A DNA stretch of 61,796 nt, the filler included. It is 5 parts of 5 records of this genome, joined end to end, with 100 filler letters (N's around TTAATTAATTAA, not from the genome) between each part and the next. Parts side by side here need not be neighbours in the genome. Positions count along the whole stretch, not along the records: positions 5,150 to 30,481 come from SRR2962707_3490; 4 more parts are not named here. One strand, 5' to 3'. Below, piece after piece: positions 1 through 61,796 of this stretch (its first letter is position 1; each line of letters begins with the position of its first letter). The notes beneath the pieces are model-generated. The model did not search any database. It worked only from the letters and a program-made list of their open reading frames with translations, and was not told the DNA's origin. A program made the translations under genes and the position numbers.

Positions 1-4
1 TCTC

Positions 5-30
5 TGTGTGTGCGTGTGTGTGTGTGTGTG
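5..30. repeat. (TG)n microsatellite at contig start
   Basis: tgtgtgtgcgtgtgtg... seen directly. Confidence 0.9.
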
Positions 31-289
31 GTCGCCTCGTTGTAAGTTGTGTTACAACGTGATATTTTTTGTTTTCATCCTTCCTCTGAATTGGTCTGAG
101 TGGTTGTGATTGGTTGGCTGGATCCTTGGCGATGGCCGGACGCGCGTGGGCTTCGTAAACTGCGAGGCAGCTTTTATTCGTGCCGCGCGCTGTGTTGCGT
201 GAGTGTGTTTGTGTGTGTCGTATCGCAGTGAAGCTAATCAGCAAGTAAGTGGGTCAGAGTGAGTGAGTGACTGTGTGTGGAGACGAATC

Positions 290-1378
290 ATGGAGCGTCA
301 ACAAAGGATTCGAATTGAGGCGCTGGAGAATGATCTCCGGCGTCGCCAAACAAGCTACATCAGGCGGGAGCGGGCTTATAAGTCGAAAATCGAAGAACTC
401 GAGCGGCAGCTCACAATTGCTCGGCGAGGTGGGGGCTCTGATGAGACGGAGGGCAAGATGGTTGCGATTCGAGCAACCCACGAGAAGATTATCGAGAACA
501 TTGAGAAAATGCAAGCCACCACAGCTGCCCTTATGAAGGAGCAAGAAGCCGATCTGCTCAGGCAGTTCCGTGTCAGACTGTTTGATGTGCAGGAAGAGTT
601 GGCGTCTGCCAAAGCTAAGGCGAACGATGAGAACGCCACGGTGTGGATCAAGAAGTATCGGTCGCTTGAAAAGGAGATGGAGTGGGTCAAGGCGCTGGCA
701 GACAAGCTTGAGCAGTCCAATAAAACGTTTGAGAAGGAGAATCAGCGGCTGCACCAAAACTTTAAAAGTCAGGAGGAGGACAGGAGCATGCTTGTGAAGC
801 AGTTAGTGCTGGTGAAGAAGGACAACGCACGGTTACGTCAAGAAATTCAAGAGCTGAAGGAAAAGGCCGCTGATGAACGGTCTAACGGGGTGGGAGCATC
901 ACCGCGGCGATCGCTGCGGGCGATGATCAAGGACGCCCCCATCACGCTGGATGACAACAGCGACTTGCGATATCGCGAGGTCATCAAGCGTTTGAAAAAA
1001 TTGCTTGATGTCGAGCGACAGAGCATCAAGGATCTGCGCGAACGGCACGCACAGGAGCTTTCTGCCAAGTCTGAACTCGAGCTGTTCTTGCGGCAGTGTA
1101 TAGACGATACGCGCAAGGAAATCGCGCTGCGTCGGAACCGGGGTGTGCCAGGAGCCATTTCCGAAAATGCGAGAAATATCCCACTCAACGAATTCGACGA
1201 AAAAGATCGTGAACACGTGATGGAGTTGCTGCTTTCTCAAGAGCGTGTCATTGGGCTGCTCTACGCCAAGACCTTTCCAACTCGCACGAAACCACCCGCA
1301 ACGTCGTTGCCACCTGTGTCGAACCAAGAGCGTGACTTCACCTCTAAGACAGGCAAACTCCCAGGAGTCGTGCCGTAG
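290..1378 (+). CDS. Eukaryotic long coiled-coil protein; C-terminus resembles BBOF1/CCDC176-type ciliary proteins
   Basis: Uninterrupted ORF from first ATG (290); E/K/R/Q heptad-rich; C-terminal ELELFLRQCIDDTRKEI...REHVMELLLSQERVIGLLYAKTFP. Family call is tentative. Confidence 0.7.
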   Translation: MERQQRIRIEALENDLRRRQTSYIRRERAYKSKIEELERQLTIARRGGGSDETEGKMVAIRATHEKIIENIEKMQATTAALMKEQEADLLRQFRVRLFDVQEELASAKAKANDENATVWIKKYRSLEKEMEWVKALADKLEQSNKTFEKENQRLHQNFKSQEEDRSMLVKQLVLVKKDNARLRQEIQELKEKAADERSNGVGASPRRSLRAMIKDAPITLDDNSDLRYREVIKRLKKLLDVERQSIKDLRERHAQELSAKSELELFLRQCIDDTRKEIALRRNRGVPGAISENARNIPLNEFDEKDREHVMELLLSQERVIGLLYAKTFPTRTKPPATSLPPVSNQERDFTSKTGKLPGVVP

Positions 1379-1565
1379 TTGCCGTCCCTTGTTCGATGTG
1401 AGCACGATGAAAAAAATAACTTACGAATTAATATTGACACAAACACACTGTGTCCGTCATTCCAGCGACACGTCGCGTGGGAGGCAGCAGGATGTTTTGA
1501 TTATTGTGTATGAGTTTCCGTGCCCATATTCCGTGCCCATGCTGCACGTCCCAGCTTCAGCACGG

Positions 1566-4404
1566 TTACACCAACTCATGTGGCGCCAGTGAATTTAGCA
1601 CGCGAAAGATACGCCTGGACAGTACCGCCTGCACGAACAAACCACAGTCAAAACAAATCCGCCTGCAACCGTCATCTTATGCACACGAAAGGGCAAATCA
1701 CTACGCACATCACTCCGAGCGCCGACAACGTTAGCAAGCAACAGTTCACGGTCCGATTCTGACAACGCTGGATTCTCGTACGCCTAAAATGACATATCGC
1801 AGCCTTCGATTAGCCAATCAGCACAGCAAGAACAAAGCGCCACCATAGGTTCAAATTATCACACCTTCATGAGATCAGCGAGACTAGGATACAACGCAAC
1901 GATTCGCCTGGCTCTGCTCAGACTGCAACGTGGAACAACCTGCAACTGTTGGAGCCACGAGCTTTTTACTCCGTCCAGTGTTGTTGCCTTTGGCAAGCAA
2001 CAATGCAAGCACAACAAGTGCAAATCAAGATCAAATGCCAAAATCAAGAAAATACTGAAAAAGGAGGAAATCAACATGCCCGACTGCTCAACGTACACTG
2101 TACTTTTTCGACAGGGAAAAGGCCGCCAGGTCATCATCCACCTCGTATTGCATTCTCGTGAGTTGGGTGAGCAGCTCTACAATGTACTCTGCAGTTTCTT
2201 GGTTGTCTTTAGTGCAATGGATCTGCAAGTTGTGCAATCGAGCTACACACTCAGGCACTACTTTTCGAATGAAACTATAACAACAGCCGTGCGCACATGC
2301 ACAGCGAAGCGCAGCAACCGACGCACCTCCAAATCATCTGAAACATAGGCGGCAGTGCAAACTTCGTCGAAAGACTTGTTCGTCACGTGACGAGGACTTG
2401 CGGCATGCCGATGCGTGTTAGCGTATGAAGCAGCGTGGTAGGATGCAATGCAAGCATCAATGCTTTGAATCACAAAAATTACGCGGTGGGAGTCGCTGTC
2501 ACTGTCATCGCCGCCATAACCCTGCAACGTTCGTAAATGCGCAGCACATCAGAATCAGTGACAGACATTGTTATTGCCGCAACGAAAAAGGCGCTACAAC
2601 CAGTGTGCTTACCCAGCGCTCCTCCTGGCGGGCTCTCGACGCATCTTCTTCAGCCACGGCATGCAAGAGCAACTGGGGGTGCAAGCGGAGAAAAATGGCA
2701 AAATCAAACCTGCCCCAACACCATGCCAAGGAATTGCACAGGGCTTCAAAACACACAAACCGCTTCCCGGCACACCAACAGATGGTCGACGAGGCGACTT
2801 CCATCCCCAACTAAAGTATCAAAACACACGCGGCTATGTTTAGTGATGGCGCGACTGGTGAGAACCAACATCCACTTTAGGTTGTGGCTTTCGCACAAAC
2901 CTGGGCTCTTATGAAGCAATTCTAATGCAAACGCTCCCGGAATTATACATAGTGCAGTGAAAGGCCGAACAGGTGGGTCCATGGGCTTGCCGTCTAACGC
3001 ACTGACCTTTACAGATCAAGGAAGCGAGTAGAAAAATCACAAAAATGCAAAAACATGCGACGAGCACCCTCAATATGAACTAGTCTGGGTACGGACCCTT
3101 TTCCACCAAACAGCATTTTCGCAAGGGGCAGCTGTCAGGACGCGCGGTTCCTGGAACGAACGGTCGTCACTGACGACAAGTGCCTAACGGTTCCAACGGC
3201 ACCAAGAATCGTCCCGAACAATGACGGTGTGACGGGGCGCGCAAAAAATAACAGCGGCCACCAAGTTGTGAGTATTACCTTCACCAAATTGAGCAAATCC
3301 GGATCAATGGAACTACTGAAGCATGTGAGAAGCTCTTTATTCCGGAAACGTCCACTTTGCTCCTGTAGCTTCAACTGCAAACCGACGAGAGGAAATGTAA
3401 TCAAGCCAAAACGAGTCAAGGCAAGGCAAAGCGTGCTCTGACAAGGCACAAAAAGCAAGTCAACTGTCGAGTTGACAGTTCACCTTATTCCGCTTCAATT
3501 CCGCTTTTTTCTCTGCACGAATTGCCTTTGCCGCAGCTCGTTCTTCAGCCCGTTTCTGTTTTTCGGCCTCTTTTGCAAGCCTTCTCGCCCGCCGAGCTTC
3601 TGCCCCAGAAGCAGACGAAGAAGTTGACCGAGATGATGAGCTCGCAGCTGAAGATGCAGAAGATGACGAACGGGACAAACTTCGTGCCTGAGAGCCAATA
3701 ACAACGCCGCGCGCACCATCGAGCCAGGAAGAGGCCGACGACGACGAAGTTGGGGAGCGGTGTGGGCCTTTTATTGGTTGGGCTTTTACCCGAACAGGCG
3801 CCGAATCAAATTCGCGCTGGGAAGGTGTAATAATTTGCTGATGTTCTGGCTTCAAACCCTTGGCAATACGCTTGCCAGCTCCAGACGAACCATGACCGTC
3901 GAAGCTTCCTTCTCCCTTCGTGGCTCCAAGGCGTGACACTGAGGCGTGGTTGTTTTCTAAGCCACCGTCTTCATCTTCGTCTTCCGAGGACAATAGTGCA
4001 ATCGTCAGAGAATGTTCTACTTTTGGCGGCCGAAGAGGCAGCGTGCGGCGCTTCACTGGCACTGCTGGACCTTCACAATGTGTCCCATCAGTCTCGATGG
4101 CAGAGCCTGGGGATCGCCTTTTCCTTGTGTCTTGCTCGTTCTTCCATTTGGCCATTCTCTGCGACAGCGAAAAGATCTCCGCATCACTGCTACTAGAGTC
4201 GCTTTCAGAATCATCCTCACCGTAAGAATTGTTGGAAGCATGCAACTTGCCACGGGACAACTTCTGCGTTTCGTCGCTGCGTTGCGGCTTAACTCCCCGA
4301 CAGACGGCCGCGTTGCTGGTGTCGTTCACTGGAGCATCGTCCTCAACATCTTCATTGTCGGACAACTGAGTGAGGTCAAACACGTCTTCACCCCCATCGT
4401 CCAT
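1566..4404 (-). CDS. EME1: Multi-exon EME1/Mms4-like subunit of the Mus81 crossover-junction endonuclease
   Basis: Acidic/Ser-rich N-terminus (MDDGGEDVFDLTQ), K/A/E-rich helix, then GT-AG-bounded exons giving HRVIFVIQSID, VTNKSFDEVCTAAYVSDDLE|IHCTKDNQETAEYIVELLTQL, SWLQQLQVVPRCSLSRARRIVALYPSLADLMK|AYENPALSESDRELLLANV, AVLSRRIFRVLNS*, matching the ERCC4 plus (HhH)2 layout. Exons between about 2670 and 3278 not resolved. Confidence 0.75.
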
Positions 4405-5023
4405 TTCTGTCACAAAATGAGCCCAGTCAAACGTCGTTGGCGGCAATGAGCATCGCGGCAATTCAACCGGCTTCGATGGTTTACCTTCGTCTCTTTCTCG
4501 AAATCTGAAACGAAGTGCCGAGCAAGTCTTACTTTGCCAAGAAAACAACCAACAACGACAACGGAAACAAAAAAGCGCGCAAAGCACCCTCGCCAATCGG
4601 ATCACAAAGGCCCTCCAGGGATTCACACTGAAAAGTGTCGTCAAAGTCCCCGGATCTTCCTGTTGCGATGGGGGCCAGCAACAGCAACTTTTTTTTTCGT
4701 TTTCTGTTTCTTTTCGGTTCGACGAAAGTCTGGGCCGTTTGAGTTTGAAGTTTGAAGGGGGGGGAGACTTGAAGTCAGTGCGGACGGGGGTGAGAGTGAG
4801 TGAGTGAGTGAGTAGTGATTGAAAGCGTGTGACCAAAACACAATGTTAAATAGTGATATTTTAGTAATGAATTTTTACCGGATTTTGATACATGATGATA
4901 GGTTTGTAACTGATCAACTTAGATAAATGCCATGGTGTTAATTCACGTAGTTGTGGACATACAGGCGTTTGAACGGTTGGATGATCTATCTGCACGAATT
5001 GTCTCCTCTCTCACTCTCGGATC

Positions 5024-5049
5024 CTCTCTCTCTCTCTCTCTCTCTCTCT
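5024..5049. repeat. (CT)n microsatellite at contig end
   Basis: ctctctct... run up to the gap. Confidence 0.9.
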
Positions 5050-5149
5050 NNNNNNNNNNNNNNNNNNNNNNNNNNNNNNNNNNNNNNNNNNNNTTAATTA
5101 ATTAANNNNNNNNNNNNNNNNNNNNNNNNNNNNNNNNNNNNNNNNNNNN
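5050..5149. other. Artificial contig linker
   Basis: 100-nt N spacer with six-frame-stop TTAATTAATTAA. Confidence 0.98.
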
Positions 5150-5272
5150 GGCCATCATCGCGGTCACGAAGTCCGCATAAGCGACTTTCCAAGCACCCCC
5201 ATGGTGCCCGCCGCCTTTGATTACTTTTTTACGTTTAATGATGACTGGTGCCGCATTTGCCTGCGCCGCCAT
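5150..5272 (-). CDS. motB: Flagellar motor protein MotB, N-terminal part (cut by contig end)
   Basis: IIKRKK...HHGGAWKVAYADFVTAMMA signature. Confidence 0.92.
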
Positions 5273-5368
5273 TCTCACTACCCTTTTTTCACCCAAGGTC
5301 AGGTCTAAAGAGGAGGTGTTACAGCCAGCTTAACATCTTTAATTGTTAGTATTCTGGCCGGGTTTTGA

Positions 5369-6268
5369 CTAGCTAAGGTGGTCCTCACCGCGGTCGCGCG
5401 CCAACATCATTTGGTGCTGGCGTTCGCGAAAGCGGGCTTTGTCGGCGTCAGATGTCTCGTCGACACATTGGTGGCAGCTCACGCCGGCTTCATATCCGTC
5501 GCGGGCTGTATCCTGCGGCAATATCGGCCTGCGGCAGCCGTGGCACAGCATATGAGGGCCCTCTTTCAACCCGTGACCTACGCTGACCCGGTTGTCAAAA
5601 ACGAAACATTCGCCCTGCCAGCTGCTGTCTTCTTGGGGCACATTCTCAAGATATTTCAAAATGCCGCCCTTGAGGTGGAACACATCTTCGACGCCCTGAC
5701 CAACAAGGTAATTTGTTGATTTTTCACAGCGAATACCACCCGTGCAGAACATCGCGATCTTCTTATTGTGAAAACGGTGTTTGTTTTCCTGCCACCATGC
5801 TGGGAACTCACCAAAGCTTTTGGTTTGCGGGTCAATCGCACCATCAAATGTCCCGATAGATACCTCATAGTCATTGCGGGTATCGATCACAGCGACATCA
5901 TCACGGTTGATCAAATCGTTCCAATCAGCGGCTTCGACATAGTGGCCGACGCGGTCGGTCGGGTCGACATCAGGTTGCCCCATGGTGACGATTTCACGCT
6001 TCAGGCGGACTTTCATTTTGCCGAAAGGCGGGGTTTTCGCGGTGCTTTCCTTCCACTCCAACCCGTCGCAGCCCGGCAAGGATTTGATGTGCGCGATCAC
6101 CACATCAATACCGGCGCGTGGGCCGGCGATGGTGCCATTGATCCCTTCGCCAGCGACCAGCAAGGTGCCTTTGACGTCCTGCGCTTCGCACAGCGCCTTA
6201 AGCGGCGCGCGCAGGCCATCAGGATCGTTGAAACGGGTAAAGTGATAAAGAGCGGCGATGATATACAT
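5369..6268 (-). CDS. trhO: Rhodanese-domain tRNA U34 hydroxylase TrhO (UPF0176)
   Basis: ALYHF, EGINGT, IDTRNDYE, MFCTGGIRCEK, CFVFDNR motifs. Confidence 0.92.
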   Translation of the reverse strand: MYIIAALYHFTRFNDPDGLRAPLKALCEAQDVKGTLLVAGEGINGTIAGPRAGIDVVIAHIKSLPGCDGLEWKESTAKTPPFGKMKVRLKREIVTMGQPDVDPTDRVGHYVEAADWNDLINRDDVAVIDTRNDYEVSIGTFDGAIDPQTKSFGEFPAWWQENKHRFHNKKIAMFCTGGIRCEKSTNYLVGQGVEDVFHLKGGILKYLENVPQEDSSWQGECFVFDNRVSVGHGLKEGPHMLCHGCRRPILPQDTARDGYEAGVSCHQCVDETSDADKARFRERQHQMMLARDRGEDHLS

Positions 6269-6373
6269 GGGCGCTCAGATACGCCCCCTGCGCGCTTCAG
6301 GCAAGAGGGGGCTTTCGACCCTGACGTGATCGCGAAGATATGGTATCGCGAGCTATGACAAGGAGAAATCAGT

Positions 6374-6976
6374 ATGACCAAAGCATTGATCGTGATCGAC
6401 GTCCAAAATGACTTTTGCCCGGGCGGAGCGCTGGAGGTTCCCCAAGGGGATGACATCATCGAGCGGATCAATGACCTTATGGCGGATGTGGACGCGGTCA
6501 TTCTCACCCAAGACTGGCATCCTGCGGGGCATTCGTCTTTTGCGTCCTCGCATGCGGGGAAAGGGCCATATGATATGATCGAAATGCCCTATGGCCCACA
6601 GGTTCTTTGGCCGGATCATTGTGTTCAGGGCACCAATGGGGGCCAGTTTCACGCCTACCTGAATGACACAGCGGCCGATCTGATCATTCGCAAGGGCTAT
6701 AATCCTGACATCGACAGCTATTCAGCATTCTTTGAAAACGATCACACCACGCCAACCGGGCTGGATGGCTATCTGCGGAGCCGTGGCATAACGGATTTGG
6801 TAATCGTAGGTCTGGCCTTGGATTTTTGCGTTAATTATTCGGCGGTTGATGCCGCAAAACTGGGCTTTAACGTCGAGGTCAGGCAGGATCTTTGCCGTGC
6901 GATTGATCTAAACGGGTCACTTGCTGCCGCCATCGATGGGATGGTCGCTGCCGGGGTTACCCTGACCCAAGCGTAG
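6374..6976 (+). CDS. pncA: Nicotinamidase/pyrazinamidase
   Basis: IDVQNDFC, QDWH, WPDHCVQG, DSYSAF, DFCV; AAGGAG SD. Confidence 0.95.
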   Translation: MTKALIVIDVQNDFCPGGALEVPQGDDIIERINDLMADVDAVILTQDWHPAGHSSFASSHAGKGPYDMIEMPYGPQVLWPDHCVQGTNGGQFHAYLNDTAADLIIRKGYNPDIDSYSAFFENDHTTPTGLDGYLRSRGITDLVIVGLALDFCVNYSAVDAAKLGFNVEVRQDLCRAIDLNGSLAAAIDGMVAAGVTLTQA

Positions 6977-7616
6977 GTTGGGCCACTGGCGATAGATTTA
7001 GAATGCCAAGCGCGTCGAGGCCACCCAAGGTGGCGTCGACTGCCACAGTCGCCAGAATAATCCCCATGACGCGGCTGATTACGCTAGCCCCTGTGGTGCC
7101 CATCAGCCGCCCAATTTTGCCAGCCATCAGCAAAAGCGCCAAAGTAACGGCCAGTACCAGCAGCAAAAGCGCCGCCGTGATGATCTGATCTGACACGGGG
7201 TTGCTGTGATTATCTGTCAAAATGACAATGGCCAGCATCGCACCCGGCGACGCGATAGATGGCATTGCCAAAGGAAACACAGCACCGGCAAGGTGATCGC
7301 GTTCGGCGGCTTCTATCTCTTGTGTCGGTTTGGGTTCGCCAAAAATCATACTAAGCGCGAATAGAAACAGCACGATGCCGCCGGCCACCTGAAACGATCC
7401 AAGCCGCAACCCCAGAGATTCCAACAAGAACTGCCCCCCGACCAAGAAGGCCAGCAACACGACCCCGGCCACCAAGACCGCGCGCAGGGCAAAACTGCGG
7501 TGCAGCTCTTTGGGTACATGCGCCGTCGCGTATAGGAAGACCGGCAAACTGCCGATGGGATCAATCACAACAAACAGTGTGATCAGTTCTCGTAGTAGAT
7601 TGGGCCATTCCAGCAT
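6957..7616 (-). CDS. MarC family membrane protein
   Basis: LFVVIDPIG, SFQVAGGIVL, AVFPLAMPSIASPGA. Confidence 0.9.
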   Translation of the reverse strand: MLEWPNLLRELITLFVVIDPIGSLPVFLYATAHVPKELHRSFALRAVLVAGVVLLAFLVGGQFLLESLGLRLGSFQVAGGIVLFLFALSMIFGEPKPTQEIEAAERDHLAGAVFPLAMPSIASPGAMLAIVILTDNHSNPVSDQIITAALLLLVLAVTLALLLMAGKIGRLMGTTGASVISRVMGIILATVAVDATLGGLDALGILNLSPVAQPTLGSG

Positions 7617-7740
7617 AACGCGGACCTATTTGGGGGATGCTTCCTGCGATAACATAGGTTTATGGCCATGTCAGCGGCTATTCCCTTGCCCCGTCAATCG
7701 GGATGCGTCACAAACACACCGCCTAACGGAGCCTAAGATC

Positions 7741-9033
7741 ATGGTCGATATCGCCAGCCGCGTCTGGAATCACAAGTGGAAGATCGACCCGATTGTTCGG
7801 TCGCTGATCGATACGGATTTCTACAAATTGTTGATGTGCCAATCGGTATTTCGCAACAAGCCGGAAACCCAGGTTACGTTCAGCCTGATCAACAGATCAA
7901 AGCACATTCCCCTTGCCGATCTGATCGACGAAGGCGAGCTGCGCGAGCAATTGGATCACATCCGCTCTCTCTCCCTAAGCCGCGGAGAAAGCACTTGGCT
8001 GCGGGGCAACACGTTTTACGGCAAACGCCAGATGTTCCGCCCCGATTTCATGGAGTGGTTCGAGGGGCTGCGTTTGCCGCCCTATCATCTGGAACGCAAA
8101 GGCGACCAGTACGAGCTGACGTTCGAGGGAACATGGCCCGAGGTGATGCTGTGGGAAATCCCGGCCCTTGCGGTTTTGATGGAACTGCGCGGCCGTGCAG
8201 TTCTGGGCAAAATGGGCAAATTCGAACTGCAAATCCTATACGCGCGCGGCATGACACGCGTGTGGGAAAAGATCGAAGAACTTCGCAAGGTTCCCGGCCT
8301 ATCCATCGCTGATTTTGGCACACGCCGCCGTCATTCATTCTTGTGGCAGGACTGGTGTGTTCAGGCCATGCAAGAAGGGCTGGGAAAAGCCTTTACCGGT
8401 ACATCAAACTGCAAGATCGCGATGGAGCGCGAGGTCGAGGCGATCGGGACCAACGCCCATGAACTGCCGATGGTCTACGCCGCATTGGCAAAAGATGATG
8501 CCGCACTGGCGCAGGCCCCCTATGATGTTTTGCAAGATTGGCACGAAGAACACGATGGCAATCTGCGGATTATCCTGCCCGACACCTATGGGACCAAAGG
8601 GTTCTTGGACAATGCGCCTGATTGGTTGGCTGGTTGGACAGGCATCCGCATCGACAGCGGCGACCCGGCCACAGCGGCACAAACAGCCATTGATTGGTGG
8701 AAGTCGCGGGGCGAGGATCCAAGCAGCAAGCGGATCATCTTTAGCGACGGCCTAGACGTCGCCAAAATCAAAAAGCTGCACACCCAGTTCGCGGACAAGG
8801 CGACGGTATCATTCGGTTGGGGCACCTTGTTGACCAATGACTTCCGAAATCTGGTGCCGGATGACGCGCTGGCCCCCTTTAGCCTAGTTTGCAAGGCTGT
8901 CGCTGCGAACGGGAGACCGACGGTCAAACTGTCGGATAACCCCAACAAGGCGATGGGCCCGCAAAGCGAGATCGACCGCTACAAGCGTGTTTTTCAGGTT
9001 GGTGAACAGGATGCGCAAAAGGTCATCGTTTAG
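7741..9033 (+). CDS. pncB: Nicotinate phosphoribosyltransferase
   Basis: SLIDTDFYKLLM, DFGTRRR, GTNAHE, RIDSGD, KLSDN; start placed at MVDIASRV. Confidence 0.95.
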   Translation: MVDIASRVWNHKWKIDPIVRSLIDTDFYKLLMCQSVFRNKPETQVTFSLINRSKHIPLADLIDEGELREQLDHIRSLSLSRGESTWLRGNTFYGKRQMFRPDFMEWFEGLRLPPYHLERKGDQYELTFEGTWPEVMLWEIPALAVLMELRGRAVLGKMGKFELQILYARGMTRVWEKIEELRKVPGLSIADFGTRRRHSFLWQDWCVQAMQEGLGKAFTGTSNCKIAMEREVEAIGTNAHELPMVYAALAKDDAALAQAPYDVLQDWHEEHDGNLRIILPDTYGTKGFLDNAPDWLAGWTGIRIDSGDPATAAQTAIDWWKSRGEDPSSKRIIFSDGLDVAKIKKLHTQFADKATVSFGWGTLLTNDFRNLVPDDALAPFSLVCKAVAANGRPTVKLSDNPNKAMGPQSEIDRYKRVFQVGEQDAQKVIV

Positions 9034-9934
9034 GCGATGATTTTTGCCTCATTTGGCTGATTTTGCGTTCGCGCCACACGATGAGCAATCCACCGACGAC
9101 GATGAACACGGCACCGGGGAACAGATCGGACCATGGTGCCTCATCGTAGAAAATCCAGCCAAGGGCAAACGCCAGCGGGATGCCGAAATAGCTGAACGGG
9201 GCCAGATTGCTTTGTTCAGTCAGTCGGTAAGACATGATCAGGAATAACACGGCTGTTCCGCCAAACGCGCCCATGCCGACAATCCACAGCAGGTCGGTGC
9301 CCGACGCCAGCGGGGTAAAGCCGGCCGTGAAAAACGCAAGCGCCAGCGATCCGATCGCGGCAAGACCGGAAGAATAAAGATTGATCAGCGCGCTGGGCAC
9401 ATCGTCATCCATCATGCGGGTCGTCACGGCCACCAACGCATAGCATGCCGCCGCCGCAAGCGGTAAAAGGGCCGCGGGCCGAAAGCTATCGCTGCCCGGC
9501 CCGACGACCATAATCACCCCTGCAAAACCCAAAAGCACTGCACCCCATCTGAGCGCGCCAACCTTTTCACCAAGCAGGACCACCGCAAGCGCCACCATAA
9601 TCGGCGCATTCGCATATGTGATTGTTGATGCGGTCGCAAAGCTCAGCAACCCAAGTGACAGATAAAAGAAATACTGCGCAAAGGTCAGGATAATGCCGCG
9701 CAAAAGGGCAAACCGCCACTGACGTATTTTTAGAATGCGCCCGTTTTGATGCCAGCCTGACGACATCCAAAGCGCAATACCTGCGGGGATCAGGCCTGCA
9801 ATATTCCGGTAGACCGACAATTCCGCAGCGCCGTAATGTGGTGACAGATGTTTGATGATCAGACCCATAAGATCGAACAAAACCAAAGCGATCAGCGAAA
9901 AGGTGATCGCGAGGGCGGTGCGGTTCCTCGGCAT
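9023..9934 (-). CDS. DMT/EamA family transporter
   Basis: About 10 TM helices, LLGEKVG..RW and APFSY motifs. Confidence 0.88.
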   Translation of the reverse strand: MPRNRTALAITFSLIALVLFDLMGLIIKHLSPHYGAAELSVYRNIAGLIPAGIALWMSSGWHQNGRILKIRQWRFALLRGIILTFAQYFFYLSLGLLSFATASTITYANAPIMVALAVVLLGEKVGALRWGAVLLGFAGVIMVVGPGSDSFRPAALLPLAAAACYALVAVTTRMMDDDVPSALINLYSSGLAAIGSLALAFFTAGFTPLASGTDLLWIVGMGAFGGTAVLFLIMSYRLTEQSNLAPFSYFGIPLAFALGWIFYDEAPWSDLFPGAVFIVVGGLLIVWRERKISQMRQKSSPKR

Positions 9935-10014
9935 GATGTCGATCCTAAAATGGGCTCGGGCCAACCCTAGCAGACAGGCACCGTATCACCATCGCAATCT
10001 GCTTGGCGCATGGA

Positions 10015-10437
10015 TCACTTGGCCGGATCAACCTTGCCACGCAGGGCCTTAACTTCTCCGCGGACTTTCTTTTCCTTCAGACGTCGTTTTTTCGACCCCA
10101 GCGTGGGCCGGGTTGGGATGCGGCGTTTGGGCGGGGTCAGCGCTGATTTGATCAGCTCTTTCAACCGGTCACGCGCGATTTCGCGGTTGCGGGCTTGGCT
10201 GCGCGTCTCGTCACATTGGATGACCAACGCCCCCTCGTTGGTCCACCGGCGACCCGCCAGCCTGCGCAGACGGGTTTTCACGGGGTTGGTTAACGAAGGC
10301 GAGGTCGCGGCCTCGAACCTCAATTCAACCGCGCTTGAGACCTTGTTCACGTTCTGCCCACCGGGGCCGGACGCCCGCATAAAGCTTTCGGTCAGCTCCC
10401 AGTCTTGAATGGCAATTTCGTCGGTAATGTGCAGCAC
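10015..10437 (-). CDS. arfB: Alternative ribosome rescue factor ArfB
   Basis: RASGPGGQNVNKVSS, RSQARNR, basic tail; GTG start after AAGGAG. Confidence 0.95.
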   Translation of the reverse strand: MLHITDEIAIQDWELTESFMRASGPGGQNVNKVSSAVELRFEAATSPSLTNPVKTRLRRLAGRRWTNEGALVIQCDETRSQARNREIARDRLKELIKSALTPPKRRIPTRPTLGSKKRRLKEKKVRGEVKALRGKVDPAK

Positions 10438-10501
10438 GGGCGGTCTCCTTGGGGGCAGTATCGCATCGCAAGTTCCCAAGTGAAAGAGCCCGAAGAATGC
10501 G

Positions 10502-10529
10502 AAAAGGGCCGCCCAATAAAGAGCGGCCC
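10502..10529 (-). terminator. Intrinsic terminator ending the intergenic RNA upstream of arfB
   Basis: GGGCCGC...GCGGCCC stem followed by TTTT on the minus strand. Confidence 0.75.
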
Positions 10530-10602
10530 AATCGAATGGTTTACGGAGGTGGGATCGGTTAGATCAGCGATCCACCCAAGGTTCTGACCACTAAGGGCTG
10601 CC

Positions 10603-10659
10603 CTAGCGGTTGTTCTCCCAAGCTGTTCCGACACCTCGCTCCAATACCGTTCTTGACAC
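10603..10659 (-). CDS. Putative 18-aa peptide MSRTVLERGVGTAWENNR
   Basis: GTG 7 nt after GGAGG of a maximal SD; TAG at 10603. Confidence 0.45.
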   Translation of the reverse strand: MSRTVLERGVGTAWENNR

Positions 10660-10749
10660 TGGATCACCTCCTTTACATTTGTTGAACTTACCCAAAGCTT
10701 TGCACAGGATGGGCAAAAGGCAAAACGTTTTTTGAGGTCGTGAAATGCA

Positions 10750-10798
10750 TGCGGGCGCAAAGATGTGGCCAGTCTTTGGCATCATCTTTGCGCCCGCA
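10750..10798. repeat. 16-bp perfect inverted repeat (REP-like or yhhQ 3' hairpin)
   Basis: TGCGGGCGCAAAGATG...CATCTTTGCGCCCGCA. Confidence 0.8.
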
Positions 10799-10817
10799 GG
10801 GGTCGTTTGAATGTGGT

Positions 10818-11438
10818 CTAGCGCGCGGGCAGCAGCCGTGCAGTGATCAAGCGGAAAGGGACCAAGGCGATCAACGCGAGGCTAAGTTTCACCGCCCAAT
10901 CAGCCACAGCAAGCGATACCCACAGCGGTGCAACTGGCCCGCTGCCGAGCAATGGCAGCGCTTCGGTCGCCCAAGATACGTCTGTTAAGGGGCTGATAAA
11001 CGTCAACGCGCCAGAGAATGCGATCGAGAAGAACAGTACCGTATCGACGGTGCTGCCGATCAATGTGCTGGCAAGGGGGGCGCGCCACCATTTACCGTCC
11101 CGAAGGGCCGAAAAAATCGCGACATCAAGAAGCTGTGCCACCAGAAAGGCAGCACCGGAACCGATGGCGATCCGGATTGTCACCAGCGGGCCAAACTCGC
11201 CCATGATCTGTGTGCCGATCAAAGAGCAGACCAAACCAACGACGAAACCCACCAGAACCACGCGCCGTGCGGCAGCTTGGCCGTAAACGCGGTTCATGAT
11301 GTCCGTCACCAGAAAGGCGAGAGGATAGGTAAACGCGCCCCAAGTGAGCCATTGCCCATAGAGGAATTGAACGAGAATATTGGAGGCCACAACAATGGCG
11401 GCCATGGCAATAATGCCGGGAAGATATGTGCGTGTCAT
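10818..11438 (-). CDS. yhhQ: Queuosine precursor transporter (VUT/YhhQ, COG1738)
   Basis: VASNILV, TWGAFTYPLAFLVTD, RIAIGSGAAFLVAQLLDV, VDTVLFF. Confidence 0.93.
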   Translation of the reverse strand: MTRTYLPGIIAMAAIVVASNILVQFLYGQWLTWGAFTYPLAFLVTDIMNRVYGQAAARRVVLVGFVVGLVCSLIGTQIMGEFGPLVTIRIAIGSGAAFLVAQLLDVAIFSALRDGKWWRAPLASTLIGSTVDTVLFFSIAFSGALTFISPLTDVSWATEALPLLGSGPVAPLWVSLAVADWAVKLSLALIALVPFRLITARLLPAR

Positions 11439-11445
11439 GTGTTAA

Positions 11446-11476
11446 CCGTTTTTTGCAAGGGTGCGGCGACTTGGCC
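11446..11476 (-). promoter_or_regulatory. preQ1 class I-like riboswitch (translational) upstream of yhhQ
   Basis: CAAG-UCGCCGCACC-CUUG-CAAAAAA-CGG: P1 stem, 10-nt loop, A-tract, loop CCG pairing with CGG at the RBS position 7 nt before AUG. Confidence 0.72.
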
Positions 11477-11528
11477 TGCGGGGATCGCAGACAAAGCCGC
11501 CTTAAGGGGTTGATCTGAGTCTTGCAAG

Positions 11529-12422
11529 CTAATCGATGACCGAAAACTCGATGATCTGGGTGTTCTGGAACGGCATGAAATTGTCGTCTGAGACAAGCGT
11601 TAGGTGGGTTTTACCGGATGTATCCGCCCAAACCGCGATGCCTTCGAGGTTGTCAAATCGCGCCGGCAGGGTCTGAATGAGCGTAACGCTGTGGGGCGTC
11701 GGGGCATCAAGATCGATCCGTCTGATCCGGGTTCTAAAACCGATAGGGGTCACGGTACGCTCCAGGAGATAGAGCAGCCCATCTGCATCGAAATCCGCGC
11801 CAACCGGCAGAAAGGGGCCGTTTCTGGGTATTTGAGCCGCGATTGTTGGTTCCCCGTCTTTAAAGGCGAAGAGCGGAAAATGATCACCTTGCGATTGTTC
11901 GGCGATGGCGTAGATCGTACCGTCTGCACCGACGGCCAATGCCTCAAGACCGCTGTTTTCAGCGTCGAAATCTGATGCGGGAAAAGTGACGAAAGGTGTT
12001 GTTACGCCATTTTCCATGTCCAGCTTTACGATCCGGTGCTGTCCTTCAAAGCTGACATAGTGTTGGCCATCGGGTGCAATCGCCAATCCTTCTGCATCGG
12101 TGAAAGGTTTACGCAATATCTTGCCAGCCTCATCCCGGATCGCGACAGAATGGGTGATCTCGGCCGATGTGATTGAACCCGCCTCTCGGTGCAGGGTGGC
12201 CTGAACAATGCGACCGCGATCCGTGACAATGGTCAACGACTGGCCGTCAGACGAAAGCTCCACCCCGGAAAAGCCGCCGAACCAAGATGCGTTGTCGTAC
12301 CAGACAAATTCTGACTCGAGATGCAACACAGGTTTATCCCCGGCCGCGAAAACGGCCGAGGTTAGAAGTAGGGTAAGCATGAGGCTGATAAGGTTCAGTT
12401 CGCTTCCAGTACTGATTGGCAT
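11529..12422 (-). CDS. Esterase-like activity of phytase family protein
   Basis: FGGFSG, DAEGLA, NSGLEAL, DNLEG, VSDDNF; start uncertain. Confidence 0.85.
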   Translation of the reverse strand: MPISTGSELNLISLMLTLLLTSAVFAAGDKPVLHLESEFVWYDNASWFGGFSGVELSSDGQSLTIVTDRGRIVQATLHREAGSITSAEITHSVAIRDEAGKILRKPFTDAEGLAIAPDGQHYVSFEGQHRIVKLDMENGVTTPFVTFPASDFDAENSGLEALAVGADGTIYAIAEQSQGDHFPLFAFKDGEPTIAAQIPRNGPFLPVGADFDADGLLYLLERTVTPIGFRTRIRRIDLDAPTPHSVTLIQTLPARFDNLEGIAVWADTSGKTHLTLVSDDNFMPFQNTQIIEFSVID

Positions 12423-13330
12423 TGCGCAGGCAAATCCGCCAAGACCAGTTCGCGTTTAGGTTTGCGTTTTGGCGGATTGGGATTTGGCGGTGGTGGGTTC
12501 AGGATATTCGCCTGCCATTGCCGCGCATCGGCGCACCCATCACCGGCAGGGGGCGGCGCTTGATCTACGCAACCGCGTGCCCCATTTGGGCAGCTTAGGC
12601 GAACATGGAAATGATAATGGTGCCCATACCACGGGCGAATTTTGCGCAGCCAGCTGCGGTCGCCTTTTTCATCCGCACACATTTGGACCTTTGCCCCGGG
12701 AAAGACGAAAATACGGGCGACGCGGGGGTCGGATGCCGCTGCTTTCAAGACTTCGTGGTGTTGTCGGGTCCAGCTGCTGTTGACGTAGGCCCCTTTCGCT
12801 CGGCGCATCGAGATCGACGAAATTTCTTCGCGCTCAGCGCGGCTTAGGTTCAGCGACTGGGGCGGCAACATCCAGATATCGGCGTCCAGGCCCATCTGGT
12901 GACTGGCATGGCCGGTCAGCATCGGGCCGCCACGTGGTTGGCTCATGTCGCCCACATAAATCCCGTTCCAGCCGGGCTGCTGCGCCGCTTTTGCGCTTAA
13001 TTTTTTAACAAAATCGATCGTCTCTGGGTGGGCCCAGTTCCGGTTGCGCGACAAACGCATGGCCTGCCACGTGGGCCCCGTTTCCGGCAATTGCTGTGCG
13101 CCCGCAACACACCCCTTGGCATAGCTGCCAAAGGCCGCCGGGCTTTGCCGTGATCCGCCGCTTTTTGCACCGAAAAGTTTCTTGGCCTCAACATTGCTTA
13201 GCGCACCGCCGGAGGATCCGATGGTCGGCAAAATCTGGGATGCCTGCCGGTTTGGCTGGGATGGTGTCCCGCTACATGCGGTTATTGCCAAAGCCAGGGT
13301 TATACCGGCCAAAAAACGGGAAACGATCAT
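12395..13330 (-). CDS. mepA: Penicillin-insensitive murein endopeptidase
   Basis: GSYAKGC, RNRNWAHP, GHASHQMGLDAD, HYHFHVRL; lipoprotein-like signal; ATGA overlap with MFS stop. Confidence 0.92.
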   Translation of the reverse strand: MIVSRFLAGITLALAITACSGTPSQPNRQASQILPTIGSSGGALSNVEAKKLFGAKSGGSRQSPAAFGSYAKGCVAGAQQLPETGPTWQAMRLSRNRNWAHPETIDFVKKLSAKAAQQPGWNGIYVGDMSQPRGGPMLTGHASHQMGLDADIWMLPPQSLNLSRAEREEISSISMRRAKGAYVNSSWTRQHHEVLKAAASDPRVARIFVFPGAKVQMCADEKGDRSWLRKIRPWYGHHYHFHVRLSCPNGARGCVDQAPPPAGDGCADARQWQANILNPPPPNPNPPKRKPKRELVLADLPAQCQSVLEAN

Positions 13331-14700
13331 TTTTCGAAATCTCCATTCGGTTTGACCCATATTAACAGAATTAGGCCAAGTATGAAGAGCCCAACCACGG
13401 GTGTAATGCCTAACCTTTGACTTCCGGTTAAATCGCTTGCAATCGCAATCAGCGCCGGTGCCAGAAACGCTGTTGCCTTGCCAGAAAGCGCGTAAAGGCC
13501 AAACGCTTCGGTCATGCGGTTGGGATTGCCTTGCCAGGTCAACATGTTGCGGGAGGATGCCTGCAACGCGCCGCCTGCGGCACCGATCAATGCACCGGCA
13601 ATGTAGAACAAGATGTCAGGCAGGGCCGACCCGTCGCTTAGGGCAAAGCCCATAACCGACGTTGGCGTGAGCGAAATGATCAAACAAGCCGTTGCGATCA
13701 GGATAATACAGCAAACAACGATGACCGGCATGGGGCCGATTGCGCGGTCAACACGCCCGCCAATCCAGCAAAAAACGGCACCTGAAACAGCCGCAAGGAT
13801 ACCAAAGATGCCGATATCGATGATCGACCAGTTCAACACGCCAAGCGCATAGATGCCGCCAAACGTGTACATGCCGTTTAGCGCGTCGCGGTAAAACATG
13901 GATGACCCAAGATAGGCAAGAAGCGAGGGCTGCTGCGGTAACTTTTTAAGGGTTCGGCTCAGGTCAGACAACGCCTTGCCTACAATGTATTTTTCGGCAT
14001 TCGGCTTTGGCGTGTCGCGGATGTATAAAAAGAAGGGGATCATGAACACAACGTACCAGATTGCGGTGAGCGGCCCAACGATCCGTGTGTCGGCCTTGGT
14101 GGTGGGGTCAAGGCCAAATGCAGGGTCGAGCCCCAGCATCGTTTTTCCAGTGTCGCCGGCTTGAAACAAGAAAATCATCACAATCAGCGCGACAACACCG
14201 CCCACATATCCAAACCCCCAGCCTGATCCTGAAATGCGCCCTCTCTCAGCGGGATCGGGCGAAAGTTCAGGCAGATAGGAATTGGTGAAAATTGTTGCGA
14301 ATTCCATTCCGATGAGGCCGATACCAAAGAATAATAGTGCCCAAATGACCGAGAAATCCAGCGGTGCGGTCCACCAAAGGGCTGCGGACCCGATCACGTA
14401 GAGGGCAGAGAACAGCCAAATCCATGGCATGCGTTTGCCGGTTGAATCCGCCACAGCACCCAGCAGGGGCGCAAGAATTGCGATGGAAATACCCGCGACG
14501 GCAAGCCCATAGCCCCAATATGCTTGCGCCTGCGCCTTAGCTAAATCCACGGGCATCCCGCCATCAATCAAAGATGCAGTGGCTGTTTGTGCGAAATAGG
14601 GACCGAAAATAAAGGTCAAAAGCAGCGTATTAAATGGCTGGCTTGCCCAATCAAAGAAATACCAGCCCCAGATTTTTTTCCGTGATGAAATCGTCGCCAT
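13327..14700 (-). CDS. MFS transporter (UMF1/Atg22-like)
   Basis: WYFFDWASQPF, RGRISG.GWGFGYVGG, FGLYALSGK. Confidence 0.9.
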   Translation of the reverse strand: MATISSRKKIWGWYFFDWASQPFNTLLLTFIFGPYFAQTATASLIDGGMPVDLAKAQAQAYWGYGLAVAGISIAILAPLLGAVADSTGKRMPWIWLFSALYVIGSAALWWTAPLDFSVIWALLFFGIGLIGMEFATIFTNSYLPELSPDPAERGRISGSGWGFGYVGGVVALIVMIFLFQAGDTGKTMLGLDPAFGLDPTTKADTRIVGPLTAIWYVVFMIPFFLYIRDTPKPNAEKYIVGKALSDLSRTLKKLPQQPSLLAYLGSSMFYRDALNGMYTFGGIYALGVLNWSIIDIGIFGILAAVSGAVFCWIGGRVDRAIGPMPVIVVCCIILIATACLIISLTPTSVMGFALSDGSALPDILFYIAGALIGAAGGALQASSRNMLTWQGNPNRMTEAFGLYALSGKATAFLAPALIAIASDLTGSQRLGITPVVGLFILGLILLIWVKPNGDFEK

Positions 14701-14887
14701 TTGTGCTCTCCGGTTTTGAGGGACGGTAGTGCAGTGGTGTGCCGCCGCGCAAGGAACGTTTTGTGTGCCGCGCATAACACTAAGAGGTAGAACGAAGACC
14801 CGGGTGGATATATCGGGCAAAAGCGGTTTGCATTTTTGGGACGCGTCTATATTCCATTCGGAGTATCTGAGTTATTTTGAGCTTTAT

Positions 14888-15208
14888 ATGATCCGTATTT
14901 TATACTTTAGCACCGCCCGCCCGTCCGTTTCGAAAGAAGCGGTCAATCAGATTGCGGCAAAAGCCCAAGTGAAAAACCGCGAGCTGGGGATCACCGGCGC
15001 ATTGGCTTATAATGGTCGCAATTTTTGCCAGGCGTTAGAGGGTGAAGAGGCTAAGGTACGAGACCTTATCGAGAAAATCCGTGCCGATGAACGGCATAGT
15101 GGCTTCAAGATACTTGACGAAAAGCAGATATCAGAGCGCTATTTCCCTGAATGGACGATGGAACTGGTGAGCGAGCTGGATTTTTCAGTCGTGATTAATT
15201 CGATGTAA
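14888..15208 (+). CDS. Short stand-alone BLUF blue-light sensor
   Basis: LYFS, N..LGITGAL, FCQALEG, DERH, FPEWTM: Tyr/Asn/Gln/Trp/Met conserved. Confidence 0.9.
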   Translation: MIRILYFSTARPSVSKEAVNQIAAKAQVKNRELGITGALAYNGRNFCQALEGEEAKVRDLIEKIRADERHSGFKILDEKQISERYFPEWTMELVSELDFSVVINSM

Positions 15209-15284
15209 TGATAGGTCTATCGCTGCCCTTGCTCTTTCGCGGGGGGCTGCTTAACTGCATTCCAGTCAATAAAAAGGTCGAGCC

Positions 15285-15572
15285 ATGACATCGTTGTTCC
15301 AAATTCTGATGCTGCTGTTGAATATCGTGTGGTTCGTCATCATCGCCCATGTGATCATGAGCTGGCTGATCAACTTTCAGGTATTGAATTTGCGGCAGCC
15401 ACTGGTCGCGCAGATTTGGGACGGGCTAAACCGCTTGCTGGAGCCGGTCTATCGCCGCGTGCGTAGCTTTTTGCCTGTGATGGGCGGCCTTGATCTTGCG
15501 CCGCTGGTTGTTTTGATTTCGGTCGCGATTTTACGTATCCTTTTGATAAACAACGCAGCACTGTTTTACTGA
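15285..15572 (+). CDS. yggT: YggT family membrane protein
   Basis: IMSWLINF...LLEPVY...GGLDLAP. Confidence 0.9.
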   Translation: MTSLFQILMLLLNIVWFVIIAHVIMSWLINFQVLNLRQPLVAQIWDGLNRLLEPVYRRVRSFLPVMGGLDLAPLVVLISVAILRILLINNAALFY

Positions 15573-15680
15573 ACGACCCTTCGGGGAGGATATTTGGAAA
15601 GCCAGAGAAGCATGGGTATTGTCCCTTGTTTCTGAGTGTGGGAGTCTGCGCCCAACGAGCAGAACATAGTTAGGTTTTCC

Positions 15681-17726
15681 ATGTCAGGCGCTGCCACGCT
15701 TTTACGTGACGTATTCGGTTTCGACGGATTCCGCCCCGGCCAGCAAGAGATCGTCGAGGCGGTAACTGCGGGCGAAAATGTTCTTGCCATCATGCCGACG
15801 GGGGGCGGTAAATCCCTTTGCTTTCAAATGCCTGCGCTGCTGCGCGAGGGGGTAACGGTTGTTATCTCACCGCTGATTGCATTGATGCGCGATCAAGTCA
15901 GGGCGCTGCAGGAACTTGGTGTTGGGGCAGGGGCGCTTACTTCGGGGAATACGCCAGAAGAAACCGATGCGGTCTGGGAGGGGCTCGAGGCGGGGACGCT
16001 GAAGCTGCTTTATATGGCACCGGAACGGCTGGCGGCAGGATCTGTGATCGGCATGCTCAAGCGCGTTGGCGTGTCCATGATCGCCGTCGATGAGGCGCAT
16101 TGCGTCAGCCAATGGGGCCATGATTTCCGCCCCGACTATTTGCGCATCGGGGAATTGCGCAGGGCATTGAATGTGCCCTTGGCGGCATTCACGGCTACGG
16201 CCGATGCTGAGACCCAGGTTGAGATCGTACAAAAGCTGTTCGACGGCGCGGCCCCGCGTGCATTTTTGCGGGGTTTTGATCGCCCCAATATCCATCTGGC
16301 ATTTGCGGCTAAAAATTCCCCACGTGCGCAAATTTTGAATTTCGCGGCAGGGCGCAAGGGCCAGTCGGGCATTGTTTATTGCGGGACACGTGCCAAAACT
16401 GAAGGGCTTGCCAAGGCATTGCGGGATGAGGGGCATGTTGCCTTGCATTACCATGGTGGTATGGAAGCCGAAGACCGCCGCATTGCCGAGCGGCGTTTCC
16501 AGCAAGAAGATGGGTTGATTGTTGTTGCCACGGTTGCGTTTGGCATGGGCATCGACAAGCCGGACATCAGATGGGTCGCGCACGCGGATTTGCCGAAATC
16601 GATCGAAGCGTATTATCAGGAAATTGGCCGCGCAGGTCGGGACGGTTCTCCGGCCGAGACGTTTACGCTTTTTGGGTCGGATGACATTCGCCTGCGCCGC
16701 AGCCAGATTGACGAAGGGATAGCACCTCCAGAACGGCGGGCTGCCGATCATGGCCGCCTGAATGCGCTGTTAGGTCTGGCAGAAGCGTTGGAATGCCGGC
16801 GCAAAACCTTGTTGGGGTATTTCGACGAAACCGAAATTTCCTGCGGGCGGTGCGATCTATGTGATACGCCAGCAGATGTCTTCGATGGCACGACAGCAGT
16901 GCGCAAGGCGCTGTCAGCCATGCTGCGCACGGATGAATGGTTCGGATCGGGTCATCTGATCGATATCCTGCTTGGGAATGAGACTGACAAAATTCGCGAA
17001 CGGGGCCATACGAGCCTGCCAACCTACGGGGTGGGGACTGAATATGACAAACGGCAGTGGCAGGCTGTTTTCCGGCAAATGATGGGGCATGATTTGGTGC
17101 GCCCCGACGCCGAACGCCACGGGGCGCTGCGCATGACGGATGCTGCGTTGCCTATTTTGCGGGGCGAAGCGCAGATTTCCCTGCGCCGTGATAGCATACG
17201 CGCTGCGGGTGCCACGCGCCGCCCAGCCGTCAAGATGTTGGTCAGTGAGGAAGACGCGCCGCTGCTTTCCGCGTTGAAGGCCAAAAGGCGCGGGCTGGCA
17301 GAAGCTGCCAAAGTACCCGCCTATATCATTTTCAATGACCGCACTTTGATTGAAATGGCAGAAAAGCGGCCTGACAGTTTGGATGCCATGGCCCGTGTTG
17401 GTGGTGTTGGCGCAAAGAAACTGGAAAGCTATGGGCGTGCGTTTCTGGATGTGATCAACGGGGCGTCTCAAGAGATGCATCCGACCCGTCGCAAACTGGC
17501 CGGGCGCGAGGCGGGAACTGTCTATGACCGCCTGCTGGAGGTGCAGGCGGAATTGGCGCGGGGTGCCGCCGGAACCGACAAGCCGCTGAGTTGCTCTGCT
17601 TCGCTGTTGGCCAAGGTTGCGCAGCTGCGAAATGCCGACGACGCCGCTCTTGAACGTCTGCTGGGGGACAAGCGTGCCGAAAGGTTTGGCCCCGCATTTC
17701 TGGACGTTCTGAGGGAGGCGGGCTAA
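15681..17726 (+). CDS. recQ: DNA helicase RecQ
   Basis: MPTGGGKS, DEAHCVSQWGHDFRP, QEIGRAGRDG, RQC and HRDC domains. Confidence 0.96.
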   Translation: MSGAATLLRDVFGFDGFRPGQQEIVEAVTAGENVLAIMPTGGGKSLCFQMPALLREGVTVVISPLIALMRDQVRALQELGVGAGALTSGNTPEETDAVWEGLEAGTLKLLYMAPERLAAGSVIGMLKRVGVSMIAVDEAHCVSQWGHDFRPDYLRIGELRRALNVPLAAFTATADAETQVEIVQKLFDGAAPRAFLRGFDRPNIHLAFAAKNSPRAQILNFAAGRKGQSGIVYCGTRAKTEGLAKALRDEGHVALHYHGGMEAEDRRIAERRFQQEDGLIVVATVAFGMGIDKPDIRWVAHADLPKSIEAYYQEIGRAGRDGSPAETFTLFGSDDIRLRRSQIDEGIAPPERRAADHGRLNALLGLAEALECRRKTLLGYFDETEISCGRCDLCDTPADVFDGTTAVRKALSAMLRTDEWFGSGHLIDILLGNETDKIRERGHTSLPTYGVGTEYDKRQWQAVFRQMMGHDLVRPDAERHGALRMTDAALPILRGEAQISLRRDSIRAAGATRRPAVKMLVSEEDAPLLSALKAKRRGLAEAAKVPAYIIFNDRTLIEMAEKRPDSLDAMARVGGVGAKKLESYGRAFLDVINGASQEMHPTRRKLAGREAGTVYDRLLEVQAELARGAAGTDKPLSCSASLLAKVAQLRNADDAALERLLGDKRAERFGPAFLDVLREAG

Positions 17727-17755
17727 GTCACGGGTGTGCCAAAAAGAGGATGACC

Positions 17756-18535
17756 ATGCTCACTGTTATTTCGCCTGCCAAAAAGATGAACTGGGACGCA
17801 CGTGATGTGCAAATGACGACGCCTGATATGTTGGGCGACGCGGCAGATTTGGTGCGTTCTGCGCGCGATCTTAGCGTGGGTGATCTGAAATCGCTTATGC
17901 ATCTCAGTGATAATCTGGCCAAGCTGAACCGTGATCGTTTCGCCAGTTATCAAGACAGCCCTAGCGATGAGGTCCTGCGCCCGGCCGCATTGGCATTTGC
18001 CGGTGACACCTATCAAGGCCTCGAAGCGGCGAGCCTTGAGGAGGATGAGCTGGCCTATGCCCAAGAGCATTTGCGCATTCTTTCAGGGCTTTATGGTGTG
18101 TTGCGCCCTTTGGACGGTATCCAGCCCTATCGCCTTGAGATGGGCAGCAGGCTCAAGACCCAACGGGGTAAAAACCTGTACGAATATTGGGGGGCAAAGC
18201 TGTCTTTGGCGTTGAATGAACAGGCTGAAACGACGGGCAGCAGTGCATTGATCAATTGTGCCAGTCAGGAATACTTCGGGGCTGTCGACCTAAAGGCTCT
18301 CAAGCTGAACGTCATCACCCCCCAGTTCATGGAGGACAAAGGCGACGCTAAGGGCCCAAAAATCGTGAGCTTCTATGCCAAGAAAGCGCGCGGGGCCATG
18401 GCGCGTTTTGTCATTCAGAACCGTTTGAAAGATCCAGAATCCCTTCGTGATTTCGATATTGGCGGATATGAATGGCAACAAGATCTGTCGACACCTGAAA
18501 AACCGGTATTCCTGCGGCCTTACCCCGCCTCCTGA
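17756..18535 (+). CDS. yaaA: Peroxide stress protein YaaA
   Basis: ISPAK, LRILSGLYGVLRPLD, YRLEMG, AKKARG. Confidence 0.93.
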   Translation: MLTVISPAKKMNWDARDVQMTTPDMLGDAADLVRSARDLSVGDLKSLMHLSDNLAKLNRDRFASYQDSPSDEVLRPAALAFAGDTYQGLEAASLEEDELAYAQEHLRILSGLYGVLRPLDGIQPYRLEMGSRLKTQRGKNLYEYWGAKLSLALNEQAETTGSSALINCASQEYFGAVDLKALKLNVITPQFMEDKGDAKGPKIVSFYAKKARGAMARFVIQNRLKDPESLRDFDIGGYEWQQDLSTPEKPVFLRPYPAS

Positions 18536-20691
18536 TGATCGCTTTCTATGATCAGCGGTAATGTGTTTTCGGGCTGATGCTCCATGATCTGGGCGGTGAT
18601 GTCAGGTTTGCGCAGCGGCTTTGTCAGATAATGGTCCAGCCCGGCGGCCAAGATACCTTTGTCGTCGCCCTCCATCGCGTGTGCAGTTAGCGCAACGATA
18701 GGGCAGCGGCGGTCCATTTTTTCTTCAAGCTTGCGAATGGTGACCGTCGCCTCTTTGCCATCCATTTTGGGCATCGAGATATCCATAAAAATCATATCGG
18801 GTTCAAAGGTTTCGAACAATGCGACAGCTTCTTCGCCATTGTTGGCAAGCTTTAGATCGACATCAAGATGTTGGATCATTTTGCAGAAAACAAGCTGGTT
18901 GGTTTTGTTGTCTTCGGCCGCCAAGATGCGCATTTTGCGCGGCTCGGTCTGGACGGTGCCGCCGGAGGGTATACTGACGGTTGCCAGTTGAGCGAGCAGA
19001 TCACTGTGTGGAATTGGTTTTTTCAGAACCGACTTTATCAGTTTGCGGGCAGGGTTTTTATCGGCAAGTCCCGAGTTCGAGCTGACAATGATGATATCGC
19101 ATTGGTGGTCGCGTGCGCGCATTTCGGTAGCAAGCTGGAACCCATCCATATTCGCCATAATGTGATCGGCGAGGATAAGATCGACGTCGGGCCCAATCTG
19201 TTCCAATGCGGCTTTACCGGTGTCACAGCAGGTTACCTTGAGGCCAAGCTGTTCAAGCTGTTTCAGCAAAATAGAACGGTTTATCGTTTCAGTTTCGACC
19301 ACCATGACATGCCGCAATTTTTTGGGCAGCGGCGGATGCGAGGTGTTGATCTGGCCTGCGGCCTTTAGCGGCAGTTCAAACCCAAAACACGATCCAACCT
19401 GTTCTTGGGAGGTGACCCATACATCGCCGTTCATCATCTGGATCAGCCTTTGACAGATCGCTAGGCCCAGCCCGGTTCCGTCAAACTTGCGATTCCGTTC
19501 GTTTTCGACCTGATTGAATTCGCCAAATATGTGATCAATCATGGCCGGTGCGATGCCGATACCTGTGTCTTCGATCGCGATTTTGACCATCACCTTGCCG
19601 GTTTCGGCGTCCGGTACGCCTGTCACACGAACCAGAACGTGACCCTCGCTGGTGAATTTCACCGCGTTCCCCATAAGGTTGGTCAAAACCTGCCGGATGC
19701 GCCCGGGATCGCCAACCAGTTGCGTGGGCATGAATAAATCATAGTCCAATGCAAGGCCCAGATCTTTTTCACGGGCAAGCGGTTGCAACAGCATGATCAC
19801 TTCTTGAATCGTACGTTCCAGATCGAAGGGCTCGAGATGGAGTTCCAGCTTTTTAGCTTCGATTTTAGAATAATCGAGAACATCATTGATGATCACCAAC
19901 AATGCTTCGCCCGAGTTTTTGATCGTATCGACGTATAGTTGCTGATCTTCGTCCAGTTCAGTGTCGCGTAAAACATCGGCCATACCCACAACACCGTTCA
20001 TCGGGGTCCTGATTTCGTGGCTCATGTTGGCCAGGAATGCCGATTTCGCGCGGCTGGCGCTTTCTGCAATGGCGCTGGCCTCTTGCAGTTGGCGTTCGTA
20101 TTCCACGGTCGCAGTGATATCGAGACCGAGCGAAACCATGTCGCCGCTTGGCCCGCGCTGATCAACCAGCTTAATGTGCCGGCCGTTCCACAATTGTATT
20201 ACGGTAGGTTCGGGGTCGGAATCCTGCAGCCGCTCTGTCATCAGACGTCGCCAGCTTTTCGTGGACAGATCGCCGGTATTCACGATCCCTTCCTCGGTCA
20301 GGACCTGCAGGATCGTCACGTAATTTACCCCTGCGCTGATCAATTCCAGCCCGTCAAAAACCGCTAGATACGCACGGTTGGCCATGATCAATTCATTGTT
20401 TACGCTGAACAAAGCAAAGCCGTCTTTGATCGTCTCAATCGATTGCCAAAGCCTGCGTTCCGTCAGTTCGATCTTTTCGCGCGCGGCGCTCAGGTCGGAT
20501 TTCACGCGCTGGTTTTCACCGCGAATGTTTTCCACTTCGGCGCGGGTTTCGACGATTTCATCGGTTAGTTTCTGCGCGTGCAGACCCAGCTTGCGATTTG
20601 CCGCAAAAAGCTCGGCCTGTTTCAGCTCAAGCATCCGCTCCGCCGCAAGACGTCCGCGCCGCTCCTGCGTCAGCTTGTCTGCCAGGTTCAT
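18520..20691 (-). CDS. Cytoplasmic hybrid histidine kinase (coiled coil-PAS-HisKA-HATPase-REC-REC)
   Basis: FLANMSHEIRTPMNG, NLMGNAVKFT, GTGLGL, two receiver domains. Confidence 0.93.
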   Translation of the reverse strand: MNLADKLTQERRGRLAAERMLELKQAELFAANRKLGLHAQKLTDEIVETRAEVENIRGENQRVKSDLSAAREKIELTERRLWQSIETIKDGFALFSVNNELIMANRAYLAVFDGLELISAGVNYVTILQVLTEEGIVNTGDLSTKSWRRLMTERLQDSDPEPTVIQLWNGRHIKLVDQRGPSGDMVSLGLDITATVEYERQLQEASAIAESASRAKSAFLANMSHEIRTPMNGVVGMADVLRDTELDEDQQLYVDTIKNSGEALLVIINDVLDYSKIEAKKLELHLEPFDLERTIQEVIMLLQPLAREKDLGLALDYDLFMPTQLVGDPGRIRQVLTNLMGNAVKFTSEGHVLVRVTGVPDAETGKVMVKIAIEDTGIGIAPAMIDHIFGEFNQVENERNRKFDGTGLGLAICQRLIQMMNGDVWVTSQEQVGSCFGFELPLKAAGQINTSHPPLPKKLRHVMVVETETINRSILLKQLEQLGLKVTCCDTGKAALEQIGPDVDLILADHIMANMDGFQLATEMRARDHQCDIIIVSSNSGLADKNPARKLIKSVLKKPIPHSDLLAQLATVSIPSGGTVQTEPRKMRILAAEDNKTNQLVFCKMIQHLDVDLKLANNGEEAVALFETFEPDMIFMDISMPKMDGKEATVTIRKLEEKMDRRCPIVALTAHAMEGDDKGILAAGLDHYLTKPLRKPDITAQIMEHQPENTLPLIIESDHQEAG

Positions 20692-20788
20692 GCCCCGCTC
20701 CGAATCCGTGGTGTTCTGTTAGGTAACAGACATTCAGCGAACGAGGTGAACAACTGTTTAAGACGTGCGAGGATGCAGGTCGTTTTCC

Positions 20789-22834
20789 TTAGCTCCGCCG
20801 CCCTTCGCGCAGCCATGCCGCGATGATCAGGGCCGCGCTTAGCAACAGGACCAGCCAACCGGGCAGGATCGGCGTCTGCCGCACATCGCGGGTCTCATAG
20901 GCGTCGCGCGGGGTCAGGCCGATCCATCCGCGCCCTGCAGCTGGGCGTCCGGCCCTGACCTCGCGAATACGGGGCAACCCGTCTTCGATGCGGGCCACGC
21001 CGCCGCGCATTGCCGCCAGTATCGGGGCCATCGTTTCACCGCTGGCAATTGTATCAATGAATTCACGCGGCGCGGCAGGGCCAAGACCAATGACGCTGAC
21101 CTGATCGCCGTTCTCAAGGCGGTACAGCCCGATTTCCGGCCCCTCGAACATCCCTTCAAACACACCCGGCGCTGTTTCCGTTAACGTCGTCTCAACGGGG
21201 GTCCCATCGGGGGTCGTGATGGTGACCGGAGGAACCGCGTCACCCAATGTCCTGCGGATGATGCGCATGGTTTGCCCGTCGGCGGTGGCTGTCAGCGCTT
21301 CTTCTTCAAGTTCGGGCTCCTTCATCATCCAGTGGGCAAGGCGGCGCAGCAATTCAAGCTGCGGGCCGCCGCCCTCGTAACCGCGGTTCCAAAGCCACGC
21401 ATGATCCGAGGCCAGCAGCGCCACACGGCCCTTTTCCACCCGGTCCAGGATCAGCAAGGGGCGGTCACCGTGACCCGTCATCACGACAGAGCCTTTGGGG
21501 TCGGTGACCTCAATCTGGCGCAGCCAACGCCCCCAGTCACCGCGTCCGGGCAGGTTGGCCGTCACGGGGTGGCGGTCACCCAGATCGGATACGAGGGGCA
21601 GAAACGGTTCTTCGATCACGCGGGCCGATGGTGTCGCGGGCAGAACAGTGCCAAGGGGCGACCGAAACAGACTGTCGGCGCTCGCGAAATCGCGCCCCGC
21701 GGCCACCAAAACAGCACCGCCTTGGCGCACATAATTGGCAACGTTTTCAAGATAGAGCCCTGGCAATATGCCGCGCCGTTTGTATCGGTCAAAGATAATC
21801 AGATCGAAATCATCGATCTTTTCCATAAACAATTCTCGGGTCGGGAACGCGATCAAAGACAGCTCGTCAACCGGCACGCCGTCTTGCTTTTCTGGGGGGC
21901 GCAGGATGGTGAAATGCACCAGATCGACAGAGCTGTCGGACTTCAACAGATTGCGCCACGTACGTCCGCCCGGATGCGGTTCGCCGCTGACCAGCAACAC
22001 GCGCAAACGATCACGGACACCGTTCATCTGGATCAGCGCCGCGTTGTTGCGGTCGGTCAATTCTCCTTCTGCTTCTGGCAGGGAAAACCGGATCACGTTA
22101 CGCCCGCCATGGGGCAGCGTGACAGGAAGGTCGAGGTCCTGACCAATGGGCACCCGAAACGACTGCGGCTCTTGCGCGTCAACTGATATGTCCAGCTGCG
22201 CAAGGCCACCCAAATCGGGGGCCGCGCCCAGATCATCAATCCGAAGGGTCAGGGTTACAGGTTCACCGATAATCGCAAAGGCGGGGGCATTTCGAACGGT
22301 CAGGCGGCGATCCCAATCGGTTTCCTTGCCGGTCATCAGCAGATGCAGGGGGGCAGGCAGATCAACGGGTAAATCCGCGTCGTGAATGCGGCCATCGCTG
22401 ACCGCCAGAATGCCCGCAATGCGGGCGCGCGGTTCTTCGGCCAATGCGTCGGCAAGTGCTGTCATCAGCTGTGTGCCGGTATCGCCGGGGCCGTCGGGGA
22501 TTTGAACGCGGCGCAATTCGGTGTTGTCGCGTGCGGCGATTGTCGCAGCCAAGGCGTCTGCTGCCTGCACGCTTTGATCTTCGCGCCCGCCCAGCTTCTG
22601 GCTGGCGCTGCTGTCTTCGAGCATGATCACGATGTCGCTGAGCGGCGCGCGGTCTTCTTGTTGAACGGACGGGCCAGACAGCGCGGCAAGCACAACCAGC
22701 ATGGCAAGCCCGCGCAACGCCCAGCCTTGCAAGCCACGCATCACGGCCAAGATGACCGCAGCAAGGGCGATCACACCAACCACTGCCAGCAACCATATCG
22801 GGATCATTGGGTGAAAAACGATGGTCGACGTCAT
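20789..22834 (-). CDS. Membrane-anchored protein with GATase-like domain (MoxR operon)
   Basis: RVLLVSGEPHPG, DLVHFTILRPP, LIAFP; coupled to upstream gene. Confidence 0.8.
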   Translation of the reverse strand: MTSTIVFHPMIPIWLLAVVGVIALAAVILAVMRGLQGWALRGLAMLVVLAALSGPSVQQEDRAPLSDIVIMLEDSSASQKLGGREDQSVQAADALAATIAARDNTELRRVQIPDGPGDTGTQLMTALADALAEEPRARIAGILAVSDGRIHDADLPVDLPAPLHLLMTGKETDWDRRLTVRNAPAFAIIGEPVTLTLRIDDLGAAPDLGGLAQLDISVDAQEPQSFRVPIGQDLDLPVTLPHGGRNVIRFSLPEAEGELTDRNNAALIQMNGVRDRLRVLLVSGEPHPGGRTWRNLLKSDSSVDLVHFTILRPPEKQDGVPVDELSLIAFPTRELFMEKIDDFDLIIFDRYKRRGILPGLYLENVANYVRQGGAVLVAAGRDFASADSLFRSPLGTVLPATPSARVIEEPFLPLVSDLGDRHPVTANLPGRGDWGRWLRQIEVTDPKGSVVMTGHGDRPLLILDRVEKGRVALLASDHAWLWNRGYEGGGPQLELLRRLAHWMMKEPELEEEALTATADGQTMRIIRRTLGDAVPPVTITTPDGTPVETTLTETAPGVFEGMFEGPEIGLYRLENGDQVSVIGLGPAAPREFIDTIASGETMAPILAAMRGGVARIEDGLPRIREVRAGRPAAGRGWIGLTPRDAYETRDVRQTPILPGWLVLLLSAALIIAAWLREGRRS

Positions 22835-25593
22835 TGGCCCAACCGATCCAACAGCGCAGGCACATGGACCTGATCCGATTTATAATTTCCGGTCAGCACA
22901 TGCATGACCAGATTGACGCCAAAACGGTAAGCCAACTCGCGTTGGCGTTCGCCACCAAAACCACGGCCCACGGGCACCATCGGCGCGCCATTGGATGAAA
23001 CCGCCCAAGCTGCGGCCCAATCATTGCCGCCGATCACAACCGGTGTGACGCCGTCATTCAGGTTGCGAAAGGGCATTCCTTCGACCTGTTCGGCGTCAGG
23101 GGGGGACGCTTCGACCCAGATATCGCGGCCGGTATAACGGCCGGGAAAATCCTGTAGCAGATAAAAGGTGCGGGTCAGCACATGGTCACCGGGCAGCGGT
23201 TCGAGCGGGGGAATATCCAGCGGTGCAGCAAGGTCTTGCAGTTTGCGACCGTTCGCGCTTGCCCCGCCGTAGCCGGAAATATCAGCGTCACGTGTATCAA
23301 ACAGGATCAGCCCTCCGGACCGCAGATAAGCATTCAGTTTCGCATAGGCATCCCCCGACGGGCGGGGTTGGTCGGGGGTGATAGGCCAATACAGCATCGG
23401 GAAAAACGCCAGTTCGTCAGTCTCAAGGTTCACGCCGATGGGGTTTGCAGGTTCAACCGACGTGCGGAAAAACAACGTATCCGAAAGCCCGCGCAATCCC
23501 GCCTCTGACAGCGTGTCGATGGAGGGGCTTCCGGTGATGACATAAGCCAGCGTCATTTCTGCGGTCGCATTCAGGGCAAAGTCGTCTGCCGATTGGGCAT
23601 CGGCTGGGGCGGGGATTTGCATCAACGGAACCAAAAGGATCGCGGCAATACTACTGCGTTTCAACAACCGTCCGGACAGGGACAATGATGCGACGACATC
23701 GGCCAGCAGCAGCAACAGTGACAGGCTTAGCAGCCACCCGGCCAGCGGCATTTCGGGCGCGACATACAGGCCGTGGACGGGCACATCGGCGGGCCAAGTG
23801 GTTGCTGCCAGCGGTGTGTCATCGGTGACCACGTTGCGGGCGATCCGGCGGTCGCCTGAGGCGTAGATGCCCGGCCGCAGGTCGGGACCGGCGGCGGCTG
23901 ATGCCAGATCAGCCCCATCAACACCGGGCAGGTTGCCTGCGTCTTCTAGCTGGCCAAACCCGTCCATTATGCGCAAGGGCGTCCATGTTGTGCCCTGTAA
24001 ATCTTGTGCCTCGACCGACGCAGCAGAGGAGGAGATTGCCAGCCTTTCCATCATCTGAACGAACACCCCAGACAGCGGCAAGGTTGACCATTCGGCGGTG
24101 GCCGTGACGTGGAACAAGACGACTTGGCCCTGACCTAACGCTTTGCGCGTCACCAGCGGCGTGCCGTCGCTGAGCGACGCAATGACCCGGTCGGCAAGGG
24201 TCGGGTCCGGCTGCGCGACGACCTGGGCAGAAACGACCACATCGTCAGGGATATGTAGCCCAAAGAAGGGGGACGTTTCGCGGAAACTATCCAGTGATTT
24301 AGGCTCTCCCCAGCTCATCGCGCCACCTACACTGCGGCCCCCAGCGCGCAGGCGAACGGGCATCAGCGGGTCTTCGGTGTCGCGCGAAATATCACTGGCG
24401 GCAATGCGCGGGCCGGCAAAACGCACCAGCATGCCCCCGGCCTCTATCCATTGCTGCAAGGGGGCTTGCTCGGCCTCGGACAGGGTGGCGATATCGGCCA
24501 GCACGATCACATCGGGGTTGGCGGGCAGAACTTCGGCAAGAGACCCGTCAATGATGTCGGCGGTCGGGGCAAGGGCGCGTTCGATATAGTGCAAGGGCGA
24601 CAGCAGCTCTAACCCTTCACGGTTTTCGCGGCCCGCAATCAGGGCAACCTCGCGGCGGCGCAATCCGTCGTCCACCAGCGTTGTGGCCCCTGCCGACCGC
24701 TGCCCTGCGATGTCAAACCGCGTGATCCGGGCGCGCAGCTCGGCTGGTAAGGACAGTGCGGCAGTGGCTTGGGTTGCGCCGTCATCGAACTGGGCGGGCA
24801 CGGTGGCAAGGATGCGGGCATTGCCCGCCGGGTCGCGACCTTGGGCGTTCAACGTAACCTCGCTGGTTGGACCCGCGACAGCACGTTTGACGGTCAAGGT
24901 GATGGCACCGTCCTTGTAGCTGGCAGGGGCCATAGCCAGCACATTTGCACCGGTTTGATAGACATCGACCGACCCTTGGTTTTGAAGCGCATCCAACATG
25001 TCACTTCGGCTTGGGTACTCCAGACCGTCACTGAACCAAAGCGTGTCGAAGCCGTCTAATGCCTTGGTGATTTCAATCGCGCGGATCACGTCAGCGTCTG
25101 ACGGTTGCCAAGGTGCGGGCTGCAACCCAGCCAACCGCGTGCGCCACACATCTGCGGATTGGAACGCGGGTTCTTCGGGGCGGGTGAGGGTCAAAAAACC
25201 CACGGTCCGGTTGGCACGGGCGGCACGGGTGAGCTGCGCGTCGATGACCTGTGATTGTTGCTGCCAGCGCGTTGCACCGGCCCATGATCCATCCAACACA
25301 ATCAGCAAGGGGCTGGACCCGTCGGCCTGCTGGTCTTGGGGGTTCAAAACGGGACCGGCAAGCCCGATGATAATCGCCGCAACGGCAAACATACGTAACA
25401 GCAGCAACCACCACGGGGTGCGGTCAGAAACGCTTTCGTCATCGTTTAGGCCCAGCAGCAATGCAACGCCGGGAAACCGTTGGCGGATTGGCGCAGGGGG
25501 AACGGCGCGCAGGATAAGCCAAAGAATAGGCAGCGCGATAAGCCCCAGCAACAGCCATGGTGCCGAAAACCCGATGCCGCCCAAAATCGTCAT
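22831..25593 (-). CDS. BatA N-terminal / vWA-like / DUF4159 protein
   Basis: F.APWLLLGL..LP, PWWLLLLR; C-terminal GVNLVMHVLTGNYKSDQVH. Confidence 0.85.
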   Translation of the reverse strand: MTILGGIGFSAPWLLLGLIALPILWLILRAVPPAPIRQRFPGVALLLGLNDDESVSDRTPWWLLLLRMFAVAAIIIGLAGPVLNPQDQQADGSSPLLIVLDGSWAGATRWQQQSQVIDAQLTRAARANRTVGFLTLTRPEEPAFQSADVWRTRLAGLQPAPWQPSDADVIRAIEITKALDGFDTLWFSDGLEYPSRSDMLDALQNQGSVDVYQTGANVLAMAPASYKDGAITLTVKRAVAGPTSEVTLNAQGRDPAGNARILATVPAQFDDGATQATAALSLPAELRARITRFDIAGQRSAGATTLVDDGLRRREVALIAGRENREGLELLSPLHYIERALAPTADIIDGSLAEVLPANPDVIVLADIATLSEAEQAPLQQWIEAGGMLVRFAGPRIAASDISRDTEDPLMPVRLRAGGRSVGGAMSWGEPKSLDSFRETSPFFGLHIPDDVVVSAQVVAQPDPTLADRVIASLSDGTPLVTRKALGQGQVVLFHVTATAEWSTLPLSGVFVQMMERLAISSSAASVEAQDLQGTTWTPLRIMDGFGQLEDAGNLPGVDGADLASAAAGPDLRPGIYASGDRRIARNVVTDDTPLAATTWPADVPVHGLYVAPEMPLAGWLLSLSLLLLLADVVASLSLSGRLLKRSSIAAILLVPLMQIPAPADAQSADDFALNATAEMTLAYVITGSPSIDTLSEAGLRGLSDTLFFRTSVEPANPIGVNLETDELAFFPMLYWPITPDQPRPSGDAYAKLNAYLRSGGLILFDTRDADISGYGGASANGRKLQDLAAPLDIPPLEPLPGDHVLTRTFYLLQDFPGRYTGRDIWVEASPPDAEQVEGMPFRNLNDGVTPVVIGGNDWAAAWAVSSNGAPMVPVGRGFGGERQRELAYRFGVNLVMHVLTGNYKSDQVHVPALLDRLGQ

Positions 25594-26474
25594 GCTGCCG
25601 CCCCCACGCGTGTATCCAGCGCAGAATACAGCCACAGCAGTGCGGATTGCGCAGAGGTGTTTGTATGGTGCAGGCCATAGTGCCAACCCGTCACCGCACA
25701 TAGACGCTGAAGTTCGGATTTGCGTTCGGCAAGACGTTCAAGATAGCGGGATTTCAGATCGTTGGCCTTTAGTGTCTCATGGCGCAGCGTCCCGCCAACG
25801 CTTTCAAATATGGTTCTGCCCGAAAACGGAAAAGCTTCCTCTGACGGGTCCAGCAGATGGCACAATAGGCCCCGAACACCCCGATCCGCCGCCTTGGTCA
25901 GCGCAAGGGTTATGCCGTCAAGGTCACCCATGAAATCCGAGATAAACACGGCCCGCGCATGGGGGATCATGGCACGGTGTTCGGGCGGTGCATAATCGTC
26001 GGGACTGTCCTGAGACAGCAATTCGGCCAGCCGCAACAGCTGGGGCCTGCCGGAACGTGGTGGCAAGGCGGTTCCCGTCAGGCCTACGCGTTCACCGCCG
26101 CGCTGCAACAGAATCGCGACAGCAAGGCCCAGCAACCGTGCGCGGTCTGCCTTTTGCGGCAGGTTCGGGTCTGAGGAAAAGCGCATCGAGGCCCCTTGGT
26201 CGATCCATAACATGACCGATTGCGCGATTTGCCATTCGTGTTCGCGCACGAATTCCTGATCGCCCCGTGCTGAACGACGATGGTCAATGCGGCGGCGGCT
26301 GTCGCCTGTCTGGGCAGGTCGGTACTGCCAGAAATCATCGCCGCCCCCTGCGCGCCGGCGCCCGTGCGACCCTAGCAGCACAGCACCGGCCAAATGTTCC
26401 GCCCGTGCCAATAGGTCAGGAAAACGGGCTGCCTGATCTTCAGCATTTGCGCGAAGGGTTGCTGGGGTGATCAC
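25590..26474 (-). CDS. DUF58 protein
   Basis: HGRRRAGGGDDFWQYR, RIDHRRSAR, ISDF. Confidence 0.9.
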   Translation of the reverse strand: MITPATLRANAEDQAARFPDLLARAEHLAGAVLLGSHGRRRAGGGDDFWQYRPAQTGDSRRRIDHRRSARGDQEFVREHEWQIAQSVMLWIDQGASMRFSSDPNLPQKADRARLLGLAVAILLQRGGERVGLTGTALPPRSGRPQLLRLAELLSQDSPDDYAPPEHRAMIPHARAVFISDFMGDLDGITLALTKAADRGVRGLLCHLLDPSEEAFPFSGRTIFESVGGTLRHETLKANDLKSRYLERLAERKSELQRLCAVTGWHYGLHHTNTSAQSALLWLYSALDTRVGAAA

Positions 26475-27478
26475 GCTGCGGCCTTTTTCCCGGTCAGGCT
26501 GGCCGCGGTGCTGTCAATCAGCTCGTTCAGGCTGTCGCCACGTGCGCGCGCCGCAAAGTTCAATGCCATCCGGTGGCTTAGGACCGGACGCGCCATATCA
26601 ATCACGTCTTCTGCAGAGGGGGCCAAACGCCCCTGCAACAAGGCGCGGGCCCGTACTGTCAGCATCAACGCCTGCGCGGCACGGGGGCCGGGGCCCCAGG
26701 CGACGGTTTCGCGCACGCGCGCGCTTGCGTCTGCCTCGTCTGGGCGGAAGGCCCGGACCAGATCAAGGATCAATTCCACCACGCTGTCACCGACAGGCAT
26801 GCGGCGCAACAAGGCTTGCGCGGCCAACAATTCCGCTGCCGAGAACACCTGACTTGCCTGCGCATCAGCTTCGCCGGTTGTGGCCAGCAAAATCTCACGC
26901 TCGGTCTTGCGATCAGGATAGGCAACGTCGATCTGCACTAGAAAACGGTCAAGCTGGGCTTCGGGCAGGGGATAGGTACCTTCTTGCTCAATGGGGTTTT
27001 GCGTGGCCAGAACATGAAAAGGCGCGCCAAGCGGGCGGTCTTGTCCAGCGACGGTCACGGTCTTCTCCTGCATCGCCTGCAACAAGGCGGATTGCGTGCG
27101 CGGCGAGGCACGGTTGATCTCGTCGGCCATCAGCAATTGGCAGAATATCGGCCCCTCGATGAAACGAAACGCGCGGCTGCCATCGGCGGCTGTATCCAAC
27201 ACCTCGGACCCCAGAATATCGGCCGGCATCAGATCGGGCGTGAACTGCACGCGGTTGGCATCCAGGCCCATCACGGTGCCTAGGGTTTCGACCAAACGTG
27301 TTTTGCCAAGACCGGGCAACCCGATCAGCAAGCCGTGGCCGCCGCACAGCAGCGCGGCCAATGTCAGGTCGACAACGCGCTCTTGCCCGATAAAGCGATT
27401 GGTGATCGACGCCTTGGCCTGTGCCAGCTTGTCGCCGAGGGCTTCAATATCTGCTACCATATCGCTGGCTTCGGTCAT
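26471..27478 (-). CDS. MoxR family AAA+ ATPase
   Basis: GLPGLGKT, RVQFTPDLMPADI, DEINRASPRTQSALL, ATQNPIEQEGTYPLPEAQLDRF. Confidence 0.95.
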   Translation of the reverse strand: MTEASDMVADIEALGDKLAQAKASITNRFIGQERVVDLTLAALLCGGHGLLIGLPGLGKTRLVETLGTVMGLDANRVQFTPDLMPADILGSEVLDTAADGSRAFRFIEGPIFCQLLMADEINRASPRTQSALLQAMQEKTVTVAGQDRPLGAPFHVLATQNPIEQEGTYPLPEAQLDRFLVQIDVAYPDRKTEREILLATTGEADAQASQVFSAAELLAAQALLRRMPVGDSVVELILDLVRAFRPDEADASARVRETVAWGPGPRAAQALMLTVRARALLQGRLAPSAEDVIDMARPVLSHRMALNFAARARGDSLNELIDSTAASLTGKKAAA

Positions 27479-27536
27479 GACTTTTGCGTCCTCTGATTTA
27501 TATAGGTTAGATGTAAGTGTATCTTGTGAACTGGGA

Positions 27537-28127
27537 ATGGCAAAAGCAATGAATGGACAAAAAACCGTGACCCCGACAGCGGCGGGCCTTGCTGCGTCTG
27601 TTTCTGCTGCAAAAACACGCGGATTGCCGCCAGTAGAGAGCTGGAACCCGCCATTTTGTGGCGATATCGACATGGAGATCAAGCGCGACGGTACCTGGTT
27701 TCACGAAGGCACGCCCATTGGAAGGCGGGGTCTGGTCAAGCTGTTTGCGTCAATTTTGATCCGTGAGGGCGACAAATACTTCCTTGTCACGCCGGTGGAG
27801 AAGGTAGGGATTCGTGTCGAGGATGCGCCATTCATTGCCATTGATTTCGAGGTCGAAGGCAAAGGGCGCGCACAGAAGCTTACATTTCAGACCAACCTTG
27901 ATGATATCGCGACGGCCAGTGAGGATCTGCCGATCCGTGTTGTACGCGATCCCGAGACCGGAGAGCCGTCGCCCTATGTCCGTGTCCGCCGTAACCTGGA
28001 GGCGCTGATCGATCGCAAAAGCTTTTACCGGCTTGTGGATTTGGGTGAACATCACGACGGCTGGTTTGGCGTTTGGTCGAGTGGTCAGTTTTTCGGGCTG
28101 ATCCCGTCAAATGAATTACCCGAATAG
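27537..28127 (+). CDS. DUF1285 protein
   Basis: PPVESWNPPFCGDIDM, LVTPVEK, EPSPY; start 27537 or 27549. Confidence 0.88.
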   Translation: MAKAMNGQKTVTPTAAGLAASVSAAKTRGLPPVESWNPPFCGDIDMEIKRDGTWFHEGTPIGRRGLVKLFASILIREGDKYFLVTPVEKVGIRVEDAPFIAIDFEVEGKGRAQKLTFQTNLDDIATASEDLPIRVVRDPETGEPSPYVRVRRNLEALIDRKSFYRLVDLGEHHDGWFGVWSSGQFFGLIPSNELPE

Positions 28128-28201
28128 GTGCGTGTTACGTTTGCCTTTTCACGTGATTTTGCTAGCAATGGCTATCGCAACATAAAACGAGCCTGAAATC
28201 C

Positions 28202-28957
28202 ATGAAACCTGCCGCAAATATAAGCCTTTTGTGGCAAGAGCTGCCTTATCTTGACCGGTTCAACGCTGCGGCACGTGCAGGGTTTAAAGGGGTCGAGGTG
28301 CTCTTTCCTTATGATGAACCACTGGCCGAGACCAAAGCCGCCTGTGCGGCGAACGGGCTGGAGCTTGTTTTGATCAACGCGCCGCCGCGGGCCTCGGAGG
28401 GGCAGCCGCGTGGGTTCGCTGCGGTTCCCGATCTTGTTGATACCTTTCGCAAAGATATGGCACGTGCGTTCCGCTATGCCGAGGCGTTGGATGCCCGGTT
28501 TGTGCATGTGATGGCCGGTAATGCACAAGGTGACGAAGCGTTTGATACCTTTTACCGCAACCTGATCTGGGCGGCAAAATCTGCGCCAGACGGCCTGACG
28601 TTGACGATCGAACCGCTAAACCCTGTGGCGATGCCGGGTTATTTTTTGAACGACTATGCGTTGGCCGAACGGGTTCTGGAAGCGGTGTCGATGGATAATG
28701 TCGGCCTGCAATACGACAGCTATCATGCGGCTATGATCCACGGTGATGCGATTGAAACCTTCAACGCGTATTGCGCTGATATCGTTCATGTCCAGATCGG
28801 CGACAGCCCGGACCGTGGTACGCCAGGCAGCGGTGATATCGATTTTGCTGCGCTGTTTGCAGCGATGGCTGGCGCGGGATATGATGGTTGGATCAGCGGT
28901 GAATACAACCCGGACCCCAAAACCGAAGACAGCCTGAACTGGATGAAGATGCTATGA
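28202..28957 (+). CDS. Hydroxypyruvate isomerase family TIM barrel
   Basis: AANISLL, GVEVLFPY, IEPLN, LQYDSYH, GEY. Confidence 0.88.
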   Translation: MKPAANISLLWQELPYLDRFNAAARAGFKGVEVLFPYDEPLAETKAACAANGLELVLINAPPRASEGQPRGFAAVPDLVDTFRKDMARAFRYAEALDARFVHVMAGNAQGDEAFDTFYRNLIWAAKSAPDGLTLTIEPLNPVAMPGYFLNDYALAERVLEAVSMDNVGLQYDSYHAAMIHGDAIETFNAYCADIVHVQIGDSPDRGTPGSGDIDFAALFAAMAGAGYDGWISGEYNPDPKTEDSLNWMKML

Positions 28958-29187
28958 TACCCGCACGATTTGCCCCGGTTGTTTTTGGATTTATCCTATC
29001 TGGGTTGATGTCTTTTATCGTTTCAGGGATCGCGATTTTGCGCACAGCAGGATTTGCTGAGGGTCTGTTTGGTTTGTGGATTGGTGCGTGGATCACCAGT
29101 TGGCTGGTGGCGTTCCCGACCGTCTTGGTCGTCGCACCCCTAACGCGGCGCATCGTTGCCAAGTTGCTCAAAGACGGGCCCGCCTAA
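28954..29187 (+). CDS. DUF2798 small membrane protein
   Basis: ILSGLMSFIVSG, W..SWLVAFP; ATGA overlap. Confidence 0.82.
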   Translation: MIPARFAPVVFGFILSGLMSFIVSGIAILRTAGFAEGLFGLWIGAWITSWLVAFPTVLVVAPLTRRIVAKLLKDGPA

Positions 29188-29355
29188 GACGCAAAAGACC
29201 ACAGCATCCAGAATGCTGCGGCCCCTTTATACGTGCTTTGACAGTTTAGGCCGACGCAGTCCCGATGGCCGATCTTTGAACCGCCCTTATCCTTTCCAGA
29301 ACACTGCGACGTTACCACGCCAGGTTGGGTTCAGTTTTGTCTAGCCGGGCGAAAA

Positions 29356-30481
29356 TTAATGCGCCTCGGCCCAATTCGCGCCGACGCCAGCATCAACGGT
29401 CAGCTTTACATCCAGCTTGACCACTGGGTCGGCTGCGTTCTCCATCACATCACGGGCCGCCTTGATCAAATCGTCTTCGGCCCCTTTTTCTACCTCGAAC
29501 AGCAGTTCATCGTGAACCTGCAGCAACATCGTTGCAGGGATATCCTTGATCGCATCGGGCATGCGGATCATGGCGCGGCGAATGACATCGGCGGCGGTCC
29601 CTTGGATCGGGGCGTTTATCGCCGCGCGCTGGGCAAAACCGGCGCGCGGCCCTTTGGCAGCAATCTCGGGCGTGTTGATCTTGCGACCAAAGAGCGTCTG
29701 AACATATCCGTGCTCTTTGGCGAATGCTTTGGTGTCGTCCATATAGGTCCGAATGCCGGGGAAACGTTCGAAATAGCGGTCGATGAACCCCTGTGCTTCG
29801 GCGCGTGGAATGCGCAGATTGCGGGCCAGACCAAAGCCGGAAATGCCGTAAATTACACCAAAGTTGATCGCCTTGGCCTGACGGCGCACATCTGGCGTCA
29901 TCTCATCCAACGGAACATCAAACATCTCTGACGCGGTCATCGCGTGGATGTCGAGGCCGTCTTTGAACGCTTGCTTTAGGGCTGGGATGTTGGCGATATG
30001 GGCTAGAATGCGCAATTCGATCTGCGAATAATCGAGTGCGACCAGAACTTTGCCTTCTTCGGCAACGAATGCTTCGCGGATGCGGCGGCCTTCCTCGGAT
30101 CGGACGGGGATGTTTTGCAGGTTTGGATCCGTCGATGCCAAGCGCCCGGTCGATGCCCCTGCAATCGAATAGGACGTGTGAACCCGGCCCGTGTCCTTGT
30201 TGATGTGCGTCTGAAGCGCGTCCGTATAGGTCGATTTCAGCTTGGACAGTTGCCGCCAATCCAGAATGCGCCGGGGGAAATCATGTTCGGTGGCAAGGTC
30301 TTCCAATATGTCCGCGCCGGTCGAATATTTCCCGTTCGCACCTTTTTTTCCGCCCTCAAGGCCCATGTCGTCGAACAGAACCTCGCCGACCTGTGCGGGC
30401 GATCCAACATTGAACTTGCGCCCGACCATCTCGTAAATCTCGTCTTCCAAGCCCGCCATTTTCTGGGCAAAGGCATTGGAC
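29356..30481 (-). CDS. polA: DNA polymerase I, C-terminal part (cut by contig end)
   Basis: TGRLAS.DPNLQNIP, DYSQIELR, KAINFGVIYG, LQVHDEL. Confidence 0.97.
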
Positions 30482-30581
30482 NNNNNNNNNNNNNNNNNNN
30501 NNNNNNNNNNNNNNNNNNNNNNNNNTTAATTAATTAANNNNNNNNNNNNNNNNNNNNNNNNNNNNNNNNNNNNNNNNNNNN
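30482..30581. other. Artificial contig linker
   Basis: N spacer with TTAATTAATTAA. Confidence 0.98.
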
Positions 30582-30658
30582 AAGAAGAATTCTACATTTT
30601 TGACACCTCTATATTGAATTCTAAAAATATTGAATCATTTACAAAATGGTTATTCCTA

Positions 30659-30991
30659 TCATTCAAATGGAATTAAATGTGTAGTTATATCTGGAGGTTT
30701 TGGTATAAACCTTTCTAAATTATCATTATAAATATCATAATAATCTTTAAAAAAATAATTCTTAAAAGATATTGGATACACATTATCAGCATTAATTCCA
30801 TCTACCTTTAGAATATATGGTATTAATTGCTTCTTTAAATTGTAAGAATAATTAAATTCATTAAAATCTAGCTTACTTGATGATAAGTAAAACGAATTTA
30901 ATGAAGGCAACTTAATTGAATCATTAGCGGTCTGACAATATCCTTTCAAAGAGAAAAATATAAGAGATAAAACTAGTATTCGATTTTTCAT
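30659..30991 (-). CDS. Hypothetical secreted protein
   Basis: Bacteroidetes-type signal peptide ending ...GYC/Q. Confidence 0.6.
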   Translation of the reverse strand: MKNRILVLSLIFFSLKGYCQTANDSIKLPSLNSFYLSSSKLDFNEFNYSYNLKKQLIPYILKVDGINADNVYPISFKNYFFKDYYDIYNDNLERFIPKPPDITTHLIPFE

Positions 30992-31115
30992 TCTTCAGAA
31001 ATTAAAAAATTATCCTTTTAAAATTATAAATAATAATTGATATCCCATCGATTATTAAACCTAATATTTTGCTAAAAATTAGGTGTGAAACTTAGAAGAA
31101 TTGAATAAGAGAGGG

Positions 31116-32801
31116 TTATTTCAGGCTATTGAATGTATCTGTATAATCTCCGGTAATAGTTACATTACCATTTTTAGTCACTTTTCCGTAAACTGTTATG
31201 GAAGACTCACTCCCTAAAAATTGGAGAGTTGCCCCATTATTTAAAATCATATTTCCGTATATAACCAAGCTTCCTTCTATCTGTAACACTCCATCATTAT
31301 TAACAATTAAAGCATTATACGGAGCTTCTGTAGTGCCTTGAGCTAATGCTCCTTTTATTAAAAATGTTCCTTTACTATTTACATTAACCCCTTTATTTAC
31401 CGCAAGAGCACCGCAAAAAACAAGATTGGCCTTAGCGTTTACATTAACCCCCATTAAACTAGCAGACCCGCTATAAGCCTCCTCTCTATTAGAATTTACA
31501 TTTAGCCAATACCCCCCTGTATATGGAGGGTAATCTGAACATACAATCCCGCTTCCAGAATCTGGAGTGGTAACTGTTTTAAGTATTTTTAATCCCTCTT
31601 TACCATCTGCAACAAAAATATAGTCCTTCTTACTTTTTATATAGTTTGCAGACCCTTCTAAATTAAGAGTTCCTATGGTGATGAAATTATTTATAGCATC
31701 ATTTATTTTATAAACAGAAACTCCTCCAGCTCCATTTGCAGTAAAAATATGTTCGTTCTCTACAGAAACAGCATTGGTAACAACGTCATTAGGGTTGATA
31801 GCCTCCTCAGAATCAACTTCAGGAATATCTATTGTTGCTACTTTAGATCCATTACTAATTTGGTATACCCCTAAGCCTTTAGGCCCCTCAGAAACCAACA
31901 CATTATTTTTATAAAAATCAATGGTTCGCTTTGCTTCTGCTACATCTTGACTGGTTTCGAAACTATTGGTTTCATTTAAATTACTAGAATTATACACATG
32001 AATTCCCTCTGTACCACTCAATACAATAATTTTATTGTCGTTATAAATTTCTACAGCTCTTAAATCTGTTAAAAAAGCATCTTGATCTAGTTGTTGGGTA
32101 TTTAGATTATATTTCCCCAAAATACCATTGTCTCCCGAAACTCCAAAAACGCCATTGGTATTTACCACAACATCTGTTGCTACATATCCCGGCATGTCCA
32201 TTATAGTTATGTTTTCGGTAAGAAGCCCATCCTGTAATTCCATTTTAAGTATGAAAGCTGGGTTTGCATCATCGGTACTCATTGATGGATTTGCTCCAGC
32301 CATGTATAATGCATTTTGATAAAAATCTAATGAACTTATATCTGTATTTGGGAATATAGCTTGCAATACCACTGAAGGATTTAACGGGTTTGAAATATCT
32401 ATTACATCCACAGCTCCTAAATATGTATCTCCTTCCACATTATAAGAAACGTATGCATAGTTACCATTTATAGCTACATGTGTTGCTCTTAATACAGTAC
32501 CATTATAAACTGGCGCAGAAACCTTAGCTATTTGCACAAGCGGAAGATCACTAGCTACCTTGTCTTTTCCAGGAACTTTACTTGAATTTTTCTCAGAAAC
32601 TTCTTCAGGATTCTCTAAAGGAGCTCCTTTTACACTAACCACCCCTGTAGATTTAAAATTTATACGCTCTGAAAGATTATTACTATTTAAAATAACATTG
32701 CTGTTTTCTGGATTCGGTAGGTTTGAACTGTCATCATCAGACTGACAAGCAATTAATACAATAACGAATATTAGTAGGTATATACGTATAATTTTCTTCA
32801 T
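31116..32801 (-). CDS. Surface lipoprotein with LVIVD-like beta-propeller repeats and beta-rich C-terminal domain
   Basis: Lipobox LIAC followed by QSDDD; repeats YAYVSY, VDVIDISNP, HIFTANGAGG, YIFVADGKEGL. Confidence 0.8.
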   Translation of the reverse strand: MKKIIRIYLLIFVIVLIACQSDDDSSNLPNPENSNVILNSNNLSERINFKSTGVVSVKGAPLENPEEVSEKNSSKVPGKDKVASDLPLVQIAKVSAPVYNGTVLRATHVAINGNYAYVSYNVEGDTYLGAVDVIDISNPLNPSVVLQAIFPNTDISSLDFYQNALYMAGANPSMSTDDANPAFILKMELQDGLLTENITIMDMPGYVATDVVVNTNGVFGVSGDNGILGKYNLNTQQLDQDAFLTDLRAVEIYNDNKIIVLSGTEGIHVYNSSNLNETNSFETSQDVAEAKRTIDFYKNNVLVSEGPKGLGVYQISNGSKVATIDIPEVDSEEAINPNDVVTNAVSVENEHIFTANGAGGVSVYKINDAINNFITIGTLNLEGSANYIKSKKDYIFVADGKEGLKILKTVTTPDSGSGIVCSDYPPYTGGYWLNVNSNREEAYSGSASLMGVNVNAKANLVFCGALAVNKGVNVNSKGTFLIKGALAQGTTEAPYNALIVNNDGVLQIEGSLVIYGNMILNNGATLQFLGSESSITVYGKVTKNGNVTITGDYTDTFNSLK

Positions 32802-32940
32802 CCAATTCTTATTTTTTATACAGATATTACATATCTATAAGTTTACCTTAAAAATAAGAAAAAACGCTCATTTTATTAAAAAGATAACTCATTAATTCCA
32901 ACAAAATATAATAACTTGTATTGCGAATTCCCAAAAAGAA

Positions 32941-35900
32941 ATGCTAATGGTTCAGACCAATTTATATAAAAAAACCATATTATCTATAACCACTATTATC
33001 CTACTTGTATCTATTTCTGCTATTCTAGGATGGTTATTTAATATTGAAATGCTGACAGAAGTCATTGCTGGACTCCCTACAATGAAGTTTAATACCGCAT
33101 TATCTTTCTTTCTTCTAACTATTACTATTTATTGTATTCAGCAAAAAGTAAATACAACTATTGTATTTGTCTTAAATATCCTATTAATAGTTTTATGCAC
33201 TTTTACTTTACTGCAAGATATCGGAAATTTTAATTTAGGCATAGACCAATTAATTGTTCCAGATAATAAAGGGCAAATGCTTGGAAAACCCACTCCTGGA
33301 AGAATGTCGATGGCAACTTCTTTATCTTTTATCCTCCTTAGCATTTCTATATTTTCTATTATTGGAAAAAGCCAGAAATTAAAAAGAATAGTAGCTTACT
33401 TACCTCATCTCGTAACATTTTTTTCTTTTTTAGCTATAGTAACATTCTTTTTTGATATTCCTACCATAGATAAAATCATCTTTATCTCCTCAATGGCTAT
33501 ACATACGGCTATTGGATTTTTTATTGCGAGTATAGCAATCTCTTTAATGTTTCCATATTATGGAATTACAGAACTTTTTATTGGTAAAAAGATAGGAAGC
33601 CTTGTAATGCAAAGGTTATTTTTCCAGCTAGCATTAATTACGCTTATAATTTCTTACATAATACTTTATTGTTATCGAAAAGGATATTTTACAGCAGATT
33701 TTTCTATCACTATTCTTGGAGTCACTTTTATTGCTGTAGCCTTATTAATACTCATTTTAGTGGGGCATTCTATAAATAAACTTGAAAAAGAGAGAATGAG
33801 GATTGAAGAAGAATTGCAAATAACAACCACTTATTTAAATGCAACTCCAGATCCAATAATTATAGTTGATAGAAATTTAAAAATACAGCTTTCTAACACC
33901 CTCATGAAAAAGGTTTTTGGTTATGACGAGTCTGATTTAATTGAAAAAAATATAAGCACACTAATTCATAAAGAAGACCAAGAAAAACACAACCTGCATA
34001 TAACTGATTATATTTCTAAACAAAAAAATAAAGATTCCGATATTTCCGAAATAAATAAAGGCAATCATGCGTCCATGATTGAATTAAAGGCGTTGAAGAA
34101 AAATGGAAATGAGGTTCCAGTGGAAATGACTCTTAATACAATTTGGACAAAAAATGGTATTATAACCTTAGTTGCCTTTCGAGACATTTCTCGTAGAGTT
34201 TTAGCTGAGGAAAAGTTTAAAGCCGCCAACCTGAAAGTATTAACAGCATTAGATGCCTCTATAATTGGGGTGTGGGATTTGGACTTCGTTAATTCTAAAT
34301 TAGAATGGGATGAAACTATGTATAAATTATATGGCTTACCTCCTAAGGACACTGAAATTTCTCTTGAGGTTTGGAGAAAATGCTTACACCCAGAGGACAT
34401 TGACCGTGTGTTGAATTTATTTAACGATGCACTAGCCAATAAAGCTACTTACGATACTGATTTCAGAATTATTTGGCCAGATGGTTCTTTACATTACATT
34501 CGAGCTAAAGGCTCGCTACACAGAGAAAATAATAAACCTGTAAGAATGTCTGGTACTAATTGGGATATTACAGCTCAAAAAGAATCTCAATTAGAACTGG
34601 AGAGTAGCACTAGACAAAACAAGGTTTTTATTGATGAAGCACCATCTGCTATAGCCATGTTTGATAAAAATATGGTATACCAAGCAGCTTCCAAAAAATG
34701 GTTAACAGATTATGGTATTACAAAAAAGGTAATAGGCAAATCTCATTATGAAGTATTTCCTGAAATAGGAGACGAATGGAAAAAAATACATCAAGAATGC
34801 TTACAAGGAGCAGAAAACACATGTAATGAAGCTCTGTTTGAACGTGCTGATGGAACAGAACAATGGATTACATGGAAAATAAAACCATGGTATAAAAAAG
34901 AAAATGAAATAGGCGGTTTATTAATGTATACTGCAAATATTACTCAATTCAAAAAAAGTATTTTAGAACGATTACGATTGCAGGATATGCTAGATCAATC
35001 TAATGAAGTAGCAAAGATTGGAAGTTGGGAATATGATGAAGAAAAAGATTATTTAAGCTGGAGCGAAATGACCAAAAAAATACATGAAGTTCCTGATGAT
35101 TATTCTCCAACCAGAGAGGATGCTTTTACCTTTTATCAAGAAGAAGATGCTGAGAAATTACATATTTCTACCGATAGAGCGCTGGAAAAAGGAACTCCTT
35201 TTGATCTTGAGCTCCGATTTGTTACTGCTAAATCCAATAAAAAATGGGTCCGTATTATTGGTCGCACTAAAAGCCTAGATAAAAACAACAAAGTATACGG
35301 AATTGTACAAGATATAAGCACTATAAAAGCTTATGAAGCATCTTTAATTGTTGCAAAGCAAAAAGCAGAAAAAGCAAACAGATCGAAATCAGAATTTTTA
35401 GCAAATATGAGTCATGAAATCCGAACACCACTAAATGGGATAATAGGATTTACCGATTTATTAATGAAAACTACGCTGTCCGATAGTCAGGAAAAATACA
35501 TGCAAACAGTATACAATTCTGCAAACCATCTGTTAGACATTATTAACGACATATTGGATTTCTCCAAAATTGAAGCTGGTAAATTAGAATTGAGCATAGA
35601 AAAAGTAGATATTATTGAACTTTGCAGCCAAACGGTAGATATTATTAAACATCAAGCACATGCTAAAGAACTAGAAATCTTATTAGATATTTCCTCTACC
35701 ATAGATAGATTTGTGTATGCAGATGCTATACGCTTACGCCAAATTTTAACAAACCTCTTAGGAAATGCCGTAAAATTTACACATCAAGGAGAAGTAGAAA
35801 TAGCTATTAAATGCATAACAAATCCAACCGATAATGAAACTAAGAGATACGTTTTCTCCATTAGAGACACTGGCGTTGGAATAGCTTCTCATAATCTTAC

Positions 35901-36933
35901 GAGAATATTTAAGGCCTTTGATCAAGAAGACGCTTCTACTACTAGAAAATATGGAGGAACAGGACTCGGATTGACTATAAGTAACCGCTTATTAGAACTA
36001 ATGGGGAGTAAATTAGAGGTTAAAAGCAAACTAGGTAAAGGAAGTACTTTCTCTTTTGTAATTGACTTTAAAACTGAAAAAGGAGAATGTGAAAATGCAA
36101 TAACTACTTATGAAAGCATCCATAAAGTATTAATTGTGGACGATAATAGTAATAACCGAACCATTTTGAAGGAAATGCTTCAGGTAAATAATATAAACTT
36201 TACTGCCGCTTCTAATGGAGTTGAGGCTTTAGAAATCTTAGAACAGAAAAACAATTTCGACCTACTAATTATAGATTTTAATATGCCGTATTTAAACGGA
36301 ATTGAAGTTGTTGAGCATATTAGAAACAGTTTTAAAATAGGAAGTGATCAATTACCAATAATGCTACTACATAGTTCTGTAGATGATGAGTATATAAACA
36401 AAGCCTGTAAAGAACTTCAAGTACAATTTAACATTACAAAGCCAATTCTATATCATCAATTATATAATGTTATAAATCGTATTGAAAAACCAAACAAGGA
36501 TGAAATTGAAGTTGCTACTACCAACCAGATTATATTAGAAAATATAAATTGTACCATACTTATTGCTGAAGACAATCCAGTAAATAAATTATTAGCTCGA
36601 ACTTTAGTTCAAAGAATTCTACCTAAAGCTATTATTATAGAAGCTGAAAATGGAAAGGAAGCAGTAGCACTATTTAAGAATAATAAAGTTGATTTCATAT
36701 TTATGGACATCCAAATGCCTTTAATGAGTGGTTTTGAAGCCACACAACAAATAAGGGGTTTAGAAAAAGAGAATAGCCATGTTCCTATTATTGCATTAAC
36801 AGCAAGATCTATGAAAGGAGAAAAAGAACGATGTCTAAAACAGGGAATGGACGAGTATGTTTTAAAACCTGTAGTTTATGAAACAATAAAAGAAGTATTA
36901 ATACATTATTTAGAAGAAGGAAAAATATTATAA
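32941..36933 (+). CDS. Membrane hybrid histidine kinase (multi-TM sensor, about 4 PAS, HisKA, HATPase, 2 REC)
   Basis: TM region with PTMKFNTA/PGRMS/MAIHTA; FLANMSHEIRTPLNG; YGGTGLGL; two receivers. Confidence 0.93.
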   Translation: MLMVQTNLYKKTILSITTIILLVSISAILGWLFNIEMLTEVIAGLPTMKFNTALSFFLLTITIYCIQQKVNTTIVFVLNILLIVLCTFTLLQDIGNFNLGIDQLIVPDNKGQMLGKPTPGRMSMATSLSFILLSISIFSIIGKSQKLKRIVAYLPHLVTFFSFLAIVTFFFDIPTIDKIIFISSMAIHTAIGFFIASIAISLMFPYYGITELFIGKKIGSLVMQRLFFQLALITLIISYIILYCYRKGYFTADFSITILGVTFIAVALLILILVGHSINKLEKERMRIEEELQITTTYLNATPDPIIIVDRNLKIQLSNTLMKKVFGYDESDLIEKNISTLIHKEDQEKHNLHITDYISKQKNKDSDISEINKGNHASMIELKALKKNGNEVPVEMTLNTIWTKNGIITLVAFRDISRRVLAEEKFKAANLKVLTALDASIIGVWDLDFVNSKLEWDETMYKLYGLPPKDTEISLEVWRKCLHPEDIDRVLNLFNDALANKATYDTDFRIIWPDGSLHYIRAKGSLHRENNKPVRMSGTNWDITAQKESQLELESSTRQNKVFIDEAPSAIAMFDKNMVYQAASKKWLTDYGITKKVIGKSHYEVFPEIGDEWKKIHQECLQGAENTCNEALFERADGTEQWITWKIKPWYKKENEIGGLLMYTANITQFKKSILERLRLQDMLDQSNEVAKIGSWEYDEEKDYLSWSEMTKKIHEVPDDYSPTREDAFTFYQEEDAEKLHISTDRALEKGTPFDLELRFVTAKSNKKWVRIIGRTKSLDKNNKVYGIVQDISTIKAYEASLIVAKQKAEKANRSKSEFLANMSHEIRTPLNGIIGFTDLLMKTTLSDSQEKYMQTVYNSANHLLDIINDILDFSKIEAGKLELSIEKVDIIELCSQTVDIIKHQAHAKELEILLDISSTIDRFVYADAIRLRQILTNLLGNAVKFTHQGEVEIAIKCITNPTDNETKRYVFSIRDTGVGIASHNLTRIFKAFDQEDASTTRKYGGTGLGLTISNRLLELMGSKLEVKSKLGKGSTFSFVIDFKTEKGECENAITTYESIHKVLIVDDNSNNRTILKEMLQVNNINFTAASNGVEALEILEQKNNFDLLIIDFNMPYLNGIEVVEHIRNSFKIGSDQLPIMLLHSSVDDEYINKACKELQVQFNITKPILYHQLYNVINRIEKPNKDEIEVATTNQIILENINCTILIAEDNPVNKLLARTLVQRILPKAIIIEAENGKEAVALFKNNKVDFIFMDIQMPLMSGFEATQQIRGLEKENSHVPIIALTARSMKGEKERCLKQGMDEYVLKPVVYETIKEVLIHYLEEGKIL

Positions 36934-36993
36934 AATACTTGGTTAATTCTTACTTATAACCTAACTTTTAGTCAAAGACCAATTGCTACCTTA

Positions 36994-37713
36994 ATGTCAA
37001 AATATTTAAACATGCTATTTATAAATAGTGACCCATCAGAAGTTGATGCGTTTTCACTACTTTCTGAAAATTATAATTGGAACATAGAATCTTCAAGTAA
37101 TAGTTTTCAAGCCATTCAGAGAATAAAAGAAAATCCTATTTATAATGCTCTTATAATAGATCATGCTATACAACCCCTTACCCCTATTCAGCTAATAGAT
37201 TATTTAACTATAGAATTAGACATAAATATTCCTGCAGTACTTATTATAGAAGAAAGTGCTTCAGAAAATCTTAAAAATGAAGAACTTTTTCTTGTCATGA
37301 AGAAGCCTATAACTAAAGGCAAGCTTGATAAGATACTTTATTTTGTTAGTGAATCTGTTGGGAATTCTAACAATCAAATCAAGCCGTATTCTCTTGATTA
37401 TTTAAAACAATTATCCGACAATGACACTGCATTTATATTAGAATCCCTACAAATTTTTAAAGACTCTGTGTATGTAAAAATTAATGAATTAAAACAGGCT
37501 ATTAAAAATCTAGAATACAACACCGCCCGAGAAATAGCACATAATATTAAGCCTTCTTTTGAAATGCTTGATAATAATTATAGTAAAGTGCTCTGTAATA
37601 ATATATGTTATGAGGTCAAAGATCAAGAAATCTCTTTTTTAGCTGAAAAGCTTTCTCTAGAATATACAAAGATTGTAACAGAATTAAAAAAGGAATTCCC
37701 CAATATTAAATGA
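36994..37713 (+). CDS. Degenerate REC plus HPt protein
   Basis: REC-like N-terminus; YSLDYLKQL...AHNIKPS HPt motif. Confidence 0.8.
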   Translation: MSKYLNMLFINSDPSEVDAFSLLSENYNWNIESSSNSFQAIQRIKENPIYNALIIDHAIQPLTPIQLIDYLTIELDINIPAVLIIEESASENLKNEELFLVMKKPITKGKLDKILYFVSESVGNSNNQIKPYSLDYLKQLSDNDTAFILESLQIFKDSVYVKINELKQAIKNLEYNTAREIAHNIKPSFEMLDNNYSKVLCNNICYEVKDQEISFLAEKLSLEYTKIVTELKKEFPNIK

Positions 37714-38075
37714 AAAAGAAAATATTAATTATTGAAGATAACCCAATGATAGTCAAATCATTGGAATTTAAATTAACAAAAGACGGATATGAGATTGTAG
37801 TAGCTCATGATGGCCGGAAGGCGCTAGATATACTTAAAAATGAGACTTTTCAGCTTGTTATTACAGATTTGATGTTGCCCTTTATTAACGGTACAGAACT
37901 AATAGAACACATAAAAAATAATATTCCTGAGTTACCTATTATTGTTCTATCAACTTCAAACCAAGAAGAAATTATAATGGATGCCTTCAAAATGGGTGTA
38001 AACGATTTTATAACGAAACCTTTTAGTCCTAACGAATTATCGTTAAGGGTAAAAAGAACAATAGAAAACAATTAA
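37710..38075 (+). CDS. Single-domain response regulator
   Basis: IEDN, ITDLMLP, KPFSP; no output domain. Confidence 0.92.
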   Translation: MKKKILIIEDNPMIVKSLEFKLTKDGYEIVVAHDGRKALDILKNETFQLVITDLMLPFINGTELIEHIKNNIPELPIIVLSTSNQEEIIMDAFKMGVNDFITKPFSPNELSLRVKRTIENN

Positions 38076-38079
38076 TTTT

Positions 38080-39084
38080 TTGGACTCCCTAGAAAATATA
38101 ATAAATAATTGGCCCTGGATATTAAAAGTGAATACTTTTTTTATAGCTATATTTTTAGTGTTCATAATTATAGGCATAGGGTTTCTTACCTACTTCCGTA
38201 TTCGCAAAAATAGACGAGAAAAACTTAAACATATTTATCAAGAAAATACAGATGAATTTTTAAACAACTATATGTTTAATGATGATTTTGATATAAAAAG
38301 AGAAATTGAAGACTTTAAAATAAAACACTTAAACACCTCCTTAAAGAAAAAAATAACCCTCCGACAAATTTTAGTTTACAATGAAAATTTTACTGGCGAG
38401 TCTTCCGTTCTCATAAAAAAAATATTCCAAGAGTTAGAATTAGACCAATTTGTGTTTGATATCCTCAAAAAAGGGGAATGGTATGATAAGGCACGAGCAA
38501 TATATGCATTATCTGAGCTTTTTGTTATAAATCCAAAACTAGTAGCTCCCTACTTAAATTCGAAACGAGAAGAAGTTAGAGAGCAAGCCATTTATTATTT
38601 TCTAAAAACAGCAACCGAAGATCCGCTATCTTTTTTTAAGAATTTAAAAGAGGAATTAACACTATGGGAACTTATCTATGTTGAAGACAGCATAAAATAT
38701 GTGTATTCTGGAAAGATTCCCGATTTTTCATATTGGCTAAACCATCATTTATCTACTGTTGTCATCTTTTCAATTAGAATGATTCAATATTTTAATCAGT
38801 TCGAAAATGTTCCTAAAATAACGCCTTTTTTAGATCATGAAAATCCTTTAATAAGAAAAGAAACAATTAAAGCACTTTATAAACTTCAATATGAAAACCT
38901 ATTAGAACAAGTGTTAACCAGCTTTGAAAAAGAAGAAGAAGTTGTTAAAAAGGAAATAATAAAAGCTATTCAAGCAATAGGAAACATAACGCAGTTAAAA
39001 AAACTGAAAGTGTATATAAATAATCAAGATAAAAATATACAGCTTACATACTTACAAGCAGAAAAGAGTTTATTAGTTAATTAA
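38080..39084 (+). CDS. Membrane-anchored HEAT-repeat protein
   Basis: N-terminal TM; LNSKREEVREQA, LDHENPLIRKETIKAL repeats; TTG start. Confidence 0.82.
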   Translation: MDSLENIINNWPWILKVNTFFIAIFLVFIIIGIGFLTYFRIRKNRREKLKHIYQENTDEFLNNYMFNDDFDIKREIEDFKIKHLNTSLKKKITLRQILVYNENFTGESSVLIKKIFQELELDQFVFDILKKGEWYDKARAIYALSELFVINPKLVAPYLNSKREEVREQAIYYFLKTATEDPLSFFKNLKEELTLWELIYVEDSIKYVYSGKIPDFSYWLNHHLSTVVIFSIRMIQYFNQFENVPKITPFLDHENPLIRKETIKALYKLQYENLLEQVLTSFEKEEEVVKKEIIKAIQAIGNITQLKKLKVYINNQDKNIQLTYLQAEKSLLVN

Positions 39085-39101
39085 TTTTAAAAAGAAAAGC
39101 T

Positions 39102-40523
39102 ATCATTAATTTAAACCAAATATCGGAAATACTTAGTTGGCTATTTTTAATTTATGGAATTATAGTATGCTCTGGATACCTCTTTTCTGCAATATTCTCG
39201 TTCTTTGAAATTAGAGATTATAAAAGAAAATATAGCTTAAAAGACGAAGTAGCTTTATTACAATCAACTAGTCTCCCCTCTATTTCCATATTGGCACCTG
39301 CTTATAATGAAGAAGCTAATATTGTAGAAAACATAAGATCCTTACTCACAATCAATTATCCTTCTTATGAAATTGTAATTATTAACGACGGGAGTAAAGA
39401 TGGGACTTTAGAAAGGCTTATTAAAAACTTTCATTTAGTAGAAGACGATTCCTTATACTTTAATTTTATTCCTACTAAAGAAATAAGAAAAGTATATAAG
39501 TCTAAAAGTAAATCTTTTAAAAATTTAAAAGTAATTGATAAAGAGAATGGCGGTAAATCCGACGCTCTCAATGCCGGAATAAACATCTGTAAGCACTCCA
39601 TTATATCTAGTATTGATGTTGATTGTATTTTGGACAGCGATGCGCTTTTAAAACTCATAAAACCATTTTTAAACAATAAGAAAAAGGTAATTGCTTCTGG
39701 AGGGGTTATCCGTATTGCAAATTCTTGTATTATAGAAGATGGTAAAATTATAGAAGTAAAACTGCCAAATAAATTTGTAGCAAGAGCTCAGGTTATAGAA
39801 TATTTTAGAGCCTTTTTAATGGGAAGAATGGCTTGGTCTCGCATGGATGGATTGCTCCTTATTTCTGGCGCTTTTGGTATGTTCGATAAAGAAACTGTTA
39901 TGGATGCTGGAGGGTATAATACCAATACCGTAGGAGAAGACATGGAACTTTTGGTTCGTATGCGAAGAATAATGAGAACCCAAAACATTGATTATACTGT
40001 TGGATTTATTCCAGACCCATTGTGCTGGACAGAAGTCCCTCAAAAATGGAGTATTTTACATCGACAACGAAATAGATGGACAAGAGGAACCGCAGAAACT
40101 TTATGGCTTCATAGAGCTATGATATTTAATCCTAAATACAAAGTTTTAGGAATGTTAAGCACTCCTTATTGGCTGTTTTTTGAGTGGCTAGCACCAATAA
40201 TAGAATTTACAGGAATTCTCTTTTTCATAGTTTTACTATGTCTAGGTCAAATTAATTGGCTATTTGCCCTAAGCTTCTTTCTAGTTTCTTATAGCTTTGG
40301 TATTTTATACTCAATTACAGCTTTACTATTTGAAGAATATTCGTTTCAACAATACAAAAAAACTAATTACATCTATAAATTAATAATTACCGCATGCTTA
40401 GAGCCTATTTTTTATCATCCATTTTTACTCTGGGCATCTTTAAAAGGTAATATTGATTTGTTTAGAGGACGTAAAACATGGGGAACCATGAGCAGGTCAG
40501 GATTAAGAAATGCAGCAAAATAG
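39102..40523 (+). CDS. Processive GT2 glycan synthase (PgaC/YaiP/NfrB-like)
   Basis: PAYNEE, NDGSKD, GGKSDALN, DVD, GED, QRNRW and C-terminal TMs; frame with N-terminal TM is open from 39081, start tentatively ATC 39102. Confidence 0.88.
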   Translation: MINLNQISEILSWLFLIYGIIVCSGYLFSAIFSFFEIRDYKRKYSLKDEVALLQSTSLPSISILAPAYNEEANIVENIRSLLTINYPSYEIVIINDGSKDGTLERLIKNFHLVEDDSLYFNFIPTKEIRKVYKSKSKSFKNLKVIDKENGGKSDALNAGINICKHSIISSIDVDCILDSDALLKLIKPFLNNKKKVIASGGVIRIANSCIIEDGKIIEVKLPNKFVARAQVIEYFRAFLMGRMAWSRMDGLLLISGAFGMFDKETVMDAGGYNTNTVGEDMELLVRMRRIMRTQNIDYTVGFIPDPLCWTEVPQKWSILHRQRNRWTRGTAETLWLHRAMIFNPKYKVLGMLSTPYWLFFEWLAPIIEFTGILFFIVLLCLGQINWLFALSFFLVSYSFGILYSITALLFEEYSFQQYKKTNYIYKLIITACLEPIFYHPFLLWASLKGNIDLFRGRKTWGTMSRSGLRNAAK

Positions 40524-40544
40524 GTAAACTAAGATATTATTAAA

Positions 40545-41828
40545 ATGATTAACTCCATAATTACAACAAATTTATTAGCTCACTATAAGGATAAGAAAAA
40601 CGCCATATATTTTGCAATTTGTCTATTAATAGCTTTTAATTCTTTTGCTCAAGAGGAAAAAACTAGCGACGAACTTTTTGTAATGGCACGTAAAGAAGCT
40701 TTTGATAATGATAATTACGATGAAGCTATCCGATTAATGAATATTGCCACTGAAAAAGCTCCAGAATATGCAGATTTAAGCATCTTTTTAGGAAGATTAT
40801 ACACTTGGACAGATCAAACAGATAAAGCTCGAACTACTTTAAAAAAAGTCTTCGAAAACAATAAAAATTATGAAGATGCTGCAATTGCATATGCTAGTTT
40901 AGAATATTGGAATGATAACTCCCCTAAAGCTTTGGAGATTGTAAATACAAGCTTAGCGTACAATCCAAACGCTGAAGATTTATTGTTACTAAAATCCAAA
41001 ATATTAATGGATCTAAAGCAGTATCAAGAAGCTAATACTACCCTTAACACAATATTAGAGAACAATCCAAAATCAACCGAAGCTCGAGCCTTAATGCAAA
41101 ATGTTAAAAAAGAATCTGCTAAAAATGAAATCGGCGTTTCCTATGATTTTGTGCATTTTGACAAACGTTTTGATCAACCTTGGCATCTTGCCAGTGTTGA
41201 CTATTCTAGGCAAACTAAATATGGTTCTATTATAAGCCGCTTTAATTATGCAAATCGTTTTGGAACAGGAAGTACACAATTTGAATTAGATTTATATCCA
41301 AGGATTTCAAATACATTCTATGCATATATTAATGGTGGAATCTCTAATAATAAAGGAATTTTTCCAGAATATAGAGCAGGTTTTTCGCTGTATGCAAATC
41401 TCCCTGCAGCCTTTGAAGCCGATGCTGGTTTTAGGCTTTTAGTATTTTCCGATCAGACATGGGTATATACTGCTGCTATTGGAAAGTACTACAAAAATTA
41501 TTGGTTTAATTTTAGAACATATTTAACCCCCTCAGATAGTGGCGTTTCCAACTCCTATGCATTAACAGTACGGTATTATTTAGGAGGAGCAGACGATTAT
41601 TTGAGTGTTAGCGCAGGTACAGGTTTCTCTCCAGACGATGCCACAAACAATGTATTAATTAACAGTAATACACAACTTAATTCTACTAACTTTTCTGTAG
41701 GTTATAGAAAACTTATTAAAAAAACACATATTATATATGCACAAGCAGCATATGAAAATATTGAATATGCAACAGATTCTAGAGGAAACCAATACACAAT
41801 AGGGATAGGATATATTAAAAGATTTTAA
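40545..41828 (+). CDS. TPR plus YaiO-family outer-membrane beta-barrel
   Basis: Signal peptide, TPRs, RFNYANRF, FELDLYP, IFPEYRAG, terminal Phe. Confidence 0.87.
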   Translation: MINSIITTNLLAHYKDKKNAIYFAICLLIAFNSFAQEEKTSDELFVMARKEAFDNDNYDEAIRLMNIATEKAPEYADLSIFLGRLYTWTDQTDKARTTLKKVFENNKNYEDAAIAYASLEYWNDNSPKALEIVNTSLAYNPNAEDLLLLKSKILMDLKQYQEANTTLNTILENNPKSTEARALMQNVKKESAKNEIGVSYDFVHFDKRFDQPWHLASVDYSRQTKYGSIISRFNYANRFGTGSTQFELDLYPRISNTFYAYINGGISNNKGIFPEYRAGFSLYANLPAAFEADAGFRLLVFSDQTWVYTAAIGKYYKNYWFNFRTYLTPSDSGVSNSYALTVRYYLGGADDYLSVSAGTGFSPDDATNNVLINSNTQLNSTNFSVGYRKLIKKTHIIYAQAAYENIEYATDSRGNQYTIGIGYIKRF

Positions 41829-41829
41829 G

Positions 41830-42960
41830 GTGAAAAGGAAAATTTTGCTTGGTATTTTATTAACTATAGTATGCACCCCTCTTATAATGTGGGGCGCCTG
41901 GTTATGCAGTCCCAAACAAAAAATAGTTATTGCTATTATTGATAAAACTGTAATTAATAAAGCTACTGAAGAACATCTTTCTTTATCCTGGATTTTAAAT
42001 CACAATAAATTCTCTAAAACTTCAAAAAAACTCTATAATACTAATCATGATTATTTTGGCTTTTTCCCTCTCGATCAAAACAATTATAAAGTTAAAGGAC
42101 TAGAAAGGTACTCTTATGAGCAATTAGCACAATTAAGTCTAGATTCTGATGTAGTGTATTATACAGATGCTTATGGTTTATACAATATTGATTGGTATAA
42201 TAAAGAAAAGCCTTATGGGGTTTTATATGGCGGTTTGAGCACTCAAGATATTGAATTTCTACAATTGATGAAGAAAAAAAACAAACCCATCATCACAGAA
42301 TTTAATGTATTGGGAGAGCCTACCAATTCTGAAAACAGAAAAAAGTTTGAAAATTTATTTCATATAAAATGGACTGGTTGGTCTGGAAGGTATTACCAAA
42401 ATTTAAATCAAAAAAGCAATACTGAACTTCCTAAATGGATTGTCAATAACTATGAAAAATCTAATAATACAAAATGGACTTTTCAAAATGAAGGAATTAT
42501 TTTAGTAAAAGACGAACAGGTGGTAGTATTAAAAATAGGGGAAGAATTAAAAACTCCACAACCATTTATTACCAGTAATGAAAAAGCGCAATCCATGTAT
42601 AATGTACCCGAAAAAATAGACTATACTTTCTGGTTTGACATCATAGAAATAGACACTAATATTAATGAGTCTAATGCAATATATACGCTAGATGTTACCA
42701 AAAAAGGCAAGCATTTATTAGATACATATGGCATTCCTAATAGCTTTCCAGCAGTAACAAATAATAAAATAGGATCCTATAAATTTACCTATCTCTCTGG
42801 AGATTTTTGTGACAATAAAATATCTATGAAAACTTCTTATTTTAAAGGGATTGAAATTTTTCAAAGTTCTTTTTACGATACAGATAAACGCAGCGAATTT
42901 TTTTGGCGGTTTTATAAACCAATGATTAGCACCATGTTAAACAGCTATGTAAAAAATTAG
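41830..42960 (+). CDS. Conserved hypothetical membrane-anchored protein
   Basis: GTG start 1 nt after YaiO stop; N-terminal TM; IIDKTV, EH, DAYG, EFN, WTGWSG, GDF motifs. Confidence 0.8.
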   Translation: MKRKILLGILLTIVCTPLIMWGAWLCSPKQKIVIAIIDKTVINKATEEHLSLSWILNHNKFSKTSKKLYNTNHDYFGFFPLDQNNYKVKGLERYSYEQLAQLSLDSDVVYYTDAYGLYNIDWYNKEKPYGVLYGGLSTQDIEFLQLMKKKNKPIITEFNVLGEPTNSENRKKFENLFHIKWTGWSGRYYQNLNQKSNTELPKWIVNNYEKSNNTKWTFQNEGIILVKDEQVVVLKIGEELKTPQPFITSNEKAQSMYNVPEKIDYTFWFDIIEIDTNINESNAIYTLDVTKKGKHLLDTYGIPNSFPAVTNNKIGSYKFTYLSGDFCDNKISMKTSYFKGIEIFQSSFYDTDKRSEFFWRFYKPMISTMLNSYVKN

Positions 42961-42961
42961 C

Positions 42962-44983
42962 CTAAGGGGTATACTTAACTAGTAAAGAGTCTGGAAGTAG
43001 TTGTTTTCCTTCTGTTATTTCAGAATTTTTCCTCTTAAAAGCTTCAAACATCGATTTTATTTCTGCTTTTAAAGTATCGTTTTCTATAATATATTCCTCT
43101 AAATGCTCATTTACTTTATACAGCGTATTATTATTTAAATGATAAGTCCCAACCAAATAATCAACAAAATCGGCTTTTGTTTGCATAATCGGAATCTTAT
43201 TTTGGTTTCTAAAGCTTTTTAAAGTATCCAAACCGAATCCCATCCAAGTTGTTAACTCAGGCTTTTTTATTTGATGCTTATTAGACAAATAAGTAACTAC
43301 ACTTGGAGTAACATCAAAATGTGAAACTATAGAAGACATTGTAGAAGTGCTTTTTAGCATTGGAGAATAAATAATTAGCGGCACATGGTAACGGTCTATT
43401 TTATTTTGCATTGGTATCTCTGGTAATCTATGATCTCCAGTTATTAAAAAAATGGTATTTTCAAAACTGTCTTTCTTCTTATAGTTTTCAAAAAACTTTT
43501 TCAGAGAAACATCAGCATATAAAATAGTTGCATATTGGTCTCTATAATTTCTATAATCGTCTTTTTCTTTTGGAGAAAGTTCAAGGCTATTTAAATGCTT
43601 TTCAAATAAATCATTATATATTGCTGCATCATTAATTTTAAATGGTGAGTGCGTAGAAATAGTAAGGAGAATATCTAAATTCGGTTTTATTTTATTTTTT
43701 TTCTTTGTCTCAAAATAATATTGATACAATTCATTGTCTCCATATCCCCAACTAAAGTTATTCTTACTAGGAAGCTTTGCAAATTTTTTTGGAAATGTAT
43801 CCTCATCAAAAACAAAATCTATATTATTTTTCTTCAAAAAAATATCCATCTTATCAAAAGAGGCATTACCTCCATAATAAAAGCTCGTGGAATACCCATT
43901 TTTTTTCAACAAATTGATTAGAGATAGTGATTTAGGCATCTTTTCTCCCATTTCCAAATACCCATTTTTTCCAAACGGAAGCGACCCAAAAAGCGAAGGA
44001 AGTACTCCAAAAGTACGTCCTGTGTTACTTAAACAGTTTTCCCAATACAAACTTTCTTGTGCTAACGAGTCCAAAAAAGGGGTAAAACTACCTAAATATG
44101 CTCCATTCCCAGAGAAGGCTCTTCCTAAACCCTCTACAACTAGAAAAACTAGATCTGGTTGTGTTGTTTCAGTAACAAAAAAAGAAGAAAGTACATCTTC
44201 ATCTATCGATTTATGAAGAAATGGAAATTCTGATGGTTGTGGATATTCAAATTTCCTAAAAGCTCTAGTAGCTATAGAATTCTTTAAATAAGTATCCGCA
44301 TAAATATCTGTTTCATTAATATATGGATAATAATAAGTATGTGTTGCTTCAAGAAAATATAAGGTTTTATTAGTAGTTATATTACTTACAAAATCTGAAT
44401 GGTTATGCTTCGTTGTTATAATAGTTCCTAAAAATGTGAAACCAACGAGAAGAAATAATAGTACTAAAACATTAAGTGATAACTTTATTTTTCTGGTGAA
44501 AAAATTTAAGAATTTAATTACAATCACTCCATAAATTAACAAGGAAATAATTGCTAAAACTACAACCCCTCCCGAAGATGCTACTGTTTGAAAAATATCA
44601 TTATATGAATAACTAAATAAATCTGCACCCAATAAAACAAGAGTTGATTTATAATAAAAAACAAACAAAAGTTCTAAAAACAAAAAAAGGACTATCATTA
44701 TTTTATAAAATAATTTAGACAGCTTAAAGGATATAAAAGATAGTACAACAAAAACAGTATAGAATAGTAGGATATTTTGTAACCAAAAAGTCAAGTCTAC
44801 TTTCCAAGAAGCAACTACCAATTTAAATAAAGTGAGTGGTAAAGAATGACTATTTTGATAAAAAACGATTTCTACTATCCTAGTAAATAATAATAAAACC
44901 AAAAAGGAGATTGCTAAAACACAAAAATAATTGCTATAGCTAGCCAAGTTAGATTTAAAATCTTTAGTAATAGGTTGACGCAT
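42962..44983 (-). CDS. LTA synthase / phosphoglycerol-transferase family sulfatase-fold membrane protein
   Basis: About 5 N-terminal TMs; VVEGLG, TGRTF (Thr nucleophile), STHSPF, TGDH. Confidence 0.88.
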   Translation of the reverse strand: MRQPITKDFKSNLASYSNYFCVLAISFLVLLLFTRIVEIVFYQNSHSLPLTLFKLVVASWKVDLTFWLQNILLFYTVFVVLSFISFKLSKLFYKIMIVLFLFLELLFVFYYKSTLVLLGADLFSYSYNDIFQTVASSGGVVVLAIISLLIYGVIVIKFLNFFTRKIKLSLNVLVLLFLLVGFTFLGTIITTKHNHSDFVSNITTNKTLYFLEATHTYYYPYINETDIYADTYLKNSIATRAFRKFEYPQPSEFPFLHKSIDEDVLSSFFVTETTQPDLVFLVVEGLGRAFSGNGAYLGSFTPFLDSLAQESLYWENCLSNTGRTFGVLPSLFGSLPFGKNGYLEMGEKMPKSLSLINLLKKNGYSTSFYYGGNASFDKMDIFLKKNNIDFVFDEDTFPKKFAKLPSKNNFSWGYGDNELYQYYFETKKKNKIKPNLDILLTISTHSPFKINDAAIYNDLFEKHLNSLELSPKEKDDYRNYRDQYATILYADVSLKKFFENYKKKDSFENTIFLITGDHRLPEIPMQNKIDRYHVPLIIYSPMLKSTSTMSSIVSHFDVTPSVVTYLSNKHQIKKPELTTWMGFGLDTLKSFRNQNKIPIMQTKADFVDYLVGTYHLNNNTLYKVNEHLEEYIIENDTLKAEIKSMFEAFKRKNSEITEGKQLLPDSLLVKYTP

Positions 44984-45073
44984 GAAGTTATTCTTACTAT
45001 AAAGATATAGTATGTAGGAATAATTTAAAAACTAAAAGCAGCAAAATTACCGAAGTCTGTTTTATTGATCCTC

Positions 45074-45305
45074 TTAATCATTAGAATAATTTTCAATATA
45101 AAAATGAAAAATCAACTGTAGTAAATTAATCAATCTAGCCTGCAAAGAGGCTGTATTTAGCGTTTCTTTCTTTTTGTTTTAAGATATTTCATATAAAAGC
45201 ATACGGTTTTTTCATTCAATTCACTAGGTTTGTTCTTTTACAAGAACAATTCAATTTACTTTTTTAATCATTAGAATAATTTTCAATATGAAGATGAAAA
45301 ATCAA
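45074..45305 (+). repeat. 42-bp direct repeat (45074-45115 and 45264-45305) duplicating the M1 peptidase start region
   Basis: ttaatcattagaataattttcaatat(a/g)aa(a/g)atgaaaaatcaa, 2 mismatches. Confidence 0.88.
45225..45232 (+). promoter_or_regulatory. Bacteroidetes -7 promoter element
   Basis: TAGGTTTG fits TAnnTTTG about 55 nt before the peptidase ATG. Confidence 0.5.
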
Positions 45306-47255
45306 TTTCCAAAAGGGAAGCTTTTTCTTTCCTTATTTTTTATGCTTACAGCTTTTACAAGTTATGTTGCAAATGCACAAGGGTTAGACAACAATCAACA
45401 AGATTTTAGTGAATTCATGGATCGTAGCGGGAATCGTTACCGTTCGGCCTCTGGGATTCCCGGTCCCGATTATTGGCAAAATGAAGCTGATTATAAGATA
45501 AAAGCTACATTAAACGATACTCAACATACCCTAACAGGAGAAATTACTATTAACTACACAAATAATAGTCCAGATGCGCTTCCTTTTATATGGCTGTATT
45601 TAGAGCAAAATAGATTTACCGAAAATTCAAGAGGTAACTTAACCACTCCTATTGAAGGGAATCGATACAATGGCGATATTGACGGAGGATATGAAATTAC
45701 AAACCTTCAAGCTAAAACTGGAAGAAATACCTCTACAAAACATATTATTACAGATACCAGAATGCAAGTTTGGTTTAAAGAGCCTATAAAAGCAAATGGA
45801 GGAACGGCAACAGTTTCTATGAACTTTACTTACAAAATACCTGTTAAAGGAATGGATAGAATGGGAAGACTTGATGTAGAAGACGGAACAATTTATGCTA
45901 TGGCTCAATGGTATCCACGTACCGCCGTTTATGATGATATTGAAGGTTGGAATGTAGAACCGTATTTAGGTGCGGGAGAGTTTTATTTAGAATATGGCGA
46001 TTTTGATTATGAAATTACTGCTCCTTACAATCATATTGTAGTAGGTTCTGGTAGGTTAGAAAATCCTAGAGAGGTAATGTCTGAAACTATGAGAAACCGT
46101 ATGGAAAAGGCTAAAGAAAGTAACGAAACTGTACATATAATAAAGCCAGAAGAAATAAACGATGCTTCTTTAAAGGCTAAACAAAGTGGCACTTTAACTT
46201 GGCATTTTACCATGAATAATTCTAGAGATATTGCTTTTGCATCCTCTAAAGCATTTATTTGGGACGCTGCTAAAATAGATCTTCCAAGTGGTAAAAAAGC
46301 CTTGGCTCAATCTGTGTATCCTAAAGAAAGTGCAGGCTCTCATGCTTGGAGTCGTTCTACAGAATACTCAAAACATTCTATTGAGAATTATTCAAACAAA
46401 TGGTATGAATATCCTTATCCTGTGGCTACAAATGTTGCTGCTGATATAGGTGGTATGGAATATCCTGGATTAAATTTTTGTAGCTGGAAAAGTACAGGTG
46501 CTGGTTTATGGGGTGTTACCGATCATGAATTTGGACATAACTGGTTCCCTATGATTGTTGGTACTAATGAAAGAAGATATGCTTGGATGGATGAAGGTTT
46601 TAATTCTTTTATTAACTATTACAGCACTTTGGAGTTTGGAGAGTATCCAGCCAGACTTAACAAAACAAGAAATATGACGGATTGGTTTAATAGCGAAACT
46701 CGTGAAGGTATTGACACTTACCCAGATGTTACCAATTTGAGAAATCTAGGAATGACTGCCTATCGTAAACCTGCTATTGGTTTATTGCTTTTGAGAGAAT
46801 ATATTTTAGGACATGAGCGTTTTGATAATGCTTTTAAATCCTACATAAAAACATGGGCTTATAAACACCCTCAGCCTAAAGATTTCTTTAATCATATGGA
46901 AAATGTAGGGGGCGAAAACCTTTCTTGGTTCTTTAAAAATTGGTTTTATGGAACAGGAAATATTGATTTAGCTATTGAAGGTGTAAGACAAAATGAAGAT
47001 AAAACTGGTTTTATTATTACAATTGCTAATAAAGGAGGAGTTCCTATGCCTGTTAAAATGAAGGTTACACATCGAGATAATTCAATAGAAAACATCACCC
47101 TTCCAGTAGAAATATGGCAAAGAGGAGATACATGGAGTTATTTATTAAAAACGGAGGTGCTTCCAATAAGCATAGAGATAGATCCAGACAAGATTTTACC
47201 AGACGTGAATTACTCCAATGATACTTGGCCAAGTAATTCTTTTTATAAAAATTAG
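45288..47255 (+). CDS. Secreted M1 family zinc aminopeptidase
   Basis: Signal peptide, GGMEYP, HEFGH...WMDEG. Confidence 0.92.
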   Translation: MKMKNQFPKGKLFLSLFFMLTAFTSYVANAQGLDNNQQDFSEFMDRSGNRYRSASGIPGPDYWQNEADYKIKATLNDTQHTLTGEITINYTNNSPDALPFIWLYLEQNRFTENSRGNLTTPIEGNRYNGDIDGGYEITNLQAKTGRNTSTKHIITDTRMQVWFKEPIKANGGTATVSMNFTYKIPVKGMDRMGRLDVEDGTIYAMAQWYPRTAVYDDIEGWNVEPYLGAGEFYLEYGDFDYEITAPYNHIVVGSGRLENPREVMSETMRNRMEKAKESNETVHIIKPEEINDASLKAKQSGTLTWHFTMNNSRDIAFASSKAFIWDAAKIDLPSGKKALAQSVYPKESAGSHAWSRSTEYSKHSIENYSNKWYEYPYPVATNVAADIGGMEYPGLNFCSWKSTGAGLWGVTDHEFGHNWFPMIVGTNERRYAWMDEGFNSFINYYSTLEFGEYPARLNKTRNMTDWFNSETREGIDTYPDVTNLRNLGMTAYRKPAIGLLLLREYILGHERFDNAFKSYIKTWAYKHPQPKDFFNHMENVGGENLSWFFKNWFYGTGNIDLAIEGVRQNEDKTGFIITIANKGGVPMPVKMKVTHRDNSIENITLPVEIWQRGDTWSYLLKTEVLPISIEIDPDKILPDVNYSNDTWPSNSFYKN

Positions 47256-47326
47256 TTTTATTAGTATTCTAATTTAGAATATCTTTTAAAAAGATAAAGA
47301 GGCTGTCTAAAAAGTGATTCATAGTT

Positions 47327-47426
47327 NNNNNNNNNNNNNNNNNNNNNNNNNNNNNNNNNNNNNNNNNNNNTTAATTAATTAANNNNNNNNNNNNNNNNNN
47401 NNNNNNNNNNNNNNNNNNNNNNNNNN
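47327..47426. other. Artificial contig linker
   Basis: N spacer with TTAATTAATTAA. Confidence 0.98.
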
Positions 47427-47427
47427 C

Positions 47428-48636
47428 GAAAAAACCCTCGAAGCCCATTTATATTCATTAATTTCAGAGGTCGATTTTACCGAGCGCGGTATTATTATGC
47501 CAAGCACCATTCTCGCCCCTGAGCTAAACCGTTTAAACTCTGATACCTATGCAATGATTTACCGTGATGAGCAGCCAGTTTGGCACTCTGAGTCTGCGGT
47601 AAACGTGAACTTTGTGCCTGATGATATAGAAACTAAAGCGGGTGCTGCAGATTTTCGTCGTGTCGAATATAAAAATAACGTGTACTGGCAATTAAGCCTC
47701 ACTGTTATTTTAAATAACATTGACCAATCCGAACACGCCCGTTTTATTTTGTTAAAACGCAATGATGCCCTACTTCGATTAATGGACGGCTTTAAACAGA
47801 CCTTAGTAAACTGGATGTATGTCATGGGTGTTGCCATCGCAGCATTAATGGCAATTGGTTTTGTGTGGAGTGCGAGACCATTACAACGCCTTGATAAAGA
47901 AATTAAAGCCATTGAATCTGGCGATATTCAAGAGATCAAAGGGCAATATCCTGTCGAACTGCAAACAATAAAAGCCGATTTAAATCTACTGCTTGAAACT
48001 CAACAACGACAAAAAGAGCGTTACCGAGCCTCACTCAGTGATTTAGCGCATGCTTTAAAAACGCCCCTAGCGGTGCTTAAATCTAGTCCTTTGGCAAATG
48101 ATGCCGACGCACAAGAGCAGCTTGATCGTATTAATGTGATGATCGAACATCAATTAAAACGTGCTGCAACGGGCGCTTCCGACACATGGAAAAAACAAAC
48201 AATTATTAAACCCGTGCTTGATTCAATTCTTAATGCAATGGGCAAGGTATACCGAGATAAAGATATTATCTTTACGTGTGATGTTACCGATAAACATTAT
48301 TTTTTAGGTGATAAAACCGACTTACTAGAACTGCTAGGCAACTTGATTGATAATGCCTGTAAAGCTTGTCGCTCACAGGTCGATATACAGGTAGTACAAA
48401 AGCGCACTCTGACAATTACAATCAGTGATGATGGCCCAGGTGTTCCTGTTGATAAGCGCGAGTCATTGCTAACCCGTGGGACTCGTTTAGATACTTACGA
48501 AAGTGGCCATGGCGTAGGAATGGCTATTGTCTCTGACTTAGTCAAGTCGTATCACGGTGACCTAACTATTTTAGATGCTGATACTTTGGGCGGCGCAAAA
48601 TTTATTTTAGAGTTTAATTATAATGATAAAAAATAA
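47428..48636 (+). CDS. PhoQ-like sensor histidine kinase (5' truncated)
   Basis: DLAHALKTPLAVL, GNLIDNACK, DDGPG, RGTRLD, GHGVGM. Confidence 0.9.
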   Translation, partial: EKTLEAHLYSLISEVDFTERGIIMPSTILAPELNRLNSDTYAMIYRDEQPVWHSESAVNVNFVPDDIETKAGAADFRRVEYKNNVYWQLSLTVILNNIDQSEHARFILLKRNDALLRLMDGFKQTLVNWMYVMGVAIAALMAIGFVWSARPLQRLDKEIKAIESGDIQEIKGQYPVELQTIKADLNLLLETQQRQKERYRASLSDLAHALKTPLAVLKSSPLANDADAQEQLDRINVMIEHQLKRAATGASDTWKKQTIIKPVLDSILNAMGKVYRDKDIIFTCDVTDKHYFLGDKTDLLELLGNLIDNACKACRSQVDIQVVQKRTLTITISDDGPGVPVDKRESLLTRGTRLDTYESGHGVGMAIVSDLVKSYHGDLTILDADTLGGAKFILEFNYNDKK

Positions 48637-49036
48637 TAAGCTATCAATAAGTTGTTGCACACTACTGCTACTTTTAAGTGTAACAACGCAAGCAGCTGAG
48701 CAATGCAGTTTAGTTGCTCAAGCAACCCCTGATGAAGCGAAAAGCTATATTCAATGTTTAGATAGGCAAATAGAAAGCTTAACGCGTATCCAGCAAACTT
48801 GGGTAAATAAGATCACCCTAGATTTAAACACGATTGAAGAAGAAACCGGTAACACGCAGTTATTACCGATTTTCAAACGCAGTATGGCAAGTCAAAATAA
48901 ATATTTGGAAGATAGCTGTAAGTGGCGTTATTTACAAAAGGTTCCCAACGCCACTCAAGCTGCAATGGTCTATAAACGTTGTGAAATACGTATTTTAGAG
49001 CAGCATATTGAGGTTTTAAAACAGCCCATAAAATAA
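48623..49036 (+). CDS. Secreted helical protein, LprI/DUF1311-like
   Basis: Signal peptide; four Cys in the mature region with SQNKY...C spacing like LprI. Confidence 0.6.
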   Translation: MIKNNKLSISCCTLLLLLSVTTQAAEQCSLVAQATPDEAKSYIQCLDRQIESLTRIQQTWVNKITLDLNTIEEETGNTQLLPIFKRSMASQNKYLEDSCKWRYLQKVPNATQAAMVYKRCEIRILEQHIEVLKQPIK

Positions 49037-49045
49037 TTTATAAGA

Positions 49046-49069
49046 AAAGCCACATACGTATGTGGCTTT
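49046..49069. terminator. Probable bidirectional terminator
   Basis: 24-bp perfect palindrome AAAGCCACATACGTATGTGGCTTT between convergent genes. Confidence 0.8.
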
Positions 49070-49081
49070 GCTTATCGAAAG

Positions 49082-50119
49082 CTAGGCTTTTTCTTCTAGG
49101 TTTTCGCCATTCCCTAATAAAGTTGCCAGCCAGCGCCCCTCTTCACTGGTTTCAAGGGCTATTTTAACAATCATAGTCAAAGGGACTGATAACAGCATAC
49201 CCACTGTGCCCATCAGCCAGCCCCAAAATATTAATGATAAAAATACCACCAAGGTTGATAGTCCTAAGCCTTTACCCATGTATCTAGGCTCAACAATATT
49301 ACCCATCACAGTATTAATCGTTAAATAGCCAAGGCCCACCATACTTGCTACAAACGGTCCTTGTGTGATAAGCGCCAGCAACACCGCAGGTACTGCTGCA
49401 ATGATAGAACCAATATTAGGAATATAGTTAAACATAAAGGCCATCACAGCCCATAACACAAAATAATCAACATCCAACAGCCACAGCAAGATACCTGCAA
49501 GCAAACCAGTGCCTAAACTAACCACTGTTTTAATAGCAAGGTAGGAGTTAATTGACTCTGAAAAACGGTCAATTTGTTGCATTTTACGATCGGGATCATC
49601 CAGTGCCATATGTATTTTGTGACTGAGCATGGGTCCTTCAAACAACATAAATACCACAGTCAAAATAATTAAAAATAAATTGGCCATCACGCCACCTAAC
49701 CCGGTTAGCATACCCGTTGCTACGTCAATGATTTTACCCGGATCAAACATTGCTATTATTTGTTCTTTATTGATCAAGATGTTGTATTTTGCAGCCATAT
49801 CCACGAGCAAAACAAACTGCTCTTTAAGTTGTGCTTTATATTGTGGTAATTGCTGCGAAAAATCAGTTAAGGATTGCCCTACTAAGCCCGCTAAACTAAC
49901 GCCAATGCCAACCACCATCAGCATTACCAACATGATAGCCAAACCTTTTGGGATTTTATAACGGCCAAAAAAGCTCAATAATGGGTTGCAGATAATGGCA
50001 ATAAACGCTGCCAATACAAATGGAATAACAATCACACTAGCTGCTTTTACACCTGCCAATACAATAACTAATGCTGCAAAAATAACTAAACTTCGGTTTA
50101 CCCCAGTTAAACTAGCCAA
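49082..50119 (-). CDS. AI-2E family transporter
   Basis: NYIPNIGS, GNIVEP, SLIFWGWLMG.VGMLLSVPLT; TTG start after AAGGA. Confidence 0.9.
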   Translation of the reverse strand: MASLTGVNRSLVIFAALVIVLAGVKAASVIVIPFVLAAFIAIICNPLLSFFGRYKIPKGLAIMLVMLMVVGIGVSLAGLVGQSLTDFSQQLPQYKAQLKEQFVLLVDMAAKYNILINKEQIIAMFDPGKIIDVATGMLTGLGGVMANLFLIILTVVFMLFEGPMLSHKIHMALDDPDRKMQQIDRFSESINSYLAIKTVVSLGTGLLAGILLWLLDVDYFVLWAVMAFMFNYIPNIGSIIAAVPAVLLALITQGPFVASMVGLGYLTINTVMGNIVEPRYMGKGLGLSTLVVFLSLIFWGWLMGTVGMLLSVPLTMIVKIALETSEEGRWLATLLGNGENLEEKA

Positions 50120-50289
50120 ACTACGATCCTTGAAAATATACACTGCACTTAGTGTATACCCAAACGACCTCGAGATGCGAGCCTCGTTGGAATTTAAAGC
50201 AATCTAAGCAACGCATAAATTGCAAAGTGATCAAAGCTGTCTATGGTACGTATAACAGGTATAAATAATTAATTAACTGGGTCAACACT

Positions 50290-51183
50290 ATGCACATATT
50301 CATTACTGGCGCCACCGGCTTAATAGGCAGTCATTTATGCCAGCAGTTGCTTGAAGAGCATCAGCTAACGGTATTATCGAGAAGTCCTGATACAGCAACA
50401 CAATTACTCGGTGCAGGTATTTTAGCCGTAGACTCACTCGCTAATGTTGATTTTACCACTGTTGATTGCGTGATTAATCTTGCGGGTGAGCCCATTGTAA
50501 ATAAACGTTGGAGCGACAAACAGAAGCAATGCCTGCTTGATAGCCGCATTGTACTGACTCAGCAAATAAGCACTGCAATACAGCATAGCCAAACACCACC
50601 TCATACATTTATCTCTGGAAGTGCCATTGGTTTTTATGGCCGCCAAGATAACACCCTGATTGATGAAAGTTTTACCGCTGTACATCCAGAGTTTAGCCAC
50701 AAGCTATGTGATGCGTGGGAGCAAGCGGCATTCGCTGCGCAATCAGCTAATACACGCGTATGCACACTGCGCACCGGGATCGTATTAGCTAAACAAGCAG
50801 GCGCATTAGCAAAAATGTTGCCGCCATTTAAACTAGGATTAGGTGGACCGATTGGTAATGGTGAGCAAGGCATGTCGTGGATCCATATTGATGACATGGT
50901 TCGACTTATCTTATTCGTGTTAGAGACTAAAAATCTTAGCGGAGCAATTAATGCCACAGCACCCAACCCTGTTAGCAATAAAGAGTTTAGTCATCAATTA
51001 GGGCAAGCTCTCACACGTCCGGCATTTATACCTATGCCGAGTTTATTACTTAAATTAGTTATGGGGGAAATGGCTGATTTATTGCTTTATGGGCAATTTG
51101 TTGAGCCTAAAAAGTTACAGACACAGCAATTTACTTTTAACTATCCAAAACTACCCGACGCACTTGAAAATTTATTAGCGTGA
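50290..51183 (+). CDS. TIGR01777 family NAD-dependent epimerase (YfcH-like)
   Basis: TGATGLIG, INLAGEPI..KRW, SWIHIDD. Confidence 0.92.
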   Translation: MHIFITGATGLIGSHLCQQLLEEHQLTVLSRSPDTATQLLGAGILAVDSLANVDFTTVDCVINLAGEPIVNKRWSDKQKQCLLDSRIVLTQQISTAIQHSQTPPHTFISGSAIGFYGRQDNTLIDESFTAVHPEFSHKLCDAWEQAAFAAQSANTRVCTLRTGIVLAKQAGALAKMLPPFKLGLGGPIGNGEQGMSWIHIDDMVRLILFVLETKNLSGAINATAPNPVSNKEFSHQLGQALTRPAFIPMPSLLLKLVMGEMADLLLYGQFVEPKKLQTQQFTFNYPKLPDALENLLA

Positions 51184-51299
51184 AGGTTTTATTAGTCCAT
51201 TTTTATTATCTTGCTATTAGTTAAATAGTACATAATAATTAACACTATTAAAAATATATCACAAAGGCAACTAGGTTTGGCGCATAGGAAATACCATAC

Positions 51300-52430
51300 A
51301 TGATGCATTTACCTACAATCATCATCATTTCCATAATACTTAACTCAATCATTAGCTCATTTTTGATGTCTTTGTATGTGCTCAGAAAACAAAAAACCTA
51401 TTTGTATTGGTGTATCTCTTGTTTTATTTTTGTATTTGCTCAAGTCACTGCTGCGCTGCGTGCATTTATTGATTTAGATTTTGTCTCCCACTACTTAGCC
51501 GACCTATTTATCATCGCCGCACCGCTTGCGGCAATACTAGGTATACATGCTTATAACAGCACCGATAAAACCAAATTCACGGCATGTATTGGAGTGTTAC
51601 TAGCATCAGCGATAATTTTACTGCCTATTTATAGTTCACCTTTTGGACAACTTTATACCACAACAGTCATTGCATGCTGCTTTTGTTATGCAGCTTATGC
51701 ATTAAATAAGTTACATTTGGGTCGTATTACACATTTTTTACTGTTACAAATCTGTTTTGTTGTACATGCCATCTTGATGTTTTGCCAAGCCGCACTACTA
51801 CTTTCTGCACCAACATCAGTGATCGATACTCAGCAAGCTCTGGCTATAATCTTAATTAGCCATATTGTGATCTCCACTTGCACAGCGTTAGTCTGGCCTG
51901 TGTTAATGTTTTTAGAATCAGAGCAAGTTTTAACCGATTTAGCTAATTTAGATCCACTCACAGGGCTGCTTAATCGACGCGCATTTTTAAATCTCAGTGC
52001 CACACATTTAGAGCAAGCCCATGGGTGCCAAAAAGAATTATGTGCATTGATGATTGATATTGATTTTTTCAAAAAAGTGAATGATAAATTTGGTCATGAA
52101 ACAGGCGATGAGGCTTTAAAATGGGTTGCCAAACAAATTCAAGCACAGTTACGAGAGCATGATATTGTGGCACGTATCGGCGGTGAAGAGTTTGCAATTT
52201 TACTGCCTAATACCTCTGAAAATAATGCCCATGCTTTATCAGAACGGATCCGACTAGCTATTAATAACCAACAGTTTATTTATAACCAACAAAGTATTTC
52301 GCTGTCACTTAGCATTGGTGTAATAAAACACTCTGCAGGTAGCAATATCAATGATTTACTTGCCCAAGCAGACAAAGGTTTGTACCAAGCAAAACACAAT
52401 GGCCGCAATCAAGTTGTTGTTGCTATTTAG
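51300..52430 (+). CDS. Membrane diguanylate cyclase
   Basis: About 7 TMs; DPLTGLLNRR, DIDFFK.VND, REHD I-site, GGEEF. Confidence 0.92.
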   Translation: MMHLPTIIIISIILNSIISSFLMSLYVLRKQKTYLYWCISCFIFVFAQVTAALRAFIDLDFVSHYLADLFIIAAPLAAILGIHAYNSTDKTKFTACIGVLLASAIILLPIYSSPFGQLYTTTVIACCFCYAAYALNKLHLGRITHFLLLQICFVVHAILMFCQAALLLSAPTSVIDTQQALAIILISHIVISTCTALVWPVLMFLESEQVLTDLANLDPLTGLLNRRAFLNLSATHLEQAHGCQKELCALMIDIDFFKKVNDKFGHETGDEALKWVAKQIQAQLREHDIVARIGGEEFAILLPNTSENNAHALSERIRLAINNQQFIYNQQSISLSLSIGVIKHSAGSNINDLLAQADKGLYQAKHNGRNQVVVAI

Positions 52431-52597
52431 CATAATATTTAACACCCAACATTACTGGCTAATTTGAAAGCGAACTCGTGTATTAGAAAAATTATTAATA
52501 ATTAAATAAAAACATCACGATACAATTTAGACACATTTTTATCCCAATTAATTAAACTCATTTGTTGACGTAACGTTAAAATTCCACTAGCCTTCTC

Positions 52598-52611
52598 TGG
52601 AAGCGCTTTCA
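52598..52611. promoter_or_regulatory. LacI-family operator 1
   Basis: TGGAAGCGCTTTCA near-palindrome with central GCGC. Confidence 0.75.
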
Positions 52612-52631
52612 CATATTGCCACATCATTTTC

Positions 52632-52645
52632 TGGAAGCGCTTCCA
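52632..52645. promoter_or_regulatory. LacI-family operator 2
   Basis: TGGAAGCGCTTCCA perfect palindrome. Confidence 0.8.
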
Positions 52646-52710
52646 CACACAATAATACCGCTTGTAATAAAGACGGTTAATAATAATGATAACAGTACGA
52701 GGGAAACCTA

Positions 52711-55465
52711 ATGTCGAGTCATATTTTAAAAAAAACAAAGTTAGCGACCAGCTTATCTTTGATTTTAGGTGCAGCAACCACGCTATCAGCCTACGCAGCA
52801 GAGGTTGAGAAACAAGAAGAACTTGAAGTAATTCAAGTGACTGGTTTTAAAGGTAGTATTAAAGAGTCCACACAACTAAAGCGGTATTCGTCGGGCGTTG
52901 TTGATGCAATATCTTCTGAAGACATTGGTAAATTCCCTGATACTAACCTAGCTGAATCGTTACAACGTATTACTGGTGTATCGATTGACCGCAGCAATGG
53001 CGAAGGCTCCAAAGTCACCGTTCGTGGCTTTGGCCCTGATTATAATATGGTAACGTTAAATGGACGTACTATGCCTGCAGCGTCTCTTCCTGCCGGTGGC
53101 GGTGCGCCTAATTCTCGCGCTTATGATTTTGCCAATCTAGCATCAGAAAGTGTTAAATCGGTCGAGGTATATAAAACTGGCAAAGCCAGTATTGCATCAG
53201 GTGGTATCGGTGCAACAATAAATATCAATACAGCTCGTCCGCTAGATAATCCAGGCCTAGTTGCCAATGTCGGGGTAAAAGCGCAACACGATACAACCAA
53301 CCGTGTTGGTGATGATGTAACGCCGGAAATTTCGGGGATCTTCAGTTGGACAGATGAAGATGCGAAATTTGGCGCATCACTTACCGCCAGTATGCAACAG
53401 CGTGACAGCTCGGCAACAGGTGCATTCGTTGGCGAATGGCGCACCACTGAATACGATGGCACCATCCCACAAGCGGCGGATGATATTGTATTAGAAAACG
53501 CCCCTGCAATGGGCCAATATTATTCAATGCCATCTGATTTACGTTACACCATTGCTGATCGTGAACGTACTCGAACCAATGCACAACTCACCTTGCAATA
53601 CAGCCCTGTAGACTCACTCACCGCAACGCTTGATTATACTTATTCTCAACAAGAATTATTTGAAGCGCGCGCAGAGCAATCAATTTGGATGGATAACTAT
53701 AAAACCCATTTGATCTTTGATGATAACGAGGTTAAAACGCCAATTTACTACCAAGAAGAACGCCGTGATTTATCCACTCGCGATTTAGGTTTAGCGTTAC
53801 AAGAACAAAACCAAGTAAATGAAAATAAATCGATTGGTTTAAATCTTGAGTACTATTTTAACGACCAACTACGCTTTATGTTTGATGCGCATAGTTCAAA
53901 AGCAACTAGCAAGCCTGACGCGCCTTATGGTAGCTGGATCAATGCAGGCTTAGGTGCAAATGTAGTTGCGGCGCAACAAGTTGACTTCAGCCGAGATCTG
54001 CCCTCTATGATAATCGATTTTGACGATTGCAGTCGCGCAAACCTAAACTGCACAGGTGCATTAGAGCAAGCCGATGTAGGTACCTCTATTTTAGATGCTA
54101 ACTTTGCCAGTCAAGAATCAACCGTTGATGAGTTTCGTCTGCACGGTAACTATGTAATGGACAACGGCAGTATAGATTTTGGTATTGAATCACGCTCTAT
54201 GGAAAGCCAGTCATTGCAATCACTTACCAGAAATACCATGGGTAACTGGGGCATTGAAAACCCAGGCGAACTACCTGATGGCTATTTAGACCCCACTAAT
54301 TTCCTAGCTGAGTTTGATGATTACGACACCAGTGGTTCATTCGACCAAGGTTTCACCGGTATTGCATCGCAAATTGGTTACTGGGCAGCAGAGCAATATG
54401 GTTTTAATTTTGCTGCGGATGGCGCATTTGCAACCAACCGCACCATTGAAGAAGATATCAAAGCAGCCTTTGTACAATACAACTACAGTAACGAAATTAG
54501 TGGTATGCCATTTAATTTAGTGATTGGCGCGCGCTACGAAACAACCGATATTACCTCAACAGCGAACATTGATTTGCCGGATGCAGTAGCATGGGAAGGT
54601 AATAATGATTTTAATGTGCGTTACGGTACCAATAAAGATGATTATTCTTTAAGTTCAAGCTATAACCACTTTTTACCCAGCTTAGACTTTGATATTAATG
54701 TTGTTGAAGACGTTACGCTTCGAGCTTCATACAGCACAACGATTGCCCGCCCTACTTATGATAATTTAAGTTCTGCAGCAACAGTAGGCGTACCAACAGG
54801 TCCAACAATTATTCCTGGTACCACGAATGCACCTGCTGCGACAGGTAACCCTGCTCTTGTGCCGCTCGAATCTGACAACTTTGATGTTTCTGCTGAATGG
54901 TACTTTACTGATGTAAGTTATGTGTCCGTAGGCTACTTTAATAAAAAAGTGGATAATTTTATTGGCTTAACACCAATGACGCAAAACTACTACGGCTTAC
55001 GTGATGCCTCTGCCGGTCCTCGCGCCGAAGCGGCCAAAGCAGAGCTTGAAGCAAGAGGCTTAGCATTTACCGATGCAAACTTATTCCAAATGGTCGCTGC
55101 AATGGAAAATGGCGTTGCTTTTGACTCAATGAGCTATGACGAGTTTGAAGCTGCCTATGATGTTTTACCTAATGCTGACGACCCATTAATGGACTTTACA
55201 GCACAAGTACCAACCAATAACAAAGATGCAAAAATCGATGGCTATGAATTTGCTGTGCAACATTTCTTTGGTGAAAGTGGTTTTGGTTTACAAGCTAACT
55301 ACACTATCGTAAATGGTGATATTGACTTTAATGTTGCGGCTGATCCAACCACAACCCAATTTGCCCTTGTAGGTTTGAGTGATACAGCTAACTTCATTGC
55401 TATGTATGAAAACGATAAGTTTCAAGCACGTATTGCCTATAACTGGCGTGATAAATTCTTAAACA
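52711..55465 (+). CDS. TonB-dependent receptor, carbohydrate-type (3' truncated)
   Basis: TonB box EVIQVTG, plug DAISSEDIGKFPDTNLAESLQRITGV, barrel motifs. Confidence 0.93.
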
Positions 55466-55565
55466 NNNNNNNNNNNNNNNNNNNNNNNNNNNNNNNNNNN
55501 NNNNNNNNNTTAATTAATTAANNNNNNNNNNNNNNNNNNNNNNNNNNNNNNNNNNNNNNNNNNNN
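55466..55565. other. Artificial contig linker
   Basis: N spacer with TTAATTAATTAA. Confidence 0.98.
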
Positions 55566-55797
55566 TCAACACCTCATCGAAGCATAGATTATCTATAGGA
55601 TATTTATTTGTATTTCAGTTGATAATTTTTTTTATAGATGCTTTTTTCTGAAAGTTTTTTGGTTTTAAACATGGTTTAAAAATATTTTAATCTTTATAGA
55701 TTATAGCCACAGATTCACGCATCTACTTCATTGCTTTTTATGGATAGTTTGTTTCTTCGTAGCAGAGGGGTATAGTTGTAAATTTGTGAATGAAAGA

Positions 55798-55949
55798 GAA
55801 GTCGGGAGTCCGAAGTCCGAAGAAAAAGAATCTTTATACGTGTTTCCTTCAACTTTCAACTCAAAGAGGCAAAGTAAAATAAGTAATAAAATTTTTTAAT
55901 CCTTTAATCTTTCAATATTTTAATCTTATGTACAAAATACTTAATACTA
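55798..55949. repeat. Cluster of different short tandem repeats (GTCCGAA, TTTCAAC, TTTAATCT, AATACTT)
   Basis: Seen directly downstream of the SDR gene. Confidence 0.75.
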
Positions 55950-55951
55950 TT

Positions 55952-56833
55952 TTATTGCTTCTTTTTACTGCGAATCATTGCTTCTAGCATATCCCACATT
56001 TCTTCTGGTACAGCTTCTAACAAATTAAATTGACCAGCACCTTTTAACCACTCTCCTCCATCTAAAGTAATTACTTCTCCGTTAAGATATGCTCCAAAAT
56101 CTGAAACCATATAAGCGGCAAGATTTGCTAATTCTTGATGATTGCCAACTCTTTTTAAAGGCACTTTTTTAGCTAAGTCGAATTTCTCTTTTAAGTCGCC
56201 CGGCAACAATCTATCCCATGCACCTTTTGTAGGAAAGGGGCCTGGGGCAATTGCATTAAAACGCATTCCGTATTTTGCCCATTCTACGGCTAAACTTCTT
56301 GTAAGTGCTAATACTCCAGCTTTTGCTGTAGCAGATGGAACTACATATGCAGAGCCTGTCCAAGCATAGGTGGTTACAATATTTAATACATTGGTGTTTT
56401 CTTGCTTTGTATCTATCCAATGTTTTCCAAAAGCTAGTGTACAGTTTTTGGTCCCTTTTAATACAATGTCAATAATGGTATCAAATGCATTAGCAGAAAG
56501 TCTTTCTGTAGGAGATATAAAGTTGCCAGCTGCATTATTAAGAAGTACATCTATTTTTCCAAATTTGGCAATTACTTTATCTCGCATTGCTTCTACTTGG
56601 TCATAATGGCGAACATCGCAAGCTACAGCAAAGCAAGTTCCACTTGTTTCAGCCTCTAGTTCTTTAGCTGTAGTTTCTAATTTTTCAAGACTTCTAGAGG
56701 TAATAGCAACATTGGCTCCTAACTCTAAAAAGTATTTGGTCATAGCTTTGCCTAAACCGCTACCACCACCTGTTACTACTATTGATTTTCCTTCAAGCGC
56801 TCCATCACGAAGCATTTTATCTGTGTATTTCAT
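55952..56833 (-). CDS. SDR oxidoreductase, 2,4-dienoyl-CoA reductase-like
   Basis: TGGGSGLG, NNAAGNF, SATAKAGV, LAVEW, IAPGP. Confidence 0.92.
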   Translation of the reverse strand: MKYTDKMLRDGALEGKSIVVTGGGSGLGKAMTKYFLELGANVAITSRSLEKLETTAKELEAETSGTCFAVACDVRHYDQVEAMRDKVIAKFGKIDVLLNNAAGNFISPTERLSANAFDTIIDIVLKGTKNCTLAFGKHWIDTKQENTNVLNIVTTYAWTGSAYVVPSATAKAGVLALTRSLAVEWAKYGMRFNAIAPGPFPTKGAWDRLLPGDLKEKFDLAKKVPLKRVGNHQELANLAAYMVSDFGAYLNGEVITLDGGEWLKGAGQFNLLEAVPEEMWDMLEAMIRSKKKQ

Positions 56834-56850
56834 ATGTATGTTTTTTAGTT

Positions 56851-57104
56851 AGTTTAAAGTTTAGAGTTGAAAGTTGAAAAGTTAAAGGTTGAAAGTTAAA
56901 AAATTAAAGATGTGTAAAGTCGCAAAGGGGATTAAATTCTGATGTTTCTAGTTTCCTGTTTCCTGTTTCTGGTTTCTTTTCTATTAATTTCAGGTTCAAA
57001 ATCTCAAAATTGTAAAGATTTTTTTAAACTTCCGACTCCCAAGTCTTTCAATCCTTCAATCTTTCAATCCTTTAATCTTTTAATTATTTAATCTTCCGAC
57101 TTCC
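56851..57104. repeat. Cluster of different short tandem repeats (AGTTGAA, GTTTCCT, ACTTCCG, TTTCAATC)
   Basis: Seen directly between the mutase and SDR genes. Confidence 0.8.
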
Positions 57105-59234
57105 TCACTCCTCAATCAAAATTTCTAAAATTTTAATAGCGGCTTCACTTACTTTGGTTCCAGGTCCAAAAACAGCTACAGCGCCAGCATCAAATAAAAA
57201 TTGATAATCTTGTTTCGGAATCACTCCGCCTACAATGACCATAATATCATCTCGACCATATTTCTTTAGCGTATTAATTACCTCTGGAACTAAAGTTTTG
57301 TGTCCAGCTGCCAAAGAGGAAACCCCAAGGATATGAACATCGTTTTCTACGGCTTGCTTAGCAGCCTCTTGTGGTGTTTGGAAAAGCGGACCAATATCTA
57401 CATCAAAACCAATATCTGCATACCCAGTAGCTACAACTTTGGCGCCTCTATCATGACCATCTTGTCCCATTTTGGCAATAAGAATTCTAGGTCTACGGCC
57501 CTCTTGCTCTGCAAATTTATCGGTCATCGATTTTGCTTTTTCAAAACTCTTATCTTGTTTTACTTCTTTTGAATACACGCCACTAAAAGATTGAATTTTT
57601 GCTTTGTATCTGCCAAAAACTTCTTCTAAAGCAGAGGAAATCTCTCCCAGAGTAGCTCTATTTTTGGCAGCTTCTATAGCTAAAGCTAGTAAATTATTTT
57701 CGCCCGATTTAGCCGATTGTGATAATTTTAATAAAGAAGCGGTAACAGCAGCCTCATTTCGTGTAGCTTTTATGCTTTCTAGGCGTTCAATTTGTTGTTT
57801 TCTAACGGTTTGGTTATCTACCTCTAGTATTTGGAGTGGATCTTCTTTCTCTAATCTATATTTATTTACCCCTACAATTATATCTTGATTGCTATCAATT
57901 CGAGCTTGTTTTCTTGCTGCGGCTTCTTCAATACGCATTTTAGGAATACCAGCTTCTATAGCTTTTGTCATGCCTCCTAAAGTCTCCACTTCTTCAATAA
58001 GTTTCCATGCTTTATTTGCAATTTTATGGGTGAGACTTTCTACATAATAGCTTCCTGCCCATGGGTCTACTGTTTTTGTAATTTCAGTTTCTTCTTGCAA
58101 AAACAATTGCGTATTTCTTGCTATTCTTGCTGAAAAATCTGTAGGAAGTGCAATAGCTTCATCTAAGGCATTGGTGTGAAGCGACTGTGTGCCGCCAAAA
58201 GTAGCAGCCGTAGCTTCTATACAAGTTCGAGCAACATTGTTAAAAGGATCTTGCTCGGTTAAACTCCAACCACTAGTTTGACAATGGGTGCGGAGCGATA
58301 AAGATTTTTCGTTCTTCGGATTAAATTGCTTGACTAATTTTGCCCATAGCATTCGAGCGGCTCTCATTTTAGCAATTTCCATAAAATGATTCATTCCAAT
58401 CCCCCAGAAAAATGAGAGTCTGGGTGCAAATGTATCGATATCCATGCCGGCCTTTATCCCTGTTTTAATATATTCCAATCCATCTGCTAGTGTATATGCA
58501 AGTTCAATATCGGCAGTAGCGCCCGCTTCTTGCATATGGTAGCCAGAAATACTAATACTATTAAATTTTGGCATGTTCTTGCTGGTGAATTCAAAAATAT
58601 CTGCAATAATCTTCATAGAAGGTGTAGGAGGGTAGATATAGGTATTTCGAACCATAAATTCCTTTAAAATATCATTCTGAATAGTTCCAGAGAGGGTTTT
58701 TATATCCACCCCTTGTTCTTGAGCGGCAACAATATAAAAAGCCATTATAGGGAGTACCGCACCATTCATGGTCATAGAAACCGACATTTTATCAAGGGGA
58801 ATTTGATCGAAAAGTATTTTCATATCTTCAACCGAATCGATAGCTACTCCAGCTTTTCCTACGTCGCCAACTACTCTTTCATGATCCGAATCATAACCAC
58901 GATGCGTTGCCAAATCAAAGGCTACTGAGAGTCCTTTTTGACCAGCTTCTAAATTCCTTCTATAAAAAGCATTACTTTCTTCAGCAGTAGAAAAACCAGC
59001 ATATTGCCTTATAGTCCATGGTTTTCGAACATACATGGTGCTATATGGGCCCCGAAGAAAAGGAGGAAAGCCTGCAGCAAAATTTAAATGCTCAAGCTGC
59101 TTCATATCGTCTTTATTGTAAACCGTTTTTAAATTTATTTTTTCAGCAGTAGGAAAAGTAGTACTTTCAGAAGCATTTCCTTCTTTAGTTAAAGCTTTTT
59201 TTAAGGTAATATGTTGAAGGTCTTTCCGTTTCAT
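57105..59234 (-). CDS. scpA: Methylmalonyl-CoA mutase catalytic subunit
   Basis: [14 protein letters not shown]12-binding [15 protein letters not shown]. Confidence 0.97.
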
Positions 59235-60607
59235 AAAACTTCCTTTTTTAATCGTTCTTGTTCAGAAGCTTCTGCTAATCTTCGCTCTATAATTGGCTCG
59301 ATTAGTGTTTTTCTGATTTCAGTTTTTACAAAAGGATAGAGCTCAAGCTCATTTTGCATGCGGTCTTTTTGATTCTGATATTTATTTGTGCCTACTAATA
59401 TTTTACTTTTTTCGTTGAATTTTGTCTGCTCGGTATTTGCATTTTCTTTTATCTTTTTCTGAATAAGATGTTCTTTTAATAAAGTTAAAAAACCATTTTT
59501 TGCTTCAATCTTTTTAAATAATTCGAGTCCTTTTTTAGCTAAATCTTCCGTAATAGATTCAATATAATAACTTCCATCTGAAGGATTCTTTACTTTGTCA
59601 AAATAGCTTTCATGTTTAAGAATTAACAATTGATTTCTTGCAATTCTTGAAGCAAATCCCTTGTCTTTATGATAAAAACTATCATAAGGAAGTGTGCAAA
59701 TAGTATCGGCACCACCAATTATAGCACTCATGGATTCTGTGGTGGTTCGCAACATGTTTACATTATAGTCGTACAGCGTTTTATTCCGCTTTGTTGGGGT
59801 GCAAAAAAGGTAACAATTAGCAGTAGAATTATATTCTGAAGCTATGGTTTTCCATAAAATACGCAATGCTTTTAGTTTCCCAATTTCAAAAAAGTAATTG
59901 CTCCCAACAGCTATTTTAAAAGTTACTGCAAAATCTTTTCTTTCTAAATAGGTAAAGTACTCATTTACATGTGCCAGCCCATAAGCTAGTTGTTGTACCA
60001 TATTGGCACCAGCATTTTGGTATAAAGAAAGATCAACAGTTACAACGGTTTTAAATTGGGGAATATCGGTAAGAATGCTTTGGATGTTATTATAAATAGC
60101 AAAGTCTTTTTTAAAATTGAAATACCAATTCCCTGTTCGTGCAAGATTTCCAATAATGTCTATGTGTAGGAAAATATGTGCTTGTTTATTTTTAAAGAAA
60201 TTAACAAGTTGCTTTACAAAATCAACAGATAAAAAAGCTGTTTCTATATGAATTGCTACAGTTTTAAAAGGAAAACTTTTAAATAAAGTATGAAGGTCGG
60301 CTGTATCATCGGGGAAAAAGAAAAGGATACTTTGAGCCCCTTTCTTAATGTTTTCAATAGCTTTTACATTAGCTCCCGAAGCTTTAGCCACAAATATTTT
60401 TTCACAGATATTCCATTCAGGATTTATAATACTGTTGTTTTCTGCCGGAAAATCATCAGAATTATAGAAAGGTTTGATATTAATATCTTCGGGTGTTTTA
60501 GTTACCAAAGTATCATTATAATCTTCTCCTTTTAATTCAAACTGTATTTTTTGTTTCCACTGTTTAGTAGAGATTTCTGGAAACTCATTAAAAAGTGAAT
60601 TAGTCAT
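59231..60607 (-). CDS. Methylmalonyl-CoA mutase small (beta) subunit
   Basis: [32 protein letters not shown]; no B12 domain; ATGA-coupled to scpA. Confidence 0.9.
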
Positions 60608-60662
60608 AGTGGCTTATTTCAGTTTTGGTTTAGGAAGTAGTCTTTGTTTTAGACCTAAAAAG

Positions 60663-60989
60663 TTAGTCGTTTTTTATACTATCGGCATATTCAATAAGGT
60701 AAATTTCTTCATCATCTTTTTTTAGATAGTATTCTTCTCTAGCAAATTTTTCTATTTCTTCTTTGCTGTTTAACTTCCGAAGAATAGATTTATCTTTTTC
60801 TATAGCTTCTTTTAGATGAACTTTTTGTTCCTCTAATTTTTCTATTTCTTTATCCAATTCTCTATGTGTAAACCACCAAGAATTGGCATCAAAAAATAAC
60901 ATCCAAATAACAAATACGGTTAGAACAAGCACGTAAATGTTGCTGAAAAATTTAAACCATCTAGATTTTCTTATTTCTTTAAATGTCAT
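60663..60989 (-). CDS. Septum formation initiator (FtsB/DivIC family)
   Basis: WMLFFD, coiled coil, EKFAREEY. Confidence 0.88.
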   Translation of the reverse strand: MTFKEIRKSRWFKFFSNIYVLVLTVFVIWMLFFDANSWWFTHRELDKEIEKLEEQKVHLKEAIEKDKSILRKLNSKEEIEKFAREEYYLKKDDEEIYLIEYADSIKND

Positions 60990-60990
60990 T

Positions 60991-61599
60991 TTATAGCAAG
61001 CGTTCGTTTATAATGGTTCTTACAATATCAACGGCAACAGTATTGTATCTATTGTTTGGAATAATAATATCTGCAAATTCTTTTGTAGGCTCAATAAATT
61101 GTTGGTGCATCGGTTTTAGCGTTGTTTGGTAACGTAATAAAACTTCGTCAATATCTCGCCCTCTTTCAGAAATATCTCTCTTTATTCTACGTATTAATCG
61201 CTCATCAGAATCGGCATGTACATATATTTTAATATCAAAAAGTTCTCGTACTTTAGGATTTGTAAGGATTAAAATACCTTCCACAATCATTACTTTGTGG
61301 GGGTGCGTAAGGATAGAATCTTTTGTTCTATTATGTTTTACAAAAGAATATACAGGTTGCTCTATAACTTCATTATTTTTTAAAGCTACTAAATGATCGT
61401 ATAAAAGATCAAAATCGATAGCCCGTGGATGGTCAAAATTTATTTTTGTACGTTCATCATAGCTTAAATGAGAAGTTTCATTGTAATAAGAATCTTGAGA
61501 AATAACTCCTACTTCGTTCTCTGGAAGTTCGTTTACTATTTGATTAACAACGGTTGTTTTCCCACAGCCAGTTCCACCAGCAATTCCGATTATGAGCAT
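60991..61599 (-). CDS. udk: Uridine kinase
   Basis: GIAGGTGCGKTT, NFDHP, RRIKRDI.ERGR. Confidence 0.96.
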   Translation of the reverse strand: MLIIGIAGGTGCGKTTVVNQIVNELPENEVGVISQDSYYNETSHLSYDERTKINFDHPRAIDFDLLYDHLVALKNNEVIEQPVYSFVKHNRTKDSILTHPHKVMIVEGILILTNPKVRELFDIKIYVHADSDERLIRRIKRDISERGRDIDEVLLRYQTTLKPMHQQFIEPTKEFADIIIPNNRYNTVAVDIVRTIINERLL

Positions 61600-61616
61600 A
61601 TTCGTTTTATTTTTTA

Positions 61617-61624
61617 CAAAAATA
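61617..61624 (-). promoter_or_regulatory. Bacteroidetes -7 promoter element for the udk operon
   Basis: TATTTTTG on the minus strand 17 nt before ATG. Confidence 0.45.
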
Positions 61625-61796
61625 TGAATTTTAGGTGTTAATTATAACACAAGATATAAACACTTCTTAATCTCGATATTATTTATGCTGTTATTTTTAT
61701 CAGAATATAAGAAAAGTATTTTTATCTAAATATTATTGTCGTCCGATAAAAGCAGACAGCGTTTATAGCATTCCACATATATCAAGGGTTAATAGA

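Follow-up and report, generated by a model that had tools for sequence, protein, structure and literature searches.

How should an 18-codon reading frame be understood when the Shine-Dalgarno (SD) sequence in front of it is a perfect 16-nt complement of the 3' end of 16S rRNA, and when arfB, whose product rescues stalled ribosomes, lies downstream on the same strand? The question is raised by one locus in the window, a term used here for the whole stretch of DNA that was analyzed (61,796 nt, filler included, joined from five records). A first-pass annotation, made from the letters alone, had proposed either a ribosome-capturing small RNA or a leader that senses translation status beside the rescue factor. 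The first proposal survives in the form of a conserved RNA gene that engages the ribosome; for the arfB leader or sensor, no support was found. The best explanation, which we hold to be very probable together with its mechanism, is that the element is rreR, a gene that stands on its own and encodes a small, structured mRNA about 190 nt long; it belongs to the alphaproteobacterial rre family and is of the same locus type as the Caulobacter sRNA CC2171. As such, the element is already known: it is an ordinary copy of the published rreR.

Anatomy of the locus

On the minus strand, the sequence runs ...ACAAATGT AAAGGAGGTGATCCAG TG TCA AGA... and, in a longer reading, ...TTCAACAAATGT AAAGGAGGTGATCCAG TG TCA AGA ACG..., with AAAGGAGGTGATCCAG occupying 10674-10659 (plus strand 10659-10674, CTGGATCACCTCCTTT). 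At CCAG/TG (10662-10657), the final G of the complement doubles as the first base in the GTG start codon (10659-10657), from which MSRTVLERGVGTAWENNR is read over 18 codons to a stop, TAG, at 10605-10603. Complement and frame read just as the first-pass annotation had them, and its equation of the complement with the bacterial 16S terminus is borne out as well: the Rfam SSU model in the Rhodobacterales relative G003 ends exactly at ...GCGGCTGGATCACCTCCTTT, and this 16S end was the one used for the window's complement. No match to an rRNA gene was found anywhere within the window; a fragment of a 16S gene on the plus strand was considered and rejected, the match covering 16 nt only.

A search of the window for this 16-mer gives a single match, also when two mismatches are allowed, against a chance expectation of 0.02, and 2 of 100 shuffled controls gave one match. 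Together with the conserved, free-standing small RNA gene described below, these figures uphold the earlier view that this is no chance SD. The features of the locus are collected in Table 1.

Table 1. Features of the rreR locus and its neighbors, with positions along the window
Feature	Position	Strand	Basis
Candidate -35 hexamer TTGCCT	10718..10723	-	Alignment of 30 Rhodobacterales-type sequences (conserved TTTGAC block)
Candidate -10 hexamer AAAGCT after TGC (extended -10 type)	10696..10701	-	Conserved block TGn-nAnGCT, 16 nt downstream of the -35 block
Extended Shine-Dalgarno AAAGGAGGTGATCCAG, complement of the last 16 nt of 16S rRNA	10659..10674	-	Sequence; 16S end of a relative
rreR small ORF, GTG + 17 codons + TAG, MSRTVLERGVGTAWENNR	10603..10659	-	Sequence; 25 aligned relatives
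Predicted hairpin P1, UCCAGUGUC / GGUAUUGGA	10640..10663	-	Window MFE fold and RNAalifold consensus
SD-like segment UUGGAGCGAGGUGUCGG, codons 6-11, 5' strand of the predicted long-range helix	10628..10644	-	RNAalifold; duplex energies
Small predicted hairpin CUAGGG-CAGC-CCUUAG, stop codon in 5' arm	10591..10606	-	Sequence and consensus fold
3' element AACCGAUCCCACCUCCGUAA, 16S-tail look-alike	10541..10561	-	Window MFE; duplex energies
Intrinsic terminator GGGCCGCUC-UUUAUU-GGGCGGCCC-UUUU	10502..10529	-	Sequence, fold, RNAalifold covariation
arfB (neighbor, outside the RNA), GTG start	10015..10437	-	Pfam RF-1 domain PF00472, 9.5e-25
Vut_1/YhhQ-type transporter gene, upstream	11438-10818	-	Pfam scan

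Two further features lie upstream of the frame. A perfect 15-bp inverted repeat, GCGGGCGCAAAGATG...CATCTTTGCGCCCGC, stands at 10750-10800 on the minus strand, shortly past the stop of the Vut_1/YhhQ-like gene, and probably represents either a repeat element or the terminator of that gene. A 60-codon frame (10785-10603), which would extend the mini-ORF upstream, was rejected: it crosses the promoter region and a hairpin, and conservation lies elsewhere.

Relation to the rre genes and to CC2171

Very long SD complements have been described before. Using the 16S end in genome searches, Hahn et al. (RNA Biol 2016/2017;14:1353, PMC5711450) found rreR in Rhodobacter and Roseobacter, a gene in which the last base of a 16-17-nt 16S complement lies in the GTG of an 18-codon sORF (Hahn et al. 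2016). In Bradyrhizobiaceae, the 165-nt mRNA of rreB carries a 17-nt stretch complementary to the 16S 3' end and a frame of 14 codons that starts with GTG, and the RNA was detected by Northern blot in B. japonicum (PMC5711450). It co-sediments mainly with 30S subunits, strong binding having been shown by experiment; an egfp fusion is translated weakly, impeded by its extended SD and by its GTG; and the RNA is stabilized once the start codon is changed to a stop (PMC5711450). Synthetic RreB and RreR peptides are unstructured and overproduction was without effect on growth, while the authors report that genomic context is not conserved beyond Bradyrhizobiaceae and call the function of the rre genes elusive (PMC5711450).

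The window element shares with rreR the 16-nt complement closed by the G of the GTG, an MSR..LERGVGT-type frame of 18 codons and a Roseobacter-type lineage; like the rre genes described in PMC5711450, it has a terminator of its own and a predicted hairpin that covers the start codon together with the SD's 3' half. Its complement has 16 nt, not the 17 of Bradyrhizobium, because T rather than G stands before AAAGG; we see no essential difference from the rre genes as that paper describes them. The published description of rreR, with at least 16 nt of perfect complement, overlap with GTG and an 18-codon sORF conserved in the clade, fits the window element in each respect. The lineage fits too: among the matches listed, the closest loci are those of two Sulfitobacter metagenome-assembled genomes (MAGs; L005 and L012), to which the window's ArfB is 85.5% and 84.8% identical and its YhhQ-like protein 86% and 83%, which places the host in the Rhodobacter/Roseobacter lineage. 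A contig labeled as a Cytophagales MAG (L010) ends in the 5' part of a Rhodobacterales-type rreR that hardly differs from that of Sulfitobacter, and the contig was probably mis-binned.

The first-pass annotation had also proposed an Rfam scan and a search for conservation. The scan returned one meaningful match, to RF01867 (Caulobacter sRNA CC2171), in a full-length alignment of model positions 1-159 on 10684-10506 with an E value of 1.2e-5 and 34.8 bits, a score that falls below the curated gathering score of 75. Like the window element, CC2171 has the 5' consensus AAAGGAGGUGAUCCAGUGUC, a terminal hairpin and, in relatives, one copy per genome (one strong hit in each of five genomes out of five). 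The difference lies in the score and in the central domain, which in Rhodobacterales is unlike the Caulobacter/Methylobacterium type. Scores grade across lineages, from 32.5 to 96.8 bits: Rhodobacterales-type loci reach 32.5-43.2, Bradyrhizobium-type rreB loci 41.7-49.4 and other lineages 51.4-96.8. Because all three sets of loci score on RF01867, the rre genes and Rfam's CC2171 are one locus type. The rreB-type loci scored here have the tRNA neighbor that is reported in PMC5711450. In an even draw of 151 genomes of the class, 22 gave RF01867 hits (E <=0.001), five of them above the cut-off.

The link between the two names is absent from the main text of PMC5711450, which mentions none of arfB, Rfam or CC2171, and from the passages of the Methylorubrum preprint that concern this RNA (bioRxiv 10.1101/2022.01.24.477521). 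According to that preprint, CC2171 was first found in C. crescentus; its RNA was detected by Northern blot in Methylorubrum. In the literature searched, we found no functional follow-up of CC2171, RF01867, rreB or rreR. In Methylobacterium L037, the rre/CC2171 gene has an ffh sRNA (RF01793, 61.1 bits, at 981-1033) and an SRP54-type gene some 0.8-1 kb away.

Conservation was also traced with the exact 18-mer AAAGGAGGTGATCCAGTG, which was found at at least 120 loci, mostly in Alphaproteobacteria, in a species-level genome collection. Among the matches listed, 29 Rhodobacterales-type loci carry the 18-codon frame MSR..LE(R/K)GVGT, Bradyrhizobium-type loci carry a 14-codon frame, MS..KRCHLAGIAR, and frames of 21-26 codons beginning MSHC... 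are found in Rhizobiales, Caulobacterales and Acetobacteraceae. The 18-mer is also present ahead of tiny ORFs outside the class (L014, L045, L115; L030, L033, L104; L029, L039, L116), and in several of these loci a hairpin resembling a terminator stands 117-163 nt downstream. The frame shared by Planctomycetota MAGs has 16 residues, VTYGDCTGEC.GGFSY; frames in Phycisphaerae have 9-12 residues and those in Burkholderiales 24-26. These loci look like rre-like genes in other phyla.

The conserved unit

A search with an 18-mer that requires GTG is blind to other start codons, and the Rfam covariance model was therefore searched too, as an unbiased look. Its 21 new hits define a core of 14 nt, AAAGGAGGTGATCC, exact in 17 of them, which is followed by one base and then by ATG (12), GTG (7) or TTG (2); codon 2 is TCN in all but one. 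Four hits depart from the core, three of them (L133, L137 and L147) by transitions after which wobble pairing with the 16S tail would persist: the core reads GGUGGUCC in two cases and GAUCU in one, and a G-U wobble to 16S would be kept. The unit conserved across Alphaproteobacteria is thus a 14-nt complement of the free 16S tail, then a spacer base, a start codon of whatever identity, and a codon for serine. This complement covers the whole of the single-stranded 16S tail and is set seven bases ahead of a start codon. As for the sixteenth paired base, it is supplied by the GTG, as its G, and is therefore found in lineages of the GTG type specifically.

RNA structure

The predicted minimum free energy (MFE) fold of the window RNA lies at -72.3 kcal/mol (z = -3.34). 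A consensus fold was derived from 25 Rhodobacterales copies drawn from the 18-mer matches listed, and compensatory changes, in at least one sequence, were found at 17 of its 36 pairs. Hairpin P1 (RNAalifold columns 24-32/39-47; consensus pairing UCCAGUGUC/G..AUUGGA), with its four outer pairs formed in 25/25, is predicted to cover the start codon along with the extended SD's 3' half, in agreement with the hairpin that Hahn et al. predicted for rreB (PMC5711450). The consensus also includes a covarying central helix, a long-range helix in which GUCGG of codons 10-11 pairs with CCGA(C/U)C (columns 55-59/145-150), and a hairpin at the stop codon (columns 84-86/91-93), where both sides have changed at 84:93 in six sequences. 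The terminator (columns 173-183/192-202) shows compensatory changes at 8 of 11 pairs across the 25 relatives; in the window it is a 9-bp, G+C-rich hairpin followed by UUUU (10529-10502). The order noted at first pass, a terminator and then arfB on the same strand, is thus found as claimed.

Directly before the terminator stands CCCACCUCC, a look-alike of the 16S tail with two possible partners within the RNA. In the window MFE fold, the 3' element is paired with GGAGGUG. Duplexes of this element with the SD average -14.3 kcal/mol in the Rhodobacterales copies (at or below -8 in 24 of 25), and those with the ORF segment UUGGAG..AGGUGUCGG average -17.5 kcal/mol and are the stronger of the two in 21 of 25. 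A general internal anti-SD across the whole family was considered and set aside: over 90 loci, duplexes between the 14-nt SD and the body of the RNA had a mean of -12.7 kcal/mol, only slightly better than the -10.7 of shuffled sequences, with a median z of -0.9 and 23/90 below -2. For this reason the look-alike element is claimed for the Rhodobacterales type alone.

Promoter and transcript

Aligned relatives share a TTGACA block (in most of them), 13 bases, TGn and nAnGCT; the window has TTGCCT at 10723-10718 and TGC-AAAGCT at 10704-10696. The conserved blocks fit a candidate promoter of the extended -10 type, from which transcription is predicted to begin near 10689 and to give an RNA about 188 nt long (10689-10502), close to the first-pass estimate of about 185 nt. 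A scan for consensus promoters and terminators called no promoter within its range and, as its sole terminator-like site, 10768-10780 on the other strand; the rreR terminator was missed by this simple scan because its tail has just four T residues. A separate rreR transcript would need a terminator of its own, which covaries, and a promoter of its own, for which there is a candidate that is conserved but uncalled by the scan.

Eleven sequencing runs each matched 5-9% of sampled words. Contigs from four RNA-library runs were 90-99% identical over 10549-10695 and part of the upstream gene; they are the conserved parts of relatives' loci and are uninformative on the ends, strand or expression of the window locus.

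Relation to arfB

The neighboring rescue gene gives this locus much of its appeal. In tblastn searches with the window's proteins, arfB was found downstream on the same strand at 22 of the 29 Rhodobacterales-type loci among the matches listed, and a YhhQ-like gene upstream at most of them; neither gene was near any of the 91 other 18-mer loci among the matches listed. Where full flanks were available (20 Rhodobacterales-type loci, the window included), arfB was present at 18; L040 and L075 have none within 2 kb, and at L001 and L062 another gene stands between rreR and arfB. In other lineages, Pfam found no RF-1-domain neighbor among 110 ORFs at 28 pattern-found loci (28 of 40 selected, 12 having been dropped, L034 among them), nor among 82 ORFs at the 21 evenly drawn homolog loci, and clustering of the flanking ORFs yielded no neighbor common to different orders.

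The first-pass annotation had reasoned that homologs unlinked to arfB would remove the link to the rescue factor and leave the RNA itself in place. This is what was found outside Rhodobacterales. Most likely, arfB beside rreR is a separately expressed gene, in an order inherited within Rhodobacterales.

The junction between the two genes is tight. Between the T-run of the terminator and the first codon of arfB lie 14-64 nt in 16 of 23 cases, and most Rhodobacterales arfB starts (L004, L016, L036, L061, L119, L020, L054 and others) lack an SD and have a TAnnnT-like hexamer 6-8 nt before the ATG. This pattern suggests that such arfB mRNAs are leaderless, with a promoter of their own overlapping the rreR terminator. 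The window's arfB differs from most relatives in that it has an AAGGAG (10450-10445) and starts with GTG; TTCACT-N16-GATACT, put forward earlier as a candidate arfB promoter, is at 10484-10457.

With a probably leaderless arfB beginning right beside the terminator of rreR, functional coupling of the two genes in Rhodobacterales is conceivable: transcription, termination or ribosome trapping at rreR might set the supply of ArfB, or ArfB might free ribosomes stuck on rreR and so trigger decay of the RNA. We consider this a long shot. If it were true, the cell would have in rreR an internal gauge, placed beside a rescue factor, of stalled ribosomes or free 30S subunits.

A rival reading takes up the leader or sensor proposed at first pass: the small RNA would be the 5' leader of arfB or would share control with it, and the loading of ribosomes at the super-SD or at the mini-ORF would decide how far the terminator is read through, or how a promoter is used, and hence how much ArfB is supplied. 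The shared strand at the window and at the 22 of 29 loci speaks for it, as do the short gap and the absent SD, which leave little room for a separate arfB promoter; Hahn et al. speculate, moreover, that ribosomes trapped by rreB may need rescue (PMC5711450). The architecture recalls ribosome-dependent attenuator leaders that also act as small RNAs, such as trpL/rnTrpL of Sinorhizobium (PMC6614838): there too, a tiny ORF, a structured RNA and a terminator precede a gene of the same strand. In contrast to such leaders, the window element has no downstream gene conserved across lineages, no regulatory codons that we recognize and no alternative anti-terminator that we could find. A leader of this kind would be expected to have its downstream gene linked wherever the leader occurs, whereas arfB linkage is confined to the Rhodobacterales type among the matches listed; rreB adjoins a tRNA gene instead, both in PMC5711450 and at the loci scored here. 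The terminator is conserved with compensatory changes, the hexamer before arfB in most relatives fits a promoter of its own, and the window offers both the TTCACT-N16-GATACT sequence and an SD. The exceptional loci without arfB or with an intervening gene, and the lack of RF-1 neighbors in other lineages, point the same way, and a leader for arfB appears very improbable. Our preferred reading remains a free-standing rreR gene next to an independently expressed arfB.

Some neighbors elsewhere have a translation flavor. The pattern-found loci include RNase R/II-like (L031), RF3 (L052), Glu/Gln-tRNA synthetase (L049) and SRP54 (L037) genes; in L052 the rre gene is back to back with RF3. In Bosea L031 and L034 it lies directly upstream of a gene with RNB and cold-shock domains (Pfam-scanned in L031), L034 having the same mini-ORF as L031 and, downstream, an ORF that matches. 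That neighbors share a theme of translation or rescue was nevertheless judged a coincidence because the theme finds no echo in the evenly drawn sample, where FtsJ (L139) was the only translation-related neighbor at 21 loci.

The mini-ORF

In each of the 25 aligned Rhodobacterales copies the frame runs for 18 codons, and codon 19 is a stop: TAG in 15, TAA in 6 and TGA in 4. The first 12 residues are conserved and the last six vary freely; synonymous variants occur at the conserved codons 2, 6, 8 and 11. Across the 90 family-like loci, frame 0 spans 14-27 codons in 88/90, compared with 19/88 and 17/86 for the other frames; these loci are the ones that passed an ad hoc filter among 121 sequences, and kinship among them inflates the frame counts. 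Codons 1-2 and 5-11 sit in predicted helices, and for this reason conservation of the first 12 residues is not cleanly separable from constraint on the RNA structure.

The least probable reading, and an extremely unlikely one, is a purely non-coding, trans-acting sRNA that pairs with mRNAs or titrates 30S subunits, its mini-ORF being incidental: Rfam does file RF01867 as non-coding ('Gene; sRNA'), the peptides are unrelated between lineages (14, 18 and 21-26 residues), and the unstructured synthetic peptides and unaffected growth reported in PMC5711450 would suit it, but the start codon holds its distance from the core while its identity varies, the stop at codon 19 persists through changes of identity, the length of frame 0 is bounded as that of other frames is not, rreB fusions are translated, the start codon affects RNA stability, and the finding that overexpression of the ribosome-binding RNA left growth unslowed argues against simple titration (PMC5711450).

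A model for rreR action

Taken as a small mRNA, rreR can be fitted to a mechanism in which most steps are modeled on rreB of Bradyrhizobium. Contact with a 30S subunit would begin at the unpaired 5' bases (AAAGGAGG) of the extended SD, which would nucleate a duplex with the 16S tail. Pairing would then zip through P1, the hairpin in which AUCCAG and the start codon are otherwise hidden, with the result that the RNA is held tightly on the 30S subunit. As in rreB, the over-long SD and the GTG may keep translation of the tiny frame weak, and initiation or translation may govern decay of the RNA. In the predicted fold, the 3' look-alike CCCACCUCC would pair with the SD-like stretch of the ORF or, alternatively, with the SD; given the pairing with the ORF segment, a translating ribosome would be expected to free the CCCACCUCC element and remodel the fold. 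By analogy with rreB of B. japonicum, 30S binding, weak translation and start-codon-dependent decay most likely apply to the window's rreR. The ribosome-capturing RNA envisaged at first pass agrees with the 30S-binding experiments on its homolog (PMC5711450).

Implications for the rre family

To our knowledge, no natural Shine-Dalgarno pairing is longer than that of the rre small mRNAs. Among the oddities of translation initiation, they are conserved over several alphaproteobacterial orders and, ten years after their description, still without an assigned function. Beyond the main text of PMC5711450, the present analysis indicates that the rre genes and CC2171 form one locus type, that what is truly conserved is the unit built on the 14-nt core, and that the gene order with arfB belongs, among the matches listed, to Rhodobacterales only.
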